NCBI GenBank assembly: GCA_002315325.1
Contig: DCGU01000080.1
Location: 19,684-83,683, forward strand
DNA from: Clostridiales bacterium UBA1770
GTDB taxonomy: Bacteria > Bacillota > Clostridia > Oscillospirales > CAG-272
Direction: 5' to 3'
Length of the DNA stretch: 64,000 nt
Shown: piece by piece, positions 1 through 64,000 of the stretch
How positions within the stretch are numbered: position 1 is the stretch's first letter
Layout of the letters: every line of letters begins with the position of its first letter
Program-made: the position numbers and the translations under genes
Notes under the pieces: generated by a model
Told to the model about the DNA's origin: nothing
Databases searched by the model: none
The model's input: only the letters and a program-made list of their open reading frames with translations

Positions 1-971
1 ACGGTACTGTCGGTATTACCGAATGCACCGATGAAATCACCGCCAAAGTCCGTACCGCCCCAAATGTCGGTGCCGAAGAAGCCGCCGACGTAAATGAGTG
101 CCAGTACGCAAATGACAATCAGGGCAACAATCGGAACGATCATATCAAAGACACGTGCGTTGGTTTCCACAGGTGCGTCTTCGCCTTTTGCGGCAATGGC
201 ACCGAGATCACCGTTCTGCGCTTTGATTTCGCAGCCGGCCATCTTACCGTAGTCAAAGCCCATAAAGGACAATGCAACCAGGAAGACCAGCGTGAGCAGG
301 GAGTAGAAGTTAAAGGGAATGGCGCGAACGAACAGGGCAAGACCCGTCATACCGGCGGTCTCGGGGTCGACGTTGGAAGAAACGGCTGCTGCCCAGGAAG
401 AAATGGGGGCAATCATGCACACCGGTGCGGCCGTAGCGTCGATGATATACGCCAGCTTTGTACGTGAAATCTTTTTGGAGTCTGTCACGGGCGTCATAAC
501 GGCACCGACGGTCAGACAGTTGAAATAGTCGTCGATGAAGATGAGCATGCCCAGGAAAATGGTGGCCAGCAGGGCGCCGACCTTGGTGTGAATGTGGGTT
601 TCAGCCCAGTGACCGAAGGTGCGGGCGGCACCGGCACGGTTGACCAGGGCCACGATGATACCGAGTTCAACCAGGAAAATGAAGACACCGGCGTTGCCTT
701 CCACGGCACCGATCAGACCGTCGGACACCAGGGTGTTGACGGTGCCGGTGAAGCTGAAGTTACTAGCCAGCATGGCGCCGGACAGCACACCGATAAACAG
801 GGAACTGTACACTTCTTTAGTAATCAGTGCCAAAGCAATGGCAATGAACGGGGGAACCAGGGACCAAAACGTACCGCTGACGTCGCCGTTTCCGGTTACA
901 CCGGCAACAACCATCAGGGCAATGATGACGACTGCAGCAATCGCCAACGTGATTTTTTGCGATTTCGACAT
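1..971 (-). CDS. NhaC-family (Na+/H+ antiporter-like) polytopic transporter, C-terminal part off-window; candidate lysine transporter (LysW-like)
   Basis: Absent from the ORF track because it runs off the left edge. The reverse strand opens with ATG (complement of 969-971) 9 nt after a GGAGAG SD. Translation MSKSQKITLAIAAVVIIALMVV...WSLVPPFIAIALALITKEVYSSLFIGVL...FIDDYFNCLTVGAVMTPVTDSKKISRTKLAYIIDATAAPVCMIAPISSWAA is hydrophobic and multi-TM, with the typical NhaC-family signature. It sits behind an L-box riboswitch. Confidence 0.8.
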   Translation of the reverse strand, partial: MSKSQKITLAIAAVVIIALMVVAGVTGNGDVSGTFWSLVPPFIAIALALITKEVYSSLFIGVLSGAMLASNFSFTGTVNTLVSDGLIGAVEGNAGVFIFLVELGIIVALVNRAGAARTFGHWAETHIHTKVGALLATIFLGMLIFIDDYFNCLTVGAVMTPVTDSKKISRTKLAYIIDATAAPVCMIAPISSWAAAVSSNVDPETAGMTGLALFVRAIPFNFYSLLTLVFLVALSFMGFDYGKMAGCEIKAQNGDLGAIAAKGEDAPVETNARVFDMIVPIVALIVICVLALIYVGGFFGTDIWGGTDFGGDFIGAFGNTDST

Positions 972-999
972 GAAATTGCTCTCCTTTATATTTTCTTTT

Positions 1000-1044
1000 C
1001 AAAAGAAAAAACGCACCGTGAACAGATGAACAGATCACAGTGCG
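1000..1044 (-). terminator. Intrinsic terminator, probable expression platform of the lysine riboswitch
   Basis: The reverse strand reads CGCACUGUGA-13 nt loop-UCACGGUGCG (10 bp, one G-U) followed by UUUUUUCUUUU. It lies between the aptamer and the SD/ATG of the transporter. Confidence 0.6.
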
Positions 1045-1070
1045 ACGAAAAACAAGAAAACTTGTTCGGC

Positions 1071-1245
1071 TCAACACGCGATAGCTCTCCACCAAAAAGG
1101 TGACAGTCTGCAGCATATTGTGCTGCACCCCAACCGGACCCGGCGGAAAAACCGAGTGCGGTTTCGGCGGCCGTCCCTTTCCACCCCGCCGGTTTTCCCC
1201 GTTGCGGCAGTGTACTGATGGCGCCCGCGCCTCTACCAAAATGCG
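1071..1245 (-). promoter_or_regulatory. Lysine riboswitch (L-box / LYS element) aptamer
   Basis: The reverse strand reads UUGGUAGAGGCGCGGGCGCCAUCAGUACACUGCC..GGGGAAAACCGGCGGGGUGGAAAGGGACGGCCGCCGAAAC..GCAGACUGUCACCUUUUUGGUGGAGAGCUAUCGCG. The L-box hallmarks AGAGGCGC, AGUA, GAAAGGG, GCCGAA, ACUGUCA and GUGGAGAGC occur in canonical order, as in the B. subtilis lysC and T. maritima L-boxes. Confidence 0.85.
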
Positions 1246-1266
1246 TTTTTAATTTTGACAAATTTT

Positions 1267-1294
1267 ATTATAGCACTATTTATATGACTGTCAA
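1267..1294 (-). promoter_or_regulatory. Sigma-70-type promoter for the riboswitch-transporter transcript
   Basis: The reverse strand has TTGACA (1289-1294), a 16-nt spacer and TATAAT (1267-1272). It lies about 20 nt upstream of the aptamer 5' end. Confidence 0.6.
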
Positions 1295-1333
1295 GAGTTT
1301 TTTGTTTATTTTGTGAAAAAAGCCGCCATTTGA

Positions 1334-1362
1334 TTGACAATTACCCCATCGGGTGCTATACT
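1334..1362 (+). promoter_or_regulatory. Sigma-70-type promoter, divergent from the riboswitch promoter; presumed htpG leader promoter
   Basis: TTGACA (1334-1339), a 17-nt spacer and TATACT (1357-1362). This implies a leader of about 335 nt before the htpG ATG. Confidence 0.55.
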
Positions 1363-1368
1363 TTTACC

Positions 1369-1417
1369 GGTGATAATAAATAGGAAAGAATTCCTGTTTG
1401 CGGTCATCACCTTTTTA
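1369..1417 (+). terminator. Promoter-proximal hairpin plus U-tract (possible attenuator or short-transcript terminator)
   Basis: GGUGAU(1369-1374)...AUCACC(1406-1411) encloses AGGAA/UUCCU and is followed by UUUUU. The stem is weak (6+5 bp with internal loops). Confidence 0.3.
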
Positions 1418-1442
1418 TTATTATGTGCAAAAAAAGAGGTTC

Positions 1443-1663
1443 TAGCGTGAAATATCTTACAGTGAAATCAAACACTCGCTGTTCACGCACTTCAACAACG
1501 CTTGCCGACTGAACGTCGGCTCCGCCTGCAGGCGGTCGCGTTTGTTGCAAAATCAGCAAAAAAACATTAGCGTGAAATATCTTACAGCTGAGTCGGACAC
1601 TCGCTGTTCACGCAACATAAAACGCTTCCCGGTCATGGCTGTCGCCAAGCCCGACGCGTTTTT
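1443..1663 (+). repeat. Tandem duplication (125-nt period) of a two-stem structured module in the htpG leader
   Basis: TAGCGTGAAATATCTTACAG occurs at 1443-1462 and 1568-1587 (20/20). ACACTCGCTGTTCACGCA follows in both copies (18/18). Each copy forms P1 GCGTGAA/TTCACGC and P2 AACGC...GCGTT with variable inner hairpins. Confidence 0.7.
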
Positions 1664-1703
1664 ATGCAAAAGTTGAGCCGCCAAAGGCGGCACGGTGATT
1701 ATT

Positions 1704-3596
1704 ATGGCAAAAAAACAGTTCAAAACAGAATCCAAAAAATTGCTCGACATGATGGTTAACTCCATCTACACGCATAAGGAAATCTTTTTGCGCGAGCTCA
1801 TTTCCAACGCCAGCGACGCCATCGATAAATTGTATTTTCGTTCCCTGACCGATGCCGGCGTAACGACGGCCCGGGATGATTACGAAATCCGCATTACAGC
1901 CGATAAAAATGCCCGCCGTCTTATCATCCGCGATAACGGCTGCGGTATGACGCAGAACGACCTGGAAAATAACCTGGGTACCATTGCCAAGAGCGGCTCC
2001 TTCGATTTTAAGCAGAATGAAAAGGGAGAGGGCACCGAAAAGATTGACATCATCGGTCAGTTCGGCGTCGGTTTCTATTCCGCTTTCATGATTGCCGATA
2101 CCATTACCGTAAACAGTTTGGCATATGGTGAAACGCAGGCCTACCGCTGGGAATCCTCCGGTGCGGACGGTTATTCCGTCTCCCCCTGCGATAAAAACGA
2201 CGTCGGTACCGAGGTGATTCTCGATTTGAAGCCCGATACCGAGGACGAAAAGTACAGTGATTATCTGGAAGAGTATCGTCTGCGCGAATTGGTGAAGAAA
2301 TACAGCGATTATATCCGCTACCCGATTCGTATGCTGACCGAGAGCCAAAAGCTGAAAGAGGGCAGCAAGGACGAATACGAAACCGTCACCGAGGATCAGA
2401 CGCTCAACAGCATGGTGCCGATTTGGAAAAAGCCCGAGAGCGACGTCACCGACGACGATTACGCACAGTTCTACCGCGATAAGTTCTACGATTTCGAGGC
2501 ACCGCTCAAGGTGATTCGTCAGAAGACCGAGGGCGTTTCCAACTTTGAGTCCCTGTTGTTCATTCCTTCCCACACCCCGTTCGATTTCTACAGCCGCGAC
2601 TACGAAAAGGGTCTGCAGCTGTACTCCAGCGGCGTGCTGATTATGGAAAAGTGCAAGGAACTCCTGCCCGATTATTTCAGCTTCGTTAAGGGCCTGGTTG
2701 ACAGCGCCGACCTGTCGCTCAACGTCTCCCGTGAGACGCTGCAGCAGGACAGACAGCTCAAGAGTATTGCCAAGGCCGTGGAAAAGAAGATTGCTTCGGA
2801 ACTGGCTAAAATGCTGGAAAACGACCGTGAAAAGTACGAGCAGTTCTATACGGCGTTCGGTACCCAGCTCAAATGGGGCCTGTACAACGATTACGGTATG
2901 CACAAGGATATCCTGCAGGATTTGATCCTGTTCAAGTCCTCCTTCGAGGGCAACTACGTGACCTTAAAGGAATACGTCTCTCGTATGAAAGAGGGACAGG
3001 ATAAGATTTACTATGCAACGGGCGACACCGTGGATAAGATTGCCCTTTTGCCGCAGGCAGAGGCCGTTATCGATCACGGTTTCGAACTGTTGTACCTCAC
3101 GGCCGACGTCGACGAGTTTGCCCTGCAGATGCTGCGCAAGTACGATGAAAAGGACTTCTCCAACGTTTGCAAGGACGACCTGAAACTGTCCACCGACGAA
3201 GAGGCCGAGGCGCTCAAAAAGGAAAACGAGGACAATAAGTCCCTGTTCGACGTCATGCGCGAGGCCATCGGCGGCGACCTGGCATCCGTTCGCTTTACCG
3301 ATACGCTGAAAAATCACCCCGTTTGCCTGTCCTCCGAGGGCGCACTGTCCATCGGTATGGAAAAGACGCTGAACAAGATGCCCGGTAACGAGGAGAACAA
3401 AGTCAAGGCCGAATTGGTGCTGGAAATCAACCGTTCTCACGCCATCGCCGAAAAGCTCAAGGCACTGTACGAGAGCGACCAAGAGAAACTCAAGACCTAC
3501 GCCAAGGTTCTGTACGCCAACGCACGCCTTATCAGCGGTATGACGCTGGAGAACCCGTCGGAAATTTCCGACCTGGTCTGCGGCCTGATGCTGTAA
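1704..3596 (+). CDS. htpG: Molecular chaperone HtpG (Hsp90 family)
   Basis: MAKKQFKTESKKLLDMMVNSIYTHKEIFLRELISNASDAIDKL is the canonical Hsp90 N-terminal ATPase signature, and the length is about 630 aa. The ATG at 1704 is preferred over the in-frame GTG at 1695. Confidence 0.95.
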   Translation: MAKKQFKTESKKLLDMMVNSIYTHKEIFLRELISNASDAIDKLYFRSLTDAGVTTARDDYEIRITADKNARRLIIRDNGCGMTQNDLENNLGTIAKSGSFDFKQNEKGEGTEKIDIIGQFGVGFYSAFMIADTITVNSLAYGETQAYRWESSGADGYSVSPCDKNDVGTEVILDLKPDTEDEKYSDYLEEYRLRELVKKYSDYIRYPIRMLTESQKLKEGSKDEYETVTEDQTLNSMVPIWKKPESDVTDDDYAQFYRDKFYDFEAPLKVIRQKTEGVSNFESLLFIPSHTPFDFYSRDYEKGLQLYSSGVLIMEKCKELLPDYFSFVKGLVDSADLSLNVSRETLQQDRQLKSIAKAVEKKIASELAKMLENDREKYEQFYTAFGTQLKWGLYNDYGMHKDILQDLILFKSSFEGNYVTLKEYVSRMKEGQDKIYYATGDTVDKIALLPQAEAVIDHGFELLYLTADVDEFALQMLRKYDEKDFSNVCKDDLKLSTDEEAEALKKENEDNKSLFDVMREAIGGDLASVRFTDTLKNHPVCLSSEGALSIGMEKTLNKMPGNEENKVKAELVLEINRSHAIAEKLKALYESDQEKLKTYAKVLYANARLISGMTLENPSEISDLVCGLML

Positions 3597-3633
3597 TGCC
3601 GTAAAACTGAAATACAGTATCTGCAAAATAATA

Positions 3634-3676
3634 AAAAGGGAATCGCAATAATCGTTGCGGTTCCCTTTACTTATTT
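3634..3676 (+). terminator. Intrinsic terminator after htpG
   Basis: AGGGAAUCGCAA-UAAUCG-UUGCGGUUCCCU (12 bp, one G-U) at 3637-3666, followed by a U-rich tail. Confidence 0.7.
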
Positions 3677-3721
3677 CTAAAATCGTGTATAATAGAAACG
3701 ATAAAAAGTGAGGATAGTTAA

Positions 3722-4399
3722 ATGGCAAAAATGCAAACGGTTCATAAAACCAAAGAAGAGACGGCTGCTATCGTTGCGGCATTGACGGCGATCTATCCCG
3801 ACCCGACCTGCGCGCTGGAATACCACGGCGACGCTTGGAAACTCATGGTAATGGGACGGTTGTCAGCGCAATGTACCGATGCTCGCGTCAATATCGTCTG
3901 CCGCGACCTTTTTGCCAAATACCCCACGGCGCGTGATTTGGCCGATGCGGAAGTCCCCGACGTGGAGGCAATCATCCGCTCCTGCGGGCTGTACCACGGC
4001 AAGGCAGTGCAAATCGTTGCCGAATGTAAAATGCTGTGCGACGAGTATGGCGGGGTGCTGCCGGACACGATGGAGGAACTGCTCAAGTTTCCCGGTGTCG
4101 GCCGCAAAATTGCCAACCTGCTGCTGGGGGATATCTATCACCTGCCGGCCGTAGTGACGGATACCCATTGTATTCGTATCTGCGGGCGTCTGGGTTTTTA
4201 TCCCGAAACGCTGAAGGACCCCGTGCGTGTGGAAAAGATTTTGGTACCGCTGATTGAGCCGCGCGAACAGAGTGATTTCTGCCACCGTTTGGTGTGGTTC
4301 GGTCGTGAAACCTGTACGGCACCGACGCCGCATTGCAATGGGTGCCCCCTGCAGGCACATTGCGCGCATTTTCAAAATAAAGGAAAAGAAACCAAATAA
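3722..4399 (+). CDS. nth: Endonuclease III (HhH-GPD DNA glycosylase/AP lyase with a C-terminal 4Fe-4S Cys cluster)
   Basis: HhH motif LLKFPGVGRKIANLLLGD and C-terminal CTAPTPHCNGCPLQAHC. Confidence 0.9.
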   Translation: MAKMQTVHKTKEETAAIVAALTAIYPDPTCALEYHGDAWKLMVMGRLSAQCTDARVNIVCRDLFAKYPTARDLADAEVPDVEAIIRSCGLYHGKAVQIVAECKMLCDEYGGVLPDTMEELLKFPGVGRKIANLLLGDIYHLPAVVTDTHCIRICGRLGFYPETLKDPVRVEKILVPLIEPREQSDFCHRLVWFGRETCTAPTPHCNGCPLQAHCAHFQNKGKETK

Positions 4400-4401
4400 A
4401 T

Positions 4402-5259
4402 ATGGAAGATAATCTAAACTTGCAAACGAGTCCTCACCGCATCATCGTTGCCTCCGATATCCACGACGGTCATATTGATTGGTACGGTGTGCCGACGCAT
4501 GAGCGCATGGCGCGCTTTGTTGCCGATATGCAGGCGGAATACGAACGGGCACCTTACGATATGATTTTGTTTTTGGGGGACTATTCGTTGGACCATTGGG
4601 CGTATGACCGCGGCGGCAGCTGGCTCAACGACGGCGTGAGCCGTACGGCGGCGTTTATGCATGACGTGGCGGCCAAACTGCCCGCGCCCTATTATATGAT
4701 TCCCGGTAATCACGAACAATACGGGGACGCCAAGTGGCTGGAAATCACCGGTTTTCACCGTCAATTCTCCGTTGTGTGGCAGGGCATACTTTTCCTGATG
4801 CTCGACACGTTTGGCGGCAATTTGGACCCGACCGCGCATTCAGACGGTACGTATACCGGTATGGATTGCACCTTTGCCCGCGCAGAAATGGCCAAATATC
4901 CCGATTTGCCCGTGGTATTGTGTTCCCACTTTTTCAATTTTCATATGGAGCCCCGTTCGGAAGAACAGGCTGTTTACAATGATCCCCGCGTGATTTTATT
5001 GCTGGCTGGCCATATTCATCGCTCGGATATTTTGGTGACGCCGCAGGCCGGTGGACGAAAGCCCATGCTGTGGACAGGCAATTATTCCTATTCGGCCATG
5101 AAACCGGAAATAGACAGTATGTGGGGATACCGTGACGTTTGGGTCGATGATAATCGGCTGATTTCCAACTATATTGTGTCGGAAAATGACGTGACGATGG
5201 ATGGTGCCCCCGTGCATATCCCGCACGCGATTCGCGACACAATCCGTATCATGAAATAA
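4402..5259 (+). CDS. Calcineurin-like metallophosphoesterase
   Basis: Motifs IIVASDIHDGH, LGDYS, GNHE and AGHIHR occur in the canonical order. Confidence 0.75.
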   Translation: MEDNLNLQTSPHRIIVASDIHDGHIDWYGVPTHERMARFVADMQAEYERAPYDMILFLGDYSLDHWAYDRGGSWLNDGVSRTAAFMHDVAAKLPAPYYMIPGNHEQYGDAKWLEITGFHRQFSVVWQGILFLMLDTFGGNLDPTAHSDGTYTGMDCTFARAEMAKYPDLPVVLCSHFFNFHMEPRSEEQAVYNDPRVILLLAGHIHRSDILVTPQAGGRKPMLWTGNYSYSAMKPEIDSMWGYRDVWVDDNRLISNYIVSENDVTMDGAPVHIPHAIRDTIRIMK

Positions 5260-5281
5260 GTTATAACAGGAGAATCATACA

Positions 5282-6052
5282 ATGGCAATTTTGTTAAAGG
5301 CGTGTTCGTTCAACGTGCGTTGCGAATGCGACAAAACGCCCAACAGTTTCCCCGAGCGCGCACCGCTGATGCTTGACCTGATTGCACAGGAAAATCCCGA
5401 CGTTATCGGCTTTCAGGAAGTCTCCAACGGGATACAGGATTATTTCAGACAGCATCTGACAGATACGTATTTGTTGGCCGGCTGCGGACGCAACGCCGAT
5501 TTGCGTGGGGAAGCCATGCTGGTTGCCTATAAAAAGGACGTATTCGAGTGTGAGGAGGTGCGCAACTTTTGGTTGTCTGCCACGCCCGACGTGCCCGGCT
5601 CCAATTTCGGCGGTGACCAAAGCAGCTGCCCCCGTATGGCGACGGCCGTACGGTTGAAGCATCACGACAGTGCGCAGGACTTTTGGTTTGTGAATACGCA
5701 TCTTGACCATAAGGGAGAACAGGCGCGCCTGTTCGGTGCCATGGAACTGCTGCAGTTTATATCGTCGTTGAAAAAACCGTACGTGCTCACGGGCGACATG
5801 AACGCCTTTCCCGATGCACCGGAAATCAAACTGCTGACCGATTTCGGCAGCGGCGACACCGATGCCACAACTTTGCTGGACGGTACCTTCCACAATTACG
5901 GCCGCTTGGAACGTCCTGTCAAAATCGACTACGTCTTTACGGATTTGCCGCACGATAAACGGCAGTCCTATATGGTGCCTGCCGCTCCCAATGAAAACGG
6001 CACGTATCCCTCCGATCATTGTCCCATATTTGCGTACGTTACGCTGCAATAA
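5282..6052 (+). CDS. Endonuclease/exonuclease/phosphatase (EEP) family protein
   Basis: SFNVR..., GFQEV, NTHLDH, GDMNA and SDHCPI match the EEP catalytic motifs. Confidence 0.8.
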   Translation: MAILLKACSFNVRCECDKTPNSFPERAPLMLDLIAQENPDVIGFQEVSNGIQDYFRQHLTDTYLLAGCGRNADLRGEAMLVAYKKDVFECEEVRNFWLSATPDVPGSNFGGDQSSCPRMATAVRLKHHDSAQDFWFVNTHLDHKGEQARLFGAMELLQFISSLKKPYVLTGDMNAFPDAPEIKLLTDFGSGDTDATTLLDGTFHNYGRLERPVKIDYVFTDLPHDKRQSYMVPAAPNENGTYPSDHCPIFAYVTLQ

Positions 6053-6072
6053 AAATAAATGAGGTGAACAAA

Positions 6073-7143
6073 ATGGAAAAGAAACTTCGTGTCGGATTTG
6101 TCGGCACCGGCGGTATGGGTTCCAACCACGTCCGCATTCATTCCGAAAATCCGCTGTCCCAAATCGTCGCTATGTGTGACCTGATTCCCGAGCGCTGCGA
6201 AAACGCCAAAAAGCGTTTCAACCTCGACCCGAATATCCCCGTTTACACCGATTTCCGTGAAATGATTGATAAGGAACAGCTGGATGCCGTGGATATTTCC
6301 ACCTCCAATGAGTTCCATTCCATCGTTGCCTGCTACGCGTTTGAACACGGTCTGCACGTTTTCTGCGAAAAGCCGGATGCCATCAACGTGAGCGAAGCCA
6401 TGCGTATGAAGGAAGCCTCCGAAAAGGCCGGTAAGGTACTGATGTGCATGCGCAACAACCGTTACTATTCCAACTCCCAGTATTTGAAGAAATTCATCGA
6501 GGCCGGTAAAGCAGGCGAAATCTACTGCGGCCGCTGCGGTTGGATTCGTCGCCGCGGTATTCCCGGTCGCGGAGGTTGGTTCACCACCAAGGCGCGTTCC
6601 GGCGGCGGTCCCCTGATCGACCTCGGCGTGCATATGATTGACCTTTCCATTTGGCTGATGGGCAACCCCACGCCCGTTGCGGTTTCCGGCTGCACCTATT
6701 CCAAGTTCCATGACACCACGGCACAACAGGGCCATGCGCGTGAGATTGATGCGCGTGAAGTGGGCACCTTTGACGTCGAAGATTTGGCTATGGGTATGAT
6801 TCGCTTTGATAACGGTGCCTGCCTGCAGATTGAATTCAGCTGGGCATCCAATATTGAAAAGGAACAGCGCTTCGTTGAACTGCGTGGTACCAAGGCCGGC
6901 TTTGCTTGGCACGACGACGGCACCGTCGGCATCTTCGGGGAAGACGAGAACGGTGTGCTGTTCGATATGGCACCCAAGTGCGGCCAGATGGGTGACGGTC
7001 ATGCCCGCGCCATCGACCATTTCCTGCACATCGTGCTGGAAGGGGCAAAGCCCGACTACGTGCCCCAGCAGGGCGTCAATATGATCAAGATTTTGAACGC
7101 CATTTACAAATCCGCCGAGACCGGCAAGGAAGTATTGCTTTAA
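6073..7143 (+). CDS. Gfo/Idh/MocA family NAD(P)-dependent oxidoreductase
   Basis: MEKKLRVGFVGTGGMGSNH Rossmann start with an EKP motif (FCEKP). The ATG at 6073 follows a GAGGTG SD. The track start at 6019 overlaps the previous gene. Confidence 0.85.
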   Translation: MEKKLRVGFVGTGGMGSNHVRIHSENPLSQIVAMCDLIPERCENAKKRFNLDPNIPVYTDFREMIDKEQLDAVDISTSNEFHSIVACYAFEHGLHVFCEKPDAINVSEAMRMKEASEKAGKVLMCMRNNRYYSNSQYLKKFIEAGKAGEIYCGRCGWIRRRGIPGRGGWFTTKARSGGGPLIDLGVHMIDLSIWLMGNPTPVAVSGCTYSKFHDTTAQQGHAREIDAREVGTFDVEDLAMGMIRFDNGACLQIEFSWASNIEKEQRFVELRGTKAGFAWHDDGTVGIFGEDENGVLFDMAPKCGQMGDGHARAIDHFLHIVLEGAKPDYVPQQGVNMIKILNAIYKSAETGKEVLL

Positions 7144-7149
7144 AATATA

Positions 7150-7180
7150 AAAGAGGAGAGCCGCAGCTCTCCTCTTTTTA
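7150..7180. terminator. Bidirectional intrinsic terminator between convergent genes
   Basis: AAGAGGAGAGC-CGCA-GCUCUCCUCUU (11 bp), flanked by an A-run and a U-run. Confidence 0.7.
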
Positions 7181-7193
7181 TGTGTGCCATGAT

Positions 7194-7973
7194 TCAATTG
7201 TCGCCGTTTTTCTCTTCGTCATCGTAGGCTTTGATGCCCTGCATGCGGCTGATTTCCCTGTAGCCGTCGATGCCGGCGCGCTGCAGTGCCCCGAAGATGC
7301 GGTAGCGCAAGCCTTTATTATTGCGCTCCAGGTCGGCAAGCAGCTTGTGCATCTCGGCGCGCTCCGTGTTGCCGTTGGCAGGGCAGGCTGACGTGATAAT
7401 CGGCAAATTCACCTTGCCCGCAAAATATTTGACGTCCTTTTCCGGCATATACAACAGGGGCCGGATGACGTAGAGTTCACTGCGGGACAGGTACGTGACG
7501 GGCTGGAAGCAGCCGATGCGTCCCTCGTAAAACAGGTTGAGCATAAAGGTGTCCACCACGTCGTCAAAATGATGTCCCAGCGCCACGCGGTTGCATCCCA
7601 GTTCTTTGGCGGCGTTGTGCAAGGCACCGCGGCGCATCTTGGCGCACAGCGAGCAGGGCGAAGCCTCTTTGCGGGCATTGAAAACGATGTCGTAGATTTG
7701 CGTCGGGAAGACGTGAAAGGACACGCTCAGCTCGTCGCAAAACGCCTGTACGGCAGAGAAGTCGGTGCCGCCCGGGAACCCCATATCGACGGTGACGCCG
7801 ACCACCTCAAAATGCTTGGGATAAAAGCGGCGCAGTTCGGCCAGGGCAGCCAGCAGCGTCAGGGAATCTTTGCCGCCCGAAATGCCGACGGCCACGCGGT
7901 CGCCCTCTTCTATCATATTGTAGTCGTCCACCGCGCGGCGAACGTAACTGAGAACCCGTTTCATTTGTTCCAT
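7194..7973 (-). CDS. ttcA: PP-loop ATPase, tRNA 2-thiocytidine biosynthesis protein TtcA family
   Basis: PP-loop VAVGISGGKDSLTLL plus CSLCAKMRRG and ACPANG Cys motifs. Confidence 0.85.
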   Translation of the reverse strand: MEQMKRVLSYVRRAVDDYNMIEEGDRVAVGISGGKDSLTLLAALAELRRFYPKHFEVVGVTVDMGFPGGTDFSAVQAFCDELSVSFHVFPTQIYDIVFNARKEASPCSLCAKMRRGALHNAAKELGCNRVALGHHFDDVVDTFMLNLFYEGRIGCFQPVTYLSRSELYVIRPLLYMPEKDVKYFAGKVNLPIITSACPANGNTERAEMHKLLADLERNNKGLRYRIFGALQRAGIDGYREISRMQGIKAYDDEEKNGDN

Positions 7974-8025
7974 AGAGGTATTCCTTGTTTTCCGTTATAT
8001 AAAATCAATCAGTAATGCACAAAAA

Positions 8026-8775
8026 TCAATATCCCAGCCGGCACGTATCGTATACGGCCTGTGCGGCAGGGCTTAGGGGACGTCTGCCTTTTTCGTCGGC
8101 GGGTACGTCGTGTAAAAGAAGGGGAGGGGTAACGACAAGGCCCGTGGCACCGCCCTTGACGGCTTCGGTTAAAACCATACAGGGACCGGTTTTTGTATCG
8201 GCGTGCACGAAGGTCATCCGTTTTGGGGACAGGCGTGCGGCCTGCAGGGCTGCCATTAAATCGGCCAGGCGGTCGGGACGCCATACGCAGACGAAACGTC
8301 CCCCTGTTTTCAGGATGCGCGCACCGCAGGCGCAAAAGTCCGCAATGCCCCCGAAAACCTCGTGACGCGCCGTATTTTTGGCGTCACAGTCGTTTGCGGC
8401 ACCGCTGTCCGTTCGCATATAAGGCGGATTGCAAAAGACCGTATTGACTTCGCCCCCGCAGGCGGAAAGGCCCCACGTGCGGACGTCACCCTGTTGTACC
8501 GTCATGCGGTCTTCAAGGTTGTTTTCCGTGACGTTGCGTCCGGCAACGGCGACGAATTCCTCCTGAATTTCCAGGGCAGTAATATGCGCAAATTTATTTT
8601 TGGAGGCGCACAACAGGGAAATAACGCCGGTCCCCGTACCGAGTTCCACGGCGCGTGCACGCGGTGCAGGCCGCAAATAGGCAGCCAGCAGGTATGCGTC
8701 GGTGCCGAACGTCAATCCCTCGGACAGTTGACGCAAAGACAAATCGTTGTTGATGCGGTCGAAACGTTCTTTCAC
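8026..8775 (-). CDS. SAM-dependent methyltransferase, tRNA1(Val) (adenine37-N6)-methyltransferase-like (YabB/YfiC family)
   Basis: AVELGTGTGVISL SAM motif and an NPPY motif (FCNPPYMR). The GTG start at 8775 follows GGAAGGAGGG. The longer track ORF (to 8874) would run through the upstream terminator hairpin. The B. subtilis holB-yaaT-yabA-yabB synteny is echoed here. Confidence 0.75.
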   Translation of the reverse strand: MKERFDRINNDLSLRQLSEGLTFGTDAYLLAAYLRPAPRARAVELGTGTGVISLLCASKNKFAHITALEIQEEFVAVAGRNVTENNLEDRMTVQQGDVRTWGLSACGGEVNTVFCNPPYMRTDSGAANDCDAKNTARHEVFGGIADFCACGARILKTGGRFVCVWRPDRLADLMAALQAARLSPKRMTFVHADTKTGPCMVLTEAVKGGATGLVVTPPLLLHDVPADEKGRRPLSPAAQAVYDTCRLGY

Positions 8776-8837
8776 GTCGGCCCTCCTTCCAAAAGAAAAA
8801 AGTAAAACGCAGTTTGACAATGGATCGGAAAAGAAAA

Positions 8838-8865
8838 AACGGAGCAGAGATTGGTCTGCTCCGTT
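8838..8865 (-). terminator. Intrinsic terminator after the ferredoxin gene
   Basis: AACGGAGCAGA-6 nt-UCUGCUCCGUU (11 bp perfect), with a U-tract on the minus strand. Confidence 0.7.
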
Positions 8866-8877
8866 TCTTTTCATTGA

Positions 8878-9051
8878 TTATTTGTCCTCTACGGGAGCAC
8901 CCACAGGGCAGTTCTCAGCACAAGTGCCGCAATCAATGCAGGTATCAGCGTCGATAACGTACTTGCCGTCACCCTCGGAAATGGCGCCAACGGGGCAGCC
9001 TTCTGCACATGCGCCGCATGCAACGCAATCATCGGTAATTTTGTAAGCCAT
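8878..9051 (-). CDS. Clostridial-type 2x[4Fe-4S] ferredoxin (57 aa)
   Basis: Below the ORF-track size cut-off. The reverse strand encodes MAYKITDDCVACGACAEGCPVGAISEGDGKYVIDADTCIDCGTCAENCPVGAPVEDK, with two CxxCxxCxxxCP motifs. An AAGGAGG SD lies 7 nt upstream. Confidence 0.9.
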   Translation of the reverse strand: MAYKITDDCVACGACAEGCPVGAISEGDGKYVIDADTCIDCGTCAENCPVGAPVEDK

Positions 9052-9083
9052 GGTTATATCCTCCTTATTAGGTTTTCGTTTCT

Positions 9084-9111
9084 ATTGTATCACATTTTTA
9101 TAAAAAAGCAA
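9084..9111 (-). promoter_or_regulatory. Candidate promoter for the ferredoxin gene
   Basis: The reverse strand has TTGCTT, a 16-nt spacer and TGaTACAAT (extended -10). Confidence 0.45.
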
Positions 9112-9169
9112 CTGTTTTTTTGTGAAAAAATCGGGAGTGATTTTAAAAAATACTGCAGAGAATAGGAGG

Positions 9170-10528
9170 TCAGTTTCTGCCTCTCTTTTTGCCGCCCTCG
9201 TCATCGTCGTCGGGAGGCGGTGCTGCAAAGGAAATCACGCGGATTTGCGCTGCCGTGTAGTTCTTCACGGAATTGACGATTTCGTTGTTTTTATTTTTCT
9301 CCTGAACGGATACCTTCATGGATTCGGTCAGGGGTAAAAGACCGATGACGGTGCCGACACCGTCCGGCGTTTCCACCGTACTGCCGACCGGCGGCAATAC
9401 TTTCAGGGCGCTTTCATACGTGCTGTATTCATAATCCAGGCAGCACATCAGTCGGCCGCAGTTGCCGGAAATCTTGCCGGAGTTGAGCGACAGGTTTTGT
9501 TCCTTGACCATCTTGATGGCGACCTGCGTAAAGTCAGGCAGGAAGGTCGAACAACACAGGCGGCGGCCGCAGGCGCCCAGACCGCCCAACATTCTGGCCT
9601 CGTCGCGGATACCGATTTGGCGCAGCTCAATACGGGTGCGGAAAATGGACGCCAGGTCTTTAACAAGATCACGGAAGTCAACGCGCCCGCCCGAGGTGAA
9701 ATAGAATAACAGTTTGGTGCGGTCAAAGGCGTATTGCGCCTCCACCAGTTTCATATCGAGTTTGTGCGCTTCAATGCGTCCCTGTGCAATGGTAAACGCA
9801 TCTTTTTCTTTTTCGTGGTTTTCTGCGTTGGCAGCATCGTCTTCGGGCGTGGCGATACGGACCACGGTACGCAGCGGCTGTACGACGTTCTTTTCGGGCA
9901 CGCGTTTGTTGCCGAAAATGATTTCGGCGTATTCCAAACCGCGCGCGGTTTCCACGATAACGTGTTGCCCGGCGGTGATGGTCAGGTCCCCCGGTGCGAA
10001 ATAATAGGTTTTGCCTGCCGCGGCAAAACGTACGCCGACCACGACCGCGCAGGGAACGTCATCGGGATAGTCGTCCAGTTTTTGGAAAACGACGGGCAGT
10101 TCTGCCAGGTCGAATTCGGGGATGACAATCGGTTCTTCCGCCGGCTTCTTCTCGATAACGGCCTGTCTGCGTAACTCGTTTTCAAACGGCTGTTCCGTTG
10201 TCTGCTCGGGACGGTCTCGGCGGTCGCCGTGCCGGTTTTTGCCGTGACGGTCGTGCCGTTTGCCGTTGCCGTTTTGGTTATTGTTTTGGTTGCGGTTTTG
10301 CTGTTGCTGCGGCGCTTTGTCCGGTTTTGCGGCGTTCGCATTGTTGGTTGCAATGGTTTCGGTCGCCTCGGAACGTGCTTCCTGCATGACGGCGTTTTTA
10401 TTTTCGCCGTGCGGGCGATTCCCGTGATGGTGGTGACTGCCGCCGCGATGACCGCGATGGTTTCCGCGGGGGGCGCCGCTTTCGGCTCCGCCGTTATTTT
10501 GTACGTTGCGTTGGTTTTCGTTTTCCAT
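9170..10528 (-). CDS. ricT: RicT/YaaT (PSP1 C-terminal domain) protein with a long low-complexity N-terminal extension
   Basis: The core ...VVGVRFAAAGKTYYF...VIVETARGLEYAEI...DMKLVEAQYAFDRTKLLFYFTSGGRVDFRDLVKDLASIFRTRIELRQIGIRDEARMLGGLGACGRRLCCSTFL...LNSGKISGNCGRLMCCL aligns to B. subtilis YaaT. The ATG at 10528 (MENENQRN) follows an AAGAGG SD. It sits downstream of holB, as in Bacillus. Confidence 0.85.
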   Translation of the reverse strand: MENENQRNVQNNGGAESGAPRGNHRGHRGGSHHHHGNRPHGENKNAVMQEARSEATETIATNNANAAKPDKAPQQQQNRNQNNNQNGNGKRHDRHGKNRHGDRRDRPEQTTEQPFENELRRQAVIEKKPAEEPIVIPEFDLAELPVVFQKLDDYPDDVPCAVVVGVRFAAAGKTYYFAPGDLTITAGQHVIVETARGLEYAEIIFGNKRVPEKNVVQPLRTVVRIATPEDDAANAENHEKEKDAFTIAQGRIEAHKLDMKLVEAQYAFDRTKLLFYFTSGGRVDFRDLVKDLASIFRTRIELRQIGIRDEARMLGGLGACGRRLCCSTFLPDFTQVAIKMVKEQNLSLNSGKISGNCGRLMCCLDYEYSTYESALKVLPPVGSTVETPDGVGTVIGLLPLTESMKVSVQEKNKNNEIVNSVKNYTAAQIRVISFAAPPPDDDDEGGKKRGRN

Positions 10529-10565
10529 GAAAATGACCTCTTTTTCTGAAATGGAGTCGCGGTAA

Positions 10566-11597
10566 TCACCGCACAAGACCCGTGCCAAGTGCCAATCGGG
10601 ACATGGTTAGGGGAATATTGGCATTGCGGCGGACGATGGCGTCACGCGCTTCATCTACCGTTTGCCATAGGTAAAGCAGTTTTTTGGCAGATACCCGTTC
10701 CACCAGGAGCTCGGCAGCGTCGCGGTCCGTATAGAACAGCAGCGGTGCCGTTTCGTCTCGCTTGAGCAGGGCCAGGTCGCGCAGGGCCGTTTGTACACGT
10801 TCCAAACTCTCCCCCAAATCTTCTCGTTTGGAACCGAGTGCATCCAACAGCGGGAAGGCGGTTTCGGGGGAAACGGGACGAATCAGTGCCTCGGCAAATT
10901 TGGCGGCCGCCGTTCGTTTTTCAAGCAATACGGTGCGGGATTTGTCGTTCAAAAAGGATAGGGCACGGCCAATGGAGCCGTTTGCTGCAAGTGCAACCTG
11001 TTCCAACTCATCCTGCGCTGCGGCTGCAATGCCGCTTTGCCGCAGTGCCTTGATGGTGAGCGCGGTGTCAGCCGGTAATAATCGGAGAACCGGCGCACGG
11101 CTGCGTATCGTTTCCAACAGGACGGAAGCATCGGTACACAGGAGTAAAAACAACACGTAGGCGGGCGGCTCTTCCAGCGTCAGCAGGAAGGCGTTTTGCG
11201 CCGCCGTCGTCATCAATTGCGCGTCTTCAATGATATAGACCTTCATGGGGGATTCAATGGGGGCCAAAACTACGTCTTCCCGAACGCCCCGGATGGGGTC
11301 AATCCCCAGGGATGCTTTATCCGCTTCGCGATGTACGAAGCTCATATCCGGATTATTGCCGGACAGGATTTTTTTGCAGGCGGGGCAGTGCATACAGGGC
11401 AACGTTCCGCCCGGTTTTCCGCGTTCTTGACAACAAACGGACATAAACAGGCGCTGGGCTATCATGTGTTTCCCCATGCCGGCGGCGCCTTCCAAAATAT
11501 ATGCGTGATTTAACTTGCCTGTGTCGGCGGCAAGCCCCAACGTCCCGCAAAGAGCGTCATTGGCAACGACGTCGGGCATATAAACTCTGTCATTCAT
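10566..11597 (-). CDS. holB: DNA polymerase III delta' subunit
   Basis: NHAYILEGAAGMGKHMIA Walker-like motif, a zinc module CMHCPACKK, and YIIEDAQLMT. It is syntenic with ricT. Confidence 0.85.
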   Translation of the reverse strand: MNDRVYMPDVVANDALCGTLGLAADTGKLNHAYILEGAAGMGKHMIAQRLFMSVCCQERGKPGGTLPCMHCPACKKILSGNNPDMSFVHREADKASLGIDPIRGVREDVVLAPIESPMKVYIIEDAQLMTTAAQNAFLLTLEEPPAYVLFLLLCTDASVLLETIRSRAPVLRLLPADTALTIKALRQSGIAAAAQDELEQVALAANGSIGRALSFLNDKSRTVLLEKRTAAAKFAEALIRPVSPETAFPLLDALGSKREDLGESLERVQTALRDLALLKRDETAPLLFYTDRDAAELLVERVSAKKLLYLWQTVDEARDAIVRRNANIPLTMSRLALGTGLVR

Positions 11598-11630
11598 GTT
11601 GCGTGAACCAATGCGCTCCTTCTTTGCAAA

Positions 11631-13094
11631 TTAAGCTTTTTTTGCCCAGGTGCCCGGCAAAAACAACAGCAGCAGGGGATAAATTTCCAAACGTCCTGCC
11701 AACATATCGATCATCAATACGATCTTGCTGCATAAGGACGCGGCACCGAAATTACAGGTCGGACCGAAGGCGTCAAACCCGGGGCCGATATTATTCAAAC
11801 AGGAAATAACGGCGGAAGCGGAGGAAGTTAACGTCGTACAGGCGGGGTCCCCGGCAACAACCAAAAAACTGACCGCCATTATGACGGCGTAAATAATGAA
11901 ATACGTGATCGCAGCCGTAACGATTCGCTCGTCCACCGGCGTGCCGTTGATGCGAATAACCTGTACCTTATTGGGGTGCAGCATTTTCTGTATACTGCGC
12001 TTGCCGGCGCGGCACAGCAGCATCACGCGGGAACATTTCAGGCCGCCGCAGGTACTGCCGGCGCAGGCACCGAACAACATCAATACTAACAGTATCGCTT
12101 TGGATAGATTGGGCCACAGGTCAAAATCGGTCGTGGAATAGCCCGTGGTTGTGATAATGGACGAAACCTGGAAAAAGGCATGGCGCAGCGTTTCACCAAA
12201 GGTGCCGTACAGGCTGCGTACGTTGATGGTAATGATAATGGTTGCCGCAGCAACAATCAACCCGTACGCACGCAGTTCTTCATCGTGCCCTACGGTGCGG
12301 AACCGTCTCAACAGGCATAAATAATAGATAGCGAAATTGACGCCGAACAGCAGCATGAAAATCGACGTGACGTTTTGCACGTAGGGGGAAAACGAGGCCA
12401 TACTGTCATTCAAAATACCGAACCCGCCGGTGCCGGCTGTACCGAGCGCCGTGCACAGCGCTTCAAACGGCGTCATATTGCCGAAAAGTAAGAAAACGAA
12501 ATTGACAACCGTCAACGTTAAATAGATAGAATATAAAATACGGGTGGAATGCTTGATTTTGGGCACCAGTTTGCCGATGCTGGGACCGGCGCTTTCGGCA
12601 CGCATAACCTGCATATTGAGCCCTGCGTTGCGGGCATTGTCGGGGGCAATTGCCAAAAGAAGCACCAAAACGCCCATACCGCCGAGCCAATGGGTAAAAC
12701 TGCGCCAAAAGAGAATGGCATGCGGCAGACTTTCTACGTCGGACAGGACGGACGCCCCCGTTGTCGTAAAGCCGGAGATGGTTTCAAACAACGCATCGCC
12801 GAAATTGGGGATGGCACCCGAAATCACGAACGGCAGACAACCGATGACAGACAGCGCAATCCAGGAAAGCCCCGTGCTGACCATGGCCTCACGGGTAAAG
12901 AAACTGCGTTCCGCTCCGCGTGCCGTCAATAATAAAACGACTGCAATAACGGCAGCGGCGCCGACGGCAACGGCAAATCCCCAAAACACCTGCCGCTGTC
13001 GTGCAAACAGGGCCATGAACAGGGATGGGAGCATAAAGACAGCCTCGATGGCCATAATACTGCCGATAAATTTTCCGATTTGTTTATAGTTCAT
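11631..13094 (-). CDS. trkH: TrkH/KtrB-family potassium uptake membrane subunit
   Basis: A 487-aa polytopic protein with repeated M-P-M selectivity-like motifs (TTTGAS, TAGTGGFG, TTTGYST, GSTCGGLK). Confidence 0.85.
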   Translation of the reverse strand: MNYKQIGKFIGSIMAIEAVFMLPSLFMALFARQRQVFWGFAVAVGAAAVIAVVLLLTARGAERSFFTREAMVSTGLSWIALSVIGCLPFVISGAIPNFGDALFETISGFTTTGASVLSDVESLPHAILFWRSFTHWLGGMGVLVLLLAIAPDNARNAGLNMQVMRAESAGPSIGKLVPKIKHSTRILYSIYLTLTVVNFVFLLFGNMTPFEALCTALGTAGTGGFGILNDSMASFSPYVQNVTSIFMLLFGVNFAIYYLCLLRRFRTVGHDEELRAYGLIVAAATIIITINVRSLYGTFGETLRHAFFQVSSIITTTGYSTTDFDLWPNLSKAILLVLMLFGACAGSTCGGLKCSRVMLLCRAGKRSIQKMLHPNKVQVIRINGTPVDERIVTAAITYFIIYAVIMAVSFLVVAGDPACTTLTSSASAVISCLNNIGPGFDAFGPTCNFGAASLCSKIVLMIDMLAGRLEIYPLLLLFLPGTWAKKA

Positions 13095-13132
13095 AGGGTG
13101 GAAACGTCCTTTCCGGACGGCACGGTGCGCCG

Positions 13133-14491
13133 TCAGTCAAAGATATCGTTGATATTACGTACGATGACGTCGTCGCCGGTGACGATAACCATATCGTCGC
13201 CCTTGTCAAACGTTGTGGAACCGTTGGGAATGGTCGTGACGCCGGCACGCGTGATGGCAACGATCAGGATATTCTTTTTCAAGTGCAAATCTTTCAGCGG
13301 AACGCCGAGGTGGCGGGTGCTCTCATTAACGGCAAACTCCATAATGGTTGCCTGTCCGTCGGCAATCGTGTGCATGGACAGGGCAGCACCCTGCTGGTTT
13401 TGCATGGCACGGATATAGGTGACAATGGTATCGCTGGACAGGCGGCGCGGGCAAATAATCGAGCCGATGGGCAGATTATACAGCAGGCGCGAATTTTCTT
13501 CCCGCGACAACTTGGTAATGACCTGCGGCACGCCGCCGGCAGAACCATACATGGAAATGACCATGTTGAGTTCATCCATACCGGTCAGGGATACCAGCGT
13601 ATCGGTATCTTTGATACGTTCTTCATTTAACAGTTCGCGGTTGCTGGCATCGCCGCAGATAATATCGGCTTCGGGCAGCAGCGTTGCCAGTTCGTGACAG
13701 CGGTTCTCATCATTGTCAATCAGGCAAACGGCAATGTTGTTCGCCAGTAACTGTTTGGCCAAATAAAAACCGATGCGGTCGCCGCCGGCAATCATGACGC
13801 GGCGCACTTTTCGCGTGGTGATACCCAGATTTTTAAGCAGGGTGGGCAAAACGTCGGTGGGGGCAGTGACGAAAATACGGTCGCCCTCTTTGAGCATAAA
13901 GTTACCGCCGGGTGCCTCCGCACGGCCGTTTCGCACGACGGTGCAAACCAAAACGCGGCAGCGGACGCGTCCGGGCAGGGCAGACAGCGTAACGTTGCGC
14001 AGGGGACTGTCTTTATCCACCAATAATTCTACGATTTGCGCACGGCTTTTGGCCAGCGTTTCGCGTTTTAAAAAACCGGGATAAAAGACCAAATCGGCAA
14101 TTTCATCTGCAGCCTGTTTTTCGGGATTGATGGTCATGGACAGACCAAAATCTTCCTGCATCAAATAGGTTTGGTCCAAATATTCGGGGTCGCGAATACG
14201 GGCAATGGTATGAATGCGGGGATTGAGCTTGTGCGCGGTCAAACAACTTAACATATTGACGACGTCGTCACCCGTGGTGGCTATCAACAAATCCTGCTGA
14301 TAAACGTTGGCCAATTCCAACGCACGTTTTGTGGCGCAGTTCCCCTCAACAGTCATAACGTCATATCGGTCCACACCGGCGGACAATACGTTCGCATCGG
14401 TATCAATCAACGTGACGTCGTGCCCGTCCGTCGTCAATTGACGGCAGAGGGTGGAGCCGACTTTGCCTTTTCCCGCAACAACGATTTTCAT
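13133..14491 (-). CDS. trkA: Trk system NAD-binding peripheral subunit (two tandem RCK/TrkA-N plus TrkA-C units)
   Basis: MKIVVAGKGKVGSTL and a second VMIAGGDRIGFYLA Rossmann start. The ATG at 14491 is chosen over the longer track ORF. Confidence 0.85.
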   Translation of the reverse strand: MKIVVAGKGKVGSTLCRQLTTDGHDVTLIDTDANVLSAGVDRYDVMTVEGNCATKRALELANVYQQDLLIATTGDDVVNMLSCLTAHKLNPRIHTIARIRDPEYLDQTYLMQEDFGLSMTINPEKQAADEIADLVFYPGFLKRETLAKSRAQIVELLVDKDSPLRNVTLSALPGRVRCRVLVCTVVRNGRAEAPGGNFMLKEGDRIFVTAPTDVLPTLLKNLGITTRKVRRVMIAGGDRIGFYLAKQLLANNIAVCLIDNDENRCHELATLLPEADIICGDASNRELLNEERIKDTDTLVSLTGMDELNMVISMYGSAGGVPQVITKLSREENSRLLYNLPIGSIICPRRLSSDTIVTYIRAMQNQQGAALSMHTIADGQATIMEFAVNESTRHLGVPLKDLHLKKNILIVAITRAGVTTIPNGSTTFDKGDDMVIVTGDDVIVRNINDIFD

Positions 14492-14536
14492 GTTTCGGCC
14501 ATTCCTTCTAACATAATAATAAAAATATTTCATATA

Positions 14537-14565
14537 AGTATAACACAAAATGCCGTGAAATTCAA
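14537..14565 (-). promoter_or_regulatory. Candidate trkA-trkH promoter
   Basis: The reverse strand has TTGAAT, a 17-nt spacer and TATACT. Confidence 0.5.
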
Positions 14566-14648
14566 GTCGAGCGGTACACCGGTACTGCAGCGGGAAACGT
14601 AAGCGCCGCAGTGCGACCGCACCGCCCGTCAATTTGCACGGCGGGGAC

Positions 14649-14677
14649 TTGACACCGATGGGGTAAAACTATATAAT
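14649..14677 (+). promoter_or_regulatory. Sigma-70-type promoter for the GH78-like/GH38 pair
   Basis: TTGACA (14649-14654), a 17-nt spacer and TATAAT (14672-14677). Confidence 0.6.
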
Positions 14678-14740
14678 AAAACCCGTATATGGCGTTTTGT
14701 TATTGAACGTAATACGCGCTGAAAGGACCGAAATACTGCA

Positions 14741-16933
14741 ATGAAATTTCAACAGATTTTCGAGGATGCGCAGTGGATTGCCGCATCCGATTTTAACAAG
14801 TGCCCCGTCCTGTATCAAAAGTTTACCGTGAAGGGCAGTCCCCGCTCGGCGGAGCTGCGCATTTTGGGTTTCGGTACGTTTGAAGCGTATTTGAACGGGA
14901 AACGTGTGGGGGACGAGTGGTTCCAACCGCTCTCCACCGATTACGAGCAGCGGCAATGGGCGCCGGTCGGTGAACAGACTGCCTTCCGCACCATCGTGCC
15001 GCACTATCCCGTCGCCGATTTGCTGGTGCCGGGCGAAAACGTGCTGACCGTCATCCTGGGTAACGGCTGGTATTCTTTCCCCACCGACTGGAAAAAGACG
15101 TACGGCGGTATGAAGGCCGCATGGCGCCTTGCCTATGGTGACGATGAAGGTGATCATCGTATTTATTCCGCTACGGACAGCGTCGTTTGGCAGGATTCCT
15201 TTGTCAAAAAGAGTGAGTTGATCCGCGGGGAAGACCACGATTATAACGGCTGGGACGAAAAACTGATGCTGCCCGGTGCCGATTTGTCAGGACTCGAGCA
15301 CGTTGTGCCGGCACCTGCCCCAGAAAGCAATTTTGAATATTCCGACTGTCCTGCGGATAAAGTGGTCCGCAAAATCACCCCCACGGTCGTCAGCACCGAT
15401 GCACAGGGTACGCTGTACGATATCGGTATCAATACGAGCGGTGTGCCGGTCCTGCATTTTGAAAAAGGCGACACGTCGCTGGTTGAACTTTCCTTCAGCG
15501 AAGAACTGAAGGACGGTGCGCTCGATCCGTTCCACACCGGCCGTCAGTCGGCTTCCACCGTGAACGACGGCAAAGAACGCGACGACTGGATGCGTTACAC
15601 CTGGATTGCCTGCCGTTATATTTACGTCAAGGGCAGCGCAAAACTTGTGTCTTTCTGGCAGATTCACACGGCGGTTCAACCCGCTGCCGACTTTACCTCG
15701 GACAACGAAACGCTCAACTGGATTTGGCAGGCCTACCAAAATACCCAATTGTCCAATATGCATAGGGGCATTCCTTCCGACTGCCCGCACCTGGAACGCC
15801 GCGGGTATACCGGTGACGGTCAGCTCGTTTGCCGTGCATCCATGAAGATGCTGGCAGCCAAAGATTTTTACGAAAAATGGATTAACGATATTTCCGATTG
15901 CCAGGACCGTATCAGCGGCCACGTGCAGTACACCGCGCCCTACATTAAGAGCGGCGGCGGCCCCGGCGGTTGGGGCGGCGCCATCGTCTTCGTGCCGCTG
16001 GCATTTTGGGAAATCTACGGGGACGATCAATTCCTGGCGCCCATGTATCCGCAGATGCTGGAATACTTCCGCTATTTGGAGGCCCACAGCGAATACGGCC
16101 TTGTGACGTCGGATAAGGCAGGGGAGTGGTGCCTGGGCGACTGGTGTACCCCCGATCTTATCGCCCTGCCGGCCCCCTTTGTCAACAACTATTTCTACGT
16201 CAAAGCACTGGAAGGCGCCATCAAGGTCGCCAAACATATCGGGCGTGAGGCGGATATTCCCATGATGCTGGAACGCATCAACTACCGCCGCAGCGTCACC
16301 CGCGCCGCTTATATGAACCCGTTTGACGGCAACTTTATCGGCAACCGTCAGGGCGCCAACGGTTTTGCGTTGGATATGGGCATCGGCGACGAGCGCACCA
16401 AGAAGAACTTTATCGAGCATTATCAGGCAGACCCGTATTACGACACCGGTATCTTCGGTACCGAAATTATCACGCGGCTGCTGTTCGAATACGGCGAAGC
16501 CGAAACGGCCGTTGCCGTTTTGACAGCGGATGCACCGCACGGCTTCGGCGCATGGCGCAAATGGGGCTGCACGACGCTTTGGGAATACTGGGTCGTTTCC
16601 CGCTCTCACAGCCATCCCATGTTCGGCGCCGTGACCGAAAACCTGCTCACCGAAATTTTGGGCATCAAACAAACGGCAAATTCCCGCGGCTTTACCTCGG
16701 TTGTGATTCAACCGAAATTGGTGCCGCAGGTCAATCAGGCGCAAGGTTACGTGACCACCGCCTATGGCAAATTGAGCGTTGCCTTTACCAAAAAAGACGG
16801 CCAAGTTACCTATACGATCGACGTTCCTGCAGGTTTGTCCGCTACGTTGATTTGGGGTGAAGAGCACAAGGACGACCAACTCACCGTGCTGAAGGCCGGC
16901 GTGAACGTCGTTACTGCCGCCTGCAGCTGCTGA
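14741..16933 (+). CDS. GH78-like alpha-L-rhamnosidase family glycoside hydrolase
   Basis: The N-terminus has the ...LRILGFGTFEAYLNGKRVGDEWF pattern typical of rhamnosidase N-domains. SDCPHLERRGYTGDG resembles the GH78 DCPxRER-GWTGD motif. No signal peptide is evident. Confidence 0.7.
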   Translation: MKFQQIFEDAQWIAASDFNKCPVLYQKFTVKGSPRSAELRILGFGTFEAYLNGKRVGDEWFQPLSTDYEQRQWAPVGEQTAFRTIVPHYPVADLLVPGENVLTVILGNGWYSFPTDWKKTYGGMKAAWRLAYGDDEGDHRIYSATDSVVWQDSFVKKSELIRGEDHDYNGWDEKLMLPGADLSGLEHVVPAPAPESNFEYSDCPADKVVRKITPTVVSTDAQGTLYDIGINTSGVPVLHFEKGDTSLVELSFSEELKDGALDPFHTGRQSASTVNDGKERDDWMRYTWIACRYIYVKGSAKLVSFWQIHTAVQPAADFTSDNETLNWIWQAYQNTQLSNMHRGIPSDCPHLERRGYTGDGQLVCRASMKMLAAKDFYEKWINDISDCQDRISGHVQYTAPYIKSGGGPGGWGGAIVFVPLAFWEIYGDDQFLAPMYPQMLEYFRYLEAHSEYGLVTSDKAGEWCLGDWCTPDLIALPAPFVNNYFYVKALEGAIKVAKHIGREADIPMMLERINYRRSVTRAAYMNPFDGNFIGNRQGANGFALDMGIGDERTKKNFIEHYQADPYYDTGIFGTEIITRLLFEYGEAETAVAVLTADAPHGFGAWRKWGCTTLWEYWVVSRSHSHPMFGAVTENLLTEILGIKQTANSRGFTSVVIQPKLVPQVNQAQGYVTTAYGKLSVAFTKKDGQVTYTIDVPAGLSATLIWGEEHKDDQLTVLKAGVNVVTAACSC

Positions 16934-16969
16934 AATAAAGAATAATTAAACACTGAAAGGGTTAAAAAT

Positions 16970-19414
16970 ATGAGCAAAAAGAACGAAAACCAAATCTATA
17001 TGATTGGTAATGCCCATCTGGATCCCGTCTGGCTGTGGCAGTGGTACGACGGTTATATGGAAGTGAAAGCCACCTTCCGTTCCGCCCTGGACCGTATGAA
17101 GGAATTCCCCGATTTCAAGTTTACCTCTGCCTGCGCACAGTACTACGAATGGATTAAGGATTCCGACCCTGCGATGTTTGATGAAATCAAGCAGCGTGTC
17201 AAAGAGGGACGCTGGACGGTTGCCGGCGGTTGGTACATTCAGCCCGACTGTAATATTCCCTGCGGTGAATCTTTTGCCCGTCACGCCCTGATTTCCCAGC
17301 GCTTCTTCAAAAACGAGATGGGCACCATGGCTACGGTCGGCTATAACGTCGACTCCTTCGGCCACAACGGTTCCATCCCCAAGATGCTGCGCAACAGCGG
17401 CATGAACGCCTATATTTTCATGCGTCCGGGTCCTCACGAAAAGCCCAATATTCCCGATTGGCTCTTCAACTGGGAAAGTGCCGACGGTTCCGTCGTTCCC
17501 ACGTTCAGAATCGTTGAACGTTACAACATTATGAAGGGCAGCTTCAGCGAGTTCGACCACGTCAAATCCCTGGCGACCGAACATTCCATGATGGCCTTCT
17601 ACGGCGTGGGCAACCACGGCGGCGGACCCACCATTTCTCTGCTCAATAAGATGCACGAGGAACTCGGCCCCGAGTTCATCTACTCCACGCCCGAGGAATT
17701 CTTTGACGCCGTTGCCGACAGCGCACTGCCTCTTGTAAAAGAGGATTTGCAGTTCCACGCAAAGGGCTGCTACACGGCCTGCTCACAGATTAAGCGCGAC
17801 AACAGACGCAGCGAGAATATGATGCTGGCTGCCGAGAAGTATTCCGTTCTCTCCGGCAAATTGATGAACACAAAATATCCCACGGCCGAGTACGAGCGCG
17901 CATGGAAGAACATTTTGTTCAACCAGTTCCACGATATTATGGGCGGCTGCTCCATTAAGGAAGCCTACGATAACGCCCGCATGCAGCACGGTGAAACACA
18001 GTCCATCGCCGACCGCAATTCCAACTTCGCTCTGCAGCAGATTTCCTGGAATATCGATACCGTATACGGCAAGAACATTAAGGTTGAAAAGCCCGAATGG
18101 GGCGCCTGCTGGTTCGTGGACGAATTCGGTACGCCCATCGTCTTCTTTAACCCCCATGCTTGGGAAAGCACCGTATTCGTCACCTTCCGTTCCAATCCCA
18201 TCCGCGTCACCGACGCCGACGGTAACGAGCTGCCCATCCAGGTGGTTCGCGCCAGCCAGACCAACGGCGAGGGCGATAAGTGGGAAGTCGGCCTGAACGT
18301 CACGCTGCCCGCTATGGGTTACACCGTGCTGCGCGCCTTCTACCCCACGGGCGACCGCACCTACAACTCCGAGGTGGAGAACGCCAAAAATGAGCGTCAT
18401 ACCTACGAGTCCAAAGTGGCCACCACGGAGACCACCATTGAAAACGACCTGATCAAACTGACGTTCGACCCGCTGACCGGTGAATTGGCCCAGATTACGG
18501 ACAAGGCCACCGGTAAGAATATGCTGTCCGCCGAAACGCAGACCGTTATGATGGACGAGACCGATTCCGATACCTGGTCCCACCGCATCACCGAGTTCAA
18601 AAACGTTGCCGAAATCTTCACCAAGGGCGATATTCACGTCACGGAGGTCGGTCCTCTGCGCGCCACGATGCGCACCTATACGCGCGGTGCCAACACGACA
18701 ATCCGCCGCGATTACAGCGTCGTTGCCGGCAGCAAGCAGATTCACGTCAAGACGCAGATTGATTTCCACGAAAAGCACCGTATGCTCAAATTCCGTTTCC
18801 CCGTGGATGCCGAGAATCCCACTGCTTTGTGCGACATTCCTTACGGCTTCATTGAACGTCCCACCGACGGCACCGAACAGGTTTGCCAGGAGTGGTTCGC
18901 CATCAAGGATAATAAGAACAGCTTGGCCGTTTTGAACGACAGCAAGTACAGCTTCGACTGCAATAAGAACGTTCTGTCCCTCACCGTACTGCGCGGCGCC
19001 ATCTACGCCGACCACTTCGGTAAGCGCGACGAATTCTGCGAATACATGGAGCAGGGCAGAAACGAACTCAACTACGTCATTATGCCCTTCGAGTCCGTCA
19101 CCGAAACGACGAAAGCTGCGGCAGAGCTCAACTGCGCACCGTTCTCCGTTATGGAAACCTTCCACAACGGTACGCTACCCCAGACCTATACCGCCGTTAC
19201 TTCTTCCGCCGCCAACGTCATTATCACGGCCGTGAAGAAACACGAGGACTCCGACGCTGTCGTGATTCGTGCCTACGAGTGCGAAAACCGCGATACGACG
19301 ACCGAGTTTAACGTATTCGGTCAGAAGTTTAAGGCTGATTTCGGCCACGCCCAGGTCAAGACCTTCATCGTTGACGGCAAATCCGTCCGTGAAGCAGATT
19401 TCCTGGAGTTTTAA
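16970..19414 (+). CDS. GH38 alpha-mannosidase (814 aa)
   Basis: IGNAHLDPVWLWQW, GGWYIQPDCN and FNQFHDIMGG are canonical GH38 motifs. Confidence 0.85.
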   Translation: MSKKNENQIYMIGNAHLDPVWLWQWYDGYMEVKATFRSALDRMKEFPDFKFTSACAQYYEWIKDSDPAMFDEIKQRVKEGRWTVAGGWYIQPDCNIPCGESFARHALISQRFFKNEMGTMATVGYNVDSFGHNGSIPKMLRNSGMNAYIFMRPGPHEKPNIPDWLFNWESADGSVVPTFRIVERYNIMKGSFSEFDHVKSLATEHSMMAFYGVGNHGGGPTISLLNKMHEELGPEFIYSTPEEFFDAVADSALPLVKEDLQFHAKGCYTACSQIKRDNRRSENMMLAAEKYSVLSGKLMNTKYPTAEYERAWKNILFNQFHDIMGGCSIKEAYDNARMQHGETQSIADRNSNFALQQISWNIDTVYGKNIKVEKPEWGACWFVDEFGTPIVFFNPHAWESTVFVTFRSNPIRVTDADGNELPIQVVRASQTNGEGDKWEVGLNVTLPAMGYTVLRAFYPTGDRTYNSEVENAKNERHTYESKVATTETTIENDLIKLTFDPLTGELAQITDKATGKNMLSAETQTVMMDETDSDTWSHRITEFKNVAEIFTKGDIHVTEVGPLRATMRTYTRGANTTIRRDYSVVAGSKQIHVKTQIDFHEKHRMLKFRFPVDAENPTALCDIPYGFIERPTDGTEQVCQEWFAIKDNKNSLAVLNDSKYSFDCNKNVLSLTVLRGAIYADHFGKRDEFCEYMEQGRNELNYVIMPFESVTETTKAAAELNCAPFSVMETFHNGTLPQTYTAVTSSAANVIITAVKKHEDSDAVVIRAYECENRDTTTEFNVFGQKFKADFGHAQVKTFIVDGKSVREADFLEF

Positions 19415-19437
19415 AGCATTTTAACCGATAATTACGT

Positions 19438-19480
19438 AAAACGGGCGGGCGGCGCGATTGCGCTGCCCGCCCGTTTTATT
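19438..19480 (+). terminator. Intrinsic terminator after the GH38 gene
   Basis: ACGGGCGGGC...GCCCGCCCGU GC-rich stem followed by UUUUAUU. Confidence 0.8.
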
Positions 19481-19518
19481 GAACGTTGACGATATTGCCG
19501 CACCGGTGCAAGATTCTA

Positions 19519-19547
19519 TTGACAATTTGATGCGTTTGTAATACAAT
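19519..19547 (+). promoter_or_regulatory. Sigma-70-type promoter of feoAB
   Basis: TTGACA (19519-19524), a 17-nt spacer and TACAAT (19542-19547). Confidence 0.6.
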
Positions 19548-19550
19548 AGA

Positions 19551-19566
19551 GTTAGCATATGCTAAC
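19551..19566. promoter_or_regulatory. Perfect 16-bp palindrome GTTAGCATATGCTAAC at the predicted feoAB transcription start; candidate metalloregulator operator
   Basis: It starts 4 nt after the -10 hexamer. The half-sites GTTAGC/GCTAAC resemble DtxR/IdeR-type TTAG..CTAA arms, but with different spacing. Confidence 0.4.
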
Positions 19567-19639
19567 TGCCGGTCGAACGGGCGGCAGATTATTGGTTCCA
19601 ATAGCGATTGTGATTGGAACGGAACAGGATGGAAACGGA

Positions 19640-22003
19640 ATGGGTATTATGGCGGGTAAAACGCTTTGCAATTTGCACGAGGGCGAAACCGCGGTCATAG
19701 AGTCTGTCGGCGGCGAAGGCGCCCTGCGGCAGCATTTTTTGGATATGGGATTGATTCCCGGCGCAGTGGTGACGCTGGTCAAGTTCGCACCGATGGGCGA
19801 CCCGATGGAATTGCGCATTCACGGCTACGAGCTGACGCTTCGTTTGGCCGATGCCGCCAATATCCCCGTGCGCGAGCCGGTTGCCGGTGAAACGCAGCCG
19901 GAACGGGAAGAACCCAATCCGGCGGATGCCATGACCGTTCACCCCGGTCTCGGTCAGGATGGTAAATATCACGTTAAGACCGACGGGCAAAAGCTGCCCA
20001 AAGGGACGCCCTTGACGTTTGCCTTGGTCGGCAATCAAAACTGCGGGAAAACGACGCTTTTCAATCAGTTGACCGGTTCAAACCAGCACGTCGGTAATTT
20101 TCCGGGCGTTACGGTTGACCGCAAAGACGGTGCCATCAAGGGGTATCCCGGCACGTCGGTCACCGACCTGCCCGGTATCTATTCGCTGTCCCCCTATACG
20201 GCCGAAGAAATCGTTTCACGTAACTTTATTTTGGAAGAAAAGCCGACCGGTATCATCAACATTTTGGATGCCACGAATATCGAGCGCAATTTGTACCTGA
20301 CGCTGCAGTTGATGGAATTGGGTGTGCCGATGGTGATTGCGTTGAATATGATGGACGAGGTGCGCGGCAACGGCGGTTCCATCGACGTCAACCGTATGGA
20401 GGAAATGCTGGGTGTGCCCGTCGTGCCGATTTCCGCCGCCAAAAACGAAGGTGTTTCAGAGTTGATTGAACACGCCGTGCACGTGGCGGAGTATCAGGAA
20501 CGTCCCGGCCGCCCGGACTTTTGCGGCAAGGACGAAAACGGCGGCGCCGTTCACCGTTGTCTGCACGGTGTGATGTACCTCATCGAGGACCATGCCGAGG
20601 CAGCCGAAATCCCGGCACGTTTCGCCGCCGCCAAACTTTTGGAGGGAGATAAGCCGATTTTCGACGCGCTGAAACCCACGCAAAACGAGGCCGAAACGCT
20701 CGAACATATCATCACGCAAATGGAAGAGGAACGGGGGCTGGACCGCGTGGCGGCCGTTGCCGATATGCGTTTCTCGTTTATTCGTGACTTGTGCTCTGCC
20801 TGTGTCAAACGTGCAAAGGAAAGCAGGGAACATCTCCGCTCCGCCAAAATCGATAAAATCGTGACGGGAAAGTATACGGCAATTCCTTCCTTCATCGCCG
20901 TGATGGCGCTTGTTTTCTGGCTGTCCTTCAACGTGATTGGCGGCACGCTGCAGCGGCTGCTTGACAGCGGTATTACGGCGCTTGCGGGCGTTACGGATTC
21001 ATTTTTAGCAAGACTCGGTGTCAACGAAGTTCTGCACTCGCTGTTGATTGACGGTATTTTTGCCGGCGTCGGTTCTGTGCTCAGCTTTATTCCCATTATT
21101 TTGACGTTGTTTTTCTTCCTGTCCATGATGGAGGACAGCGGCTATATGGCCCGCGTTGCCTTCGTCACCGACCGGCTTTTGCGTAAAATCGGTCTGTCCG
21201 GCCGCAGCATCGTGCCGATGCTCATCGGATTCGGCTGTACCGTTCCGGCCGTTATGTCAACCAGAACGCTTTCATCCGCCCGTGACCGTAAAATGACAAT
21301 CATGCTGTCGCCGTTCATGAGCTGTACGGCCAAAATACCCATTTACGGGTTTATTGCGCACGCCTTTTTCCCGCGTTACAGCGGTTTGATTATGGTAGCC
21401 CTGTATTTCCTGGGCATTTTGCTCGGTGTCTGCACGGCATTGCTATCCAAGCGCACTTTATTCCGTGGGGAACCCGTGCCGTTCGTACTGGAATTGCCCA
21501 ACTATCGTATGCCGGGCGCCAAAAACGTGCTGCATTTGCTGTGGGATAAGGCGAAGGACTTTTTGCAAAGGGCCTTTACCGTCATTTTCCTGGCTTCCGT
21601 CATCATTTGGTTCCTGCAAACGTTTGACTATCACCTGGCGCTTGCCGTCACACCGGACAACAGCATTTTGGCTTCTCTTGCCGGGTGGCTGGCACCTGTC
21701 TTTACACCGCTCGGTTTCGGCAACTGGCAGGTAACGACGGCTCTTTTGACCGGTTTCCTGGCCAAGGAGAGCGTTGTCGGTACGCTGGAGGTTTTGACGG
21801 CCGGTAACGTGGCGGCGCTGCTGTCGCCCGCCGCAGCAATCTCCTTGCTGATTTTCTGCCTGTTGTACACGCCCTGTGTGGCCGCCGTGACCGCCGTCAA
21901 ACGCGAGCTCGGGTGGAAATGGGCAACGGCGATGGTCGTATTCCAATGCGTTTTGGCCTGGCTGTGTGCCGGTGCCGCAGCGTTGATACTGACGTTGTTT
22001 TGA
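19640..22003 (+). CDS. feoB: Ferrous iron transporter, FeoA-FeoB fusion
   Basis: The N-terminal FeoA SH3-like domain (LCNLHEGETAVIESV...GLIPGAVVTLVKFAPMGDPMELRI) is fused to the FeoB G-domain (FALVGNQNCGKTTLFNQLTG, DLPGIYSL) and a polytopic permease. The track start at 19559 lies inside the palindrome and has no SD. Confidence 0.85.
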   Translation: MGIMAGKTLCNLHEGETAVIESVGGEGALRQHFLDMGLIPGAVVTLVKFAPMGDPMELRIHGYELTLRLADAANIPVREPVAGETQPEREEPNPADAMTVHPGLGQDGKYHVKTDGQKLPKGTPLTFALVGNQNCGKTTLFNQLTGSNQHVGNFPGVTVDRKDGAIKGYPGTSVTDLPGIYSLSPYTAEEIVSRNFILEEKPTGIINILDATNIERNLYLTLQLMELGVPMVIALNMMDEVRGNGGSIDVNRMEEMLGVPVVPISAAKNEGVSELIEHAVHVAEYQERPGRPDFCGKDENGGAVHRCLHGVMYLIEDHAEAAEIPARFAAAKLLEGDKPIFDALKPTQNEAETLEHIITQMEEERGLDRVAAVADMRFSFIRDLCSACVKRAKESREHLRSAKIDKIVTGKYTAIPSFIAVMALVFWLSFNVIGGTLQRLLDSGITALAGVTDSFLARLGVNEVLHSLLIDGIFAGVGSVLSFIPIILTLFFFLSMMEDSGYMARVAFVTDRLLRKIGLSGRSIVPMLIGFGCTVPAVMSTRTLSSARDRKMTIMLSPFMSCTAKIPIYGFIAHAFFPRYSGLIMVALYFLGILLGVCTALLSKRTLFRGEPVPFVLELPNYRMPGAKNVLHLLWDKAKDFLQRAFTVIFLASVIIWFLQTFDYHLALAVTPDNSILASLAGWLAPVFTPLGFGNWQVTTALLTGFLAKESVVGTLEVLTAGNVAALLSPAAAISLLIFCLLYTPCVAAVTAVKRELGWKWATAMVVFQCVLAWLCAGAAALILTLF

Positions 22004-22011
22004 AGACTGTG

Positions 22012-22051
22012 AAAAAAGGCTGTATTTCCGTGCGGATTACAGCCTTTTTTC
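22012..22051 (+). terminator. Intrinsic terminator after feoAB
   Basis: AAGGCUGUA...UACAGCCUU followed by UUUUU. Confidence 0.75.
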
Positions 22052-22080
22052 TTGACAAAAAAATAAGAATGTCATATAAT
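22052..22080 (+). promoter_or_regulatory. Sigma-70-type promoter of thrS
   Basis: TTGACA (22052-22057), a 17-nt spacer and TATAAT (22075-22080). The leader to the ATG is only about 45 nt. Confidence 0.65.
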
Positions 22081-22132
22081 AAACTGATTATATTTAACTC
22101 CTCGGAGTTTTGACTGAAAAGGAGACAAAACA

Positions 22133-23899
22133 ATGAAAGTCATTTACAACGACGGGCACGTTGACGAGTGCGCTCCCGAAGAGGAACTGCACGTTATTCG
22201 TCACACGGCCGCTCACATTATGGCACAGGCCGTCAAGCGCCTGTATCCGCATGCCGATTTTGGTTTCGGCCCCGCCACCGAAAAGGGCTTTTTCTATGAT
22301 ATTGATTTGGGTGAAACCAAACTGACCGACGACGATTTGGCGAAGATTGAAGCCGAAATGAAGAAAATCGTCAAGGAAAATCTGCCGATTAAATCCTTTA
22401 TTCTGCCCCGCGAAGAAGCCATCAAATTGATGGAAGAACGCGGCGAAAAGTACAAAGTCGAGCATATCGGCGACCTGGCGGATGACGCTGTCATCAGCTT
22501 CTATCAGCAGGGCGAGTATATCGATATGTGCGTCGGCCCTCACCTGTGCTACACCAAGGCACTCAAGGCATTCAAACTGACGCAGCAGTCCGGCGCTTAT
22601 TGGAAGAACGATAAGAATAACAAGATGCTGACCCGTATCAACGGTGTGGCTTTCCGTACGCAGGAGGAACTGGACGAATATCTGCGTCTGTTGGAAGAAG
22701 CCGAACGCCGCGACCACCGCAAGATCGGCCGTGAAATGGGTCTGTTCGCCCTGCGCGACGAAGCGCCCGGTATGCCTTTCTTCCTGCCGAAGGGTATGGT
22801 ATTGCGCAATACGCTCGTTGAATACTGGCGCGAAATGCACCGCAAATGGGACTATCTGGAAATCATGACGCCCCAAATTATGCGCAGAACCCTGTGGGAA
22901 ACTTCCGGTCACTGGGATCACTACAAGGAAAATATGTACACCACGGTGATTGACGATGAAGATTTCGCCATTAAGCCGATGAACTGCCCCGGCTCTATCC
23001 TGGTTTACGATCTCGAGCCGCACTCTTATAAGGAACTGCCGCTGCGTTACGGCGAACTCGGCAACGTGCATCGTCACGAGTTGTCCGGCGCATTGCACGG
23101 CCTGTTCCGCGTGCGTAATTTCACGCAGGATGACGCGCATATTTTGCTGGCGCCCGAGCAGATCACGAGCGAAGTCGTTCGTATCGCCAAGCTGCTTGAC
23201 GAAGTGTACTCCACCTTCGGTCTGCCCTATACCATTGAATTATCCACCATGCCGGAAGACCATATCGGTACCCGTGAAGACTGGGAAAAGGCTGAAAATG
23301 CACTGGCAGACGCCATTACCGGTATCGGCAAAGAATATATCCTGAATCCCGGCGACGGCGCCTTCTACGGCCCGAAGCTTGACTTCCACGTGGAGGACAG
23401 CCTGGGAAGAACCTGGCAGTGCGGTACGATTCAGCTTGACTACCAGCTGCCCGGCCGTTTCAATTTGGACTACACCGGTGCCGACGGCAAGAAGTATTGC
23501 CCCGTTATGATTCACCGCGTTGTATTCGGTTCCATCGAGCGTTTCATCGGTGTTATTACCGAGCATTTTGCCGGTAAGTTCCCGGTATGGCTGGCACCCG
23601 TGCAGGCAACCGTTATGACGCTGCCCGGCACCGATCCCGCCTATGCGACGGACGTGTTTGAAAAACTGCGTGCCGCCGGCATTCGCGCCGAATTAGACGA
23701 TCGAAACGAAAAAATCGGTTACAAGATTCGTGAGGCACGTCAGGTCAACCGTATTCCGGCCATGGTCATTATCGGTCAGAACGAAATCGACAACAACGTT
23801 ATTTCCGTTCGTGATCGTGACACCGACCAAACCGAGACCCTGTCGCTTGACGAATTCATCGCCAAGATGAAAAAAATGATTGCGGACCACGTCCGTTAA
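22133..23899 (+). CDS. thrS: Threonine--tRNA ligase lacking the N-terminal TGS domain
   Basis: The editing-domain motif HVIRHTAAHIMAQAVKRLYP occurs at residue ~20 instead of ~70. Class II motifs are present (FRVRNFTQDDAHIL, GAFYGPKLD), as is the anticodon-binding C-terminus. Confidence 0.9.
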   Translation: MKVIYNDGHVDECAPEEELHVIRHTAAHIMAQAVKRLYPHADFGFGPATEKGFFYDIDLGETKLTDDDLAKIEAEMKKIVKENLPIKSFILPREEAIKLMEERGEKYKVEHIGDLADDAVISFYQQGEYIDMCVGPHLCYTKALKAFKLTQQSGAYWKNDKNNKMLTRINGVAFRTQEELDEYLRLLEEAERRDHRKIGREMGLFALRDEAPGMPFFLPKGMVLRNTLVEYWREMHRKWDYLEIMTPQIMRRTLWETSGHWDHYKENMYTTVIDDEDFAIKPMNCPGSILVYDLEPHSYKELPLRYGELGNVHRHELSGALHGLFRVRNFTQDDAHILLAPEQITSEVVRIAKLLDEVYSTFGLPYTIELSTMPEDHIGTREDWEKAENALADAITGIGKEYILNPGDGAFYGPKLDFHVEDSLGRTWQCGTIQLDYQLPGRFNLDYTGADGKKYCPVMIHRVVFGSIERFIGVITEHFAGKFPVWLAPVQATVMTLPGTDPAYATDVFEKLRAAGIRAELDDRNEKIGYKIREARQVNRIPAMVIIGQNEIDNNVISVRDRDTDQTETLSLDEFIAKMKKMIADHVR

Positions 23900-23905
23900 T
23901 TTTGC

Positions 23906-23940
23906 GAAAGGGTCGCCCACAGGCGGCCCTTTCCTGCTTT
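23906..23940 (+). terminator. Probable terminator after thrS
   Basis: GAAAGGGUCGCC-CACA-GGCGGCCCUUUC (12 bp, one G-U) with a weak U tail. Confidence 0.55.
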
Positions 23941-23956
23941 GAGAGAAGATGACTGT

Positions 23957-24790
23957 ATGAATTATCCTAAAGTATTAACCATTCAGGACGTTTCCTGCGT
24001 CGGTCAGTGCTCCCTGACCGTGGCACTCCCGATTATCTCCGCCTGCGGCGTCGAGACCTGCATTCTCCCGTCGGCAGTGCTATCCACCCATACCTGCGGT
24101 TTTACCGGATTTACCTGCCGCGACCTGACGGACGACGTGCCTGCCATCGCAGCCCATTGGAAAAAAGAAGGTATTACGTTTGACGCCGTCTACACCGGTT
24201 ATCTCGGCAGTACCAAACAAATCGATTACGTCAGAGATATTATGCGTGACGCTGCCGGCAGTTTGAAAATCGTCGACCCCGCTATGGCGGACGGCGGCAA
24301 GCTCTACCCGGCGTTTGACGGTGCCTACGTGGCCGCCATGCGGGCGTTATACCGTGACGCGGACGTGGTACTGCCCAATATTACCGAGGCGGCATTGCTG
24401 TGCGGTATGGATTACCGCGAAACGTACGACCGCGCGTATATTGACGAACTGCTGCGCCGCCTGACAGACGGATGGAACGGTACCGTTGTGCTGACAGGCG
24501 TTTCGTACGCTGCCGGCAAAACGGGTGTCGTGACGTACCAAAACGGCTCGTATCATTATTATGAACATGAAAAATTACCCACGTCGTACCATGGAACGGG
24601 CGACGTCTACGCTTCTGCATTTACGGGTATATTGATGCGGGATGAAAAGAGGGACGTGTCCCGCGCCGCCGCATTGGCTGCGCAATTTGTCTTGGCTTGC
24701 ATCAAGGCAACGGTCGGCGACGACAATCACAAATACGGTGTCAAATTTGAAACGGCGCTGCCGCAGCTTTGGCAGCTGATGCAGCAATAA
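23957..24790 (+). CDS. pdxK: Pyridoxal/pyridoxamine kinase (ribokinase superfamily)
   Basis: KVLTIQDVSCVGQCSLTVALPIISACGVE...TGYLGS...VVDPAMAD...GTGDVYASAF pattern. The ATG at 23957 is used. Confidence 0.8.
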   Translation: MNYPKVLTIQDVSCVGQCSLTVALPIISACGVETCILPSAVLSTHTCGFTGFTCRDLTDDVPAIAAHWKKEGITFDAVYTGYLGSTKQIDYVRDIMRDAAGSLKIVDPAMADGGKLYPAFDGAYVAAMRALYRDADVVLPNITEAALLCGMDYRETYDRAYIDELLRRLTDGWNGTVVLTGVSYAAGKTGVVTYQNGSYHYYEHEKLPTSYHGTGDVYASAFTGILMRDEKRDVSRAAALAAQFVLACIKATVGDDNHKYGVKFETALPQLWQLMQQ

Positions 24791-24839
24791 TGGAAGATTG
24801 CGCAGATGAACCGCACAAAAAATGAATAAGGAGGACAAA

Positions 24840-25991
24840 ATGAAATCGTCATACACCTGTGCCATAATCGCCACGGAACTGTTTTCGGCATTGATTTGTT
24901 TACTCCTTTTGTTCGGCAATATTTTTGAGACGCGGCGAAGAACGATGCGGAGTATGATCTATTCCGTGATGGTGTCCACCAATACGGCGGCGCTTCTTGC
25001 CGATGCCGTTTCCTGGTGGTTTGAAGGAAACCCGGCGCATCCCGGTATCTTGTTTTGGAGTACGACGGCTTCGATTGTGCTTTCCATCCTGTTGATCGGT
25101 CAATTCAATTTATATATTTGGTATTTTGTATCCGAGCACAAACGCATTTCCGACGACATGCTGCGCGTTGCCATGATTTTTTCCTCCGTTTGTGCGGGCC
25201 TGACGTTCATCGGCTGCGTCGGCGGATGGATGTTTTCCTATGACAACGGCATTTACCAAACGGGCGTCCTGTTCGGCGTGTATTTGCTTATCAACGTTTT
25301 GTGCGTCGTGGTGGACGTGTTGTTTGTCCTTTGCTACCGCCGGGAACTTACGCTGCACGACCGTTTGGCCGTGTATTGCTACGCGGCCCTGCCGACAATC
25401 AGTACTGTTATCAGCGTTTTTGTTTCCGAATGGGCTTTTTCCTATGCCGCCTGCACGTTGTCGCTGGTTATTCTTTATATTATGATTCAGTCGGAGCAGG
25501 GGCGTCAGCTTGAAAAAGAGCAGCAGCTCAGCCGCTTTTTTGCCATGCACGACGAACTGACGGGACTGAACAGCCGACACGCCTATACGGAAAGACTCGA
25601 AGAACTGGTACAAAAGGATGGGAACGTCGGTATTGTGTTTGGTGACGTGAATGCCTTGAAATATACCAACGACCACTTCGGGCATACGGCCGGGGACAAT
25701 CGCCTGAAGACGTTCGCGTCTATGTTGACCGCGGTTTTCCCGGCGGAAGACGTGTTTAAAATCAGCGGTGACGAATTTGTTGTGATGACCGTTGTCGATA
25801 AAAAAGAAGGATTCGATAAACAAACGGCAAAATTGCAGGAGGCACTCGGCACCGATGATAATCCGATTGCCAGTATGGGATTTGCCCACGGCACCTGCAG
25901 AAACGTCAACGAACTGGTCCAAAATGCCGAAATGAAAATGTACGTGCATAAGGATATATACCATAAAAATCATCCGGAAACCGTACGTTGA
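24840..25991 (+). CDS. Membrane-anchored diguanylate cyclase (GGDEF domain, SGDEF variant)
   Basis: About 230 aa of multi-TM N-terminus, then HDELTGLNSRHAY...FGDVNALKYTNDHFGHTAGD...FKISGDEFVVM. The ATG at 24840 follows AAGGAGG. Confidence 0.85.
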   Translation: MKSSYTCAIIATELFSALICLLLLFGNIFETRRRTMRSMIYSVMVSTNTAALLADAVSWWFEGNPAHPGILFWSTTASIVLSILLIGQFNLYIWYFVSEHKRISDDMLRVAMIFSSVCAGLTFIGCVGGWMFSYDNGIYQTGVLFGVYLLINVLCVVVDVLFVLCYRRELTLHDRLAVYCYAALPTISTVISVFVSEWAFSYAACTLSLVILYIMIQSEQGRQLEKEQQLSRFFAMHDELTGLNSRHAYTERLEELVQKDGNVGIVFGDVNALKYTNDHFGHTAGDNRLKTFASMLTAVFPAEDVFKISGDEFVVMTVVDKKEGFDKQTAKLQEALGTDDNPIASMGFAHGTCRNVNELVQNAEMKMYVHKDIYHKNHPETVR

Positions 25992-26046
25992 CACGGTTGC
26001 ACTGCTTCCCCCCCGGGAAATCTTACAGAAAAGGCCGGTATTCTAT

Positions 26047-27294
26047 ATGCCCAAAAAACTTGACAGTACAGATTCCTATTACGTATTTGTGGTGCGGCAG
26101 GTGCTGCGCCTGGCACCGATTACCGGCTTGCTGGCCGGCGTCACGTTTACCGTGACAACGCTGGCAGGCTTATATCCGGACGTCAGTCTGCCGATGCTTT
26201 TGTTGTTTGACGCGGTTTGCCTGGCTTATTTCGGCGTGGCGCACGTTTTGAAACGGATGGCTATCGTCGACAGCGGTAAGGTGAACGAACGGCGTCTGAA
26301 AACGATGGAATATATACTTGCCGCCGTTATTTTGGTCCAATGGAATCTGGTGACGTATATTTTCCCGTCACGTGAATTTTGGGGATATGCCCCTATGTTT
26401 GTTCTGCTGACGGCATTTTTGTTCCATGCGCGTGCGGTGCTGATGGAAATTTTGGGTATTTCGGTGTCCATAGCCGTATCCTGGATGGTTATGGGGGATA
26501 AACTGCTGCCTGTGAAAGACGCGGATTTTGTGAACAACCTGAGTATGCGCGTCGTGGCGTTGACCGTTGCGTTTTCCGTCATTTTTCTCTTGGTCAAGTT
26601 TGCCGGTCGGTTTACCGCGTTGGCCAAAGAAAACAATGCGTTCCTGGAAAAACAAAATAAGGAACTCGAAACGTTCGGCCGCGACATCATTGAATTTACG
26701 GCCGATTTGATTGAAGAGCGCGATGCCGTCAGCGGCTCGCACGTCAAACGTCTCAAGGCGTATACCGAAATTTTGGCGCGCAAGGTTGCCGAGCGCTGTC
26801 CCGGTTATGGTATCGACGGGGAACAGATAGAAAAAATCACGCAGGCCTGCATCCTGCACGATATCGGCAAAATCGCCATTCCCGATAACATATTGCAAAA
26901 GCCCGGGAAACTGACGCCGGAAGAGTTTGAAATTATCAAATCGCACACGACGCTGGGTGCGCAAATGATTGATAAACTTCCCGACACCATCGGCCCGGAA
27001 TATAAAAAGTATTGCCGCGAGATTTGTTTGTATCATCATGAAAAGTACGACGGGCGCGGGTATCCGATGGGCCTGAAGGGCGATGAGATTCCGATCGGCG
27101 TGCAAATCGTCTCCATCGTGGATTGCTTTGACGCCCTGACAAGTGACCGTCCGTATAAAAAGGCCTATTCCTGTGAGACAGCGCTGCGTATGATTGTTAC
27201 GGATCAGTGCGGTGCTTTTTCGGATGATTTGAAAGCCTGCCTGACTGCCTGCCGCGAGCCGTTCGCAACGTTGGCGGAAAGCAAAGACGAATGA
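26047..27294 (+). CDS. Membrane-anchored HD-GYP c-di-GMP phosphodiesterase
   Basis: A multi-TM N-terminus followed by HVKRL...HDIGKIAIP...HHEKYDGRGYPMGL. Confidence 0.85.
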   Translation: MPKKLDSTDSYYVFVVRQVLRLAPITGLLAGVTFTVTTLAGLYPDVSLPMLLLFDAVCLAYFGVAHVLKRMAIVDSGKVNERRLKTMEYILAAVILVQWNLVTYIFPSREFWGYAPMFVLLTAFLFHARAVLMEILGISVSIAVSWMVMGDKLLPVKDADFVNNLSMRVVALTVAFSVIFLLVKFAGRFTALAKENNAFLEKQNKELETFGRDIIEFTADLIEERDAVSGSHVKRLKAYTEILARKVAERCPGYGIDGEQIEKITQACILHDIGKIAIPDNILQKPGKLTPEEFEIIKSHTTLGAQMIDKLPDTIGPEYKKYCREICLYHHEKYDGRGYPMGLKGDEIPIGVQIVSIVDCFDALTSDRPYKKAYSCETALRMIVTDQCGAFSDDLKACLTACREPFATLAESKDE

Positions 27295-27401
27295 GCAAAG
27301 GCATATGCCGGGCGCGGAAAAGAAAAACGACGGCACGCAGCAAACTGCAGCCGTTCCGTATACTTTTCTCGGTACTTGTAACAACGATAATTCAAATATA
27401 A

Positions 27402-27489
27402 TAGTCAATTGTAAAATCTGAAGTTTATCGATAAATTCGTTTTTTCGGCAACTTTGCCGTCGAAGAAAACGCAGTTTTACAATTGATTA
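27402..27489. mobile_element. MITE-like 88-bp element: terminal inverted repeats flanked by an 11-12 bp direct repeat
   Basis: TIRs are TCAATTGTAAAA (27405-27416) and TTTTACAATTGA (27475-27486), perfect over 12 bp and 15/16 if extended. They are flanked by (A)TTCAAATATAA at 27390-27401 and 27489-27500. The interior carries its own hairpins. Confidence 0.4.
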
Positions 27490-27514
27490 TTCAAATATAA
27501 GGAAAAGATAATCA

Positions 27515-28411
27515 ATGAGAAACGTATTTTTTGATGCGGTACGTGCCGAAACAGACCCGATGTTCGACGCGGCCGTCGTGACTGCGTCGGGTGTTGAAGC
27601 CATCAAATTGCCCAACGGCAACGACCATAATAACTGCCACTCCGCAACGAAATTTTTCGTGGCTGCCATGATCGGTATGCTTGCTGACGAGGGGAAACTG
27701 TCGCTTGGCGATAAGGTGACGTCCTTTTTTGCAAAAGACGAACTCCCCGGGAATATGGACGCACGTTGGGACTATGTCACGGTTGCCCAAACGATGCAGC
27801 ACAAAACGGGACTGGAAATCATCCCGTTCAGTGTGGACGATGACAACAGTTACGGCATGATTCGCGCTGCGTACGGCGGGGATTTTTTGCGGGCGTTGTT
27901 TTCATTGCCGCTGCAGCATGAACCGGGCAGCACCTACCGCTATTCCGATATGGCGTATTATTTGCTGTGCCGCGTCATCGAACGCGCCGGCGGTTTGAAT
28001 GCCGAGACGTATCTGCGCCGCAAGATTGCCAACCCGATCGGCTGGGGACAATGGGGCATGAGCAAAACGCCGGACGGGACACCCGTCGGCGGCGACGGCC
28101 TCTATGCAACGGCCGCCGATATGGCGAAATTTGCCTACGTGTGCGCATTGGGAGGTACGTATGAAGGCCGCACGTATCTGTCGGCTCAATATCTTGCCGC
28201 CATGCGGGAAAACGATTTTGCCACCACGCGCTTCCGCGACACGGACGTCTGGCTCAAAACAGGCGCCAACGGGCAGGGCATTGCCTATTCCGTACTTCGT
28301 CCCGCCGGCGTTGCCTGGCACGGATACAGCGAGAACGGCGGATGTAAGCGGAACGACCGTATGTTCGAGGCGTTCGTTCGTTTTCTGGACGACCGTTTCG
28401 GCAAATTATAA
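27515..28411 (+). CDS. Serine hydrolase, beta-lactamase/transpeptidase-like family
   Basis: SxxK motif (HSATKFF) near the N-terminus and overall class-C-like pattern. No signal peptide is evident. Confidence 0.7.
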   Translation: MRNVFFDAVRAETDPMFDAAVVTASGVEAIKLPNGNDHNNCHSATKFFVAAMIGMLADEGKLSLGDKVTSFFAKDELPGNMDARWDYVTVAQTMQHKTGLEIIPFSVDDDNSYGMIRAAYGGDFLRALFSLPLQHEPGSTYRYSDMAYYLLCRVIERAGGLNAETYLRRKIANPIGWGQWGMSKTPDGTPVGGDGLYATAADMAKFAYVCALGGTYEGRTYLSAQYLAAMRENDFATTRFRDTDVWLKTGANGQGIAYSVLRPAGVAWHGYSENGGCKRNDRMFEAFVRFLDDRFGKL

Positions 28412-28419
28412 CAATTGGC

Positions 28420-28448
28420 AAAAGCCGGTTTTGATACCGGCTTTTTTT
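28420..28448 (+). terminator. Intrinsic terminator
   Basis: AAAGCCGGU-UUUGAU-ACCGGCUUU followed by UUUU. Confidence 0.75.
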
Positions 28449-28472
28449 AGTGGAAAATAGACAAAAACTTTA

Positions 28473-28501
28473 TTGCTATTATATATATTTTATGGTATAA
28501 T
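28473..28501 (+). promoter_or_regulatory. V-ATPase operon promoter with extended -10
   Basis: TTGCTA, a 17-nt spacer and TGgTATAAT (TATAAT at 28496-28501). Confidence 0.6.
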
Positions 28502-28569
28502 GAGTACAGTTTATTTTTCAACCATCCTATGGTCAAAAAACGAATAAACTTAGGAAAGTTGGTGAGTCT

Positions 28570-28890
28570 ATGGCAAAAGAAATGCTGGACGCCGTTCGCG
28601 CTGTAGAAGAGCAGGCGGCGCAAATCCGTGCTGCTGCACAGGAAAAGGCGCGTGAATTGACAGCGGAAGCCGACAGAAAGGGCAAAGCCGACCTGGCGGC
28701 GGCAGACGCTGAAGTTCGTAAGAATGCCGCATGGAAAATGGAAACGGCAGAAAAACAGGCCCAAATTACCTTACAAAATGCTGAAAAAAGCGGAAAGCAG
28801 GAGGGTGCTTCACAGGCTGAAGCCGCCGAACTGCGCATGAAGGCCGCTGCCAAAATTGTGATTCGGGGGATTTTGGAAAAATGTCAGTAA
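28570..28890 (+). CDS. ntpF: V-type ATPase peripheral-stalk subunit G/H-like (NtpF position)
   Basis: A 106-aa Ala/Glu/Lys-rich coiled-coil protein, the first gene of an operon with E. hirae ntpFIKECGABD order. Confidence 0.65.
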   Translation: MAKEMLDAVRAVEEQAAQIRAAAQEKARELTAEADRKGKADLAAADAEVRKNAAWKMETAEKQAQITLQNAEKSGKQEGASQAEAAELRMKAAAKIVIRGILEKCQ

Positions 28891-30851
28891 TACCGATGAA
28901 AAAACTGACAGTCCTTTGTACCCACGGTGACGCCGACAAATTGGTGCGGCGTTTGATGAAACTGCGCTGCGTGGAAATCACGCAGGATCGGCAGAGCAGG
29001 GCTGTCGGGAGCGCCGACGTCGAGGTCGACTGCGCCGCCCGTGAAAAGTCGCTGCTGCTGACCGGTGAAGCCGTCAAACTGCTGACGCCCTATTCCTCCC
29101 GTCCGAAATCGTTTTTCAAAAAGAAGCACAGTGCCGATTTAACGTGCGGTGACACCGGCGTTGCATATGCAGCGGCTCTGCGGCTTCGTGATGAAACGTT
29201 ACGTACGCGGGATGAGTTGGCAGCGTGCCGCACGGAGGCGGAACGGAACCGTGAGAAACAACAGACGCTGGAACCATGGACGGCGTACGACCTGCCCCTG
29301 TCGGATACGGCGACACGCTGTACCGAAACGGTGCTGGGGTCCGTACCTTCTTCCATGCCGTACAGTCAGTTGGAAAATGAATTTGAACAGGCCGGTGCCG
29401 AGCCCGAACTGCTCGGTACGGACAAGGCAAACTACTATTTGTTTGTATTGATGCCGAAAGAGGGCGCCGAGCGCATTCGAATGCTGATGAACCGCGTCGG
29501 ATTCGTGCGGGCAAACCTGAATGAGTTTGCCGATGCGCCTGCGGTCGAGCTGCAGCGCCTGCGCGAAAGGCTGGATTGCCTGGAAGGGGAAGAAGCGCGT
29601 TTGATAACGGCGCTTCGCACGTATGCGGAGCGGTTGGACGAGCTGGAGATCCTTTACGACACCGAGGCTACGGCATTGACGGCATTACGGCAGCAGGCCA
29701 AACTGGAAACGACGGATTATTGTGTGCAGTTGACCGGCTGGGTGCCGACACCGCGTGCCGATACCGTTGCCGAAATGTTAAACTATATGGATTGCGCATA
29801 CTCGTTTGACGATCCGGCAGACGGGGAGGAAGCGCCGATTCTTTTGAAAAATAACAAGTTCTCGAAGACGTTCGAGTGGGTTATCGGCATGTATGCCTAT
29901 CCGCAGTACGGCCGATTCGACCCCACGTTTGTGATGAGTTTATTCTACTTCGTGATTTTCGGTATTATGTTTGCCGACGTCGGTTACGGTTTGTTACTGG
30001 TGCTCGGCGGCTTTATCGGCGCGAAGCTGGTCGGTAAAAAGGCGGGACTGCACAACATGCTGATGATGTTCGGCTATTGCGGTATTTCCTGTGTCATCAT
30101 GGGCGTGCTGTTCGGCGCTTATTTCGGTGACCTGCCGCTGGCCGTTATGCGCAACATGATGGGCATTGCCGAAGCGGATTTGCCGAATCTGGCCCTCATT
30201 CGTACGGATTCCCCGACGCTGGCCATCTTTATGGATCCCGTCGGCAGTCCGATGGAGTTTTTGATTGTATCGCTTGCCATCGGTGCCGTTCATTTAATCG
30301 GCGGTATGGCGGTCAAATTCTACATTTTGTGCCGCGACGGTCAGGTATGGGACGCCATCTGCGATATCCTGTTTTATTGGATATTGTTTGCCGGTATCGG
30401 CTGTATGGCATTGGGACTCGGCTGGTACGTGTTGGCAGCCGGTGTCGTTCTGATTGTATTGACGCACGGACGAAATGAAAAGAATATCGTTATGAAATTT
30501 GCCAAAGGTTTGCTCGGACTGTACGATCTGGTCAGCTATGCTTCGGATTTGCTGTCCTATTCCAGAATCTTGGCATTGGGACTTGCCGCAGGCGTTGTAG
30601 CGCAGGTTGTCAACATTTTGGCGACCATCGGCGGTGCCACGGTTCCCGGTTTTATCCTGCTGGTTGTCGTCGGTATTTTCGGACACCTGTTAAATTTGGC
30701 GCTCAACGTGCTGGGCACGTTCGTTCATACGTCCCGTCTGCAGTATATTGAATTCTTCGGCAAGTTCTATGAGGACGGCGGTAAGCCGTTTGCCGCAGCG
30801 CTGCCGAGTGAAAAATATACGGAAGACGAAAATGAATCCAATCTCGTTTAA
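28881..30851 (+). CDS. ntpI: V-type ATPase subunit I (a-subunit, stator/ion channel)
   Basis: A 656-aa protein with an N-terminal cytoplasmic coiled coil and a C-terminal polytopic domain containing the conserved SYSRL motif (LLSYSRILALG). Confidence 0.9.
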   Translation: MSVIPMKKLTVLCTHGDADKLVRRLMKLRCVEITQDRQSRAVGSADVEVDCAAREKSLLLTGEAVKLLTPYSSRPKSFFKKKHSADLTCGDTGVAYAAALRLRDETLRTRDELAACRTEAERNREKQQTLEPWTAYDLPLSDTATRCTETVLGSVPSSMPYSQLENEFEQAGAEPELLGTDKANYYLFVLMPKEGAERIRMLMNRVGFVRANLNEFADAPAVELQRLRERLDCLEGEEARLITALRTYAERLDELEILYDTEATALTALRQQAKLETTDYCVQLTGWVPTPRADTVAEMLNYMDCAYSFDDPADGEEAPILLKNNKFSKTFEWVIGMYAYPQYGRFDPTFVMSLFYFVIFGIMFADVGYGLLLVLGGFIGAKLVGKKAGLHNMLMMFGYCGISCVIMGVLFGAYFGDLPLAVMRNMMGIAEADLPNLALIRTDSPTLAIFMDPVGSPMEFLIVSLAIGAVHLIGGMAVKFYILCRDGQVWDAICDILFYWILFAGIGCMALGLGWYVLAAGVVLIVLTHGRNEKNIVMKFAKGLLGLYDLVSYASDLLSYSRILALGLAAGVVAQVVNILATIGGATVPGFILLVVVGIFGHLLNLALNVLGTFVHTSRLQYIEFFGKFYEDGGKPFAAALPSEKYTEDENESNLV

Positions 30852-30880
30852 AAAATAAAAAATATTAAGGAGACTCTGTC

Positions 30881-31369
30881 ATGAAAGAATTTTTTGCAGC
30901 ACTTCTCAACGGTAACAATTTGGCATTCCTGGGCGTAGCCCTGGCCACCATTTTCCCCGGTCTGGGTTCCGCACGCGGCGTAGGTCTTGTCGGTGAAGCT
31001 TCTTCCGGATTGCTGTCCGATGACCCTTCCAAATTCGGTAAAACGATTATTCTGCAGGCTCTTCCGGGTACCCAGGGTATTTACGGTTTGATTACCGGAT
31101 TCCTGATTTTGTTTAAGATGGGCGTTATCAGCCGCAACGTATCTACGCTTGCCATTGCCGACGGCGTTTACTTCCTGCTTGCCGCTCTGCCCATTACCAT
31201 CGTCGGTTATTTCTCCGCTGTCCGTCAGGCACGCGTTGCCGCTTCCGGTGTCAGCCTGCTCGCAAAGCAGCCCAACGAAGTCGGTAAAGCCATTACGTCT
31301 GCCGCTCTGGTTGAAACCTACGCTATTTTTGCATTGCTGATCTCCCTGTTGATGGTTCTGTTTGCTTAA
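30881..31369 (+). CDS. ntpK: V-type ATPase proteolipid subunit K (double-hairpin c subunit)
   Basis: A 162-aa protein that aligns closely to E. hirae NtpK (ILQALPGTQGIYGL, VAASGVSLLAKQP, VETYAIFALLIS). Confidence 0.9.
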   Translation: MKEFFAALLNGNNLAFLGVALATIFPGLGSARGVGLVGEASSGLLSDDPSKFGKTIILQALPGTQGIYGLITGFLILFKMGVISRNVSTLAIADGVYFLLAALPITIVGYFSAVRQARVAASGVSLLAKQPNEVGKAITSAALVETYAIFALLISLLMVLFA

Positions 31370-31370
31370 T

Positions 31371-32039
31371 ATGATGACGGGACTTGATAAAATCAAGGAC
31401 AAAATCCTGGCAGACGCACAGGCCGACGCCGACTCGACGATAGCCGCCGCACAGGCCGAAGCCGATAAAATTACCGCCGATTACGCCGCCCGTATTGAAG
31501 CCGTCAAACGTGAGGGGAACGACCGTGCCACGAAAGAAGTACACGACTTGCTGGCCCGCACCGAATCCGCCGCTGAAAATCTGCGCCGGAACGTGGTGCT
31601 GGAGGCACGCGGTGAATTGATGGACGAGGTATTCCGCCGCACGCTGCGCGAATTACGCGCCATGTCGGACGATGATTACGAGGAACTGCTGCTGGCACTC
31701 CTGCGCACGGCCCTGGCGGAACAGCTGGAAACCGAAAAAACGGCGTTGTCGTTGGGATATGAGGATGCCGTGGCGCCCGCTTTGGAAGTCCTTTTGAATG
31801 AAAATGATAAAAAACGCTTCGGAACCGCGCTGACGGATGATTTGCGCCGTACCGTTATCGGCAAACCCATTGGGGAAATGCTGCCGCGGCTTTCCGTGGC
31901 ACAGGAAACGCTGCCGATTGACGGCGGATTGGTTCTCCGTTGCGGTGAAGTTGAAATCAATTGTTCGTTTACGATGATTTTCTCGCAAATCCGCGCAGGT
32001 CTTGAACCTGAAATTGAAAAAACGTTGTTTGAACAATAA
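31371..32039 (+). CDS. ntpE: V-type ATPase subunit E
   Basis: Coiled-coil N-terminus (LDKIKDKILADAQADAD...) and operon position. The ATG at 31371 comes just after the ntpK stop. Confidence 0.8.
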   Translation: MMTGLDKIKDKILADAQADADSTIAAAQAEADKITADYAARIEAVKREGNDRATKEVHDLLARTESAAENLRRNVVLEARGELMDEVFRRTLRELRAMSDDDYEELLLALLRTALAEQLETEKTALSLGYEDAVAPALEVLLNENDKKRFGTALTDDLRRTVIGKPIGEMLPRLSVAQETLPIDGGLVLRCGEVEINCSFTMIFSQIRAGLEPEIEKTLFEQ

Positions 32040-32077
32040 GTTATTTGTTTTTGATAGTTCACGGAGGTGAGGAAATC

Positions 32078-33091
32078 ATGGCGAATGAAAAACGCCGTAT
32101 CGCCGAAAATGAATATGAGTTTATGTATGCCGGTGCACGCGTACGCGCACTGGAGGCACGACTGCCCGGACAGGACGTTTTGGACAGACTGACGGAACTC
32201 CCGTCATCCGCTGCCGTGCTGTCGGCACTGGCGGAATACGGTTTTAACGCGGCACCCGGTGCCGACGGTAAAATCGACAGGGAAGCCCTTTTGCTTTCCG
32301 TTTCGGATAAAGCCTGCGCCGAAGTGCGCGAGGCCGGTGCTGACGAGCGGCTCCCCGCCGTCATCCGCCTCCCGTACGACTGCAACAACGTCAAGGCTGT
32401 CATCAAATGCCGGGCACGTAAGGTCAGCCCCGCGTCCATGCTGTTTTCCAACGGGTTGATTGCGCCGGATGCTTTGAACGGCACCAATGAAGAAATCGCC
32501 GCATTGCTGCCGCCGCACATGGCCGCCGCATTTACCGAAGCCGTTACGCAATATGCGGCAACGGGGAACCCGCAGGTCATCGATATGCTTTTGGATAAAG
32601 CCTGCTTTGCCGATATGGCGGACGCCGCGTCGAAAAGTGCCTGCCCGCTTGCCGTATGGTACGTCGGTGCAAAGATTGATTTGACCAATTTGCAAATGTG
32701 TCTGCGTCTTTTGCGTATGCACGTTGCCGAAGCGGGAAAGGCCCAGCTGCAAGCCTCCTTATTGGCAGGCGGAACGATGGGGACCGACGTGTGGGAAACC
32801 GCATACGACGCCGGAGAAGAGGCATTGTGGGACGTTGTGCAGCGTTCTCCCTATGCGTCACTTGCCGTGCTGCGGGATTCTTCCCCTGCCGTCATTGAAC
32901 GCAAAGCCGACAATTACCTGATGGAACGTGTGCAAAAGACACGCTACGTTCCTTTCGGTCAGGACGTCATTTTCGGTTATCTGCTTGCCAACGAGTATCT
33001 TGTCCGCAATTTGCGGATTCTCCTGTCCGGAAAGGACGCCGGGCTTTCGCCTGCAGACGTTCGTGAAAGGATGCGCTTGAGTTATGTATAA
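32078..33091 (+). CDS. ntpC: V-type ATPase subunit C (d-subunit homologue)
   Basis: About 337 aa at the right operon position. The ATG at 32078 follows GGAGGTGAGG. Confidence 0.8.
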   Translation: MANEKRRIAENEYEFMYAGARVRALEARLPGQDVLDRLTELPSSAAVLSALAEYGFNAAPGADGKIDREALLLSVSDKACAEVREAGADERLPAVIRLPYDCNNVKAVIKCRARKVSPASMLFSNGLIAPDALNGTNEEIAALLPPHMAAAFTEAVTQYAATGNPQVIDMLLDKACFADMADAASKSACPLAVWYVGAKIDLTNLQMCLRLLRMHVAEAGKAQLQASLLAGGTMGTDVWETAYDAGEEALWDVVQRSPYASLAVLRDSSPAVIERKADNYLMERVQKTRYVPFGQDVIFGYLLANEYLVRNLRILLSGKDAGLSPADVRERMRLSYV

Positions 33092-33404
33092 AGTCGGTAT
33101 CATCGGTGACCGTGACAGCGTGCTTGGGTTTATGGCCCTCGGTTTTTCGGTGCATGAAGTCGAAAACGAGGCCGAAGCCGCCGCTTCGCTGCACACGTTG
33201 GTTAAAAGTGATGAATACGCAGTCATTTTCGTGACGGAAAATTATGCGTCGAAAATGGAAGAGGATATTGCCAAATATAAGGACAGACCCCTGCCTGCCA
33301 TCGTTTCCCTGCCGGGCAGTACCGGCGGTACCGGGTACGGCATGGCGGCTGTGCGCGACGCCGTGGAACGTGCTGTCGGCGCCGATATCCTGTTCAAAGA
33401 TTAA
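33084..33404 (+). CDS. ntpG: V-type ATPase subunit F
   Basis: MYKVGIIGDRDSVLGFMALGF is the typical subunit-F start. The protein is 106 aa. Confidence 0.85.
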   Translation: MYKVGIIGDRDSVLGFMALGFSVHEVENEAEAAASLHTLVKSDEYAVIFVTENYASKMEEDIAKYKDRPLPAIVSLPGSTGGTGYGMAAVRDAVERAVGADILFKD

Positions 33405-33459
33405 GTCAGCCGCATTGCGGCACACTCCCCGATTGAATTGTGAAAGGTGAGTTTATAAA

Positions 33460-35232
33460 ATGGTTGAAGGAAAGATTGTCAAGGTTTCCGGCCCGCTGGT
33501 CATTGCCGAGGGTATGCGTGAAGCCAATATGTTCGACGTGGTGCGCGTCGGTAAAAACCGTCTGATCGGTGAAATCATCGAAATGCACGGGGACCGCGCG
33601 TCTATCCAGGTTTACGAGGAAACCGCCGGCATCGGCCGCGGTGACGAGGTCGTTTCGACCGGGGCACCGTTGTCCGTTGAACTCGGCCCCGGCATGCTCC
33701 GCGGTATTTACGACGGTATTCAGCGTCCCCTGGAATCTATTTTTGAAAAATACGGCGCCAATCTCGTCCGCGGTATTGACGAGCCGGCGCTTTCCCGTGA
33801 AAAAGTCTGGCATTTCGACGCAACGGTTCAACCCGGTGCCAAAGTGTCGGGCGGTGACGTCATCGGTACCGTGCAGGAATCCGACGTCATTCTGCATAAG
33901 ATTATGATTGCCCCCAAGAAAAAGGGGACTGTTATTTCCATTGCGTCCGGTGACTATAAGGTTACCGAGCGTGTCGGTCAGTTGGAACTGGAAGACGGTA
34001 CGGTCGAGGATTTGATGCTGGTACAGAAATGGCCGGTACGTGTCGCGCGTCCGTATCGTGAAAAACTGCCGCCCGTTGAACCCATGATTACCGGCCAGCG
34101 TGTCATCGACTCGCTGTTCCCGATTGCCAAGGGCGGTACGGCCTGCGTGCCCGGTCCTTTCGGATCCGGTAAAACCGTCGTGCAGCATCAGTTGGCAAAA
34201 TGGAGTGACGTGGACCTGGTCGTTTACATCGGCTGCGGCGAACGCGGTAACGAAATGACCGACGTTTTGCGTGAGTTCCCCGAACTGGTCGACCCCCATA
34301 CGGGCAAGTCCTTGATGGAACGAACCGTTTTAATTGCCAATACGTCCGATATGCCGGTTGCCGCGCGTGAAGCGTCCGTATATACCGGTATCACCATTGC
34401 CGAATATTTCCGTGATATGGGCTATTCCGTCGCCGTTATTGCCGACTCCACGTCCCGTTGGGCCGAGGCTTTGCGTGAAATGTCCGGCCGATTGGAAGAA
34501 ATGCCCGGTGAGGAAGGTTACCCCGCCTATTTGACGTCCCGTTTGGCACAGTTCTACGAACGTGCCGGTAAAGTCGTTTGCCTTGGTTCCGACGGCCGTC
34601 AGGGCGCCCTGTCCGCCATCGGTGCCGTATCGCCGCAGGGCGGTGATATTTCCGAGCCCGTTACCCAGGCGACGCTGCGTATCGTCAAAGTGTTCTGGGG
34701 TTTGGACGCCTCCCTGGCGTACAAACGTCACTTCCCGGCCATCAACTGGCTCAACTCTTACTCCCTGTACCGTGACAGATTGTCCGGCTGGTTTGAGGAT
34801 AAGGTAAGCCGCGACTGGATGGCACTGACCAACCGCGCCATGAAGACGCTGCAGATTGAAGCCAATTTGGACGAAATCGTAAAACTGGTCGGTGTGGACG
34901 CGCTGTCACCGTCCGACCGTATGACGTTGGAAGTTGCCCGCTCCATTCGCGAGGACTTTTTGCAGCAGAACGCGTTCGTGGATACCGACGCCTACACGGA
35001 ACTTGAAAAGCAGAACGCTCTGCTTAAATTGATTTTCTCTTATGAAGATAAAGGCCGCCGCGCCCTGGAGGCAGGCGCTGACGTACAGGCCGTTGCCGAC
35101 CTGGACGTGCGCGAAAAGATCGGTCGTGCCAAGTCCGTACCGTTTGCCGAATATGCGGCAGCTTACGCGGCCATCGATAATGAAATCAGTGATGCGCTGG
35201 CTCAGTTGACGGCCGCCGCAGCACAGAATTAA
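33460..35232 (+). CDS. ntpA: V-type ATPase catalytic subunit A
   Basis: Walker [10 protein letters not shown] and the characteristic non-homologous insert. The protein is 590 aa. Confidence 0.95.
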
Positions 35233-35245
35233 GGAGGAGAACGCA

Positions 35246-36625
35246 ATGATTCGCGAATACAGAACGATTGAAGAAGTTGCCGGTCCTCTGATGCTGGTGC
35301 GCGGTGTCGACGGTGTTAAGTACGACGAACTGGGTGAAATCGAACTGCCGAACGGCGAAGTACGCCGCTGCCGTGTTCTCGAAGTCAACGGCCGCAACGT
35401 TCTGGTGCAGCTGTTTGAATCTGCAGCCGGGTTAAATCTGGCCAGCAGTAAGGTGCGTTTTACCGGTCACGGCGTTGAACTGCCCGTTTCCCGTAATATG
35501 TTGGGCCGTGTCTTTAACGGTATGGGCGAGCCGATTGACGGCGGCGCCAAACTCGTTCCCGAAAAAACGCTGGATATCAACGGTACGCCGATTAACCCCG
35601 CCGCCCGTATGTATCCGGATGAATTTATTCAGACGGGTGTCTCCACCATTGACGGTTTGAATACCCTGGTCCGCGGCCAGAAACTGCCGATTTTCTCGGG
35701 TTCCGGTCTGCCCCATGCCAATCTTGCCGCACAGATTGCCCGTCAGGCAAAGGTACTCAATTCCGATTCCAAGTTTGCCGTTGTTTTCGCGGCTGTCGGT
35801 ATCACCTATGAAGAGGCTGATTTCTTTATTTCCGACTTCAAACGCACCGGTGCCATTGACAGAACCGTGTTGTTTATCAACTTGGCGTCCGATGCCGCTA
35901 TCGAGCGTATTTCCACGCCGCGTATGGCATTGACGGCTGCCGAGTATTTGGCATTTGACTGCGACATGCACGTGCTGGTTATCATCACCGATATCACGAA
36001 CTATGCCGAGGCATTGCGTGAGGTTTCCGCCGCACGTAAAGAAGTGCCCGGCCGTCGCGGTTATCCCGGATACCTGTACACCGACTTGGCAACCATGTAC
36101 GAGCGTGCCGGCCGTAAAATCGGGTCCGAGGGTTCCATTACCATGATTCCGATTTTGTCCATGCCGGAAGACGATAAAACGCACCCCATCCCCGACTTGA
36201 CCGGTTATATCACCGAGGGGCAGATTATTTTGTCCCGTGAAATGTACCGTAAAGGATATATGCCGCCGGTTGACGTACTGCCGTCCCTGTCCCGTTTGAA
36301 GGATAAAGGTATCGGTGCGGGGAAAACGCGTGAGGACCATTCCGGTACGTTGAACCAAATCTTTGCTGCCTACGCACGCGGCTGTGAAGCAAAAGAACTG
36401 ATGGTCGTTTTGGGTGAAGCTGCGCTGACGCCGCTTGACCGCTTATACGCAAAGTTTGCCGATGAATTCGAAAACAAATACATCAATCAGGGCTTTGACG
36501 AAAACCGTTCCATCGAGCAAACGCTCGATCTCGGTTGGGAACTGTTACATATCCTGCCCCGCAGTGAAATGAAGCGTATCAAACCCGAGATTTTGGACAA
36601 ATATTGGCCGCGTGAAAACGCATAA
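35246..36625 (+). CDS. ntpB: V-type ATPase subunit B
   Basis: [18 protein letters not shown]... with [17 protein letters not shown]. The protein is 459 aa. Confidence 0.95.
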
Positions 36626-36678
36626 CCGTTTACGGTTTATTTCCGTTTTCCCACCGATATTGTAAGGAGTAAAAGCGC

Positions 36679-37374
36679 ATGGCTGAAATCAGAGTCAATC
36701 CCACGCGGATGGAACTGAAAAAAATACAGGGACGCTACGCAACGGCGCGCCGCGGCCATAAATTGCTCAAAGACAAGCGTGACGAGTTAATGAAGCAGTT
36801 TTTGGACGTTGTCCGTGAGGACAAGGATTTGCGCACCCGTGTGGAAGCGTCTCTTGCCGACGTCTATCGCAGTTTCAGCGTTGCGGCTGCCGTGACCGGA
36901 CCCAAGATGATGCAGGAAGCCTTGATTTGCCCCAAAAAAGAGGGTGCGATTAACGTTTCCTACGTCAATAAAATGAGCGTCATTTGCCCGGAGTTCCAAT
37001 TGGACGTTCGTGCCGAAGGCGGTGCCGACAGCTATAACTACGGTCTGGCATTTACCAGCGGCGAATTGGACGCGTCCCTTGCCCGCATGAACGACATGCT
37101 GGGGGATTTGGTTCGTCTGGCCGAGCTTGAAAAAACGGCACAGCTGCTGGCTGAAGAAATCGAGAAGACCCGCCGCCGCGTCAACGCCTTGGAATATATC
37201 ATGATGCCGCAGTATTTGGAAACCATCAAGAGTATCAAAATGAAACTCGACGAAAACGAGCGCGGCAATACGACGCGACTCATGAAGGTGAAAGATATGA
37301 TGGTTGCCAAACAAATGGAAGGCAAGGCGCAGCAGCAGGACGACGAGCCGGAGGAAGCCGTTGAAAACGGTTGA
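36679..37374 (+). CDS. ntpD: V-type ATPase central-stalk subunit D
   Basis: NPTRMELKKIQGRYATARRGHKLLKDKRDEL is the canonical subunit-D N-terminus. Confidence 0.9.
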   Translation: MAEIRVNPTRMELKKIQGRYATARRGHKLLKDKRDELMKQFLDVVREDKDLRTRVEASLADVYRSFSVAAAVTGPKMMQEALICPKKEGAINVSYVNKMSVICPEFQLDVRAEGGADSYNYGLAFTSGELDASLARMNDMLGDLVRLAELEKTAQLLAEEIEKTRRRVNALEYIMMPQYLETIKSIKMKLDENERGNTTRLMKVKDMMVAKQMEGKAQQQDDEPEEAVENG

Positions 37375-37437
37375 ATTTGAGCGCGGCGTTTGAACAGTCG
37401 GTATTATATACGCCATCCATATGGAGCATAAATTACA

Positions 37438-37480
37438 CAAAAAACAGGACGATGCGTCGTTTCGCATCGTCCTGTTTTTA
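37438..37480. terminator. Strong (bidirectional) intrinsic terminator ending the V-ATPase operon
   Basis: ACAGGACGAUGCG-6 nt-CGCAUCGUCCUGU (13 bp perfect), with an A-run upstream and UUUUUA downstream. Confidence 0.85.
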
Positions 37481-37605
37481 TGATTAAATGCAGTGGTAAA
37501 CGCTTATCGTTTACCCGTGTGACTCGGCTCGTTCATAAACACAAAACGTCGGACAGAAGGGAATAAGACGTCGGATATAAGACACCGGTGCCAAGCTCCC
37601 AATGA

Positions 37606-38436
37606 TTACTCTCTGTCACGCAAATACTCTTCCAACGTGATGCTGTACTCGGCAATATCGCAGGCAGCGTCACGGCCGACAAAGCGCCAGTGCCAGGATT
37701 CGTAGGCGTACCCCGTTACGTCTTCCCGGCCGTAAGGGTAACGCAGTATAAAGCCGAAACGGGCAGCGTTTTTTTGCAGCCAGCGATAGGCTTCCGTTTC
37801 CGCAAAACCGACGTCGTTTGTGAAATCACCTTCGCTCCCGTAGTTTTCCAATTCCTTCATACCGTCAACCCACAGGTCAACGCAAAGTCCCGTGTGATGT
37901 TCACTGGTCCCTGGCTGCGCGCTGTAGGTCAGTACCAATTCCTGCGCCTGTTCCCGTGTCCAACCGGGGTGGGCAGCCGTTTCGTTGGTAATATAGTATT
38001 CAAACAGCCAATTTTGATAGGTGTAAGAGCGGTACCCGGAAGTGACGCAGACGTTGTCGATGCCGTCGGCTTTCATCTCACGCAGCATGGCGCAAAGTGC
38101 CGCGGCAGCGGTGCCGTTCAAATCAATTTCTTTCCCGCCGTTGGTCATTGCCGTGTCGAGTGTCACAAGGTCAAGGGGGACGTAGTCGGCACCGATTTTG
38201 TTTTGCTTGTTGACAAGGATCAAGTACGCCTCGTCATTCGCGGCAATCGCAACGCGTTCTTCAGGCGTCAGTTGCGTCTTGTAGGTGAAAGTTCTCACGG
38301 TTACTTCTCCGTCGGTATCGGTTTGTGTCGCCGGCGTGTCAACGTCCGGCTCGGTGTGACAGGCACATAAACATAAGCAAAGTACAAACAGCAGGCACAC
38401 GAAAAAAACAGGGAAGAAGCGCTGTATTTTCTTCAT
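37606..38436 (-). CDS. VanY-like D-alanyl-D-alanine carboxypeptidase (peptidase M15B), secreted or lipid-anchored
   Basis: Signal/lipobox-like N-terminus MKKIQRFFPVFFVCLLFVLCLCLCAC, plus SGYRSY, SEHHTGLCVDL and ESWHWRF zinc/catalytic motifs. The ATG overlaps the upstream stop (ATGA). Confidence 0.8.
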   Translation of the reverse strand: MKKIQRFFPVFFVCLLFVLCLCLCACHTEPDVDTPATQTDTDGEVTVRTFTYKTQLTPEERVAIAANDEAYLILVNKQNKIGADYVPLDLVTLDTAMTNGGKEIDLNGTAAAALCAMLREMKADGIDNVCVTSGYRSYTYQNWLFEYYITNETAAHPGWTREQAQELVLTYSAQPGTSEHHTGLCVDLWVDGMKELENYGSEGDFTNDVGFAETEAYRWLQKNAARFGFILRYPYGREDVTGYAYESWHWRFVGRDAACDIAEYSITLEEYLRDRE

Positions 38437-38987
38437 GGTTTGGTCTCCACTACGATGAAATAGGGGGACGTGGGGGAGTTCAGAATCTGCACCTTGGTGC
38501 AGCAGATCTTGTAGCGGGAAACCGTGGACAAATAGTCGCAAATCATCTTGCCCTCGGCGTCACCTTCAGCGTGTCCCGGGTACACGGCGATGTTGACAAT
38601 GGCGTCCCTGTCCATCAATTCAATGGCGGCTTGAATGGCCGGCATCGTTGTTTCACGCAGCGTCGTGATGGACTTGTCGCCGCCCGGCAGCCATCCCAAA
38701 TTAAACATACCTGCCTTTACCGGTACGCGCACGTAGTCTTTGACAAGGTGATGCGATGCATGCACCAGCGTATAGTTCTCGGGGCATCCGACGTCCATCA
38801 AATGCTGCCTTGTTGACTCGACTGCCTGCGCCTGAATATCGAATGCATAGACGTGGCCGGTCTGTCCCACGGTCCTCGACAGGAACTCCGTGTCGTGCCC
38901 GTTGCCCATGGTGTAATCGACGGCAACGTCGCCCTCTTTCAAATGCGTCAAAATGAATTTTTTATGCAGGTCCAATAAATCGATCAT
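38433..38987 (-). CDS. mnmM: Class I SAM-dependent methyltransferase of the YtqB/MnmM family (tRNA mnm5s2U methyltransferase-like)
   Basis: VAVDYTMGNGHDTEFLS...HVYAFDIQ pattern of the YtqB-type 'putative rRNA methylase' family. The protein is 184 aa. Confidence 0.65.
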   Translation of the reverse strand: MIDLLDLHKKFILTHLKEGDVAVDYTMGNGHDTEFLSRTVGQTGHVYAFDIQAQAVESTRQHLMDVGCPENYTLVHASHHLVKDYVRVPVKAGMFNLGWLPGGDKSITTLRETTMPAIQAAIELMDRDAIVNIAVYPGHAEGDAEGKMICDYLSTVSRYKICCTKVQILNSPTSPYFIVVETKP

Positions 38988-39110
38988 AGGGGATTGCCTC
39001 CGTGTTGCATCGTCGAAAAATGAGTCATCCGACGGCTTTCTTTGTATTCATTATACCACCCGCATTCTTTTTTGTAAATTGCCAAATTCATCGGTGCAAC
39101 GTATTTCCCC

Positions 39111-39138
39111 TTGTTTTTTACCGCTTTTATGGTATAAT
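39111..39138 (+). promoter_or_regulatory. Candidate promoter with extended -10
   Basis: TTGTTT, a 16-nt spacer and TGgTATAAT (TATAAT at 39133-39138). Confidence 0.5.
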
Positions 39139-39183
39139 AATAGAATATAATGGCTGATTATGGGCAAAAAGGAGGAAAACGCT

Positions 39184-40494
39184 ATGGTTGAGATTACCGA
39201 CGTACTGCCGCACAGCATCGCGGCGCGTGCCGGCATCGTTGCGGGTGACGTACTGGTTTCACTGAACAATCACGAAATCAGCGACGTGTTGGATTACCGT
39301 TTTTATATGACGGAAAAAACGCTGGCTGTCAAAATACGCCGTGACGGCGCGGATTTCGACGTTTCGGTGCATAAGCAGGAATACGACGATTTGGGACTTG
39401 ACTTTGCCACACCGCTGATGGACAAAAAGCATTCCTGCGAAAACCGTTGCGTTTTCTGTTTTATCGATCAGCTGCCGGGCGGTATGCGGCAGTCGCTGTA
39501 TTTTAAAGACGACGATTCCCGCCTGTCTTTCCTGCACGGCAATTACGTGACGCTGACCAATATGACGCCGGCGGATATCGACAGAATTATTACCATGCAT
39601 TTGTCGCCCGTTAACGTGTCGGTGCATACCACCAACCCGGAACTCCGTGTCAAAATGATGCGCAATAAACACGCCGGAGAAGTGCTGTCCTATTTAAAGC
39701 GCCTCGCAGATGCGGGTATTACGATTTGCGGGCAGATTGTGCTGTGCCGCGGACTCAATGACGGCGCCGAACTGGACAGAACCATGCGCGACCTGACGGC
39801 GTATATGCCGGCACTGTCCAGTGTCTCCATTGTTCCCGTCGGCCTGACGAAATACCGCGACACGCTGTATCCCCTGGAACTCTTTACCAAAGAGGAATGT
39901 GCCGCCGTTATCAAACAGGTCAACGATTTCGGCGACGAATGTATGCAAAAATACGGCACGCGGCTGTTCTTCTGTGCCGACGAGTTTTACGTCAAGGCTG
40001 AATTGCCCCTGCCCGGTGAAGACTATTACGAGGACTATCCGCAAATTGAAAACGGCGTCGGTATGCTGACCTCGCTTGAAGTTGAGTTTGAGGATGCATT
40101 GTCGTGCGATTGCCCCGTGTCGGCAAGTCCACGAAAAGTGACGGTGGCAACCGGTGTCGCGTCTTCTGCGCTGATGGAGCGACTGGCCAAGCGCGCTATG
40201 GGAGTGATACCCGGCTTGCAGGTGGAAGTCGTCACCGTCATCAATCACTATTTCGGTGAAACCATTACGGTGTCCGGTCTTTTAACGGCCGCGGATTTGG
40301 CCGAGCAGCTCGCCGGCCGTGATCTCGGTGATGCGGTCCTTATTACGGCGCAGGCATTGCGCGCCGACCGCGACGTCTTTTTGGACGACCGTTCCCCCGC
40401 ATGGCTGTCGGAACAGCTCGGCGGTGTGCCGATTGTCCCTGTTGAAAACGCGGGTGCCGAGCTGCTGGATGCCTTTCTCGATATCGAAGGATAA
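39184..40494 (+). CDS. PDZ-domain radical-SAM protein with DUF512 C-terminal domain
   Basis: PDZ-like N-terminus (IAARAGIVAGDVLVSLNNHEI), a CxxxCxxC motif (CENRCVFC), and the usual clostridial position directly upstream of der. The ATG at 39184 follows AAGGAGG. Confidence 0.75.
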   Translation: MVEITDVLPHSIAARAGIVAGDVLVSLNNHEISDVLDYRFYMTEKTLAVKIRRDGADFDVSVHKQEYDDLGLDFATPLMDKKHSCENRCVFCFIDQLPGGMRQSLYFKDDDSRLSFLHGNYVTLTNMTPADIDRIITMHLSPVNVSVHTTNPELRVKMMRNKHAGEVLSYLKRLADAGITICGQIVLCRGLNDGAELDRTMRDLTAYMPALSSVSIVPVGLTKYRDTLYPLELFTKEECAAVIKQVNDFGDECMQKYGTRLFFCADEFYVKAELPLPGEDYYEDYPQIENGVGMLTSLEVEFEDALSCDCPVSASPRKVTVATGVASSALMERLAKRAMGVIPGLQVEVVTVINHYFGETITVSGLLTAADLAEQLAGRDLGDAVLITAQALRADRDVFLDDRSPAWLSEQLGGVPIVPVENAGAELLDAFLDIEG

Positions 40495-40515
40495 TGAAGT
40501 TAGGAGTTTTAACGT

Positions 40516-41844
40516 ATGAATAAACCGATTGCAGCCGTCGTCGGTCGCCCGAACGTCGGCAAAAGCACCTTGTTTAATAAAATTATCGGGGAGCGTCGTT
40601 CCATTGTGGAAGATACGCCCGGTGTGACGCGTGACCGTATTTATGCCGATACCTCGTGGAACGGCGTTGATTTTGAAATCATCGATACCGGCGGTATCGA
40701 ACCCAAAACCGATGATATGATTTTGGCGCAGATGAAACGGCAGGCGCAGCTTGCCATTGAAACGGCCGACGTTATCATTTTCGTTTGTGACGTGCATACG
40801 GGTCCCACGGCCGACGACCGCGATATCGCGGTTATGCTCAAAAAGAGCGGCAAATACGTGGTGCCCTGTATCAACAAATGCGACAAGGTGGGCGACCTGC
40901 CGCCTGAATTTTACGAATTCTATGAGCTCGGATTTGATGCCGATCCCGTGCCCGTTTCCTCGGTACACGGTACCGGTACGGGCGATTTGCTGGATGCGGT
41001 TGTCGCTGCTTTTCCCGCGTTGGAAAAGACCGAAGAAGAGGAAGACGTGATCAAGGTGGCCGTCATCGGCAAGCCCAATGCCGGTAAATCGTCTTTGGTC
41101 AACCGTTTCGTCGGCGCCGAGCGTCAAATCGTATCCCCGATTGCCGGCACCACGCGTGACGCCGTGGATACCTACGTCACGAACGAAACCGGCCGCTTCT
41201 GCTTTATTGATACGGCAGGTTTGCGCCGTCAGTCGCAGGTGAAAGATCCCATTGAAAAATACAGTGTTTTGCGCGCCCACATGGCCGTGGAACGCGCCGA
41301 CGTCTGCCTCGTTCTCATTGACGCCCAGGAGGGTATTACCGAGCAGGACGTCAAAATTGCCGGCATTGCGCACGATGCAGGCAAGGCCTCGATTATCGTT
41401 GTCAACAAATGGGATTTGATTGAAAAGGATAACTCGACGGTCAATACGTTTAATGAAAAAATCGCGACGGCACTGTCTTTTATGCCCTACGCGCCCGTGA
41501 TTTATATCTCCGCCAAAACGGGCCAGCGCGTGTCTTCCCTGTACGAACAGATTGATTACGTCTTCAACCAGTCGCGCACCCGCATTTCCACCGGTATGCT
41601 CAACGACGTACTGGCAGAAGCCACCATGCGTACCCAGCCGCCGACGGATAAGGGCAGACGCCTGAAGATTTACTACATGACGCAGACGTCTGTGGCACCG
41701 CCCACGTTCGTGTTGTTCTGCAACAGCATCGAGCTGTTCCATTTTTCCTACCAGCGCTATATTGAAAACTGCCTGCGGACGACCTTTGGCTTCCGCGGGA
41801 CACCGATTAAAATGATCATCAAAATGAAGGGCGAGGATAACTGA
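40516..41844 (+). CDS. der: Ribosome-associated GTPase Der (EngA), two tandem G domains plus KH-like domain
   Basis: VVGRPNVGKSTLFN and VIGKPNAGKSSLVN G1 motifs with DTGG/DTAG. Confidence 0.95.
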   Translation: MNKPIAAVVGRPNVGKSTLFNKIIGERRSIVEDTPGVTRDRIYADTSWNGVDFEIIDTGGIEPKTDDMILAQMKRQAQLAIETADVIIFVCDVHTGPTADDRDIAVMLKKSGKYVVPCINKCDKVGDLPPEFYEFYELGFDADPVPVSSVHGTGTGDLLDAVVAAFPALEKTEEEEDVIKVAVIGKPNAGKSSLVNRFVGAERQIVSPIAGTTRDAVDTYVTNETGRFCFIDTAGLRRQSQVKDPIEKYSVLRAHMAVERADVCLVLIDAQEGITEQDVKIAGIAHDAGKASIIVVNKWDLIEKDNSTVNTFNEKIATALSFMPYAPVIYISAKTGQRVSSLYEQIDYVFNQSRTRISTGMLNDVLAEATMRTQPPTDKGRRLKIYYMTQTSVAPPTFVLFCNSIELFHFSYQRYIENCLRTTFGFRGTPIKMIIKMKGEDN

Positions 41845-41898
41845 TCACCGACCACCGATTACCGATTACCGATTACCGGTCACCGATCACTGATTACC
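41843..41898 (+). repeat. Eight tandem heptamers GATYACC (GATCACC GACCACC GATTACC x3 GGTCACC GATCACT GATTACC)
   Basis: Read directly from the sequence. The array begins inside the der stop codon and ends about 20 nt before the SD of the next gene. Confidence 0.9.
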
Positions 41899-41935
41899 GC
41901 CCCCAATACCCCGTTTTGAAAGGAGGAACGTCGGT

Positions 41936-42658
41936 ATGCCGTTTACAAAAGACCGCCGTGCAGATGCGCGTGCATTTTGGACGTTGTTGGGACCGGCGAT
42001 TCTTCTGCTGGTGACGGCGGGAGCGCTGATTGCCCTGGCAATGCTCAAGACGCAGTATTATTCCGTTAAAATATTCCTGCTGGTCCTGTCTGCCTGTATC
42101 GTCACGTTTGCCGTGGTCATGATTGTGTTGTGGCGTCAGGTGACCGGCCGCAGTGCTGCTTTTTTAAAAAAATCCGGTGTGCCGGACCCGGGCGTCCATC
42201 ATAATATTTTCCTGTACAATCAGGAAAAGGACGTCGACGTTTCGGCGGATGAATTGACCGTGGACGACGTTGTCAAACGGATGACGGTCATCTTAACCTT
42301 TTTTGCCAAACGCAAAAAACTCAATATCGAGGCTGTTTTGGACACTTCTCCCCGTTCCAAAGTGCCGGCCGTGATGCGCCCGTTATTCGTTTGGGTTTTG
42401 TTGTACAATATTGCCGGTGCGGATAACGAACTGCAGTGGTCGTCTTTCCTTTCCTGCGGAAAGCCTATGGCCGACGCCGTTGCCGCGGTGATGGCGGGGG
42501 AAGATGAGGATTTGGTGCGCCGGCTGCAGCGGGGCGTGGCGCTGTATACCGAACAAAAGAAATACGACGCATTCCGCACCTACATGGTGGAGCATCGGGA
42601 CGCCATCGGCGAACGTATGCTGCAGTACGTGCGGGAGCATATCCGTGAATTTGATTGA
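41936..42658 (+). CDS. Hypothetical membrane protein (two N-terminal TM helices plus a ~150-aa soluble domain), no recognisable family
   Basis: A strong AAAGGAGG SD lies 8 nt upstream and codon usage is coherent. No motif was recognised. Confidence 0.6.
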   Translation: MPFTKDRRADARAFWTLLGPAILLLVTAGALIALAMLKTQYYSVKIFLLVLSACIVTFAVVMIVLWRQVTGRSAAFLKKSGVPDPGVHHNIFLYNQEKDVDVSADELTVDDVVKRMTVILTFFAKRKKLNIEAVLDTSPRSKVPAVMRPLFVWVLLYNIAGADNELQWSSFLSCGKPMADAVAAVMAGEDEDLVRRLQRGVALYTEQKKYDAFRTYMVEHRDAIGERMLQYVREHIREFD

Positions 42659-42679
42659 CCGCAAGGAGCGTGAAACTAT

Positions 42680-43963
42680 ATGATTTTCGTTGATGAAGCA
42701 AGAATAACCATCATCGCGGGGAACGGCGGCAACGGTGCCGTTTCGTTTCGCCGTGAAAAATACGTAGCTGCCGGCGGCCCGGACGGCGGTGACGGCGGAC
42801 ACGGCGGCAACGTTGTGTTCCGTGTGGATAAGGGGACAAACACGCTGCTGGCGTTCCGGTATAAACATAAGTTCCAGGCCGCGAACGGCGGGGACGGCAG
42901 CGGTGCCAAGTTCCACGGCGCCACGGCGGACGATTTGATTATCCCCGTGCCCGAGGGAACGCTGATTCGCGATGCGGCCAGCGGTAAACTCATTCACGAT
43001 ATGTCCGAAAACGACGGTGCCGATTTCATCGCCTGCCACGGCGGACGCGGCGGCTGGGGGAACCGTCATTTCTCCACGCCGACACGTCAGGTGCCGATGT
43101 TTGCCAAGAGCGGTACGCGCGGGGAAGAGCGTGAAGTGACGCTGGAACTCAAATTGATTGCCGACGTGGGCCTGATCGGTTTCCCCAGTGTGGGTAAATC
43201 CTCATTGCTTGCAAAAATCAGTGCGGCCAAGCCCAAGATTGCGGAATATCATTTCACAACGCTGACGCCCAACCTCGGCGTCGTCAGCACCGGTACGGGG
43301 CGCGGTTTCGTTGCCGCCGATATTCCCGGATTGATTGAAGGGGCTGCCGACGGTGCCGGTCTCGGTCACGATTTCCTGCGCCATATCGAGCGCTGCAGAT
43401 TGCTTTTGCACGTCGTGGATATCGCCTCCCTGGAGGAACGCGACCCGATTATGGATATCGACGCCATCAATACGGAGCTGTCCCGTTACAGTGAAAAACT
43501 GGCGGGACTCCCGCAGATTATCGTCGCCAATAAGGCCGATATGCTGGTACGTGAACTGACCGACCTGGAACCCTTTGAAACCTACGTGGCACAGAACGGC
43601 TGGCAGCTGGTTTACGTTTCCGCCGTGACCGGTGAGGGCATCAAAGAAATGATTAAAATGACCGATGCCGCATTGCAGCAGCTCCCGCCCGTTACGGTGT
43701 TTGAAACCGAGTGGACCGAGGAGGAACTGCCCGTTTCCGCCGGAAAAGAGACGACGATTCGCCGCGAGAACAATACCTTCTACGTGGAAGGCGAGTGGCT
43801 CTTCAATCTGATGGGCCGCGTCAACATGAACGATTATGAATCCATGAACTATTTCCAGCGCGTTTTGCAGACGTCCGGCGTGTTCACCATGCTGGAAGAA
43901 AAAGGCTGTAAAGACGGCGACACTGTTTCTATTTACGATTTCGAGTTTGACTTTGTGAAATAA
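42680..43963 (+). CDS. obg: GTPase Obg/CgtA
   Basis: MIFVDEARITIIAGNGGNGAVSFRREKY..GGPDGGDGGHGGNV glycine-rich Obg fold, a G domain GFPSVGKSSLL, and a C-terminal OCT/TGS-like domain. Confidence 0.95.
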   Translation: MIFVDEARITIIAGNGGNGAVSFRREKYVAAGGPDGGDGGHGGNVVFRVDKGTNTLLAFRYKHKFQAANGGDGSGAKFHGATADDLIIPVPEGTLIRDAASGKLIHDMSENDGADFIACHGGRGGWGNRHFSTPTRQVPMFAKSGTRGEEREVTLELKLIADVGLIGFPSVGKSSLLAKISAAKPKIAEYHFTTLTPNLGVVSTGTGRGFVAADIPGLIEGAADGAGLGHDFLRHIERCRLLLHVVDIASLEERDPIMDIDAINTELSRYSEKLAGLPQIIVANKADMLVRELTDLEPFETYVAQNGWQLVYVSAVTGEGIKEMIKMTDAALQQLPPVTVFETEWTEEELPVSAGKETTIRRENNTFYVEGEWLFNLMGRVNMNDYESMNYFQRVLQTSGVFTMLEEKGCKDGDTVSIYDFEFDFVK

Positions 43964-43976
43964 AAGAAGGATTATT

Positions 43977-44774
43977 ATGCTGACGAAGGAAAAACTGTTC
44001 TCCCAATTGGATGCTTTTGCCATTCCCGACCATACCGTCGTTATGGCACACACCTCATTGCATGCCGTGGGACCCATCGAGGGCAGGGCAGAGGGACTGA
44101 TTGCCATGCTGGAGGAATACTTCACTGCCAAGAACAGTTTGTTCTGCATTCCGACGCACACGTGGGACCGTTGCGGCGGTGACGTGATTGCGCTGGATAT
44201 GACGCAGCCGTACACCTGTATCGGCACGCTGCCGACGGTGGCGGCCCGCATTGCCAAGCACCGCACCGAGAATCCTTCGCATTCCATGGCGGTGTTCGGG
44301 CCTGAACCGGATGCTGCCGCATTTGCAGCACTGGACGATAATATCGCGTCGTGTACTTCCCCCGACAGTTGCCACGGTGAAATCTATAAACGGGACGGCT
44401 GGATTTTGCTCATCGGCGTCGGACACAACAAAAATACGTTTTTGCACTGCGTGGACGAAATGCTGCAGGTGCCCAACCGCATGACCGACGAACCTGTGGC
44501 GCTGCAGGTGAAACGGAAAGACGGTACAGTGGTAACGAAGCGCGGCCGTGAAATATTTGCCAAGGGGATTCCTGACGTGTCGGCCTATTTCCCCAAACTG
44601 GAGCCGGCGTTCCGGTATTACGGTGCCATTCGCGACGGCTTTATCGGTGACGCACCGACCATGCTGTGTTCAACGGCCAAAATGGTACAGGTTTGCAAAC
44701 TGGTTTACGGCCGCAGTGCCGGCACGGAACTTTTTGCCGACGCGAAGCCGCTTGCGGAAGAACTGTATAAATAA
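43977..44774 (+). CDS. AAC(3)-family aminoglycoside N3-acetyltransferase-like protein
   Basis: VVMAHTSLHAVGPIEGRAEGLI..., ...LIGVGHNKNTFLHCVDE and its size (265 aa) fit the Antibiotic_NAT fold. Confidence 0.7.
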   Translation: MLTKEKLFSQLDAFAIPDHTVVMAHTSLHAVGPIEGRAEGLIAMLEEYFTAKNSLFCIPTHTWDRCGGDVIALDMTQPYTCIGTLPTVAARIAKHRTENPSHSMAVFGPEPDAAAFAALDDNIASCTSPDSCHGEIYKRDGWILLIGVGHNKNTFLHCVDEMLQVPNRMTDEPVALQVKRKDGTVVTKRGREIFAKGIPDVSAYFPKLEPAFRYYGAIRDGFIGDAPTMLCSTAKMVQVCKLVYGRSAGTELFADAKPLAEELYK

Positions 44775-44787
44775 TTGTTTTACATAA

Positions 44788-44833
44788 CAAAATCGGGTAG
44801 GAAAGCGGCTGTGCTTCCTACCCGATTTTTTTC
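44788..44833. terminator. Bidirectional terminator between convergent genes
   Basis: AUCGGGUAGGAA-11 nt-UUCCUACCCGAU (12 bp perfect), flanked by an A-run and a U-run. Confidence 0.8.
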
Positions 44834-44841
44834 GGTGGGGT

Positions 44842-45441
44842 TTATTTTGTCTCAATATATTGTCCGGCGCAACGGCAATAATCAATGCCGGACCAAACGG
44901 TCATGACCAACGTGGCAACGGCGAAAATGCCGGTCAGGGGCATCACACGGACGAGTTTTTCCGCACCGCAAAGCTGCCATAAGGCCGGTTCAACCAATAC
45001 GGCGACGAGGCAAACCATTTGGCACACCGTTTTGATTTTGCCCGGCATGGCGGCCGCCATAACCTTGCCGCCTTTGGAGGCGACCAGCGAACGTACCGTG
45101 GCAACGGCCAATTCACGGAAGATGATGACCATCGTTAAAAATACGAACGAAAGGCGAAGCGTATCGATGCGGTATATGACGACGAGTAACGCGGCCATAA
45201 CTAAAAACTTATCGGCTAATGGGTCCATCAGTTTGCCGAAGTCGGTAATCAGGTTGTATTTGCGGGCTATTTTCCCGTCCAACGTATCCGTGACGGAAGC
45301 CGCAATGAAAATAGCAGCGGCAATCAGGGACGAACCTGCGGCGGAAATCACCGATTCGGGCAGCAAATAGACTGCCACAAAGAAGGGAATCAGCACCATG
45401 CGCAGCATGGTCAGCTTGTTGGGTAAATTCATTTTTGACAT
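44842..45441 (-). CDS. pgsA: CDP-diacylglycerol--glycerol-3-phosphate 3-phosphatidyltransferase
   Basis: NLPNKLTMLRM and the CDP-alcohol phosphatidyltransferase motif DTLDGKIARKYNLITDFGKLMDPLADK. Confidence 0.9.
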   Translation of the reverse strand: MSKMNLPNKLTMLRMVLIPFFVAVYLLPESVISAAGSSLIAAAIFIAASVTDTLDGKIARKYNLITDFGKLMDPLADKFLVMAALLVVIYRIDTLRLSFVFLTMVIIFRELAVATVRSLVASKGGKVMAAAMPGKIKTVCQMVCLVAVLVEPALWQLCGAEKLVRVMPLTGIFAVATLVMTVWSGIDYCRCAGQYIETK

Positions 45442-45465
45442 ACGTTTTCCTCTGTTATGTCTATG

Positions 45466-46821
45466 TCACGCTTCCGGCACGACAACGGCTGTTCCGTACA
45501 GGTCGTAATCCACGATTTCATCCACGTGGACTTGGACGAAAGTGCCGGGGGCAATGCGGTGTTTGGCACGGAAGAAAATCTTGCCGTCGATGTCGGGGGC
45601 ATCGGCTGCACTGCGGCCGAAATGCGCCTCACTCACGGGGTCGAAGTCCTCGCACAGGACGGTAATCGTTTTGCCGACCATGGCACGGTTCAGCTCTGCC
45701 GAGATGGCCATTTGTTCGCGCATCAATACGTCCATACGGTCCTGCTTTACCTGCTCGTCAATTTGGTCGGGCATGGCAGCGGCAGGCGTATCTTCTTCCT
45801 GCGAGTAGGTGAAGACGCCGACGCGTTCAAAGCGATTTTCCTTGACAAATGCGCACAGCTCGTTGAAGTCCTCGTCCGTTTCGCCGGGGAAACCCGTGAT
45901 AAACGTCGTACGAATCACGATGCCGGGAATCTCACGGCGCAATTTCTGTACGGTTTCACGGATCAATGCCGAGCCGCCGTGGCGGTTCATGCGTTTGAGC
46001 ACGCTGTCGCTGATGTGCTGCATCGGCAGGTCAATGTATTTCAAAATGCGGGGGTTGTCGCGGATTTCGGCAACCAATTCGTCGGTGATTTTGTCGGGGT
46101 AGCAGTAGAGCAGGCGAATCCACGGAATGGACGTTGCTTCGGTAATTTTGTGCAGCAGTTCCGCCAGTTTATAGGAACCGTACAAATCCTGCCCGTAACG
46201 GGTGATATCCTGCGCAACGATGGTCAATTCTTTTACACCCAGCGATTCCATATCCTTGGCTTCCGCCACGATATCTTCCATGGGGCGGGAACGGAATTTG
46301 CCGCGAATGCCGGGAATGGCACAATAGGTGCAGCGGTTGTCGCAGCCTTCGGCTATCTTGAGATAGGCGGCGTATTCGGGTGTGGTTAAAATGCGGTCGC
46401 CGCCCAGTTTGACGGTGTCGTTGGGATCGCAGGAAAAGAAACGCGCGCTCTTTTTCCCTTTTTTTGTCAGAACGGCATTGACTGCTTCCACGATGTGATG
46501 AATACTGCCGACACCTAATACGGCATCCACTTCGGGAATCTCTTTAAAGATTTCCTCGCGGTAGCGTTCCGACAGGCATCCCGTCACGATAATGCCGCGC
46601 AGCTTTTTATGTTTTTTTAACCACGCAATATCCAAGATATTGTCGATGGATTCTTTTTTTGCACTCTCGATAAAAGCGCAGGTGTTGATGATGATCACGT
46701 CTGCTTCGGTTTCATCCGGGGTGATTTGATAGCCGGCTTCCGCTACTTCATGCAGCATGACCTCGGTGTCCAGCTGATTTTTGGGACAACCGAGGGAAAC
46801 AAATCCCACTTTGAAGGCCAT
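45466..46821 (-). CDS. rimO: Ribosomal protein S12 methylthiotransferase RimO
   Basis: VGFVSLGCPKNQLDTE UPF0004 N-domain, radical-SAM motif CDNRCTYC, and a C-terminal TRAM domain. The rimO-pgsA synteny is present. Confidence 0.9.
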   Translation of the reverse strand: MAFKVGFVSLGCPKNQLDTEVMLHEVAEAGYQITPDETEADVIIINTCAFIESAKKESIDNILDIAWLKKHKKLRGIIVTGCLSERYREEIFKEIPEVDAVLGVGSIHHIVEAVNAVLTKKGKKSARFFSCDPNDTVKLGGDRILTTPEYAAYLKIAEGCDNRCTYCAIPGIRGKFRSRPMEDIVAEAKDMESLGVKELTIVAQDITRYGQDLYGSYKLAELLHKITEATSIPWIRLLYCYPDKITDELVAEIRDNPRILKYIDLPMQHISDSVLKRMNRHGGSALIRETVQKLRREIPGIVIRTTFITGFPGETDEDFNELCAFVKENRFERVGVFTYSQEEDTPAAAMPDQIDEQVKQDRMDVLMREQMAISAELNRAMVGKTITVLCEDFDPVSEAHFGRSAADAPDIDGKIFFRAKHRIAPGTFVQVHVDEIVDYDLYGTAVVVPEA

Positions 46822-46917
46822 ATAGGTATCCTCCGTACCACGATAATTGATTGATTTATTGTATCATAACTGCCTATAACTGTCAATAAAAACAGTCTTT
46901 CGGGGCGGGGAAAGCAC

Positions 46918-46946
46918 TTGCCAAATGCATACGCTTGTGTTATACT
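46918..46946 (+). promoter_or_regulatory. Sigma-70-type promoter of pfkA
   Basis: TTGCCA (46918-46923), a 17-nt spacer and TATACT (46941-46946). Confidence 0.6.
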
Positions 46947-46991
46947 ATATTTTGTATATTTATGCGAATTTTCGCACAGGAGATGGAATTC

Positions 46992-47972
46992 ATGACAGCA
47001 AAAAATGTGAAAACGATTGCCGTATTGACGTCCGGCGGCGATGCCCCCGGTATGAATGCCGCATTGCGCGCCGTTGTGCGCGCCGGTTTGGCGCAGGGCT
47101 ACCGCGTTTACGGTATTTTTAACGGATATACGGGTTTGATTAACGACGACATGGAAGAAATGGCGTCCATTTCCGTGTCGGATATTATCGGCCGCGGCGG
47201 TACGATTTTGCGCACCAGCCGCTGCCCCGAGTTTGCCAAAGCAGAGGGGCGTCAAAAAGCGTATGAGGTGCTGCAAAAACGCGGCATCGACGCACTGGTT
47301 GTCATCGGCGGTGACGGTTCCTTCCGCGGTGCCTGCGCACTGACTGCCGAGTACGGCGTCAATATTATCGGTATTCCCGGCACGATTGATAACGATATCG
47401 GCTGCACCGAGTACACCATCGGCTTTGATACCGCCATCAATACCGTGCGCGAATGCATGGATAAAATTAAAGATACGGCGTTCTCCCACGAACGCTGCAG
47501 CATCATCGAAGTCATGGGACGACATGCCGGCTATATTGCTTTGAACACTGCGATTGCCTGCGATGCCGAGGGCTGCATCGTTCCGGAAGTCAATCTTGAC
47601 GTTGACCGCGACGTGTTAGACCCGATTCGCAAATGGCGGGACCGCGGCAAGCGTCACTACCTGTTAGTCGTGGCAGAGGGGGCAACCGACAGCAATATGC
47701 TGGCGGAAGAAATCCGTTCCAAATTAGGCGTTAAGCCGACCGTTTCCGTTCTCGGGTATTTGCAGCGCGGCGGTTCTCCCACGGTCAAGGACCGTGTGAC
47801 GGCATCCGTGATGGGTGTGCGCGCCGTGGATTTGATTGCCGAAGGAAATGCGGGGCAGGTGCTTGCCGTACAGGGCGGAAAAATCGTTGCCATTCCGCTG
47901 CAGACCGCAGTTGAAATGAAAAAGACGTTGGATGAAGACGAATTGCGCACGGCGCAAATTTTGTCCTTATAA
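46992..47972 (+). CDS. pfkA: ATP-dependent 6-phosphofructokinase
   Basis: IAVLTSGGDAPGMNAA, VVIGGDGS, PGTIDND and MGRHAGY. The ATG at 46992 follows AGGAGA. Confidence 0.9.
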   Translation: MTAKNVKTIAVLTSGGDAPGMNAALRAVVRAGLAQGYRVYGIFNGYTGLINDDMEEMASISVSDIIGRGGTILRTSRCPEFAKAEGRQKAYEVLQKRGIDALVVIGGDGSFRGACALTAEYGVNIIGIPGTIDNDIGCTEYTIGFDTAINTVRECMDKIKDTAFSHERCSIIEVMGRHAGYIALNTAIACDAEGCIVPEVNLDVDRDVLDPIRKWRDRGKRHYLLVVAEGATDSNMLAEEIRSKLGVKPTVSVLGYLQRGGSPTVKDRVTASVMGVRAVDLIAEGNAGQVLAVQGGKIVAIPLQTAVEMKKTLDEDELRTAQILSL

Positions 47973-48001
47973 TAAACCACCGAACGAGGAGAACGAAAAC
48001 G

Positions 48002-48493
48002 ATGGATCAGCGCGTATCGAAAGAGAACTATTACCTTGACATTGCCGCCACGGTCGCCGAGCGCAGTACCTGTCTGCGCCGTAAATTCGGTGCCATTATC
48101 GTCAAAAACGACAGCATCATTTCCACCGGATATAACGGTGCCCCCCGCGGCCGTAAAAACTGTTCCGACCTGCAGTTTTGTATGCGGGAACATCTCAACA
48201 TCCCCCGCGGCGAGCGTTACGAGCTTTGCCGTTCTGTCCATGCAGAGGCAAACGCAATTATTGCCGCAGCCCGCGACCAAATGCTGGGTGCCACGCTGTA
48301 TATGGCCTGTCTCAATCCGCAGGACGGTTCGCTGTACCCCGGCACGTGCAGCTGTATGATGTGTAAAAAGCAAATCATTAACGCCGGTATTGAAAAAATC
48401 GTTGTGCGCGATACGCCCACGGATTTCCGCGTGGTCAACGTGTCCGAATGGATTGACGATGACGATTCTCTGTCCGGTAAATTTGGCTATTGA
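48002..48493 (+). CDS. comEB: dCMP deaminase (ComEB-type cytidine/deoxycytidylate deaminase)
   Basis: Zinc motifs HAEANAI and CSCMMCKK. Confidence 0.85.
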   Translation: MDQRVSKENYYLDIAATVAERSTCLRRKFGAIIVKNDSIISTGYNGAPRGRKNCSDLQFCMREHLNIPRGERYELCRSVHAEANAIIAAARDQMLGATLYMACLNPQDGSLYPGTCSCMMCKKQIINAGIEKIVVRDTPTDFRVVNVSEWIDDDDSLSGKFGY

Positions 48494-48510
48494 GGAAGTA
48501 TTTCGATACA

Positions 48511-49179
48511 ATGAAACGACTCTTTTCCCGCCGCTGCCCTATGATGCGCTTTGCGGCAATACTGCTTTTGCTTACGTCGGTGCTGCTGACCATGTCCGGA
48601 TGTGCGCACACCGTGACCGAAAAGGGCGGTGCCTACGTGGACGCCGCGACGGGTATTTCCTATACGTACGCCGGATTTGATTGGATGCCTATGGACGTGG
48701 GCGACCGCTATGCGACCATAAAAACGGGTTCGACGACGTACCCGCTGTATACCGTGAAGGAATTGTCCCCCGAAAAATGGCTTTGCACCGAGGACGGCGA
48801 CCTGTTCTACGCATCCGGTGTGACGATGCCGACGCTGGAAACGTTCGGCGCCGATGGCTTGCTGCTTTGCCGCCAAAAGTCCAAGGATACGCTTGTGTCC
48901 AACGTTGACGATGCGGAAACGGTTGCCGCCATCGTTGACCGTTTTTTGACGGGGCCGGCGATTTTTGAACCGGCTGCCGATCCCATCGACCGCTTGGAGT
49001 TGTATTTGACCTCGTCCGAGAATGCGGGTATCCGATACCATTTGATTTTGTTGTTTTATGAGGAGCCCGTTGCATTTACCGAAGACGGGTTTGACTACGT
49101 CACAAACGTGTTGATGTACAGCCGCGCCCTCAACCGCTACGTGGACGGCGGCGCGTTCTTTTCGACCTATGCCGCGTGA
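48511..49179 (+). CDS. Hypothetical lipoprotein
   Basis: Signal peptide with lipobox LLTMSGC. No family was recognised. It overlaps the rimI start by 11 nt. Confidence 0.6.
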   Translation: MKRLFSRRCPMMRFAAILLLLTSVLLTMSGCAHTVTEKGGAYVDAATGISYTYAGFDWMPMDVGDRYATIKTGSTTYPLYTVKELSPEKWLCTEDGDLFYASGVTMPTLETFGADGLLLCRQKSKDTLVSNVDDAETVAAIVDRFLTGPAIFEPAADPIDRLELYLTSSENAGIRYHLILLFYEEPVAFTEDGFDYVTNVLMYSRALNRYVDGGAFFSTYAA

Positions 49180-49624
49180 GACGATTGTGATTCGGGCGGC
49201 GCAGCAGACCGACCTGCCGCAGCTTGTCAGCGCGGAGCAGGTTTGTTTTTCCGACCCGTGGGAAGAGGCGGCATTTACCGCATTTCTCAGCGGCGGCGCT
49301 TTCGGCACGTACGTTGCCTGTGACGCGGCGGGAACCGTGTGCGGATATCTTTGCACCGTGTCCTGTCCGCCGGAGTATGAAATCGGCAATATTGCCGTAT
49401 TGCCGGCATTTCGCCGTGCCGGCGTCGGACAGGCGCTGCTGTCTTTTGCACTGGAAACGGCAAAAGGGCAGGGCGCGGAAGACGTCTATTTGGAAGTCAG
49501 AGCCTCCAACGTACCGGCGCAGGGACTGTATGAAAAGAACGGTTTTGTCCGTATCGGTATACGGCGCAACTATTATAAATCTCCTACGGAAGACGCCGTT
49601 TTGATGAAAAAGACGCTTGTTTGA
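49169..49624 (+). CDS. rimI: Ribosomal-protein-alanine N-acetyltransferase (GNAT)
   Basis: GNAT motif A IAVLPAFRRAGVGQALL. It lies immediately upstream of tsaD, the conserved rimI-tsaD pairing. Confidence 0.8.
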   Translation: MPRETIVIRAAQQTDLPQLVSAEQVCFSDPWEEAAFTAFLSGGAFGTYVACDAAGTVCGYLCTVSCPPEYEIGNIAVLPAFRRAGVGQALLSFALETAKGQGAEDVYLEVRASNVPAQGLYEKNGFVRIGIRRNYYKSPTEDAVLMKKTLV

Positions 49625-49693
49625 CGTATGACGCACCGGCAAAATCTGCCCGTCGTATGATTGTTTTGAATGTTAAGAAAAGAGAAAAACAGC

Positions 49694-50713
49694 ATGTTTA
49701 TCCTTGGTTTGGAAAGCTCCTGTGACGAAACGTCCGCAGCGGTTTTGGAAATGGACGAGGCGGCCGGCATTCGCCGTATTGCCTCCAACGTTGTGGCATC
49801 ACAAATCGATATTCACAGTTTGTACGGCGGTGTCGTGCCTGAAATTGCCAGCCGTGCGCATATTGAAGCCGTCAGTTCCATCACGTACCGTGCGCTGGAA
49901 GAGGCCGGTGTGACCATTGACGATATCGGTGCCGTTGCCGTGACAACGCATCCGGGGCTCATCGGCGCGCTGCTCGTCGGCGTCAATTTTGCCAAATCTC
50001 TTGCCTTTTCCCATCATATTCCCCTGGTTTCGGTCAATCACGTGCACGGTCACGTCAGTGCTGCACTGTTGTCGGACCCGATGCTGAAGCCGCCTTTTTT
50101 GGCGCTCGTGGTGTCTGGCGGACATACGTCGCTGTATGCCGTCGATGATTTTACGACCTATCGTACGCTCGGCAGTACGCGCGATGATGCGGCCGGTGAA
50201 GCGTTTGACAAAATCGCCCGCGTCATCGGTATGCCGTATCCGGGCGGTGCCGCTTTGGATAAGTTGGCGTATGAGGGCAATCCAAAGGCATTCGTTTTGC
50301 CGTCCCCGGCCTTTCCGGGTGCCGGTTTTGATTTTTCTTTCAGCGGCCTGAAGACGGCTGCACTCAATTTAATCAACAGTGCCTCCCAGCGCGGAGAAAC
50401 TATCAATCGTGCCGATTTGGCCGCCGCCTATACTGCCAAAATCGTGCGCGGTATTGCCGATAAAACGGCAGCGGCTTTGGCCGAAACGGGCGCCGAAACG
50501 TTGGTCATCGGCGGCGGTGTGGCCGCCAACTCGCATTTGCGCAGTGCCCTGCAAAAGGTGTGCGACGATGCCGGCGTTCGTTTTTCTCTCCCGCCGATTT
50601 CCCTGTGCGGGGATAATGCCGCCATGATTGCCGCCGCAGGCTATTACGAGTTTTTGGCAGGGGCAACGGCAGATACTTCGCTCAATGCTTACGCGACCGA
50701 TGACGTCGAATGA
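49694..50713 (+). CDS. tsaD: tRNA N6-adenosine threonylcarbamoyltransferase
   Basis: MFILGLESSCDETSAAV, NHVHGH, SGGHT and GGVAAN. Confidence 0.9.
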   Translation: MFILGLESSCDETSAAVLEMDEAAGIRRIASNVVASQIDIHSLYGGVVPEIASRAHIEAVSSITYRALEEAGVTIDDIGAVAVTTHPGLIGALLVGVNFAKSLAFSHHIPLVSVNHVHGHVSAALLSDPMLKPPFLALVVSGGHTSLYAVDDFTTYRTLGSTRDDAAGEAFDKIARVIGMPYPGGAALDKLAYEGNPKAFVLPSPAFPGAGFDFSFSGLKTAALNLINSASQRGETINRADLAAAYTAKIVRGIADKTAAALAETGAETLVIGGGVAANSHLRSALQKVCDDAGVRFSLPPISLCGDNAAMIAAAGYYEFLAGATADTSLNAYATDDVE

Positions 50714-50760
50714 CGTTCGGCTTTTGATGAATTCAGACGTTTGACAGAAATGGAGTCCTT

Positions 50761-51762
50761 ATGGAATTAATTTGGAATTACGGTCACAGTGCGGTGACGC
50801 TTCCCGGTGACGTGTGCCGGTGGGTCCCGACGGCCGACGAGGCCGCGCTGCGCGTCATTCTCGCCCTGACCGATCCGGCCGTGGCAGCGGCACCGGATAT
50901 TGTGTCCGCCCTTGTCGGCGCGGCGCGATTGAGTATCCCTGCCGTAAAAAACGCATTGGAGTTTTGGCAGAAAAAGGGTATTTTCACGCTTTCGGCAGCC
51001 ACCCAACCGGCGCAGAATACCCCCGAACAGACGATATCGGCTGTCCCTGCCGGTAAGATTGACGTTTCCATGCCGGAATACAGTTCCGAGGAAATCGGGA
51101 ACGTTTTGGAAAAGCGGGGTGAATTGTCCGATTTGGTGGACGTATGTAACCAACTGTGGGGCAAAATGCTCAACCGCCATGAAATCGGGAAAATCGTTAC
51201 ATTGGTGGACTACTACGGGATCAACTCTGACTATTTATCCGAGACGTTTTCCTATGCCGTCCAGGAAGACCGTAAATCTGTCGGCTTCGTGGAAAAATTG
51301 ATTGTGCAAATGATGGACGAGGGCGTTACCGAAACCGACGCATTGCGCGAACGGTTGACGAATATGCATCGCATCCACACGTTTGAAGGGGAAGTGCGCG
51401 CCCTGTTCGGCCTCAAGTCCCGCGCATTGTCCGCCAAAGAAAAGAAAATGGTGACGGCTTGGACCGACGAATATGGGTATGAAATGGACGTCGTAAAACG
51501 TGCGTATGACGTTACGGTGGACGCTATCGGTTCCCCGGCGCTCCCGTATGCCAACGCCGTACTGGACCGCTGGTTCCGTGCCGGTTTGAAAACGTTGGCC
51601 GAAGTAGAAAACGACGTCAAAACACACAGCGCACAGGGGAACGGCGCCGGTTCCACTTATGAAACCGACGACGCTTTTGCCGAAGCACTCAAACGCAGCT
51701 ACGGCGCAGAATATGACAAAATGGGGTTAAATATCGGCAAGGGTTCCGCCCCGCAATCGTAA
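50761..51762 (+). CDS. DnaD-domain replication initiation/helicase-loading protein (DnaB/DnaD-like)
   Basis: A C-terminal repeated DnaD/DnaB_2-type domain (...IGKIVTLVDYYGINSDYLSETFSYAV.. and ..MVTAWTDEYGYEMDVVKRAYDVTV..). It is paired with a DnaC/DnaI-like ATPase. Confidence 0.7.
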   Translation: MELIWNYGHSAVTLPGDVCRWVPTADEAALRVILALTDPAVAAAPDIVSALVGAARLSIPAVKNALEFWQKKGIFTLSAATQPAQNTPEQTISAVPAGKIDVSMPEYSSEEIGNVLEKRGELSDLVDVCNQLWGKMLNRHEIGKIVTLVDYYGINSDYLSETFSYAVQEDRKSVGFVEKLIVQMMDEGVTETDALRERLTNMHRIHTFEGEVRALFGLKSRALSAKEKKMVTAWTDEYGYEMDVVKRAYDVTVDAIGSPALPYANAVLDRWFRAGLKTLAEVENDVKTHSAQGNGAGSTYETDDAFAEALKRSYGAEYDKMGLNIGKGSAPQS

Positions 51763-51789
51763 CGTTTCGTGCCGTTAACGGAGGACTGT

Positions 51790-52767
51790 ATGGGTTATAA
51801 TAAAAGCAATTTTAAAATGATTCGCGAAAAATACGCGACTAAATATCGGCTGGCGCGGCAGTCGGCCGAAGAGAGAACCGCCGAGGTCGAGGCAGCCATT
51901 CCCGCTTTGTCTGACGTCAACCGCCAAATCGGTGCACTCGGTGCCTCTATGTTCAGCGTTGCCCTGAAAGAGGGCGCGTCCGGTATCGAAACCGTTAAGG
52001 AAAAAATGGAAGCGTTGCGGGCGCGCCGCAGGACGCTGCTGCTTGAGAACGGCTATCCGGAAGATTACTGCACTGTAAAATACGAATGTCCGCTTTGCGG
52101 CGATACGGGCTACGTTGACTGCAAGATGTGCGCGTGTATGAAACGCGATTTGGTGATGGCCGCGTATGAAACGTCGGGTTTGGGACGGCTTTTGTCGGAA
52201 CAAACGTTTGATAATTTTAATTTGGACTATTACAACGGCAATCCGCAGTATCGGCAGTGCATGCAAATCAACGCGGCGTATATGCAGCGCTATGCACAAA
52301 CGTTTTCGCTGCCGGACGGTGCCCCGGAAAGCTTGCTTTTGATGGGCGGAACGGGTTTGGGAAAAACGCACCTGTCAACGGCCGTTGCCCGTTGTGTCAT
52401 TGACAAAGGATATGACGTCCGCTACGTCACAGCCATCAATCTGCTCGCCGATTTTGAGGCGAAACGGTTTGGCTCCGCAGGCGCAGATGCCGACGACGCC
52501 ACGGCGGACTATCTGTCCTGTGATTTGTTAATTCTCGACGATCTCGGCACCGAGGTCGGCAATCAGTTTACGTTGTCCTGTATTTACAATTTGATTGATT
52601 CCCGCTTGAACAGCGGTTTGCCGACCGTCATCAGTACCAACTTGGGCCAGCAGGAACTGCGTTCACGCTATAATGACCGCGTGACCAGCCGTCTGCTCGG
52701 TGCGTTCCGTCTCTTGTTCTTCCGCGGGACAGACGTGCGCATTCAAAAACTCAGCGAAAAACAATAA
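51790..52767 (+). CDS. dnaI: Helicase loader ATPase, DnaC/DnaI family
   Basis: Zinc module CPLCGDTGYVDCKMCAC, Walker A GGTGLGKTHL and Walker B LLILDDLG. The ATG at 51790 follows GGAGGA. Confidence 0.8.
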   Translation: MGYNKSNFKMIREKYATKYRLARQSAEERTAEVEAAIPALSDVNRQIGALGASMFSVALKEGASGIETVKEKMEALRARRRTLLLENGYPEDYCTVKYECPLCGDTGYVDCKMCACMKRDLVMAAYETSGLGRLLSEQTFDNFNLDYYNGNPQYRQCMQINAAYMQRYAQTFSLPDGAPESLLLMGGTGLGKTHLSTAVARCVIDKGYDVRYVTAINLLADFEAKRFGSAGADADDATADYLSCDLLILDDLGTEVGNQFTLSCIYNLIDSRLNSGLPTVISTNLGQQELRSRYNDRVTSRLLGAFRLLFFRGTDVRIQKLSEKQ

Positions 52768-52784
52768 GAAACGAGGAAAAAACA

Positions 52785-53084
52785 ATGAAAAAATATTGTC
52801 TTGTCGTGACGTATCACGCTGCAGCTGCCGGCGGCCGTGAGGAATTTCTGGAAGAAGTTGCCGCCGAGGGCATCCGTGAAACGGTACTGGCCGAGGAGGG
52901 CTGCCTGAAATACGATTATTATCTTTCCGCGGACGACCCCTGTGAACTGGTTGTGCTGGAGGAATGGACCACTGTCGAAAATCAGCAAGCGCACGTTGCG
53001 CGTCCCCATATGGCGCGCTTGCGTGAAATTAAGAACAAATATATGACGTCCACCGTCCTGCAAACGTATTGGAACGAAGATTGA
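52785..53084 (+). CDS. Antibiotic-biosynthesis-monooxygenase (ABM) domain protein
   Basis: A 99-aa ferredoxin-like fold with the pattern ...CLKYDYY...VVLEEWTTVENQQAHVARPHM. Confidence 0.7.
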   Translation: MKKYCLVVTYHAAAAGGREEFLEEVAAEGIRETVLAEEGCLKYDYYLSADDPCELVVLEEWTTVENQQAHVARPHMARLREIKNKYMTSTVLQTYWNED

Positions 53085-53137
53085 CCGGCTGATTTCTCTT
53101 AAAACGAATAAATAATGCCGTCGGCATAGGGATTGAC

Positions 53138-53167
53138 TTGACAATCCGTTGCTGTTTATGCTATAAT
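53138..53167 (+). promoter_or_regulatory. Sigma-70-type promoter of tRNA-Gln
   Basis: TTGACA (53138-53143), an 18-nt spacer and TATAAT (53162-53167), about 15 nt before the tRNA 5' end. Confidence 0.6.
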
Positions 53168-53182
53168 ATGCGACGGCTATTT

Positions 53183-53257
53183 TGGGGTGTCGCCAAGTGG
53201 TAAGGCAAAGGACTTTGACTCCTTCACGCGTCGGTCCGAATCCGGCCACCCCAGCCA
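53183..53257 (+). tRNA. tRNA-Gln (anticodon UUG), CCA encoded
   Basis: Manual cloverleaf: acceptor UGGGGUG/CACCCCA, D-arm GCC-AAGUGGUAA-GGC, anticodon arm AAGGA-CUUUGAC-UCCUU, T-arm GUCGG-UCCGAAU-CCGGC, discriminator G plus CCA. It is near-identical in layout to E. coli tRNA-Gln. Confidence 0.9.
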
Positions 53258-53260
53258 AAT

Positions 53261-53293
53261 AAAAAGCGTCGGGCAACAGCCCGGCGCTTTTTA
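53261..53293 (+). terminator. Intrinsic terminator after tRNA-Gln
   Basis: AGCGUCGGGC-AACA-GCCCGGCGCU (10 bp, one G-U) followed by UUUUU. Confidence 0.7.
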
Positions 53294-53319
53294 TTTGGCT
53301 GGATTGCTTCGCAATGAAG

Positions 53320-53830
53320 GACCGCTCATTTGCCGCAACTGCGGCAAATGAACGTCCTGCGCTATGCCGGTAATCGTTTTCGCTGCATAATCGGCGCAGG
53401 ACTCGGTCCTGTAATCCGGCCATACCGAACGATTTCGCGTTATTTCATTGGGAGAATTGACCGCTCATTTGCCGCCTTGCGCGGCAAATGAACGTCCTGC
53501 ACGCAGCGAGAGAACCCATTGCACTGAATGAAATGTGCAGGACTAGGTCCTGTAATCCGGCGATACCGATTGTTTGCGCGTCATTTCATTGGGAGCGCTC
53601 CTGCGCTATCCCGGTAATCGTTTTCGCTGCATAATCGGCGCAGGACTCGGTCCTGTAATCCGGCAATACCAAACGATTACGCGTTATTTCATTGGGGGAA
53701 TTGACCGCTCATTTGCCGCCTTGCGCGGCAAATGAATGTCCTGCACGCAGCGAGAGAACCCATTGCACTGAATGAAATGTGCAGGACTAGGTCCTGTAAT
53801 CCGGCCGCCAAACCTGCCGCGCAGGTTTGG
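53320..53830 (+). repeat. Nested tandem array of hairpin modules (two ~244-bp units, each made of two related ~105-140-bp sub-modules)
   Basis: Hairpin A (TCATTTGCCGC/GCGGCAAATGA) occurs at 53326-53351, 53465-53491 and 53709-53735. The long hairpin GTCCTGCRC...GYGCAGGAC occurs four times (53354-53402, 53494-53543, 53598-53646, 53738-53787). Each is followed by NNN-GTCCTG-TAATCCGG. Three of the four sub-modules carry tails ending ATTTCATTGGGRG. There is no SD-led ORF. Confidence 0.85.
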
Positions 53831-53983
53831 AATGAAGAAATGAAGAAATGAAGAAATGAAGACGCTTCGCTAATGCAGAGAAAACAGAGGAGAGAAGGGC
53901 GACTTCGCTTCATTAGGACGCAGTCCGTCTTCATTCGGTGCAAAGCACCATCTTCATTAGCGAGCACTGCGAGCGTCTTCATT
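53831..53983 (+). repeat. Four tandem AATGAAGA octamers followed by four spaced inverted copies (YCTTCATT) separated by small hairpins
   Basis: Octamers at 53831-53862. Complements at 53907-53914, 53928-53935, 53951-53958 and 53976-53983. Intervening hairpins are GGAC-GCA-GUCC and GGUGC-AAA-GCACC. Confidence 0.85.
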
Positions 53984-54077
53984 ACTTGCTCCAAATGCTT
54001 CTCTATACTTGTAATCATCGTCAAGTGATGCTATAATTCTAATAAAAATCATCCCTCTCGTGAAAGGAGCCCTTCTA

Positions 54078-54587
54078 TTGGACGTTCGTCGTATTAACCC
54101 CCGCGAATTCCCCCGTGACGCTTTGCGTGATTTCGACCGGTATCAAAAAGTCACGGACGTTTATCGTTTGATTGACGGCAGGCTGCAGCTTGTTCGTATC
54201 CCCTTTGAAGAGTCTTGGTCCCCCGAACGCAGATTGGAAAAGGCCGATGAAATACGCAGCGGCGACTATACCGTGTTTTGTGCCTATGAGGACGCACACG
54301 TGGTGGGGGAAATCATGCTTGTACCGACGCTTGACAATGGGCGTATGATCGTGGACAGTTTTCACGTTTCCCGCGAATGCCGTCGTCACGGCATCGGCAG
54401 GGCACTGTTTGAAACAGCCAAAGCGGAAGCCAAAAAGAAATGTGCACGGGCCTTATATATATCCGCCTGTTCCGCACGGGAAACAATTGATTTCTATTTT
54501 GCCATGGGATGTTTTATCAGCCCCAACCCGATTCCCGCCTATGCGTTGGATGAACCCTGCGATCTTCAATTGGAATGTTTGTTATAA
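54078..54587 (+). CDS. GNAT family N-acetyltransferase
   Basis: Motif A HVSRECRRHGIGRALFETAKAEAKK. The TTG start at 54078 lies 9 nt after AAGGAG; the alternative is the in-frame GTG at 54060. Confidence 0.75.
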   Translation: MDVRRINPREFPRDALRDFDRYQKVTDVYRLIDGRLQLVRIPFEESWSPERRLEKADEIRSGDYTVFCAYEDAHVVGEIMLVPTLDNGRMIVDSFHVSRECRRHGIGRALFETAKAEAKKKCARALYISACSARETIDFYFAMGCFISPNPIPAYALDEPCDLQLECLL

Positions 54588-54589
54588 CC

Positions 54590-54619
54590 CCTGCGCCGAA
54601 ATATTTCGGCGCTTTTTTA
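54590..54619 (+). terminator. Intrinsic terminator after the GNAT gene
   Basis: GCGCCGAAA-UA-UUUCGGCGC followed by UUUUUU. Confidence 0.8.
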
Positions 54620-54700
54620 TGATGCTTTTCCTATTATTTGCTTTTCTTTTCCCTTTAAATATAGTATAATATATAAAACTATGTCATAAGGCGGTGCGTT

Positions 54701-57700
54701 ATGGAAAATGAAAAACTGCGCAATCAAACCCTGAAAAAACTGGAATACGTGATGAATAACTATTACTCGCAGATTTTTGCGGAAAAAGTGGGGGAGATTG
54801 AATCCCCGCTTGCCCTGCAAACCCGCGAGCATTTTCGTACTGTGCCGACGGAAGGCCTTTCTCCGATTGAAAAAGGTTTCCGCTGGGGCGGCCTGGATAT
54901 GAGTATGTGGGTGGTCGGCGGATTTACGGTGCCCGAAAGCGCTGCCGGAAAAGACCTGTACGCCGTTGCACACACAGGCGGACGCGAGGTGCTGTTTTTC
55001 AAAAACGGTAAACCGAACGGGATTTTTTCCTGGGTAAATGAGGCATTCAGCGGGGAACACGCTGCAAGACTTCTTTGTGCGAATGCACAGCCCGGTACGC
55101 ACTACGATATGGCGTTCGAGTGTTTCGACCGCCTCTTGTTCAGCGGCTCCGACCGATTTAACTTCTATTCCAATGATACGGCATACGATGGGAATCGCGA
55201 CACGTCGCACGACGACGATCCCGGCAGAACGTATGACGGTATCGATATCTGTGCCATGAACGTTCCCCTGAAAGATTTGTACTACGATACGCGGGAACTT
55301 TTTTCCATCGTTAACGACCGCCACGATCACGGCAAACTGCGTCAAATGGCGCGCCGTGTCCTTTTACAGGTGGCCAACACGTTGGTCCTCTGTCCCCAGC
55401 ATTACGATAAATCCGTTTGGCAGGCCTCTGTGGAGGAAAGCCTGAAAATCACCCGTCCGTTCTTCAATGCCAACGGCGGCGACCCGATTTTCGGCCGTGT
55501 CGGCATCATCGGGCATACCCATTTGGATACTGCATGGCTGTGGCCCGTGAAGGAATCCATCCGCAAAGCGGCACGGTCTTTTTCCAACGTCCTGCAGCTG
55601 ATGGACCAATATCCCGATTTTAAGTTTATGCAGTCGTCGGCTCTGCAGACTGCCTGGATGAAACGCTATTATCCCTCTGTGTTCGAAGGCATCAAAAAAC
55701 GCATTGCCGAGGGACGCTACGAATTAAACGGTGCCGTTTGGGTGGAATGCGACTGCAATATCACGTCGGGCGAATCCATGATTCGTTCCTTCCTTTTGGG
55801 CCAGCGCTTTAATCGCGACAACTTCGGCAAGACGTCCGATACGTTCTGGCTGCCCGATACCTTTGGTTACCACGCCAATATTCCGCAGATTATGCAGGGA
55901 TGCGGCGTGCCCTACTTCGTGACCAACAAGATTAACTGTAATGAAATCAATCCGGTGGAGCATTCCTCCTTTATTTGGCGCGGCATCGACGGCTCGGAAG
56001 TATTGGCGCACATTCCCGTTTCCGGCGGTCATACCGATGCCAAAGACGTGCTGTACACGTCGGATGAAATCGCCGATCCGGATACCTCCGATAAGCGGCT
56101 GCTCGCCTTCGGTTTCGGGGACGGCGGAGGCGGTCCCACCTTCGGTATGGTGGAGGCGGCAGAACGCGTTCTGCATTGCCCCGGTATGCCGAAAATCGAT
56201 ATGATGACGGTTTCCGATTTTATGCGTGAACTCGATCGCGACGACCGCGACAGACTGTTCGTGTATGACGATGAAATCTATTTCGAGTTCCATCGCGGCA
56301 CGCTGACGCAAAATCACAACGTCAAACGTAAAAACAGACTGGCCGAATTCGGCCTGCGCGATATGGAATATGCCACCGTTTTGCGCGGCTGCCCCGAAAA
56401 TGACAAGGCATCGGATTGGCTGGAAACGCTGGTGGTGAACCAATTCCACGATATTCTGCCCGGTACCTGTATCAATTCGGTATACGAAGTCTTCAATCGT
56501 GAAATGGATGAAATCATCAACGATATGGCGGCGGATACCCGTGCCAATCTGTCTGCCCTGGTCGGCAGCGATGAAAATGCCTTGACCGTCTTTAACACGT
56601 TGCCGTTCGCACGTAAGGGTACGGTGACGATGAGCGGTGAGGACGAGTCCCGTTTTGCCGTCAATTATCCGACGCAGCATTACGTGGATATCATGGGCAG
56701 AAAAATGACGGCTGTCGGCGGTCTTGACGTGCCCGCATTTGCTTCCGTTCCGCTTGCCATGACGGCACAGGCACCCTCGTTCCCCACGGTTCTTTCCTAC
56801 AATGAGCAAACCGGCGTTGTGGAAACACCCTTCGCCACCGTTATTTTGGACGATGACGGCTATATCGCTTCGTTCGTTGATAAAGCGTCCGGGCGTGAAC
56901 TGCGCCGTCCGGGCGGCCGCCCCTTGGGCGTCTTCCTGATTGCCGAGGACTGCCCCGAAAAATGGGATAACTGGAATATTGACGCCGACACGATGGACCG
57001 CTTGACCCCTGTCAAGGGCCTCAAATCCCGTCGTTTGGTTTCCGTCGGTCCCGTTGAATTACGCATTCGTTCCGAATACGGCATTGAGGGAAAAACGACG
57101 CTGGTGCAGGATATGGTCTTCTACGCCGATACCCCGCGTGTGGATTTCCATACCGTTGTCGATTGGCACAGTATGCATCTTTTGCTCAAGGCCGACTTTG
57201 ATTTGAATTTGCGCGCACGCGAGGCCAAGTGCGAAATCCAGTACGGACACGTCAATCGGCCGACGCACCATTCCACGCCGTACGATGCCGCTAAATTTGA
57301 GGTTTGCAACCACAAGTGGACCGATATTTCCGAGGCAGGATTCGGCGTTTCGCTGCTCAACGACTGCAAGTACGGCGTATCGTTCGGCGATTGCAATTTG
57401 GCTTTGTCGCTGCACCGCGGCGGCACCCATCCGGACGGTACGGGTGACAGAGGTCTGCACGAGATGACGTACGCGATTTTGCCGCACGTCGGTGCATTCT
57501 CGGCACAAAACACCGTTATGCCCTCCTATGCGTTCAACGTACCGGCCGTCGTATTGCCGGGCAGAGCAGAGCAATCTTCTTTCTTAACGGTAGATGCTCC
57601 GGGCGTTATTTGTGAGGTTGTCAAACCCGCGGAAAAAGATGCCGACGGCAAGATTCCCGGTTACGTGCTCCGCTTGTATGAATGTGAGGGCTCGGCAACA

Positions 57701-57850
57701 GAAACCGTTATGCACCTGTCGCGCCCCGGTAAGGCCGTCCTGCAAACGAATATGCTGGAAGAAAACGGGCAGCCGCTGCCTTGCCATAACGGAACCGTAC
57801 AACTGCAGTTCCGCCCATTCGAAATTAAAACTATTTTGGTAGAGGAATAA
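54701..57850 (+). CDS. GH38 alpha-mannosidase, large (1049 aa) form
   Basis: GHTHLDTAWLWP, AVWVECDCN and NQFHDILPGT, plus a long C-terminal GH38 beta-sandwich region. Confidence 0.85.
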   Translation: MENEKLRNQTLKKLEYVMNNYYSQIFAEKVGEIESPLALQTREHFRTVPTEGLSPIEKGFRWGGLDMSMWVVGGFTVPESAAGKDLYAVAHTGGREVLFFKNGKPNGIFSWVNEAFSGEHAARLLCANAQPGTHYDMAFECFDRLLFSGSDRFNFYSNDTAYDGNRDTSHDDDPGRTYDGIDICAMNVPLKDLYYDTRELFSIVNDRHDHGKLRQMARRVLLQVANTLVLCPQHYDKSVWQASVEESLKITRPFFNANGGDPIFGRVGIIGHTHLDTAWLWPVKESIRKAARSFSNVLQLMDQYPDFKFMQSSALQTAWMKRYYPSVFEGIKKRIAEGRYELNGAVWVECDCNITSGESMIRSFLLGQRFNRDNFGKTSDTFWLPDTFGYHANIPQIMQGCGVPYFVTNKINCNEINPVEHSSFIWRGIDGSEVLAHIPVSGGHTDAKDVLYTSDEIADPDTSDKRLLAFGFGDGGGGPTFGMVEAAERVLHCPGMPKIDMMTVSDFMRELDRDDRDRLFVYDDEIYFEFHRGTLTQNHNVKRKNRLAEFGLRDMEYATVLRGCPENDKASDWLETLVVNQFHDILPGTCINSVYEVFNREMDEIINDMAADTRANLSALVGSDENALTVFNTLPFARKGTVTMSGEDESRFAVNYPTQHYVDIMGRKMTAVGGLDVPAFASVPLAMTAQAPSFPTVLSYNEQTGVVETPFATVILDDDGYIASFVDKASGRELRRPGGRPLGVFLIAEDCPEKWDNWNIDADTMDRLTPVKGLKSRRLVSVGPVELRIRSEYGIEGKTTLVQDMVFYADTPRVDFHTVVDWHSMHLLLKADFDLNLRAREAKCEIQYGHVNRPTHHSTPYDAAKFEVCNHKWTDISEAGFGVSLLNDCKYGVSFGDCNLALSLHRGGTHPDGTGDRGLHEMTYAILPHVGAFSAQNTVMPSYAFNVPAVVLPGRAEQSSFLTVDAPGVICEVVKPAEKDADGKIPGYVLRLYECEGSATETVMHLSRPGKAVLQTNMLEENGQPLPCHNGTVQLQFRPFEIKTILVEE

Positions 57851-57859
57851 AATCATTTT

Positions 57860-59488
57860 ATGGAAGAGTACAAGAATACGGCCGCGATTGCGGAAGAAAT
57901 CAATCGCCGCCGCACGTTCGCCATCATTTCCCACCCCGACGCCGGTAAAACGACGCTGACCGAAAAACTGCTGTTGTACGGCGGCGCCATTCAGTCCGCC
58001 GGTTCCGTTAAGGGGAAAAACAGCGATAAACACGCCGCATCCGACTGGATGGAAATCGAGCAAAAGCGCGGTATTTCCGTCACGTCGTCCGTTATGCAGT
58101 TTGAGTACGAGGGGTACTGTATCAATATTTTGGATACCCCCGGACACCAGGACTTCTCAGAGGATACCTACCGTACGCTGATGGCCGTTGACAGTGCCGT
58201 CATGGTCATTGACGCCGCAAAAGGCATCGAGCCGCAAACGCGCAAACTCTTTAAAGTCTGCGCCATGCGCGGCATTCCGATTTTTACGTTTATCAACAAA
58301 TTGGACCGCGAGGCGCGCGATCCTTTTGACCTGCTCGATGAATTGGAAAAGGAATTCGGCATCGGCACGTATCCCATGAACTGGCCGATCGGCTGCGGTG
58401 TGGAATTCCGCGGTGTATACGATCGTCAGCGTCACTGCATTCTGACGTTTGACGATTTCCACGCCGGACGCCGCAAACTGGAGGCCATTGAGTGTGACAT
58501 CGCCGACCGCGCCAAACTCGAGTCGTTACTCAGCCCGGAGCAGGCAGCGGCCCTGTGCGACCAAGTCGAACTGCTTGACGGCGCCAGCTTTGATTTTGAT
58601 ATGGCCGCCGTGCGTGCCGGTAAACTCAGCCCCGTTTTCTTCGGGTCTGCGCTCAATAACTTCGGTGTCGAACCCTTCCTGGAGGGCTTTTTGAAGATGA
58701 CCACGCCGCCCGCACCGCATAACGTCGGCGATAAGGTGATCGACCCGGCAGCGGACGATTTTTCCGCTTTCGTTTTCAAAATTCAGGCCAATATGAATAA
58801 GGCCCATCGCGACCGTATTGCATTTATGCGCATTTGTTCCGGCCGTTTTGACCGTGACCGCGAGTATCTGCACGTACAGACGGGCAAGACGCAAAAGTTG
58901 TCGCAGCCGCAGCAGATGATGGCGCAGGAACGCGAAGGTATCGAGACGGCCTATGCCGGCGATATCATCGGCGTATTCGATCCCGGTATCTTCTCCATCG
59001 GTGATACCGTTTGTGCACCGCATATGAAGGTTAAATACGCCGGCATTCCGACGTTTGCACCCGAACATTTCGCCGTTGTCGAACAAATCGACTCGATGAA
59101 GCGCAAACAGTTTGCCAAGGGTATGACGCAGATTGCACAGGAAGGTGCCATCCAGATTTTCTTTGAGCCGGGCGGCGGTATGGAACACGTTATCGTCGGT
59201 GTCGTTGGTCTTTTGCAGTACGACGTGCTGCAGTTCCGCATGAGTTCCGAATACGGCGTTGCCTATCACAAAATGGATTTGCCCCACTCTTTAATTCGCC
59301 GCATTGCCGACCCCGCCGTCGATCCCTCCAAACTGAAATTGGCATCGGGTACCCGTTGGGTACAGGACGTCCGCGGCCGTAATTACCTGATTTTTGACGG
59401 CAGATGGAGCATCGACTGGGCATACGATAATAACAAGGGACTTGAGTTGTTGGAATTCACCGACGAAACCAACGAAATGCAGGATTAA
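57860..59488 (+). CDS. prfC: Peptide chain release factor 3
   Basis: RRTFAIISHPDAGKTTLTEKLLLYGGAIQSAGSVKGK and DTPGHQDF. Confidence 0.95.
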   Translation: MEEYKNTAAIAEEINRRRTFAIISHPDAGKTTLTEKLLLYGGAIQSAGSVKGKNSDKHAASDWMEIEQKRGISVTSSVMQFEYEGYCINILDTPGHQDFSEDTYRTLMAVDSAVMVIDAAKGIEPQTRKLFKVCAMRGIPIFTFINKLDREARDPFDLLDELEKEFGIGTYPMNWPIGCGVEFRGVYDRQRHCILTFDDFHAGRRKLEAIECDIADRAKLESLLSPEQAAALCDQVELLDGASFDFDMAAVRAGKLSPVFFGSALNNFGVEPFLEGFLKMTTPPAPHNVGDKVIDPAADDFSAFVFKIQANMNKAHRDRIAFMRICSGRFDRDREYLHVQTGKTQKLSQPQQMMAQEREGIETAYAGDIIGVFDPGIFSIGDTVCAPHMKVKYAGIPTFAPEHFAVVEQIDSMKRKQFAKGMTQIAQEGAIQIFFEPGGGMEHVIVGVVGLLQYDVLQFRMSSEYGVAYHKMDLPHSLIRRIADPAVDPSKLKLASGTRWVQDVRGRNYLIFDGRWSIDWAYDNNKGLELLEFTDETNEMQD

Positions 59489-59506
59489 ACGATAAGGGAT
59501 AAACGT

Positions 59507-60553
59507 ATGAAGCATCGCAGATTTCGGCTGATGCCGTTGTGGCTGCTTTTGTGTTCATTGCTGTTGTCGGCGTTGACGCTGTCCTCCTGCACGGGGGGAA
59601 TGAAGGTCTATTCCCGCACGACGCTGGATTATTTCGATACAATCTGTACGCTGACGGGTTACGCTGCAAGTGAAGACGAATTTAACGCAGCGGCGGACGG
59701 GGTGTTTGCCGTGCTGGAAGAATGCCACAAAACCTTCGATCTGTATCACGAATATGACGACCGCAATAACGTCTGCACGCTCAACCGTTTGGCGGGGCAG
59801 CCCGTTACCGTGACGTCGCTGTTTGAAGATTTGCTGTGCAGGAGTGAAGAACTGTTTATCGCATCAAACGGTGCGGTTGACGTGACGATGGGCCCCGTTT
59901 TGGCGCTGTGGCATGCCGCCCGACAGGATGGTACCTACGTGCCGGATGCGGACAGTTTGATTGCCGCTTCCAAGTATACGGGATTTTACGATGCAGTGTA
60001 CGTGGAGGAAACTACCCACGCCGTAACGCTGGCACAGGGTATGTCCCTTGATTTCGGCGCCGTGGCCAAAGGCTACGCTGCCGACGCAGCGGCCGCATGG
60101 CTGGGGGAACACGGCTACACGCATTACGCCGTCAATTTGGGCGGCAATATTCGTACGGTGGGCGGTAAACCGCAAGGCAATGGTGATATTGCCTGGACAG
60201 TCAGCATTTCGGAACCGACGGGATTTGCCGTCAACGAAACGCTGCCCACGCTTGCCCTGCAGGATGCGGCCGTTGCCACTTCCGGCGTGTACGAACGGTA
60301 CTACGAGGTGGATGGCGTCCGCTATCATCATATTATCGACCCCGATACGTTATTCCCGTCCGACCGTTATACGGCGGTGACGGTGACAGCGCCCACGGCG
60401 TTTATTGCCGATGCGCTTTCCACGGCTTTGTTCAATATGGACCAAAGTGACGGGGAAGCTTTGCTGCAAAAGTACAACGCGGCCGCTTTGTGGATTTATC
60501 CGGACGGCGCCGTTGTTTATTCCGAAACCTTGCACGAATATATTGCACAATAA
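59507..60553 (+). CDS. apbE: FAD:protein FMN transferase (ApbE family) lipoprotein
   Basis: Lipobox LTLSSC, the ApbE motif DFGAVAKGYAAD, and HIIDPDT. Confidence 0.85.
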   Translation: MKHRRFRLMPLWLLLCSLLLSALTLSSCTGGMKVYSRTTLDYFDTICTLTGYAASEDEFNAAADGVFAVLEECHKTFDLYHEYDDRNNVCTLNRLAGQPVTVTSLFEDLLCRSEELFIASNGAVDVTMGPVLALWHAARQDGTYVPDADSLIAASKYTGFYDAVYVEETTHAVTLAQGMSLDFGAVAKGYAADAAAAWLGEHGYTHYAVNLGGNIRTVGGKPQGNGDIAWTVSISEPTGFAVNETLPTLALQDAAVATSGVYERYYEVDGVRYHHIIDPDTLFPSDRYTAVTVTAPTAFIADALSTALFNMDQSDGEALLQKYNAAALWIYPDGAVVYSETLHEYIAQ

Positions 60554-60570
60554 AAGAAAGGGAAAGAACG

Positions 60571-61890
60571 ATGAAAGTTAATTTTACGCAACCAATCGGC
60601 CCCGTGAAAATTATGCACGCTGTCAACAACGGTCCCATGCGCCGCAAGCCCGACCAAACGCTTGACAATTACGATTCCTACAAGGCATTGAAAATCCCCT
60701 ACGCCCGTAATCACGATGCCTCGTTTAACGCAGATTACGGCGGCAGCCACACGGTTGACGTGGCTAATATTTTCCCCAACTTTGACGCTGACGTCAACGA
60801 TCCCGCATCCTATGATTTCGTTTTAACCGACGAATATATCGAGCGCACCTTAGAGGTTGGTACCGAAACGTTTTATCGTTTGGGCGCTAAAATTGAGCAC
60901 GAAATTAAAAAATATAATACGCTGCCGCCCAAGGACTTCAAAAAATGGGCCGAAATTTGCGAGCACATCATTCGTCATATGAACGAAGGCTGGGCAGACG
61001 GCCATCATTTCAACATTCAATATTGGGAAATTTGGAACGAAGCAGACGGTGCCGCCGACGACGACTCCTATTATATGCACAAGTGCTGGGGCGGTACCGA
61101 GGCGCAGTTCCACGATTTTTATGAAATCGTGGCCAAGCACCTGAAAAAGTGCTTCCCGGATTTGAAAATCGGCGGCACGGCCGTTTGCTGGCCGAACGAT
61201 TGGCTGGATCGTTTCTTGGCCGATATGCATAAGCGTCGTGTGCCGATGGATTTCGTTTCCTGGCACACCTATACCACCGATCCGCATCAGATTGCCCTGT
61301 CCGCCAAAGTGGCACAAACTATGATGAAAAAGAACGGCTACGGCAAGGCAGAGAATATTTTGGACGAATGGAACTACGTGCGCAACTGGACCGACCAGTT
61401 CGTCTACAGTGTTGAAACCATCAATAACGTCAAGGGCGCTGCGTTTACCGCCGCCTGCATGATGGAAGGACAGCATTCCCCCGTCCATATGATGATGTAC
61501 TATGACGCACGTCCTACCGTTTGGTGCGGCATGTGGAACTACTACACGGCTCGTCCGCAACCGACCTATTATGCGTTGGACTTCTTCTCCCGACTGTATC
61601 AAATGGGCAACGAAGTCAAGTGCACCGGGGTGCCTGCCGATATCACGGCAATGGCGGCAACGGACGGCAACGGCCAAAACGGCATTTTGTTATCCACGTA
61701 TACGGAAGACGACGAGGATAAACGCGTGCGCCGTGTGACCATTCATTTGGAAGGTACGCCGGTCAAATCCCCCGTGGTGACGATTGTCGACCCTGCCAAC
61801 CCGGCACCTGTTAAAAAAGATATGCTCGTCATTGACGGTGCGTTGTCTTTGAGTTTGAAGCCCAACAGTGTTGTATTTGTCGCTTGTTGA
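60571..61890 (+). CDS. Clan GH-A (GH39-like) glycoside hydrolase
   Basis: A (beta/alpha)8-type pattern with YWEIWNEAD (acid/base NE motif) and a later ...DEWNY... The family assignment is tentative. The ATG at 60571 is used. Confidence 0.55.
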   Translation: MKVNFTQPIGPVKIMHAVNNGPMRRKPDQTLDNYDSYKALKIPYARNHDASFNADYGGSHTVDVANIFPNFDADVNDPASYDFVLTDEYIERTLEVGTETFYRLGAKIEHEIKKYNTLPPKDFKKWAEICEHIIRHMNEGWADGHHFNIQYWEIWNEADGAADDDSYYMHKCWGGTEAQFHDFYEIVAKHLKKCFPDLKIGGTAVCWPNDWLDRFLADMHKRRVPMDFVSWHTYTTDPHQIALSAKVAQTMMKKNGYGKAENILDEWNYVRNWTDQFVYSVETINNVKGAAFTAACMMEGQHSPVHMMMYYDARPTVWCGMWNYYTARPQPTYYALDFFSRLYQMGNEVKCTGVPADITAMAATDGNGQNGILLSTYTEDDEDKRVRRVTIHLEGTPVKSPVVTIVDPANPAPVKKDMLVIDGALSLSLKPNSVVFVAC

Positions 61891-61980
61891 TGTTATAATT
61901 AAATCAGTACCTTTAATTTGGGCCGTTCGGCGCTCAAATTCAAAATATTAAAAATATTTAGTTAAGTGGAGGACAGGAAA

Positions 61981-63078
61981 ATGTCTATTTCTGCCAATGA
62001 AATCATTCGTGTCGGTATTATCGGTTGCGGCGGTATCGCCAACGGCAAGCATATGCCGGCTCTGCAGCAGCAGCCCAACGTGCAGATGGTGGCCTTCTGC
62101 GATATCGTCGAGGAAAAAGCCCAAGCCGCTGCCGCCAAATTCGGCACCCCCGACGCAAAGGTTTACGTTGATTACAAAAAACTGTTGGAAGACAAGACCA
62201 TTGACGCCGTACACGTTTGCACACCCAACCGCTCTCACAGCTTCATCACGGTGGATGCTCTGGAATCCGGCAAGAACGTTATGTGCGAAAAGCCCATGGC
62301 CATCAACAGTGAAGAGGCAAAGAAGATGCTGGACGCTGCCAAGCGTACCGGTAAAGTGCTGACCATCGGTTATCAGAACCGTCAGCGTCCCGAGTGCCTG
62401 TATCTGAAGCACGAGTGTGAAATGGGCACCTTCGGTGAAATTTATTACGCAAAAGCAACGGCACTGCGCCGCCGCGGCGTTCCCACGTGGGGCGTATTTA
62501 TCAATGAATACGAACAGGGCGGCGGTCCGCTGATCGATATCGGTACGCACTCCCTTGACCTGACGCTGTGGATGATGGATAACTATAAACCCAAGTACTG
62601 CATCGGTCAGACTTTCCATAAACTCAACAAGGATACCAACCAGGGTAACGGCTGGGGTATGTGGGATCCCGATAAATTCACCTGTGAAGACTCTGCGTTC
62701 GGTATGGTCGTTATGGAAAACGGTGCCGTCATCAATTTGGAATCTTCCTGGGCCCTGAACTACGTGAATTCCGCCGAAGCCATTACCACGTTGTGCGGTA
62801 CGTTGGCCGGTGCCGATATCTATGACGGCAAGCCCCGTATCAACGGCATTCGCAACAACTGCCAGTACACCCAGATTATGGATATGAAGGGTGCCGGTGC
62901 CGCTTTCTTTGACGGCCACGGTGCCGAGGATAACTCCGCCCGCGAGTGCCGCCTGTTCTACGAAGCCATCCGCAACGGCACGCTGCCCAGCACTTTGCCC
63001 GAGCAGGCTTACGTTGTCAGCCGCATTCTCGAGGGTATCTACGTATCCGCCAAGACCGGCGATATCTACAGATTCTGA
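61981..63078 (+). CDS. Gfo/Idh/MocA family oxidoreductase
   Basis: IRVGIIGCGGIANGKH Rossmann start and an EKP motif (MCEKP). It is a paralogue of the 6073-7143 product (shared GGGPLIDIGTH/LGVH motif). The ATG at 61981 follows GGAGGA. Confidence 0.85.
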   Translation: MSISANEIIRVGIIGCGGIANGKHMPALQQQPNVQMVAFCDIVEEKAQAAAAKFGTPDAKVYVDYKKLLEDKTIDAVHVCTPNRSHSFITVDALESGKNVMCEKPMAINSEEAKKMLDAAKRTGKVLTIGYQNRQRPECLYLKHECEMGTFGEIYYAKATALRRRGVPTWGVFINEYEQGGGPLIDIGTHSLDLTLWMMDNYKPKYCIGQTFHKLNKDTNQGNGWGMWDPDKFTCEDSAFGMVVMENGAVINLESSWALNYVNSAEAITTLCGTLAGADIYDGKPRINGIRNNCQYTQIMDMKGAGAAFFDGHGAEDNSARECRLFYEAIRNGTLPSTLPEQAYVVSRILEGIYVSAKTGDIYRF

Positions 63079-63136
63079 TGATAACGATTACGGCGGCGTA
63101 AGCTGTCGAACCTGATGAAGTGAAAGGATCAATATA

Positions 63137-64000
63137 ATGGAACTTTCTGTATTAGCTAATTTGTACCACGATAAAACGCTGGACGAGGTCCTGCAAAAAC
63201 TGACCTCTCTCGGCGTCCATACCGTCGAGCTCGGTGCCGGCGGGTATCCCGGCAAAACGCAGTGCAATCCGGTGGAACTGCTGGCCGATGAAAAGAAATA
63301 CGATGCCTTTATCGCAACGCTCAAAAAACATGACGTGCGCGTATGCGCTTTGGCTACCCACGGTAACGCTTTGCATCCGAACAAGGCAATTGCCGAGGCG
63401 TTCGACACCGATTTTAAGAATGCCGTTCTCTTGGCAGAGAAGATGGGTGTGGATACCGTCATTACCTTCTCCGGCTGCCCCGGCGACTGCGACAATTCAC
63501 AGTATCCCAACTGGGTTACCTGCCCCTGGCCGGAAGATTTCCTGAAGATTTTGGATTGGCAGTGGAACGAGAAACTGATTCCGTACTGGAAGAAGACCGC
63601 TGCATTTGCCGAGGCGCATCACGTGCCGCACATTGCGTTTGAAATGCATCCCGGTTTCTGCGTGTATAATCCTGAAACCCTGCTGCGTCTGCGTGCCGCC
63701 GTCGGTCCCGCTATCGGTGCCAACCTCGACCCCAGTCACTTGATTTGGCAGGGCATCGATCCCGTTGCCGCCGTGCGCGAACTGGCCGGCGCCATCTATC
63801 ACGTGCATGCCAAGGACACCAAGATCGACCACTATAATACGGCCAAAAACGGTGTGCTGGATACGAAGCACTACAGCGATTTCCCGAACCGCTCCTGGAA
63901 CTTCCGTACCGTCGGCTACGGCAACGGCGAAAGCTATTGGCGCGATTTTGTTTCCAACCTCCGCATCTTCGGCTACGACCGCGTGCTCTCCATTGAACAC
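63137..64000 (+). CDS. Xylose-isomerase-like TIM-barrel protein (sugar phosphate isomerase/epimerase family), 3' end off-window
   Basis: Absent from the track because it has no stop in the window. The frame from ATG 63137 reads MELSVLANLYHDKTLDEVLQKLTSLGVHTVELGAGGYPG...IAFEMHPG...GANLDPSHLIWQGID...HVHAKD...SIEH, the metal-binding pattern of AP-endonuclease-2/IolE-like TIM barrels. Confidence 0.75.
   Translation, partial: MELSVLANLYHDKTLDEVLQKLTSLGVHTVELGAGGYPGKTQCNPVELLADEKKYDAFIATLKKHDVRVCALATHGNALHPNKAIAEAFDTDFKNAVLLAEKMGVDTVITFSGCPGDCDNSQYPNWVTCPWPEDFLKILDWQWNEKLIPYWKKTAAFAEAHHVPHIAFEMHPGFCVYNPETLLRLRAAVGPAIGANLDPSHLIWQGIDPVAAVRELAGAIYHVHAKDTKIDHYNTAKNGVLDTKHYSDFPNRSWNFRTVGYGNGESYWRDFVSNLRIFGYDRVLSIEH

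Follow-up and report, generated by a model that had tools for sequence, protein, structure and literature searches.

Arrays of repeated hairpins between bacterial genes have been described in several forms. REPs are present in more than 100 copies per genome, and their orientation alternates within BIMEs (PMC2817692). The locus analyzed here, an array of four hairpin modules situated 3' of a tRNA-Gln gene, shares with the BIMEs of Escherichia coli an extragenic position downstream of genes, a mosaic of palindromic units and fixed linkers, the capacity to form higher-order tandem repeats in which two types of unit alternate, and hairpins that are stable in RNA or single-stranded DNA. REP copies are dispersed and alternating, however, whereas the array occupies one locus with its units in direct orientation. 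Its units are 105-139 nt in length compared with about 35-40 nt for REP units, there is no GTAG-type motif, and no RAYT is seen among the annotated genes. Firmicutes are, to our knowledge, not known for REP/BIME families. Tandem sRNA loci (LhrC1-5 of Listeria, Qrr, and PrrF1/2) similarly place near-identical structured units of ~100-140 nt side by side in intergenic DNA, but each of those units carries its own promoter and intrinsic terminator, neither of which is detectable in the array, and no Rfam match is found. In type III toxin-antitoxin systems, the ToxI component likewise consists of non-coding direct repeats in tandem, which precede the gene of a small enzyme; a terminator is found in the region, and the repeats, like those studied here, could form pseudoknot-like folds. 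Its repeats of about 34-45 nt lie between a promoter and a gene for a ToxN/AbiQ-type endoribonuclease, whereas the 105-139-nt units of the array are followed by a generic GNAT gene with its own promoter. The large ornate non-coding RNAs ROOL and GOLLD, which in Clostridia and rumen bacteria frequently neighbour tRNA genes, correspond in size (~500-700 nt), high degree of structure, adjacency to a tRNA gene, and occurrence in a Clostridia-like genome. They are not internally repeated, in contrast to the array, which gave no cmscan match at E<=10. Finally, att remnants of tRNA-targeted integrative elements are partial copies of the T-arm and 3' end that follow the tRNA gene closely and have its orientation. 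The copy in the array is instead short and imperfect, with a loop larger by 2 nt; it is found four times as part of a larger module, and integrase or island genes are absent. A CRISPR array, with repeats of 23-47 nt and unique spacers, was also rejected, as the conserved parts are 90-125 nt in length and there are only two interiors, each occurring twice; no cas gene is present among the annotated neighbours. Since REP/BIME, MITE, tandem sRNA locus, type III toxin-antitoxin, CRISPR, and the Rfam families each fail at least one defining feature, the array is filed under intergenic palindromic tandem repeats, without a named family.

The features of the locus, numbered by position in the window (the whole 64-kb stretch of DNA that was analyzed), are as follows.

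53138-53167, + strand: promoter of tRNA-Gln, TTGACA-18-TATAAT, with 12/12 consensus matches.
53183-53257, + strand: tRNA-Gln gene, anticodon UUG, from ARAGORN and Rfam (tRNA, 57.2 bits); T-arm TCGGTCCGAATCCGGCCA at 53231-53248.
53251-53302, no strand assigned: symmetric intrinsic terminator with arms of 24 nt, preceded by an A-tract and followed by a T-tract; inverted repeat, 96% complementary, with a minus-strand terminator-like site.
53320-53458, + strand: unit 1 (A + B type), from sequence; fold of -51.7 kcal/mol, z -3.4; covariance-model self-hit of 158.6 bits. Its parts are an outer GACCG/CGGTC stem, hairpin A (53326-53351), long hairpin B (53354-53402), the competing hairpin CAGGAC-TCG-GTCCTG (53397-53411), TAATCCGG (53412-53419), and the tail (53420-53454).
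53459-53597, + strand: unit 2 (A + C type), with hairpin A (53465-53491), long hairpin C (53494-53543), core (53538-53560), and tail (53561-53595).
53598-53702, + strand: unit 3 (B type), without hairpin A and with C as first stem base; from sequence, inverted repeat, and fold.
53703-53805, + strand: unit 4 (A + C type), ending after TAATCCGGC without a tail; from sequence and fold.
53808-53830, no strand assigned: terminal 10-bp hairpin CCAAACCTGC-CGC-GCAGGTTTGG, from inverted repeat and folds; no T-run behind it on either strand.
53831-53987, no strand assigned: second repeat region, from Tandem Repeats Finder and repeat search; fold z -4.1.
54009-54037, + strand: GNAT promoter, TTGTAA-17-TATAAT with TG, from the consensus promoter scan.
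54078-54587, + strand: GNAT acetyltransferase gene (Pfam Acetyltransf_1; JGI gene call P0122), with the likely start TTG 54078 after the SD AAAGGAG.

The hairpin-module array extends over 53320-53805, ~500 gene-free bases in which four modules are arranged as a 244-bp higher-order repeat, all in direct orientation and connected by fixed linker motifs. The order within a module is GACC(G), hairpin A, long hairpin, NNN-GTCCTG-TAATCCGG, and a 35-nt tail, with hairpin A missing in module 3 and the tail in module 4. Hairpin A (TCATTTGCCGC/GCGGCAAATGA) has 11-bp arms and three copies, at 53326, 53465, and 53709, with a 4-nt loop in a single copy and a 5-nt loop in the others. The long hairpin, GTCCTGCRC...GYGCAGGAC, is found at 53354, 53494, 53598, and 53738. 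Its interior of 31-32 nt exists in two versions, B type and C type, each present twice, while the core CAGGAC-NNN-GTCCTGTAATCCGG and the stems are nearly identical between modules of the two types. The tail ends in ATTTCATTGGGRG, and its sequence CATTTCATT is the complement of the C-type loop AATGAAATG, over 9 nt for tail 2 and over 8 nt for tails 1 and 3. Tandem Repeats Finder returned a period of 244 with 1.8 copies, 97% matches, and a score of 860 over 53355-53805, and the repeat search returned two 207-nt copies, 53355-53561 and 53599-53805, that are 97% identical. A pattern search of the 64-kb window located the core CAGGACTNGGTCCTGTAATCCGG exactly four times, at 53397, 53538, 53641, and 53782. 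Beyond these sites the 23-nt core is absent from the 64 kb even at up to 3 mismatches, with 0 expected. The four-module anatomy with a 244-bp period, drawn in an earlier note from the sequence alone, was recovered almost to the base, its sequence details check out, and its tail in three of the four copies and its loop-tail complementarity (8-9 nt) were found again. Its closing stem of 9 bp in all units applies to three copies, the third (53598) having 8 bp with C in place of the initial G. Of the differences it gave between the two 244-bp units, the single one in the A+C part stands, whereas the B+tail part has five rather than about six.

The array is real and not an assembly artefact. It is present in three independent assemblies, namely the window and two JGI metagenome contigs from different samples, of which one (L027) is identical over 6510 nt and the other (L004) differs by one base in 1857 nt, at 53483, where a hairpin A pair is broken. 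The copy number of the array is identical across the three samples, so that it is not visibly unstable, but the samples are nearly clonal. Short-read Logan contigs stop inside the array, as is expected of a repeat. The organism itself was seen in a few samples only.

Relatives of the array were sought among known RNA families and in large sequence collections. In a cmscan of 52800-54300 against Rfam 15 at E<=10, in which the families covered include ROOL, GOLLD, HEARO, ribozymes, riboswitches, T-box, and Y RNA-like RNAs, only the tRNA and spurious terminator hairpin matches were obtained and none to the array, which agrees with the earlier remark that no named RNA class could be recognized. 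A scan of the whole window at the gathering threshold returned tRNA and the lysine riboswitch only. No second copy of any module part was detected in the other 63 kb by short-word BLAST, mismatch patterns, or the covariance model. The core pattern had 0 matches in GTDB representative genomes and 14 in JGI metagenome contigs. The latter are attributed to chance, since they are limited to the 21-nt pattern in unrelated, mostly apparently coding sequence. Moreover, IMG/VR gave 0 matches for the core, hairpin A, and the long-hairpin signature, and blastn in distant mode gave no match in plasmids and phages. Six-frame translations of both repeat regions, meant to catch spurious ORF calls in other copies, matched nothing at E<=10 among 5.8 billion proteins. 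The four-unit covariance model found its source copies, with units 1, 2, and 4 at full length and unit 3 not reported separately; elsewhere in the window and in the loci of relatives it returned a few marginal sub-threshold matches of at most 13.5 bits, together with weak minus-strand echoes within the array region. The nearest relatives of the flanking proteins have 53-58% identity and no synteny. Six loci with relatives of the DnaI-like gene (44-53% identity) have neither the tRNA nor the module, and the best relative of the GH38 gene (58% identity) lies in a different neighbourhood. The collections searched evidently do not hold the rest of this genome, and the search for copies within the genome covers the 64-kb window only.

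As far as these data reach, there are no homologous modules elsewhere, a result that the earlier note had said would speak against its proposal of an array of small RNAs or a REP/MITE-like family. The second of these gains no backing, with no second copy in the other 63 kb or in the public collections searched, and the first is not supported either, as a promoter and terminator for each unit were not found in the consensus scan.

Regarding the surroundings, the array starts 18 bases beyond the tRNA-Gln terminator hairpin (53302), and this terminator, judging by its symmetric sequence, can work on both strands. The array had been described as bracketed by the tRNA terminator and the GNAT promoter. 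This holds for the terminator, but the GNAT promoter is located ~180 bp beyond the array, with the second repeat region between. The latter begins with (AATGAAGA)x4 at 53831-53862, followed by a purine-rich spacer and then by four inverted boxes of the TCTTCATT type at 53908-53983, the first of which is CTTCATTA, with small GC hairpins between them. As a whole it forms a long imperfect inverted repeat. AATGAA/TTCATT is strongly enriched in the intergenic region, with 17 occurrences in 760 bp versus 48 in the other 63 kb. The complete 700-bp spacer, beyond 53320-53830 alone, should be treated as one repeat-rich unit. At least one other locally duplicated hairpin module is found in this genome, at 1443-1614, and simple repeats are present too, so that local repeat growth seems common there.

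Between 53303 and 53830, the consensus scan, which for promoters covers sigma-70-like sites only, detected neither a promoter nor a terminator-like site on the two strands. The promoter-like sites closest to the array belong to tRNA-Gln, with the terminator between, and to GNAT (54009-54037); a third, weak one is on the minus strand (54064->54036; 9/12). The only upstream promoter on the + strand, that of tRNA-Gln, is cut off from the array by a strong terminator. As had been noted before, no credible ORF is present, and only weak 4-mer SD matches precede any ORF. Small peptides were also considered and rejected, because the SD matches are weak and the reading frame of the repeated ORFs is not preserved, 244 being no multiple of 3. 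The context is one of housekeeping genes, the neighbouring genes encoding tsaD, a DnaD-like protein, a DnaI-like protein, an ABM protein, GNAT, a GH38 mannosidase, and RF3. Among the annotated neighbours, no integrase, transposase, excisionase, or other mobile gene lies within 8 kb on either side, and no reverse transcriptase, cas, or toxin gene is nearby. The GNAT product displays weak similarity to streptothricin/nourseothricin acetyltransferases. Its role as a TacT/AtaT-type toxin with an RNA antitoxin is unsupported, and it looks generic or streptothricin-acetyltransferase-like.

Since the array was found nowhere else, a local, lineage-specific repeat is the most likely explanation. We tentatively regard it, with somewhat less than even confidence, as a non-coding tandem repeat, specific to its lineage, that is a mosaic of palindromic modules in the style of BIMEs and acts passively and in cis at most. 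The older paralogues, the B and C units, are identical to each other in the arms of hairpin A, in the outer seven pairs of the long stem, in the core, and in the tail end; the mid-tail is 83% identical, and the segments flanking the interiors are about 83-100% identical. The interiors themselves have no detectable relation (p 0.07 direct, p 0.24 inverted), and the loops of hairpin A are likewise unrelated. An invertible segment, in which the B interior would be the inverted C interior, was rejected at p 0.24. Two inner pairs of the long stem are changed on both sides between B and C and are still paired (G-C -> A-U and U-G -> G-U). The absence of covarying pairs, which the earlier note would have held against its proposal, is therefore not what was observed, although these double-sided changes come from one paralogue comparison. 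Judged from the sequences, conserved stems with diverged interiors would fit selection for hairpins. The same pattern would also fit gene conversion between similar segments combined with palindrome-correcting template switching.

The recent changes argue in the opposite direction. Six differences separate the 207-nt copies, at 53366, 53421, 53427, 53435, and 53453 in the B+tail part and at 53493 in the A+C part. No compensating change accompanies any of them, and a predicted pair is weakened by at least two recent changes, namely 53366 and, at the foot of the stem, the replacement of G by C (53354 vs 53598). The scattered uncompensated substitutions, together with the pair-breaking strain SNP at 53483, look like drift after recent copying. 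Furthermore, the duplication has the layout X-Y-X', with 207+37+207 nt rather than 2 x 244, so that the history consists of more than one simple duplication.

In the history that we propose, an ancestral unit of ~130 nt would have comprised hairpin A, the long hairpin, the core CAGGAC-NNN-GTCCTGTAATCCGG, and the tail, part of it seemingly originating from the T-arm region of the neighbouring tRNA-Gln. Local duplication of this unit would have given rise to the B type and the C type, after which the B-tail-A-C block of 207 nt would have been recopied recently, its copies now differing by 2.9%. Stems and core would have been kept or homogenized during this process, while the hairpin interiors diverged beyond recognition, and short inverted copies of the tail within the interiors would create the mutually exclusive pairings; interiors and tails are complementary to a degree that exceeds chance, at p 0.001 for B2-T3 and 0.02-0.03 for C-T, with 0.06 for B1-T1. 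It is at least as likely that these pairings result from inverted duplication and palindrome-correcting template switching as from selection for a switch. With no promoter- or terminator-like site of its own, and with a position between a strong bidirectional terminator and the next promoter, the array most likely has, if any, a passive function in cis. As stable structures in the DNA or in read-through transcripts, its hairpins might insulate the gene downstream from the tRNA gene and its high expression, in the manner of REP/BIME clusters in enterobacteria. Independent trans-acting sRNA genes are unlikely.

Four observations run against a local repeat. Stems that are kept, interiors that are free, and two double-sided changes would be the pattern expected of a selected structure. 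Both unrelated interiors pair with their own tail, which could represent a designed two-state fold. The equal copy number in the three, nearly clonal, samples gives no visible sign of instability. In addition, BIME-like elements are normally dispersed, whereas this array is seen at one locus. In the most likely of the rival readings, the array is transcribed as a multi-unit structured RNA, the units of which would toggle between a closed and an open form, with a regulatory or decoy role and the status of a new class. We consider this a serious but rather doubtful possibility. Compared with dinucleotide shuffles, the whole array has a much more stable predicted fold (z = -6.4 for the + strand, z = -8.0 for the - strand), and such stability on both strands speaks for an RNA. 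When single units were folded with ViennaRNA, units 1 and 4 adopted the closed form, with the GACCG/CGGTC outer stem around hairpin A and the long hairpin, and units 2 and 3 the open form, in which the CAGGAC right arm forms a small hairpin with the downstream GTCCTG and an interior-tail helix is present. In the MFE fold of unit 2 the loop AATGAAATG is paired to the tail sequence CATTTCATT, and in that of unit 3 the interior GTAATCGTTT is paired to the tail sequence AAACGATTAC, in addition to the small hairpin. Mutually exclusive pairings, as first described from the sequence alone, are thus a fair description, both states being reproduced by these folds.

The loop lengths of hairpin A, 4 vs 5 nt, also fit a hairpin better than a double-stranded operator, and no Rfam family accounts for the array. 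Regarding the source of a transcript, read-through of the tRNA-Gln terminator could supply the + strand. Alternatively, a minus-strand RNA of ~780 nt could extend from the weak promoter at 54064->54036 to the bidirectional terminator, which is predicted to be active on that strand too. Against transcription, no promoter-like site is located inside or directly before the array, the terminator separates it from the tRNA promoter, and the unit ends have no terminator-like site. The asymmetry between G-U and C-A is contradictory between strands, the hairpin A extension favouring the - strand and the tenth pair of the long hairpin favouring the + strand. The conserved stems, free loops, and double-sided changes argue for a structured RNA, but the covariation is a single paralogue comparison, uncompensated loss of pairs is seen in the recent substitutions and in the strain SNP, and no homologue occurs in any collection searched. 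The further step, that the array represents an undescribed modular two-state RNA class with 105-139-nt units and a tag resembling the tRNA-Gln T-arm, which would serve as a decoy or sensor for tRNA metabolism or the acetyltransferase, appears improbable. The array is not yet a new RNA class, nor a proven new RNA.

The likeness to the T-arm introduces the next alternative, that the modules are amplified recombination scars at tRNA-Gln, left by a tRNA-targeting integrative element that would have carried or displaced a copy of the T-arm and 3' end and then been mostly lost, the remnant, its T-loop altered, being duplicated in tandem. The T-loop and 3'-end sublocations of tRNA genes are classic integrase targets, and the array lies immediately 3' of such a gene. 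When the core TCGGTCCTGTAATCCGGCCA is aligned with the T-arm and first acceptor bases of tRNA-Gln (TCGGTCC-G-AATCCGGCCA), 18/20 positions match, with p 0.0003-0.002, or about 0.001, in Smith-Waterman comparison against dinucleotide shuffles, and the match is present four times. It is a short match, however, and would not have caught the eye without the tRNA next to it. Only the loop differs, being larger by 2 nt in the core, and the stems are kept. This suggests, at the level of sequence, that part of the module was derived from the 3' region of tRNA-Gln, by local duplication or through an old recombination scar, and the scar and the local repeat overlap in origin. The similarity stops short of the remaining tRNA and of the terminator (p 0.3-0.4), however, no further exact copy of the tRNA-Gln 3' end is present in the window, and no integrase, excisionase, or other mobile gene was found in the 8 kb on each side, so a scar as such is quite unlikely. 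Two related candidates were rejected. The tail is not a copy of the tRNA-Gln terminator (p 0.3-0.4), and a pseudo-tRNA array was ruled out, since ARAGORN at normal and lowered thresholds finds the genuine tRNA-Gln, with two weak minus-strand calls at the 70% threshold only.

Tandem miniature transposable or single-stranded-DNA hairpin elements (MITE, REP/RAYT, or IS200/IS605-like) are very improbable. Hairpin A would then be the junction of abutted terminal inverted repeats, and it can indeed be read as two inverted ends of 11-14 nt (GCGGCAAATGARCG) 4-5 bp apart, the long hairpins being subterminal recognition hairpins. The modular mosaic also resembles BIME composition (PMC2817692, PMC3333891). 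Nevertheless, no dispersed copy is present in the 63 kb and no match in the collections, the modules are direct rather than alternating and have no GTAG-type foot motif, and no transposase or RAYT is seen among the annotated genes around the locus. A MITE in particular was rejected, as the sole flanking direct repeat, of 5 bp, is a trivial result of the 244-bp duplication and dispersed copies are absent from the window. A protein-binding array on double-stranded DNA (regulator or partition-like, with AATGAA boxes and palindromes) that would control the GNAT promoter or chromosome structure is barely plausible from the sequence. In its favour are the enriched AATGAA/TTCATT motifs and, ahead of the GNAT promoter, the perfect AATGAAGA repeats and the inverted boxes, four of each. 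Against it, the palindrome spacers vary in an unusual manner for dimer operators (hairpin A 4 vs 5 nt; long hairpin 31 vs 32 nt), the boxes within the four modules mostly belong to stems, and no candidate binding protein is encoded nearby.

All that is known of the array comes from one locus in one near-clonal population. If it is a local mosaic repeat only, it shows hairpin-rich intergenic DNA growing beside a tRNA gene in an uncultured Clostridia-like lineage, and explains why short-read assemblies break at the locus. If it is transcribed and the two-state fold is used, it would constitute an RNA architecture of a new, modular kind that includes an element derived from a tRNA.

Comparison of the window with an independent 1.9-kb metagenome contig (L004), which carries the array of four hairpin-forming modules downstream of tRNA-Gln, yielded a sole difference, a G/A SNP (53483 versus L004 position 816). 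In the second copy of hairpin A, the 11-bp-arm hairpin of the array, it falls in the right arm and converts a C-G pair to a C-A mismatch. Repeats are also found outside the array, and are listed here with two other features.

1074-1243, minus strand: lysine riboswitch aptamer (Rfam RF00168, 94.8 bits)
1443-1614: hairpin module present in two copies, period 125 nt, upstream of htpG
1695-3596: htpG (Hsp90)
41843-41899: eight tandem heptamers, GATCACC and GATTACC variants
53831-53987: second repeat system, 3' of the array and upstream of the GNAT promoter

In the second repeat system, the octamer AATGAAGA occurs four times, perfect in every copy, and is followed by a purine-rich spacer, GAGAAAACAGAGGAGAGAAGGG, 3' of which are located four inverted TCTTCATT-type boxes (box 1, CTTCATTA), set apart by GC hairpins of 11-17 nt. 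A long imperfect inverted repeat is formed by arms at 53835-53879 and 53951-53987 (fold z -4.1), and AATGAA/TTCATT is enriched approximately 25-fold over 53300-54059.

The GNAT gene (within 54060-54587) most likely starts at TTG 54078 rather than GTG 54060. An SD sequence, AAAGGAG, is present at 54063-54069 with a spacer of 8 nt before TTG 54078, and the JGI gene call gives the 169-aa form. The protein displays weak similarity to streptothricin/nourseothricin acetyltransferases (PDB 5c82, E 1.7e-4).

In tRNAs, position 55 is almost always U (pseudouridine 55). The T-loop of tRNA-Gln (T-arm, 53231-53250) reads UCCGAAU, position 55 being C; apart from this, the score of the gene is normal (57 bits), and a consensus promoter is present.

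On one side of the heptamers is a der/engA-like GTPase gene, and on the other an ORF of 240 aa (41936-42658) without a Pfam match. The heptamers seem to resemble WATCACW heptads, the operators to which RHH repressors of the omega type bind.

The duplicated module upstream of htpG matches no Rfam family. Its 47-nt cores are 87% identical, the fold z is -4.7, and a Logan contig (L028) ends within it. An interior of approximately 31 nt is closed by a GCGTGAA...TTCACGC stem, an architecture of the same kind as the long hairpins of the array.
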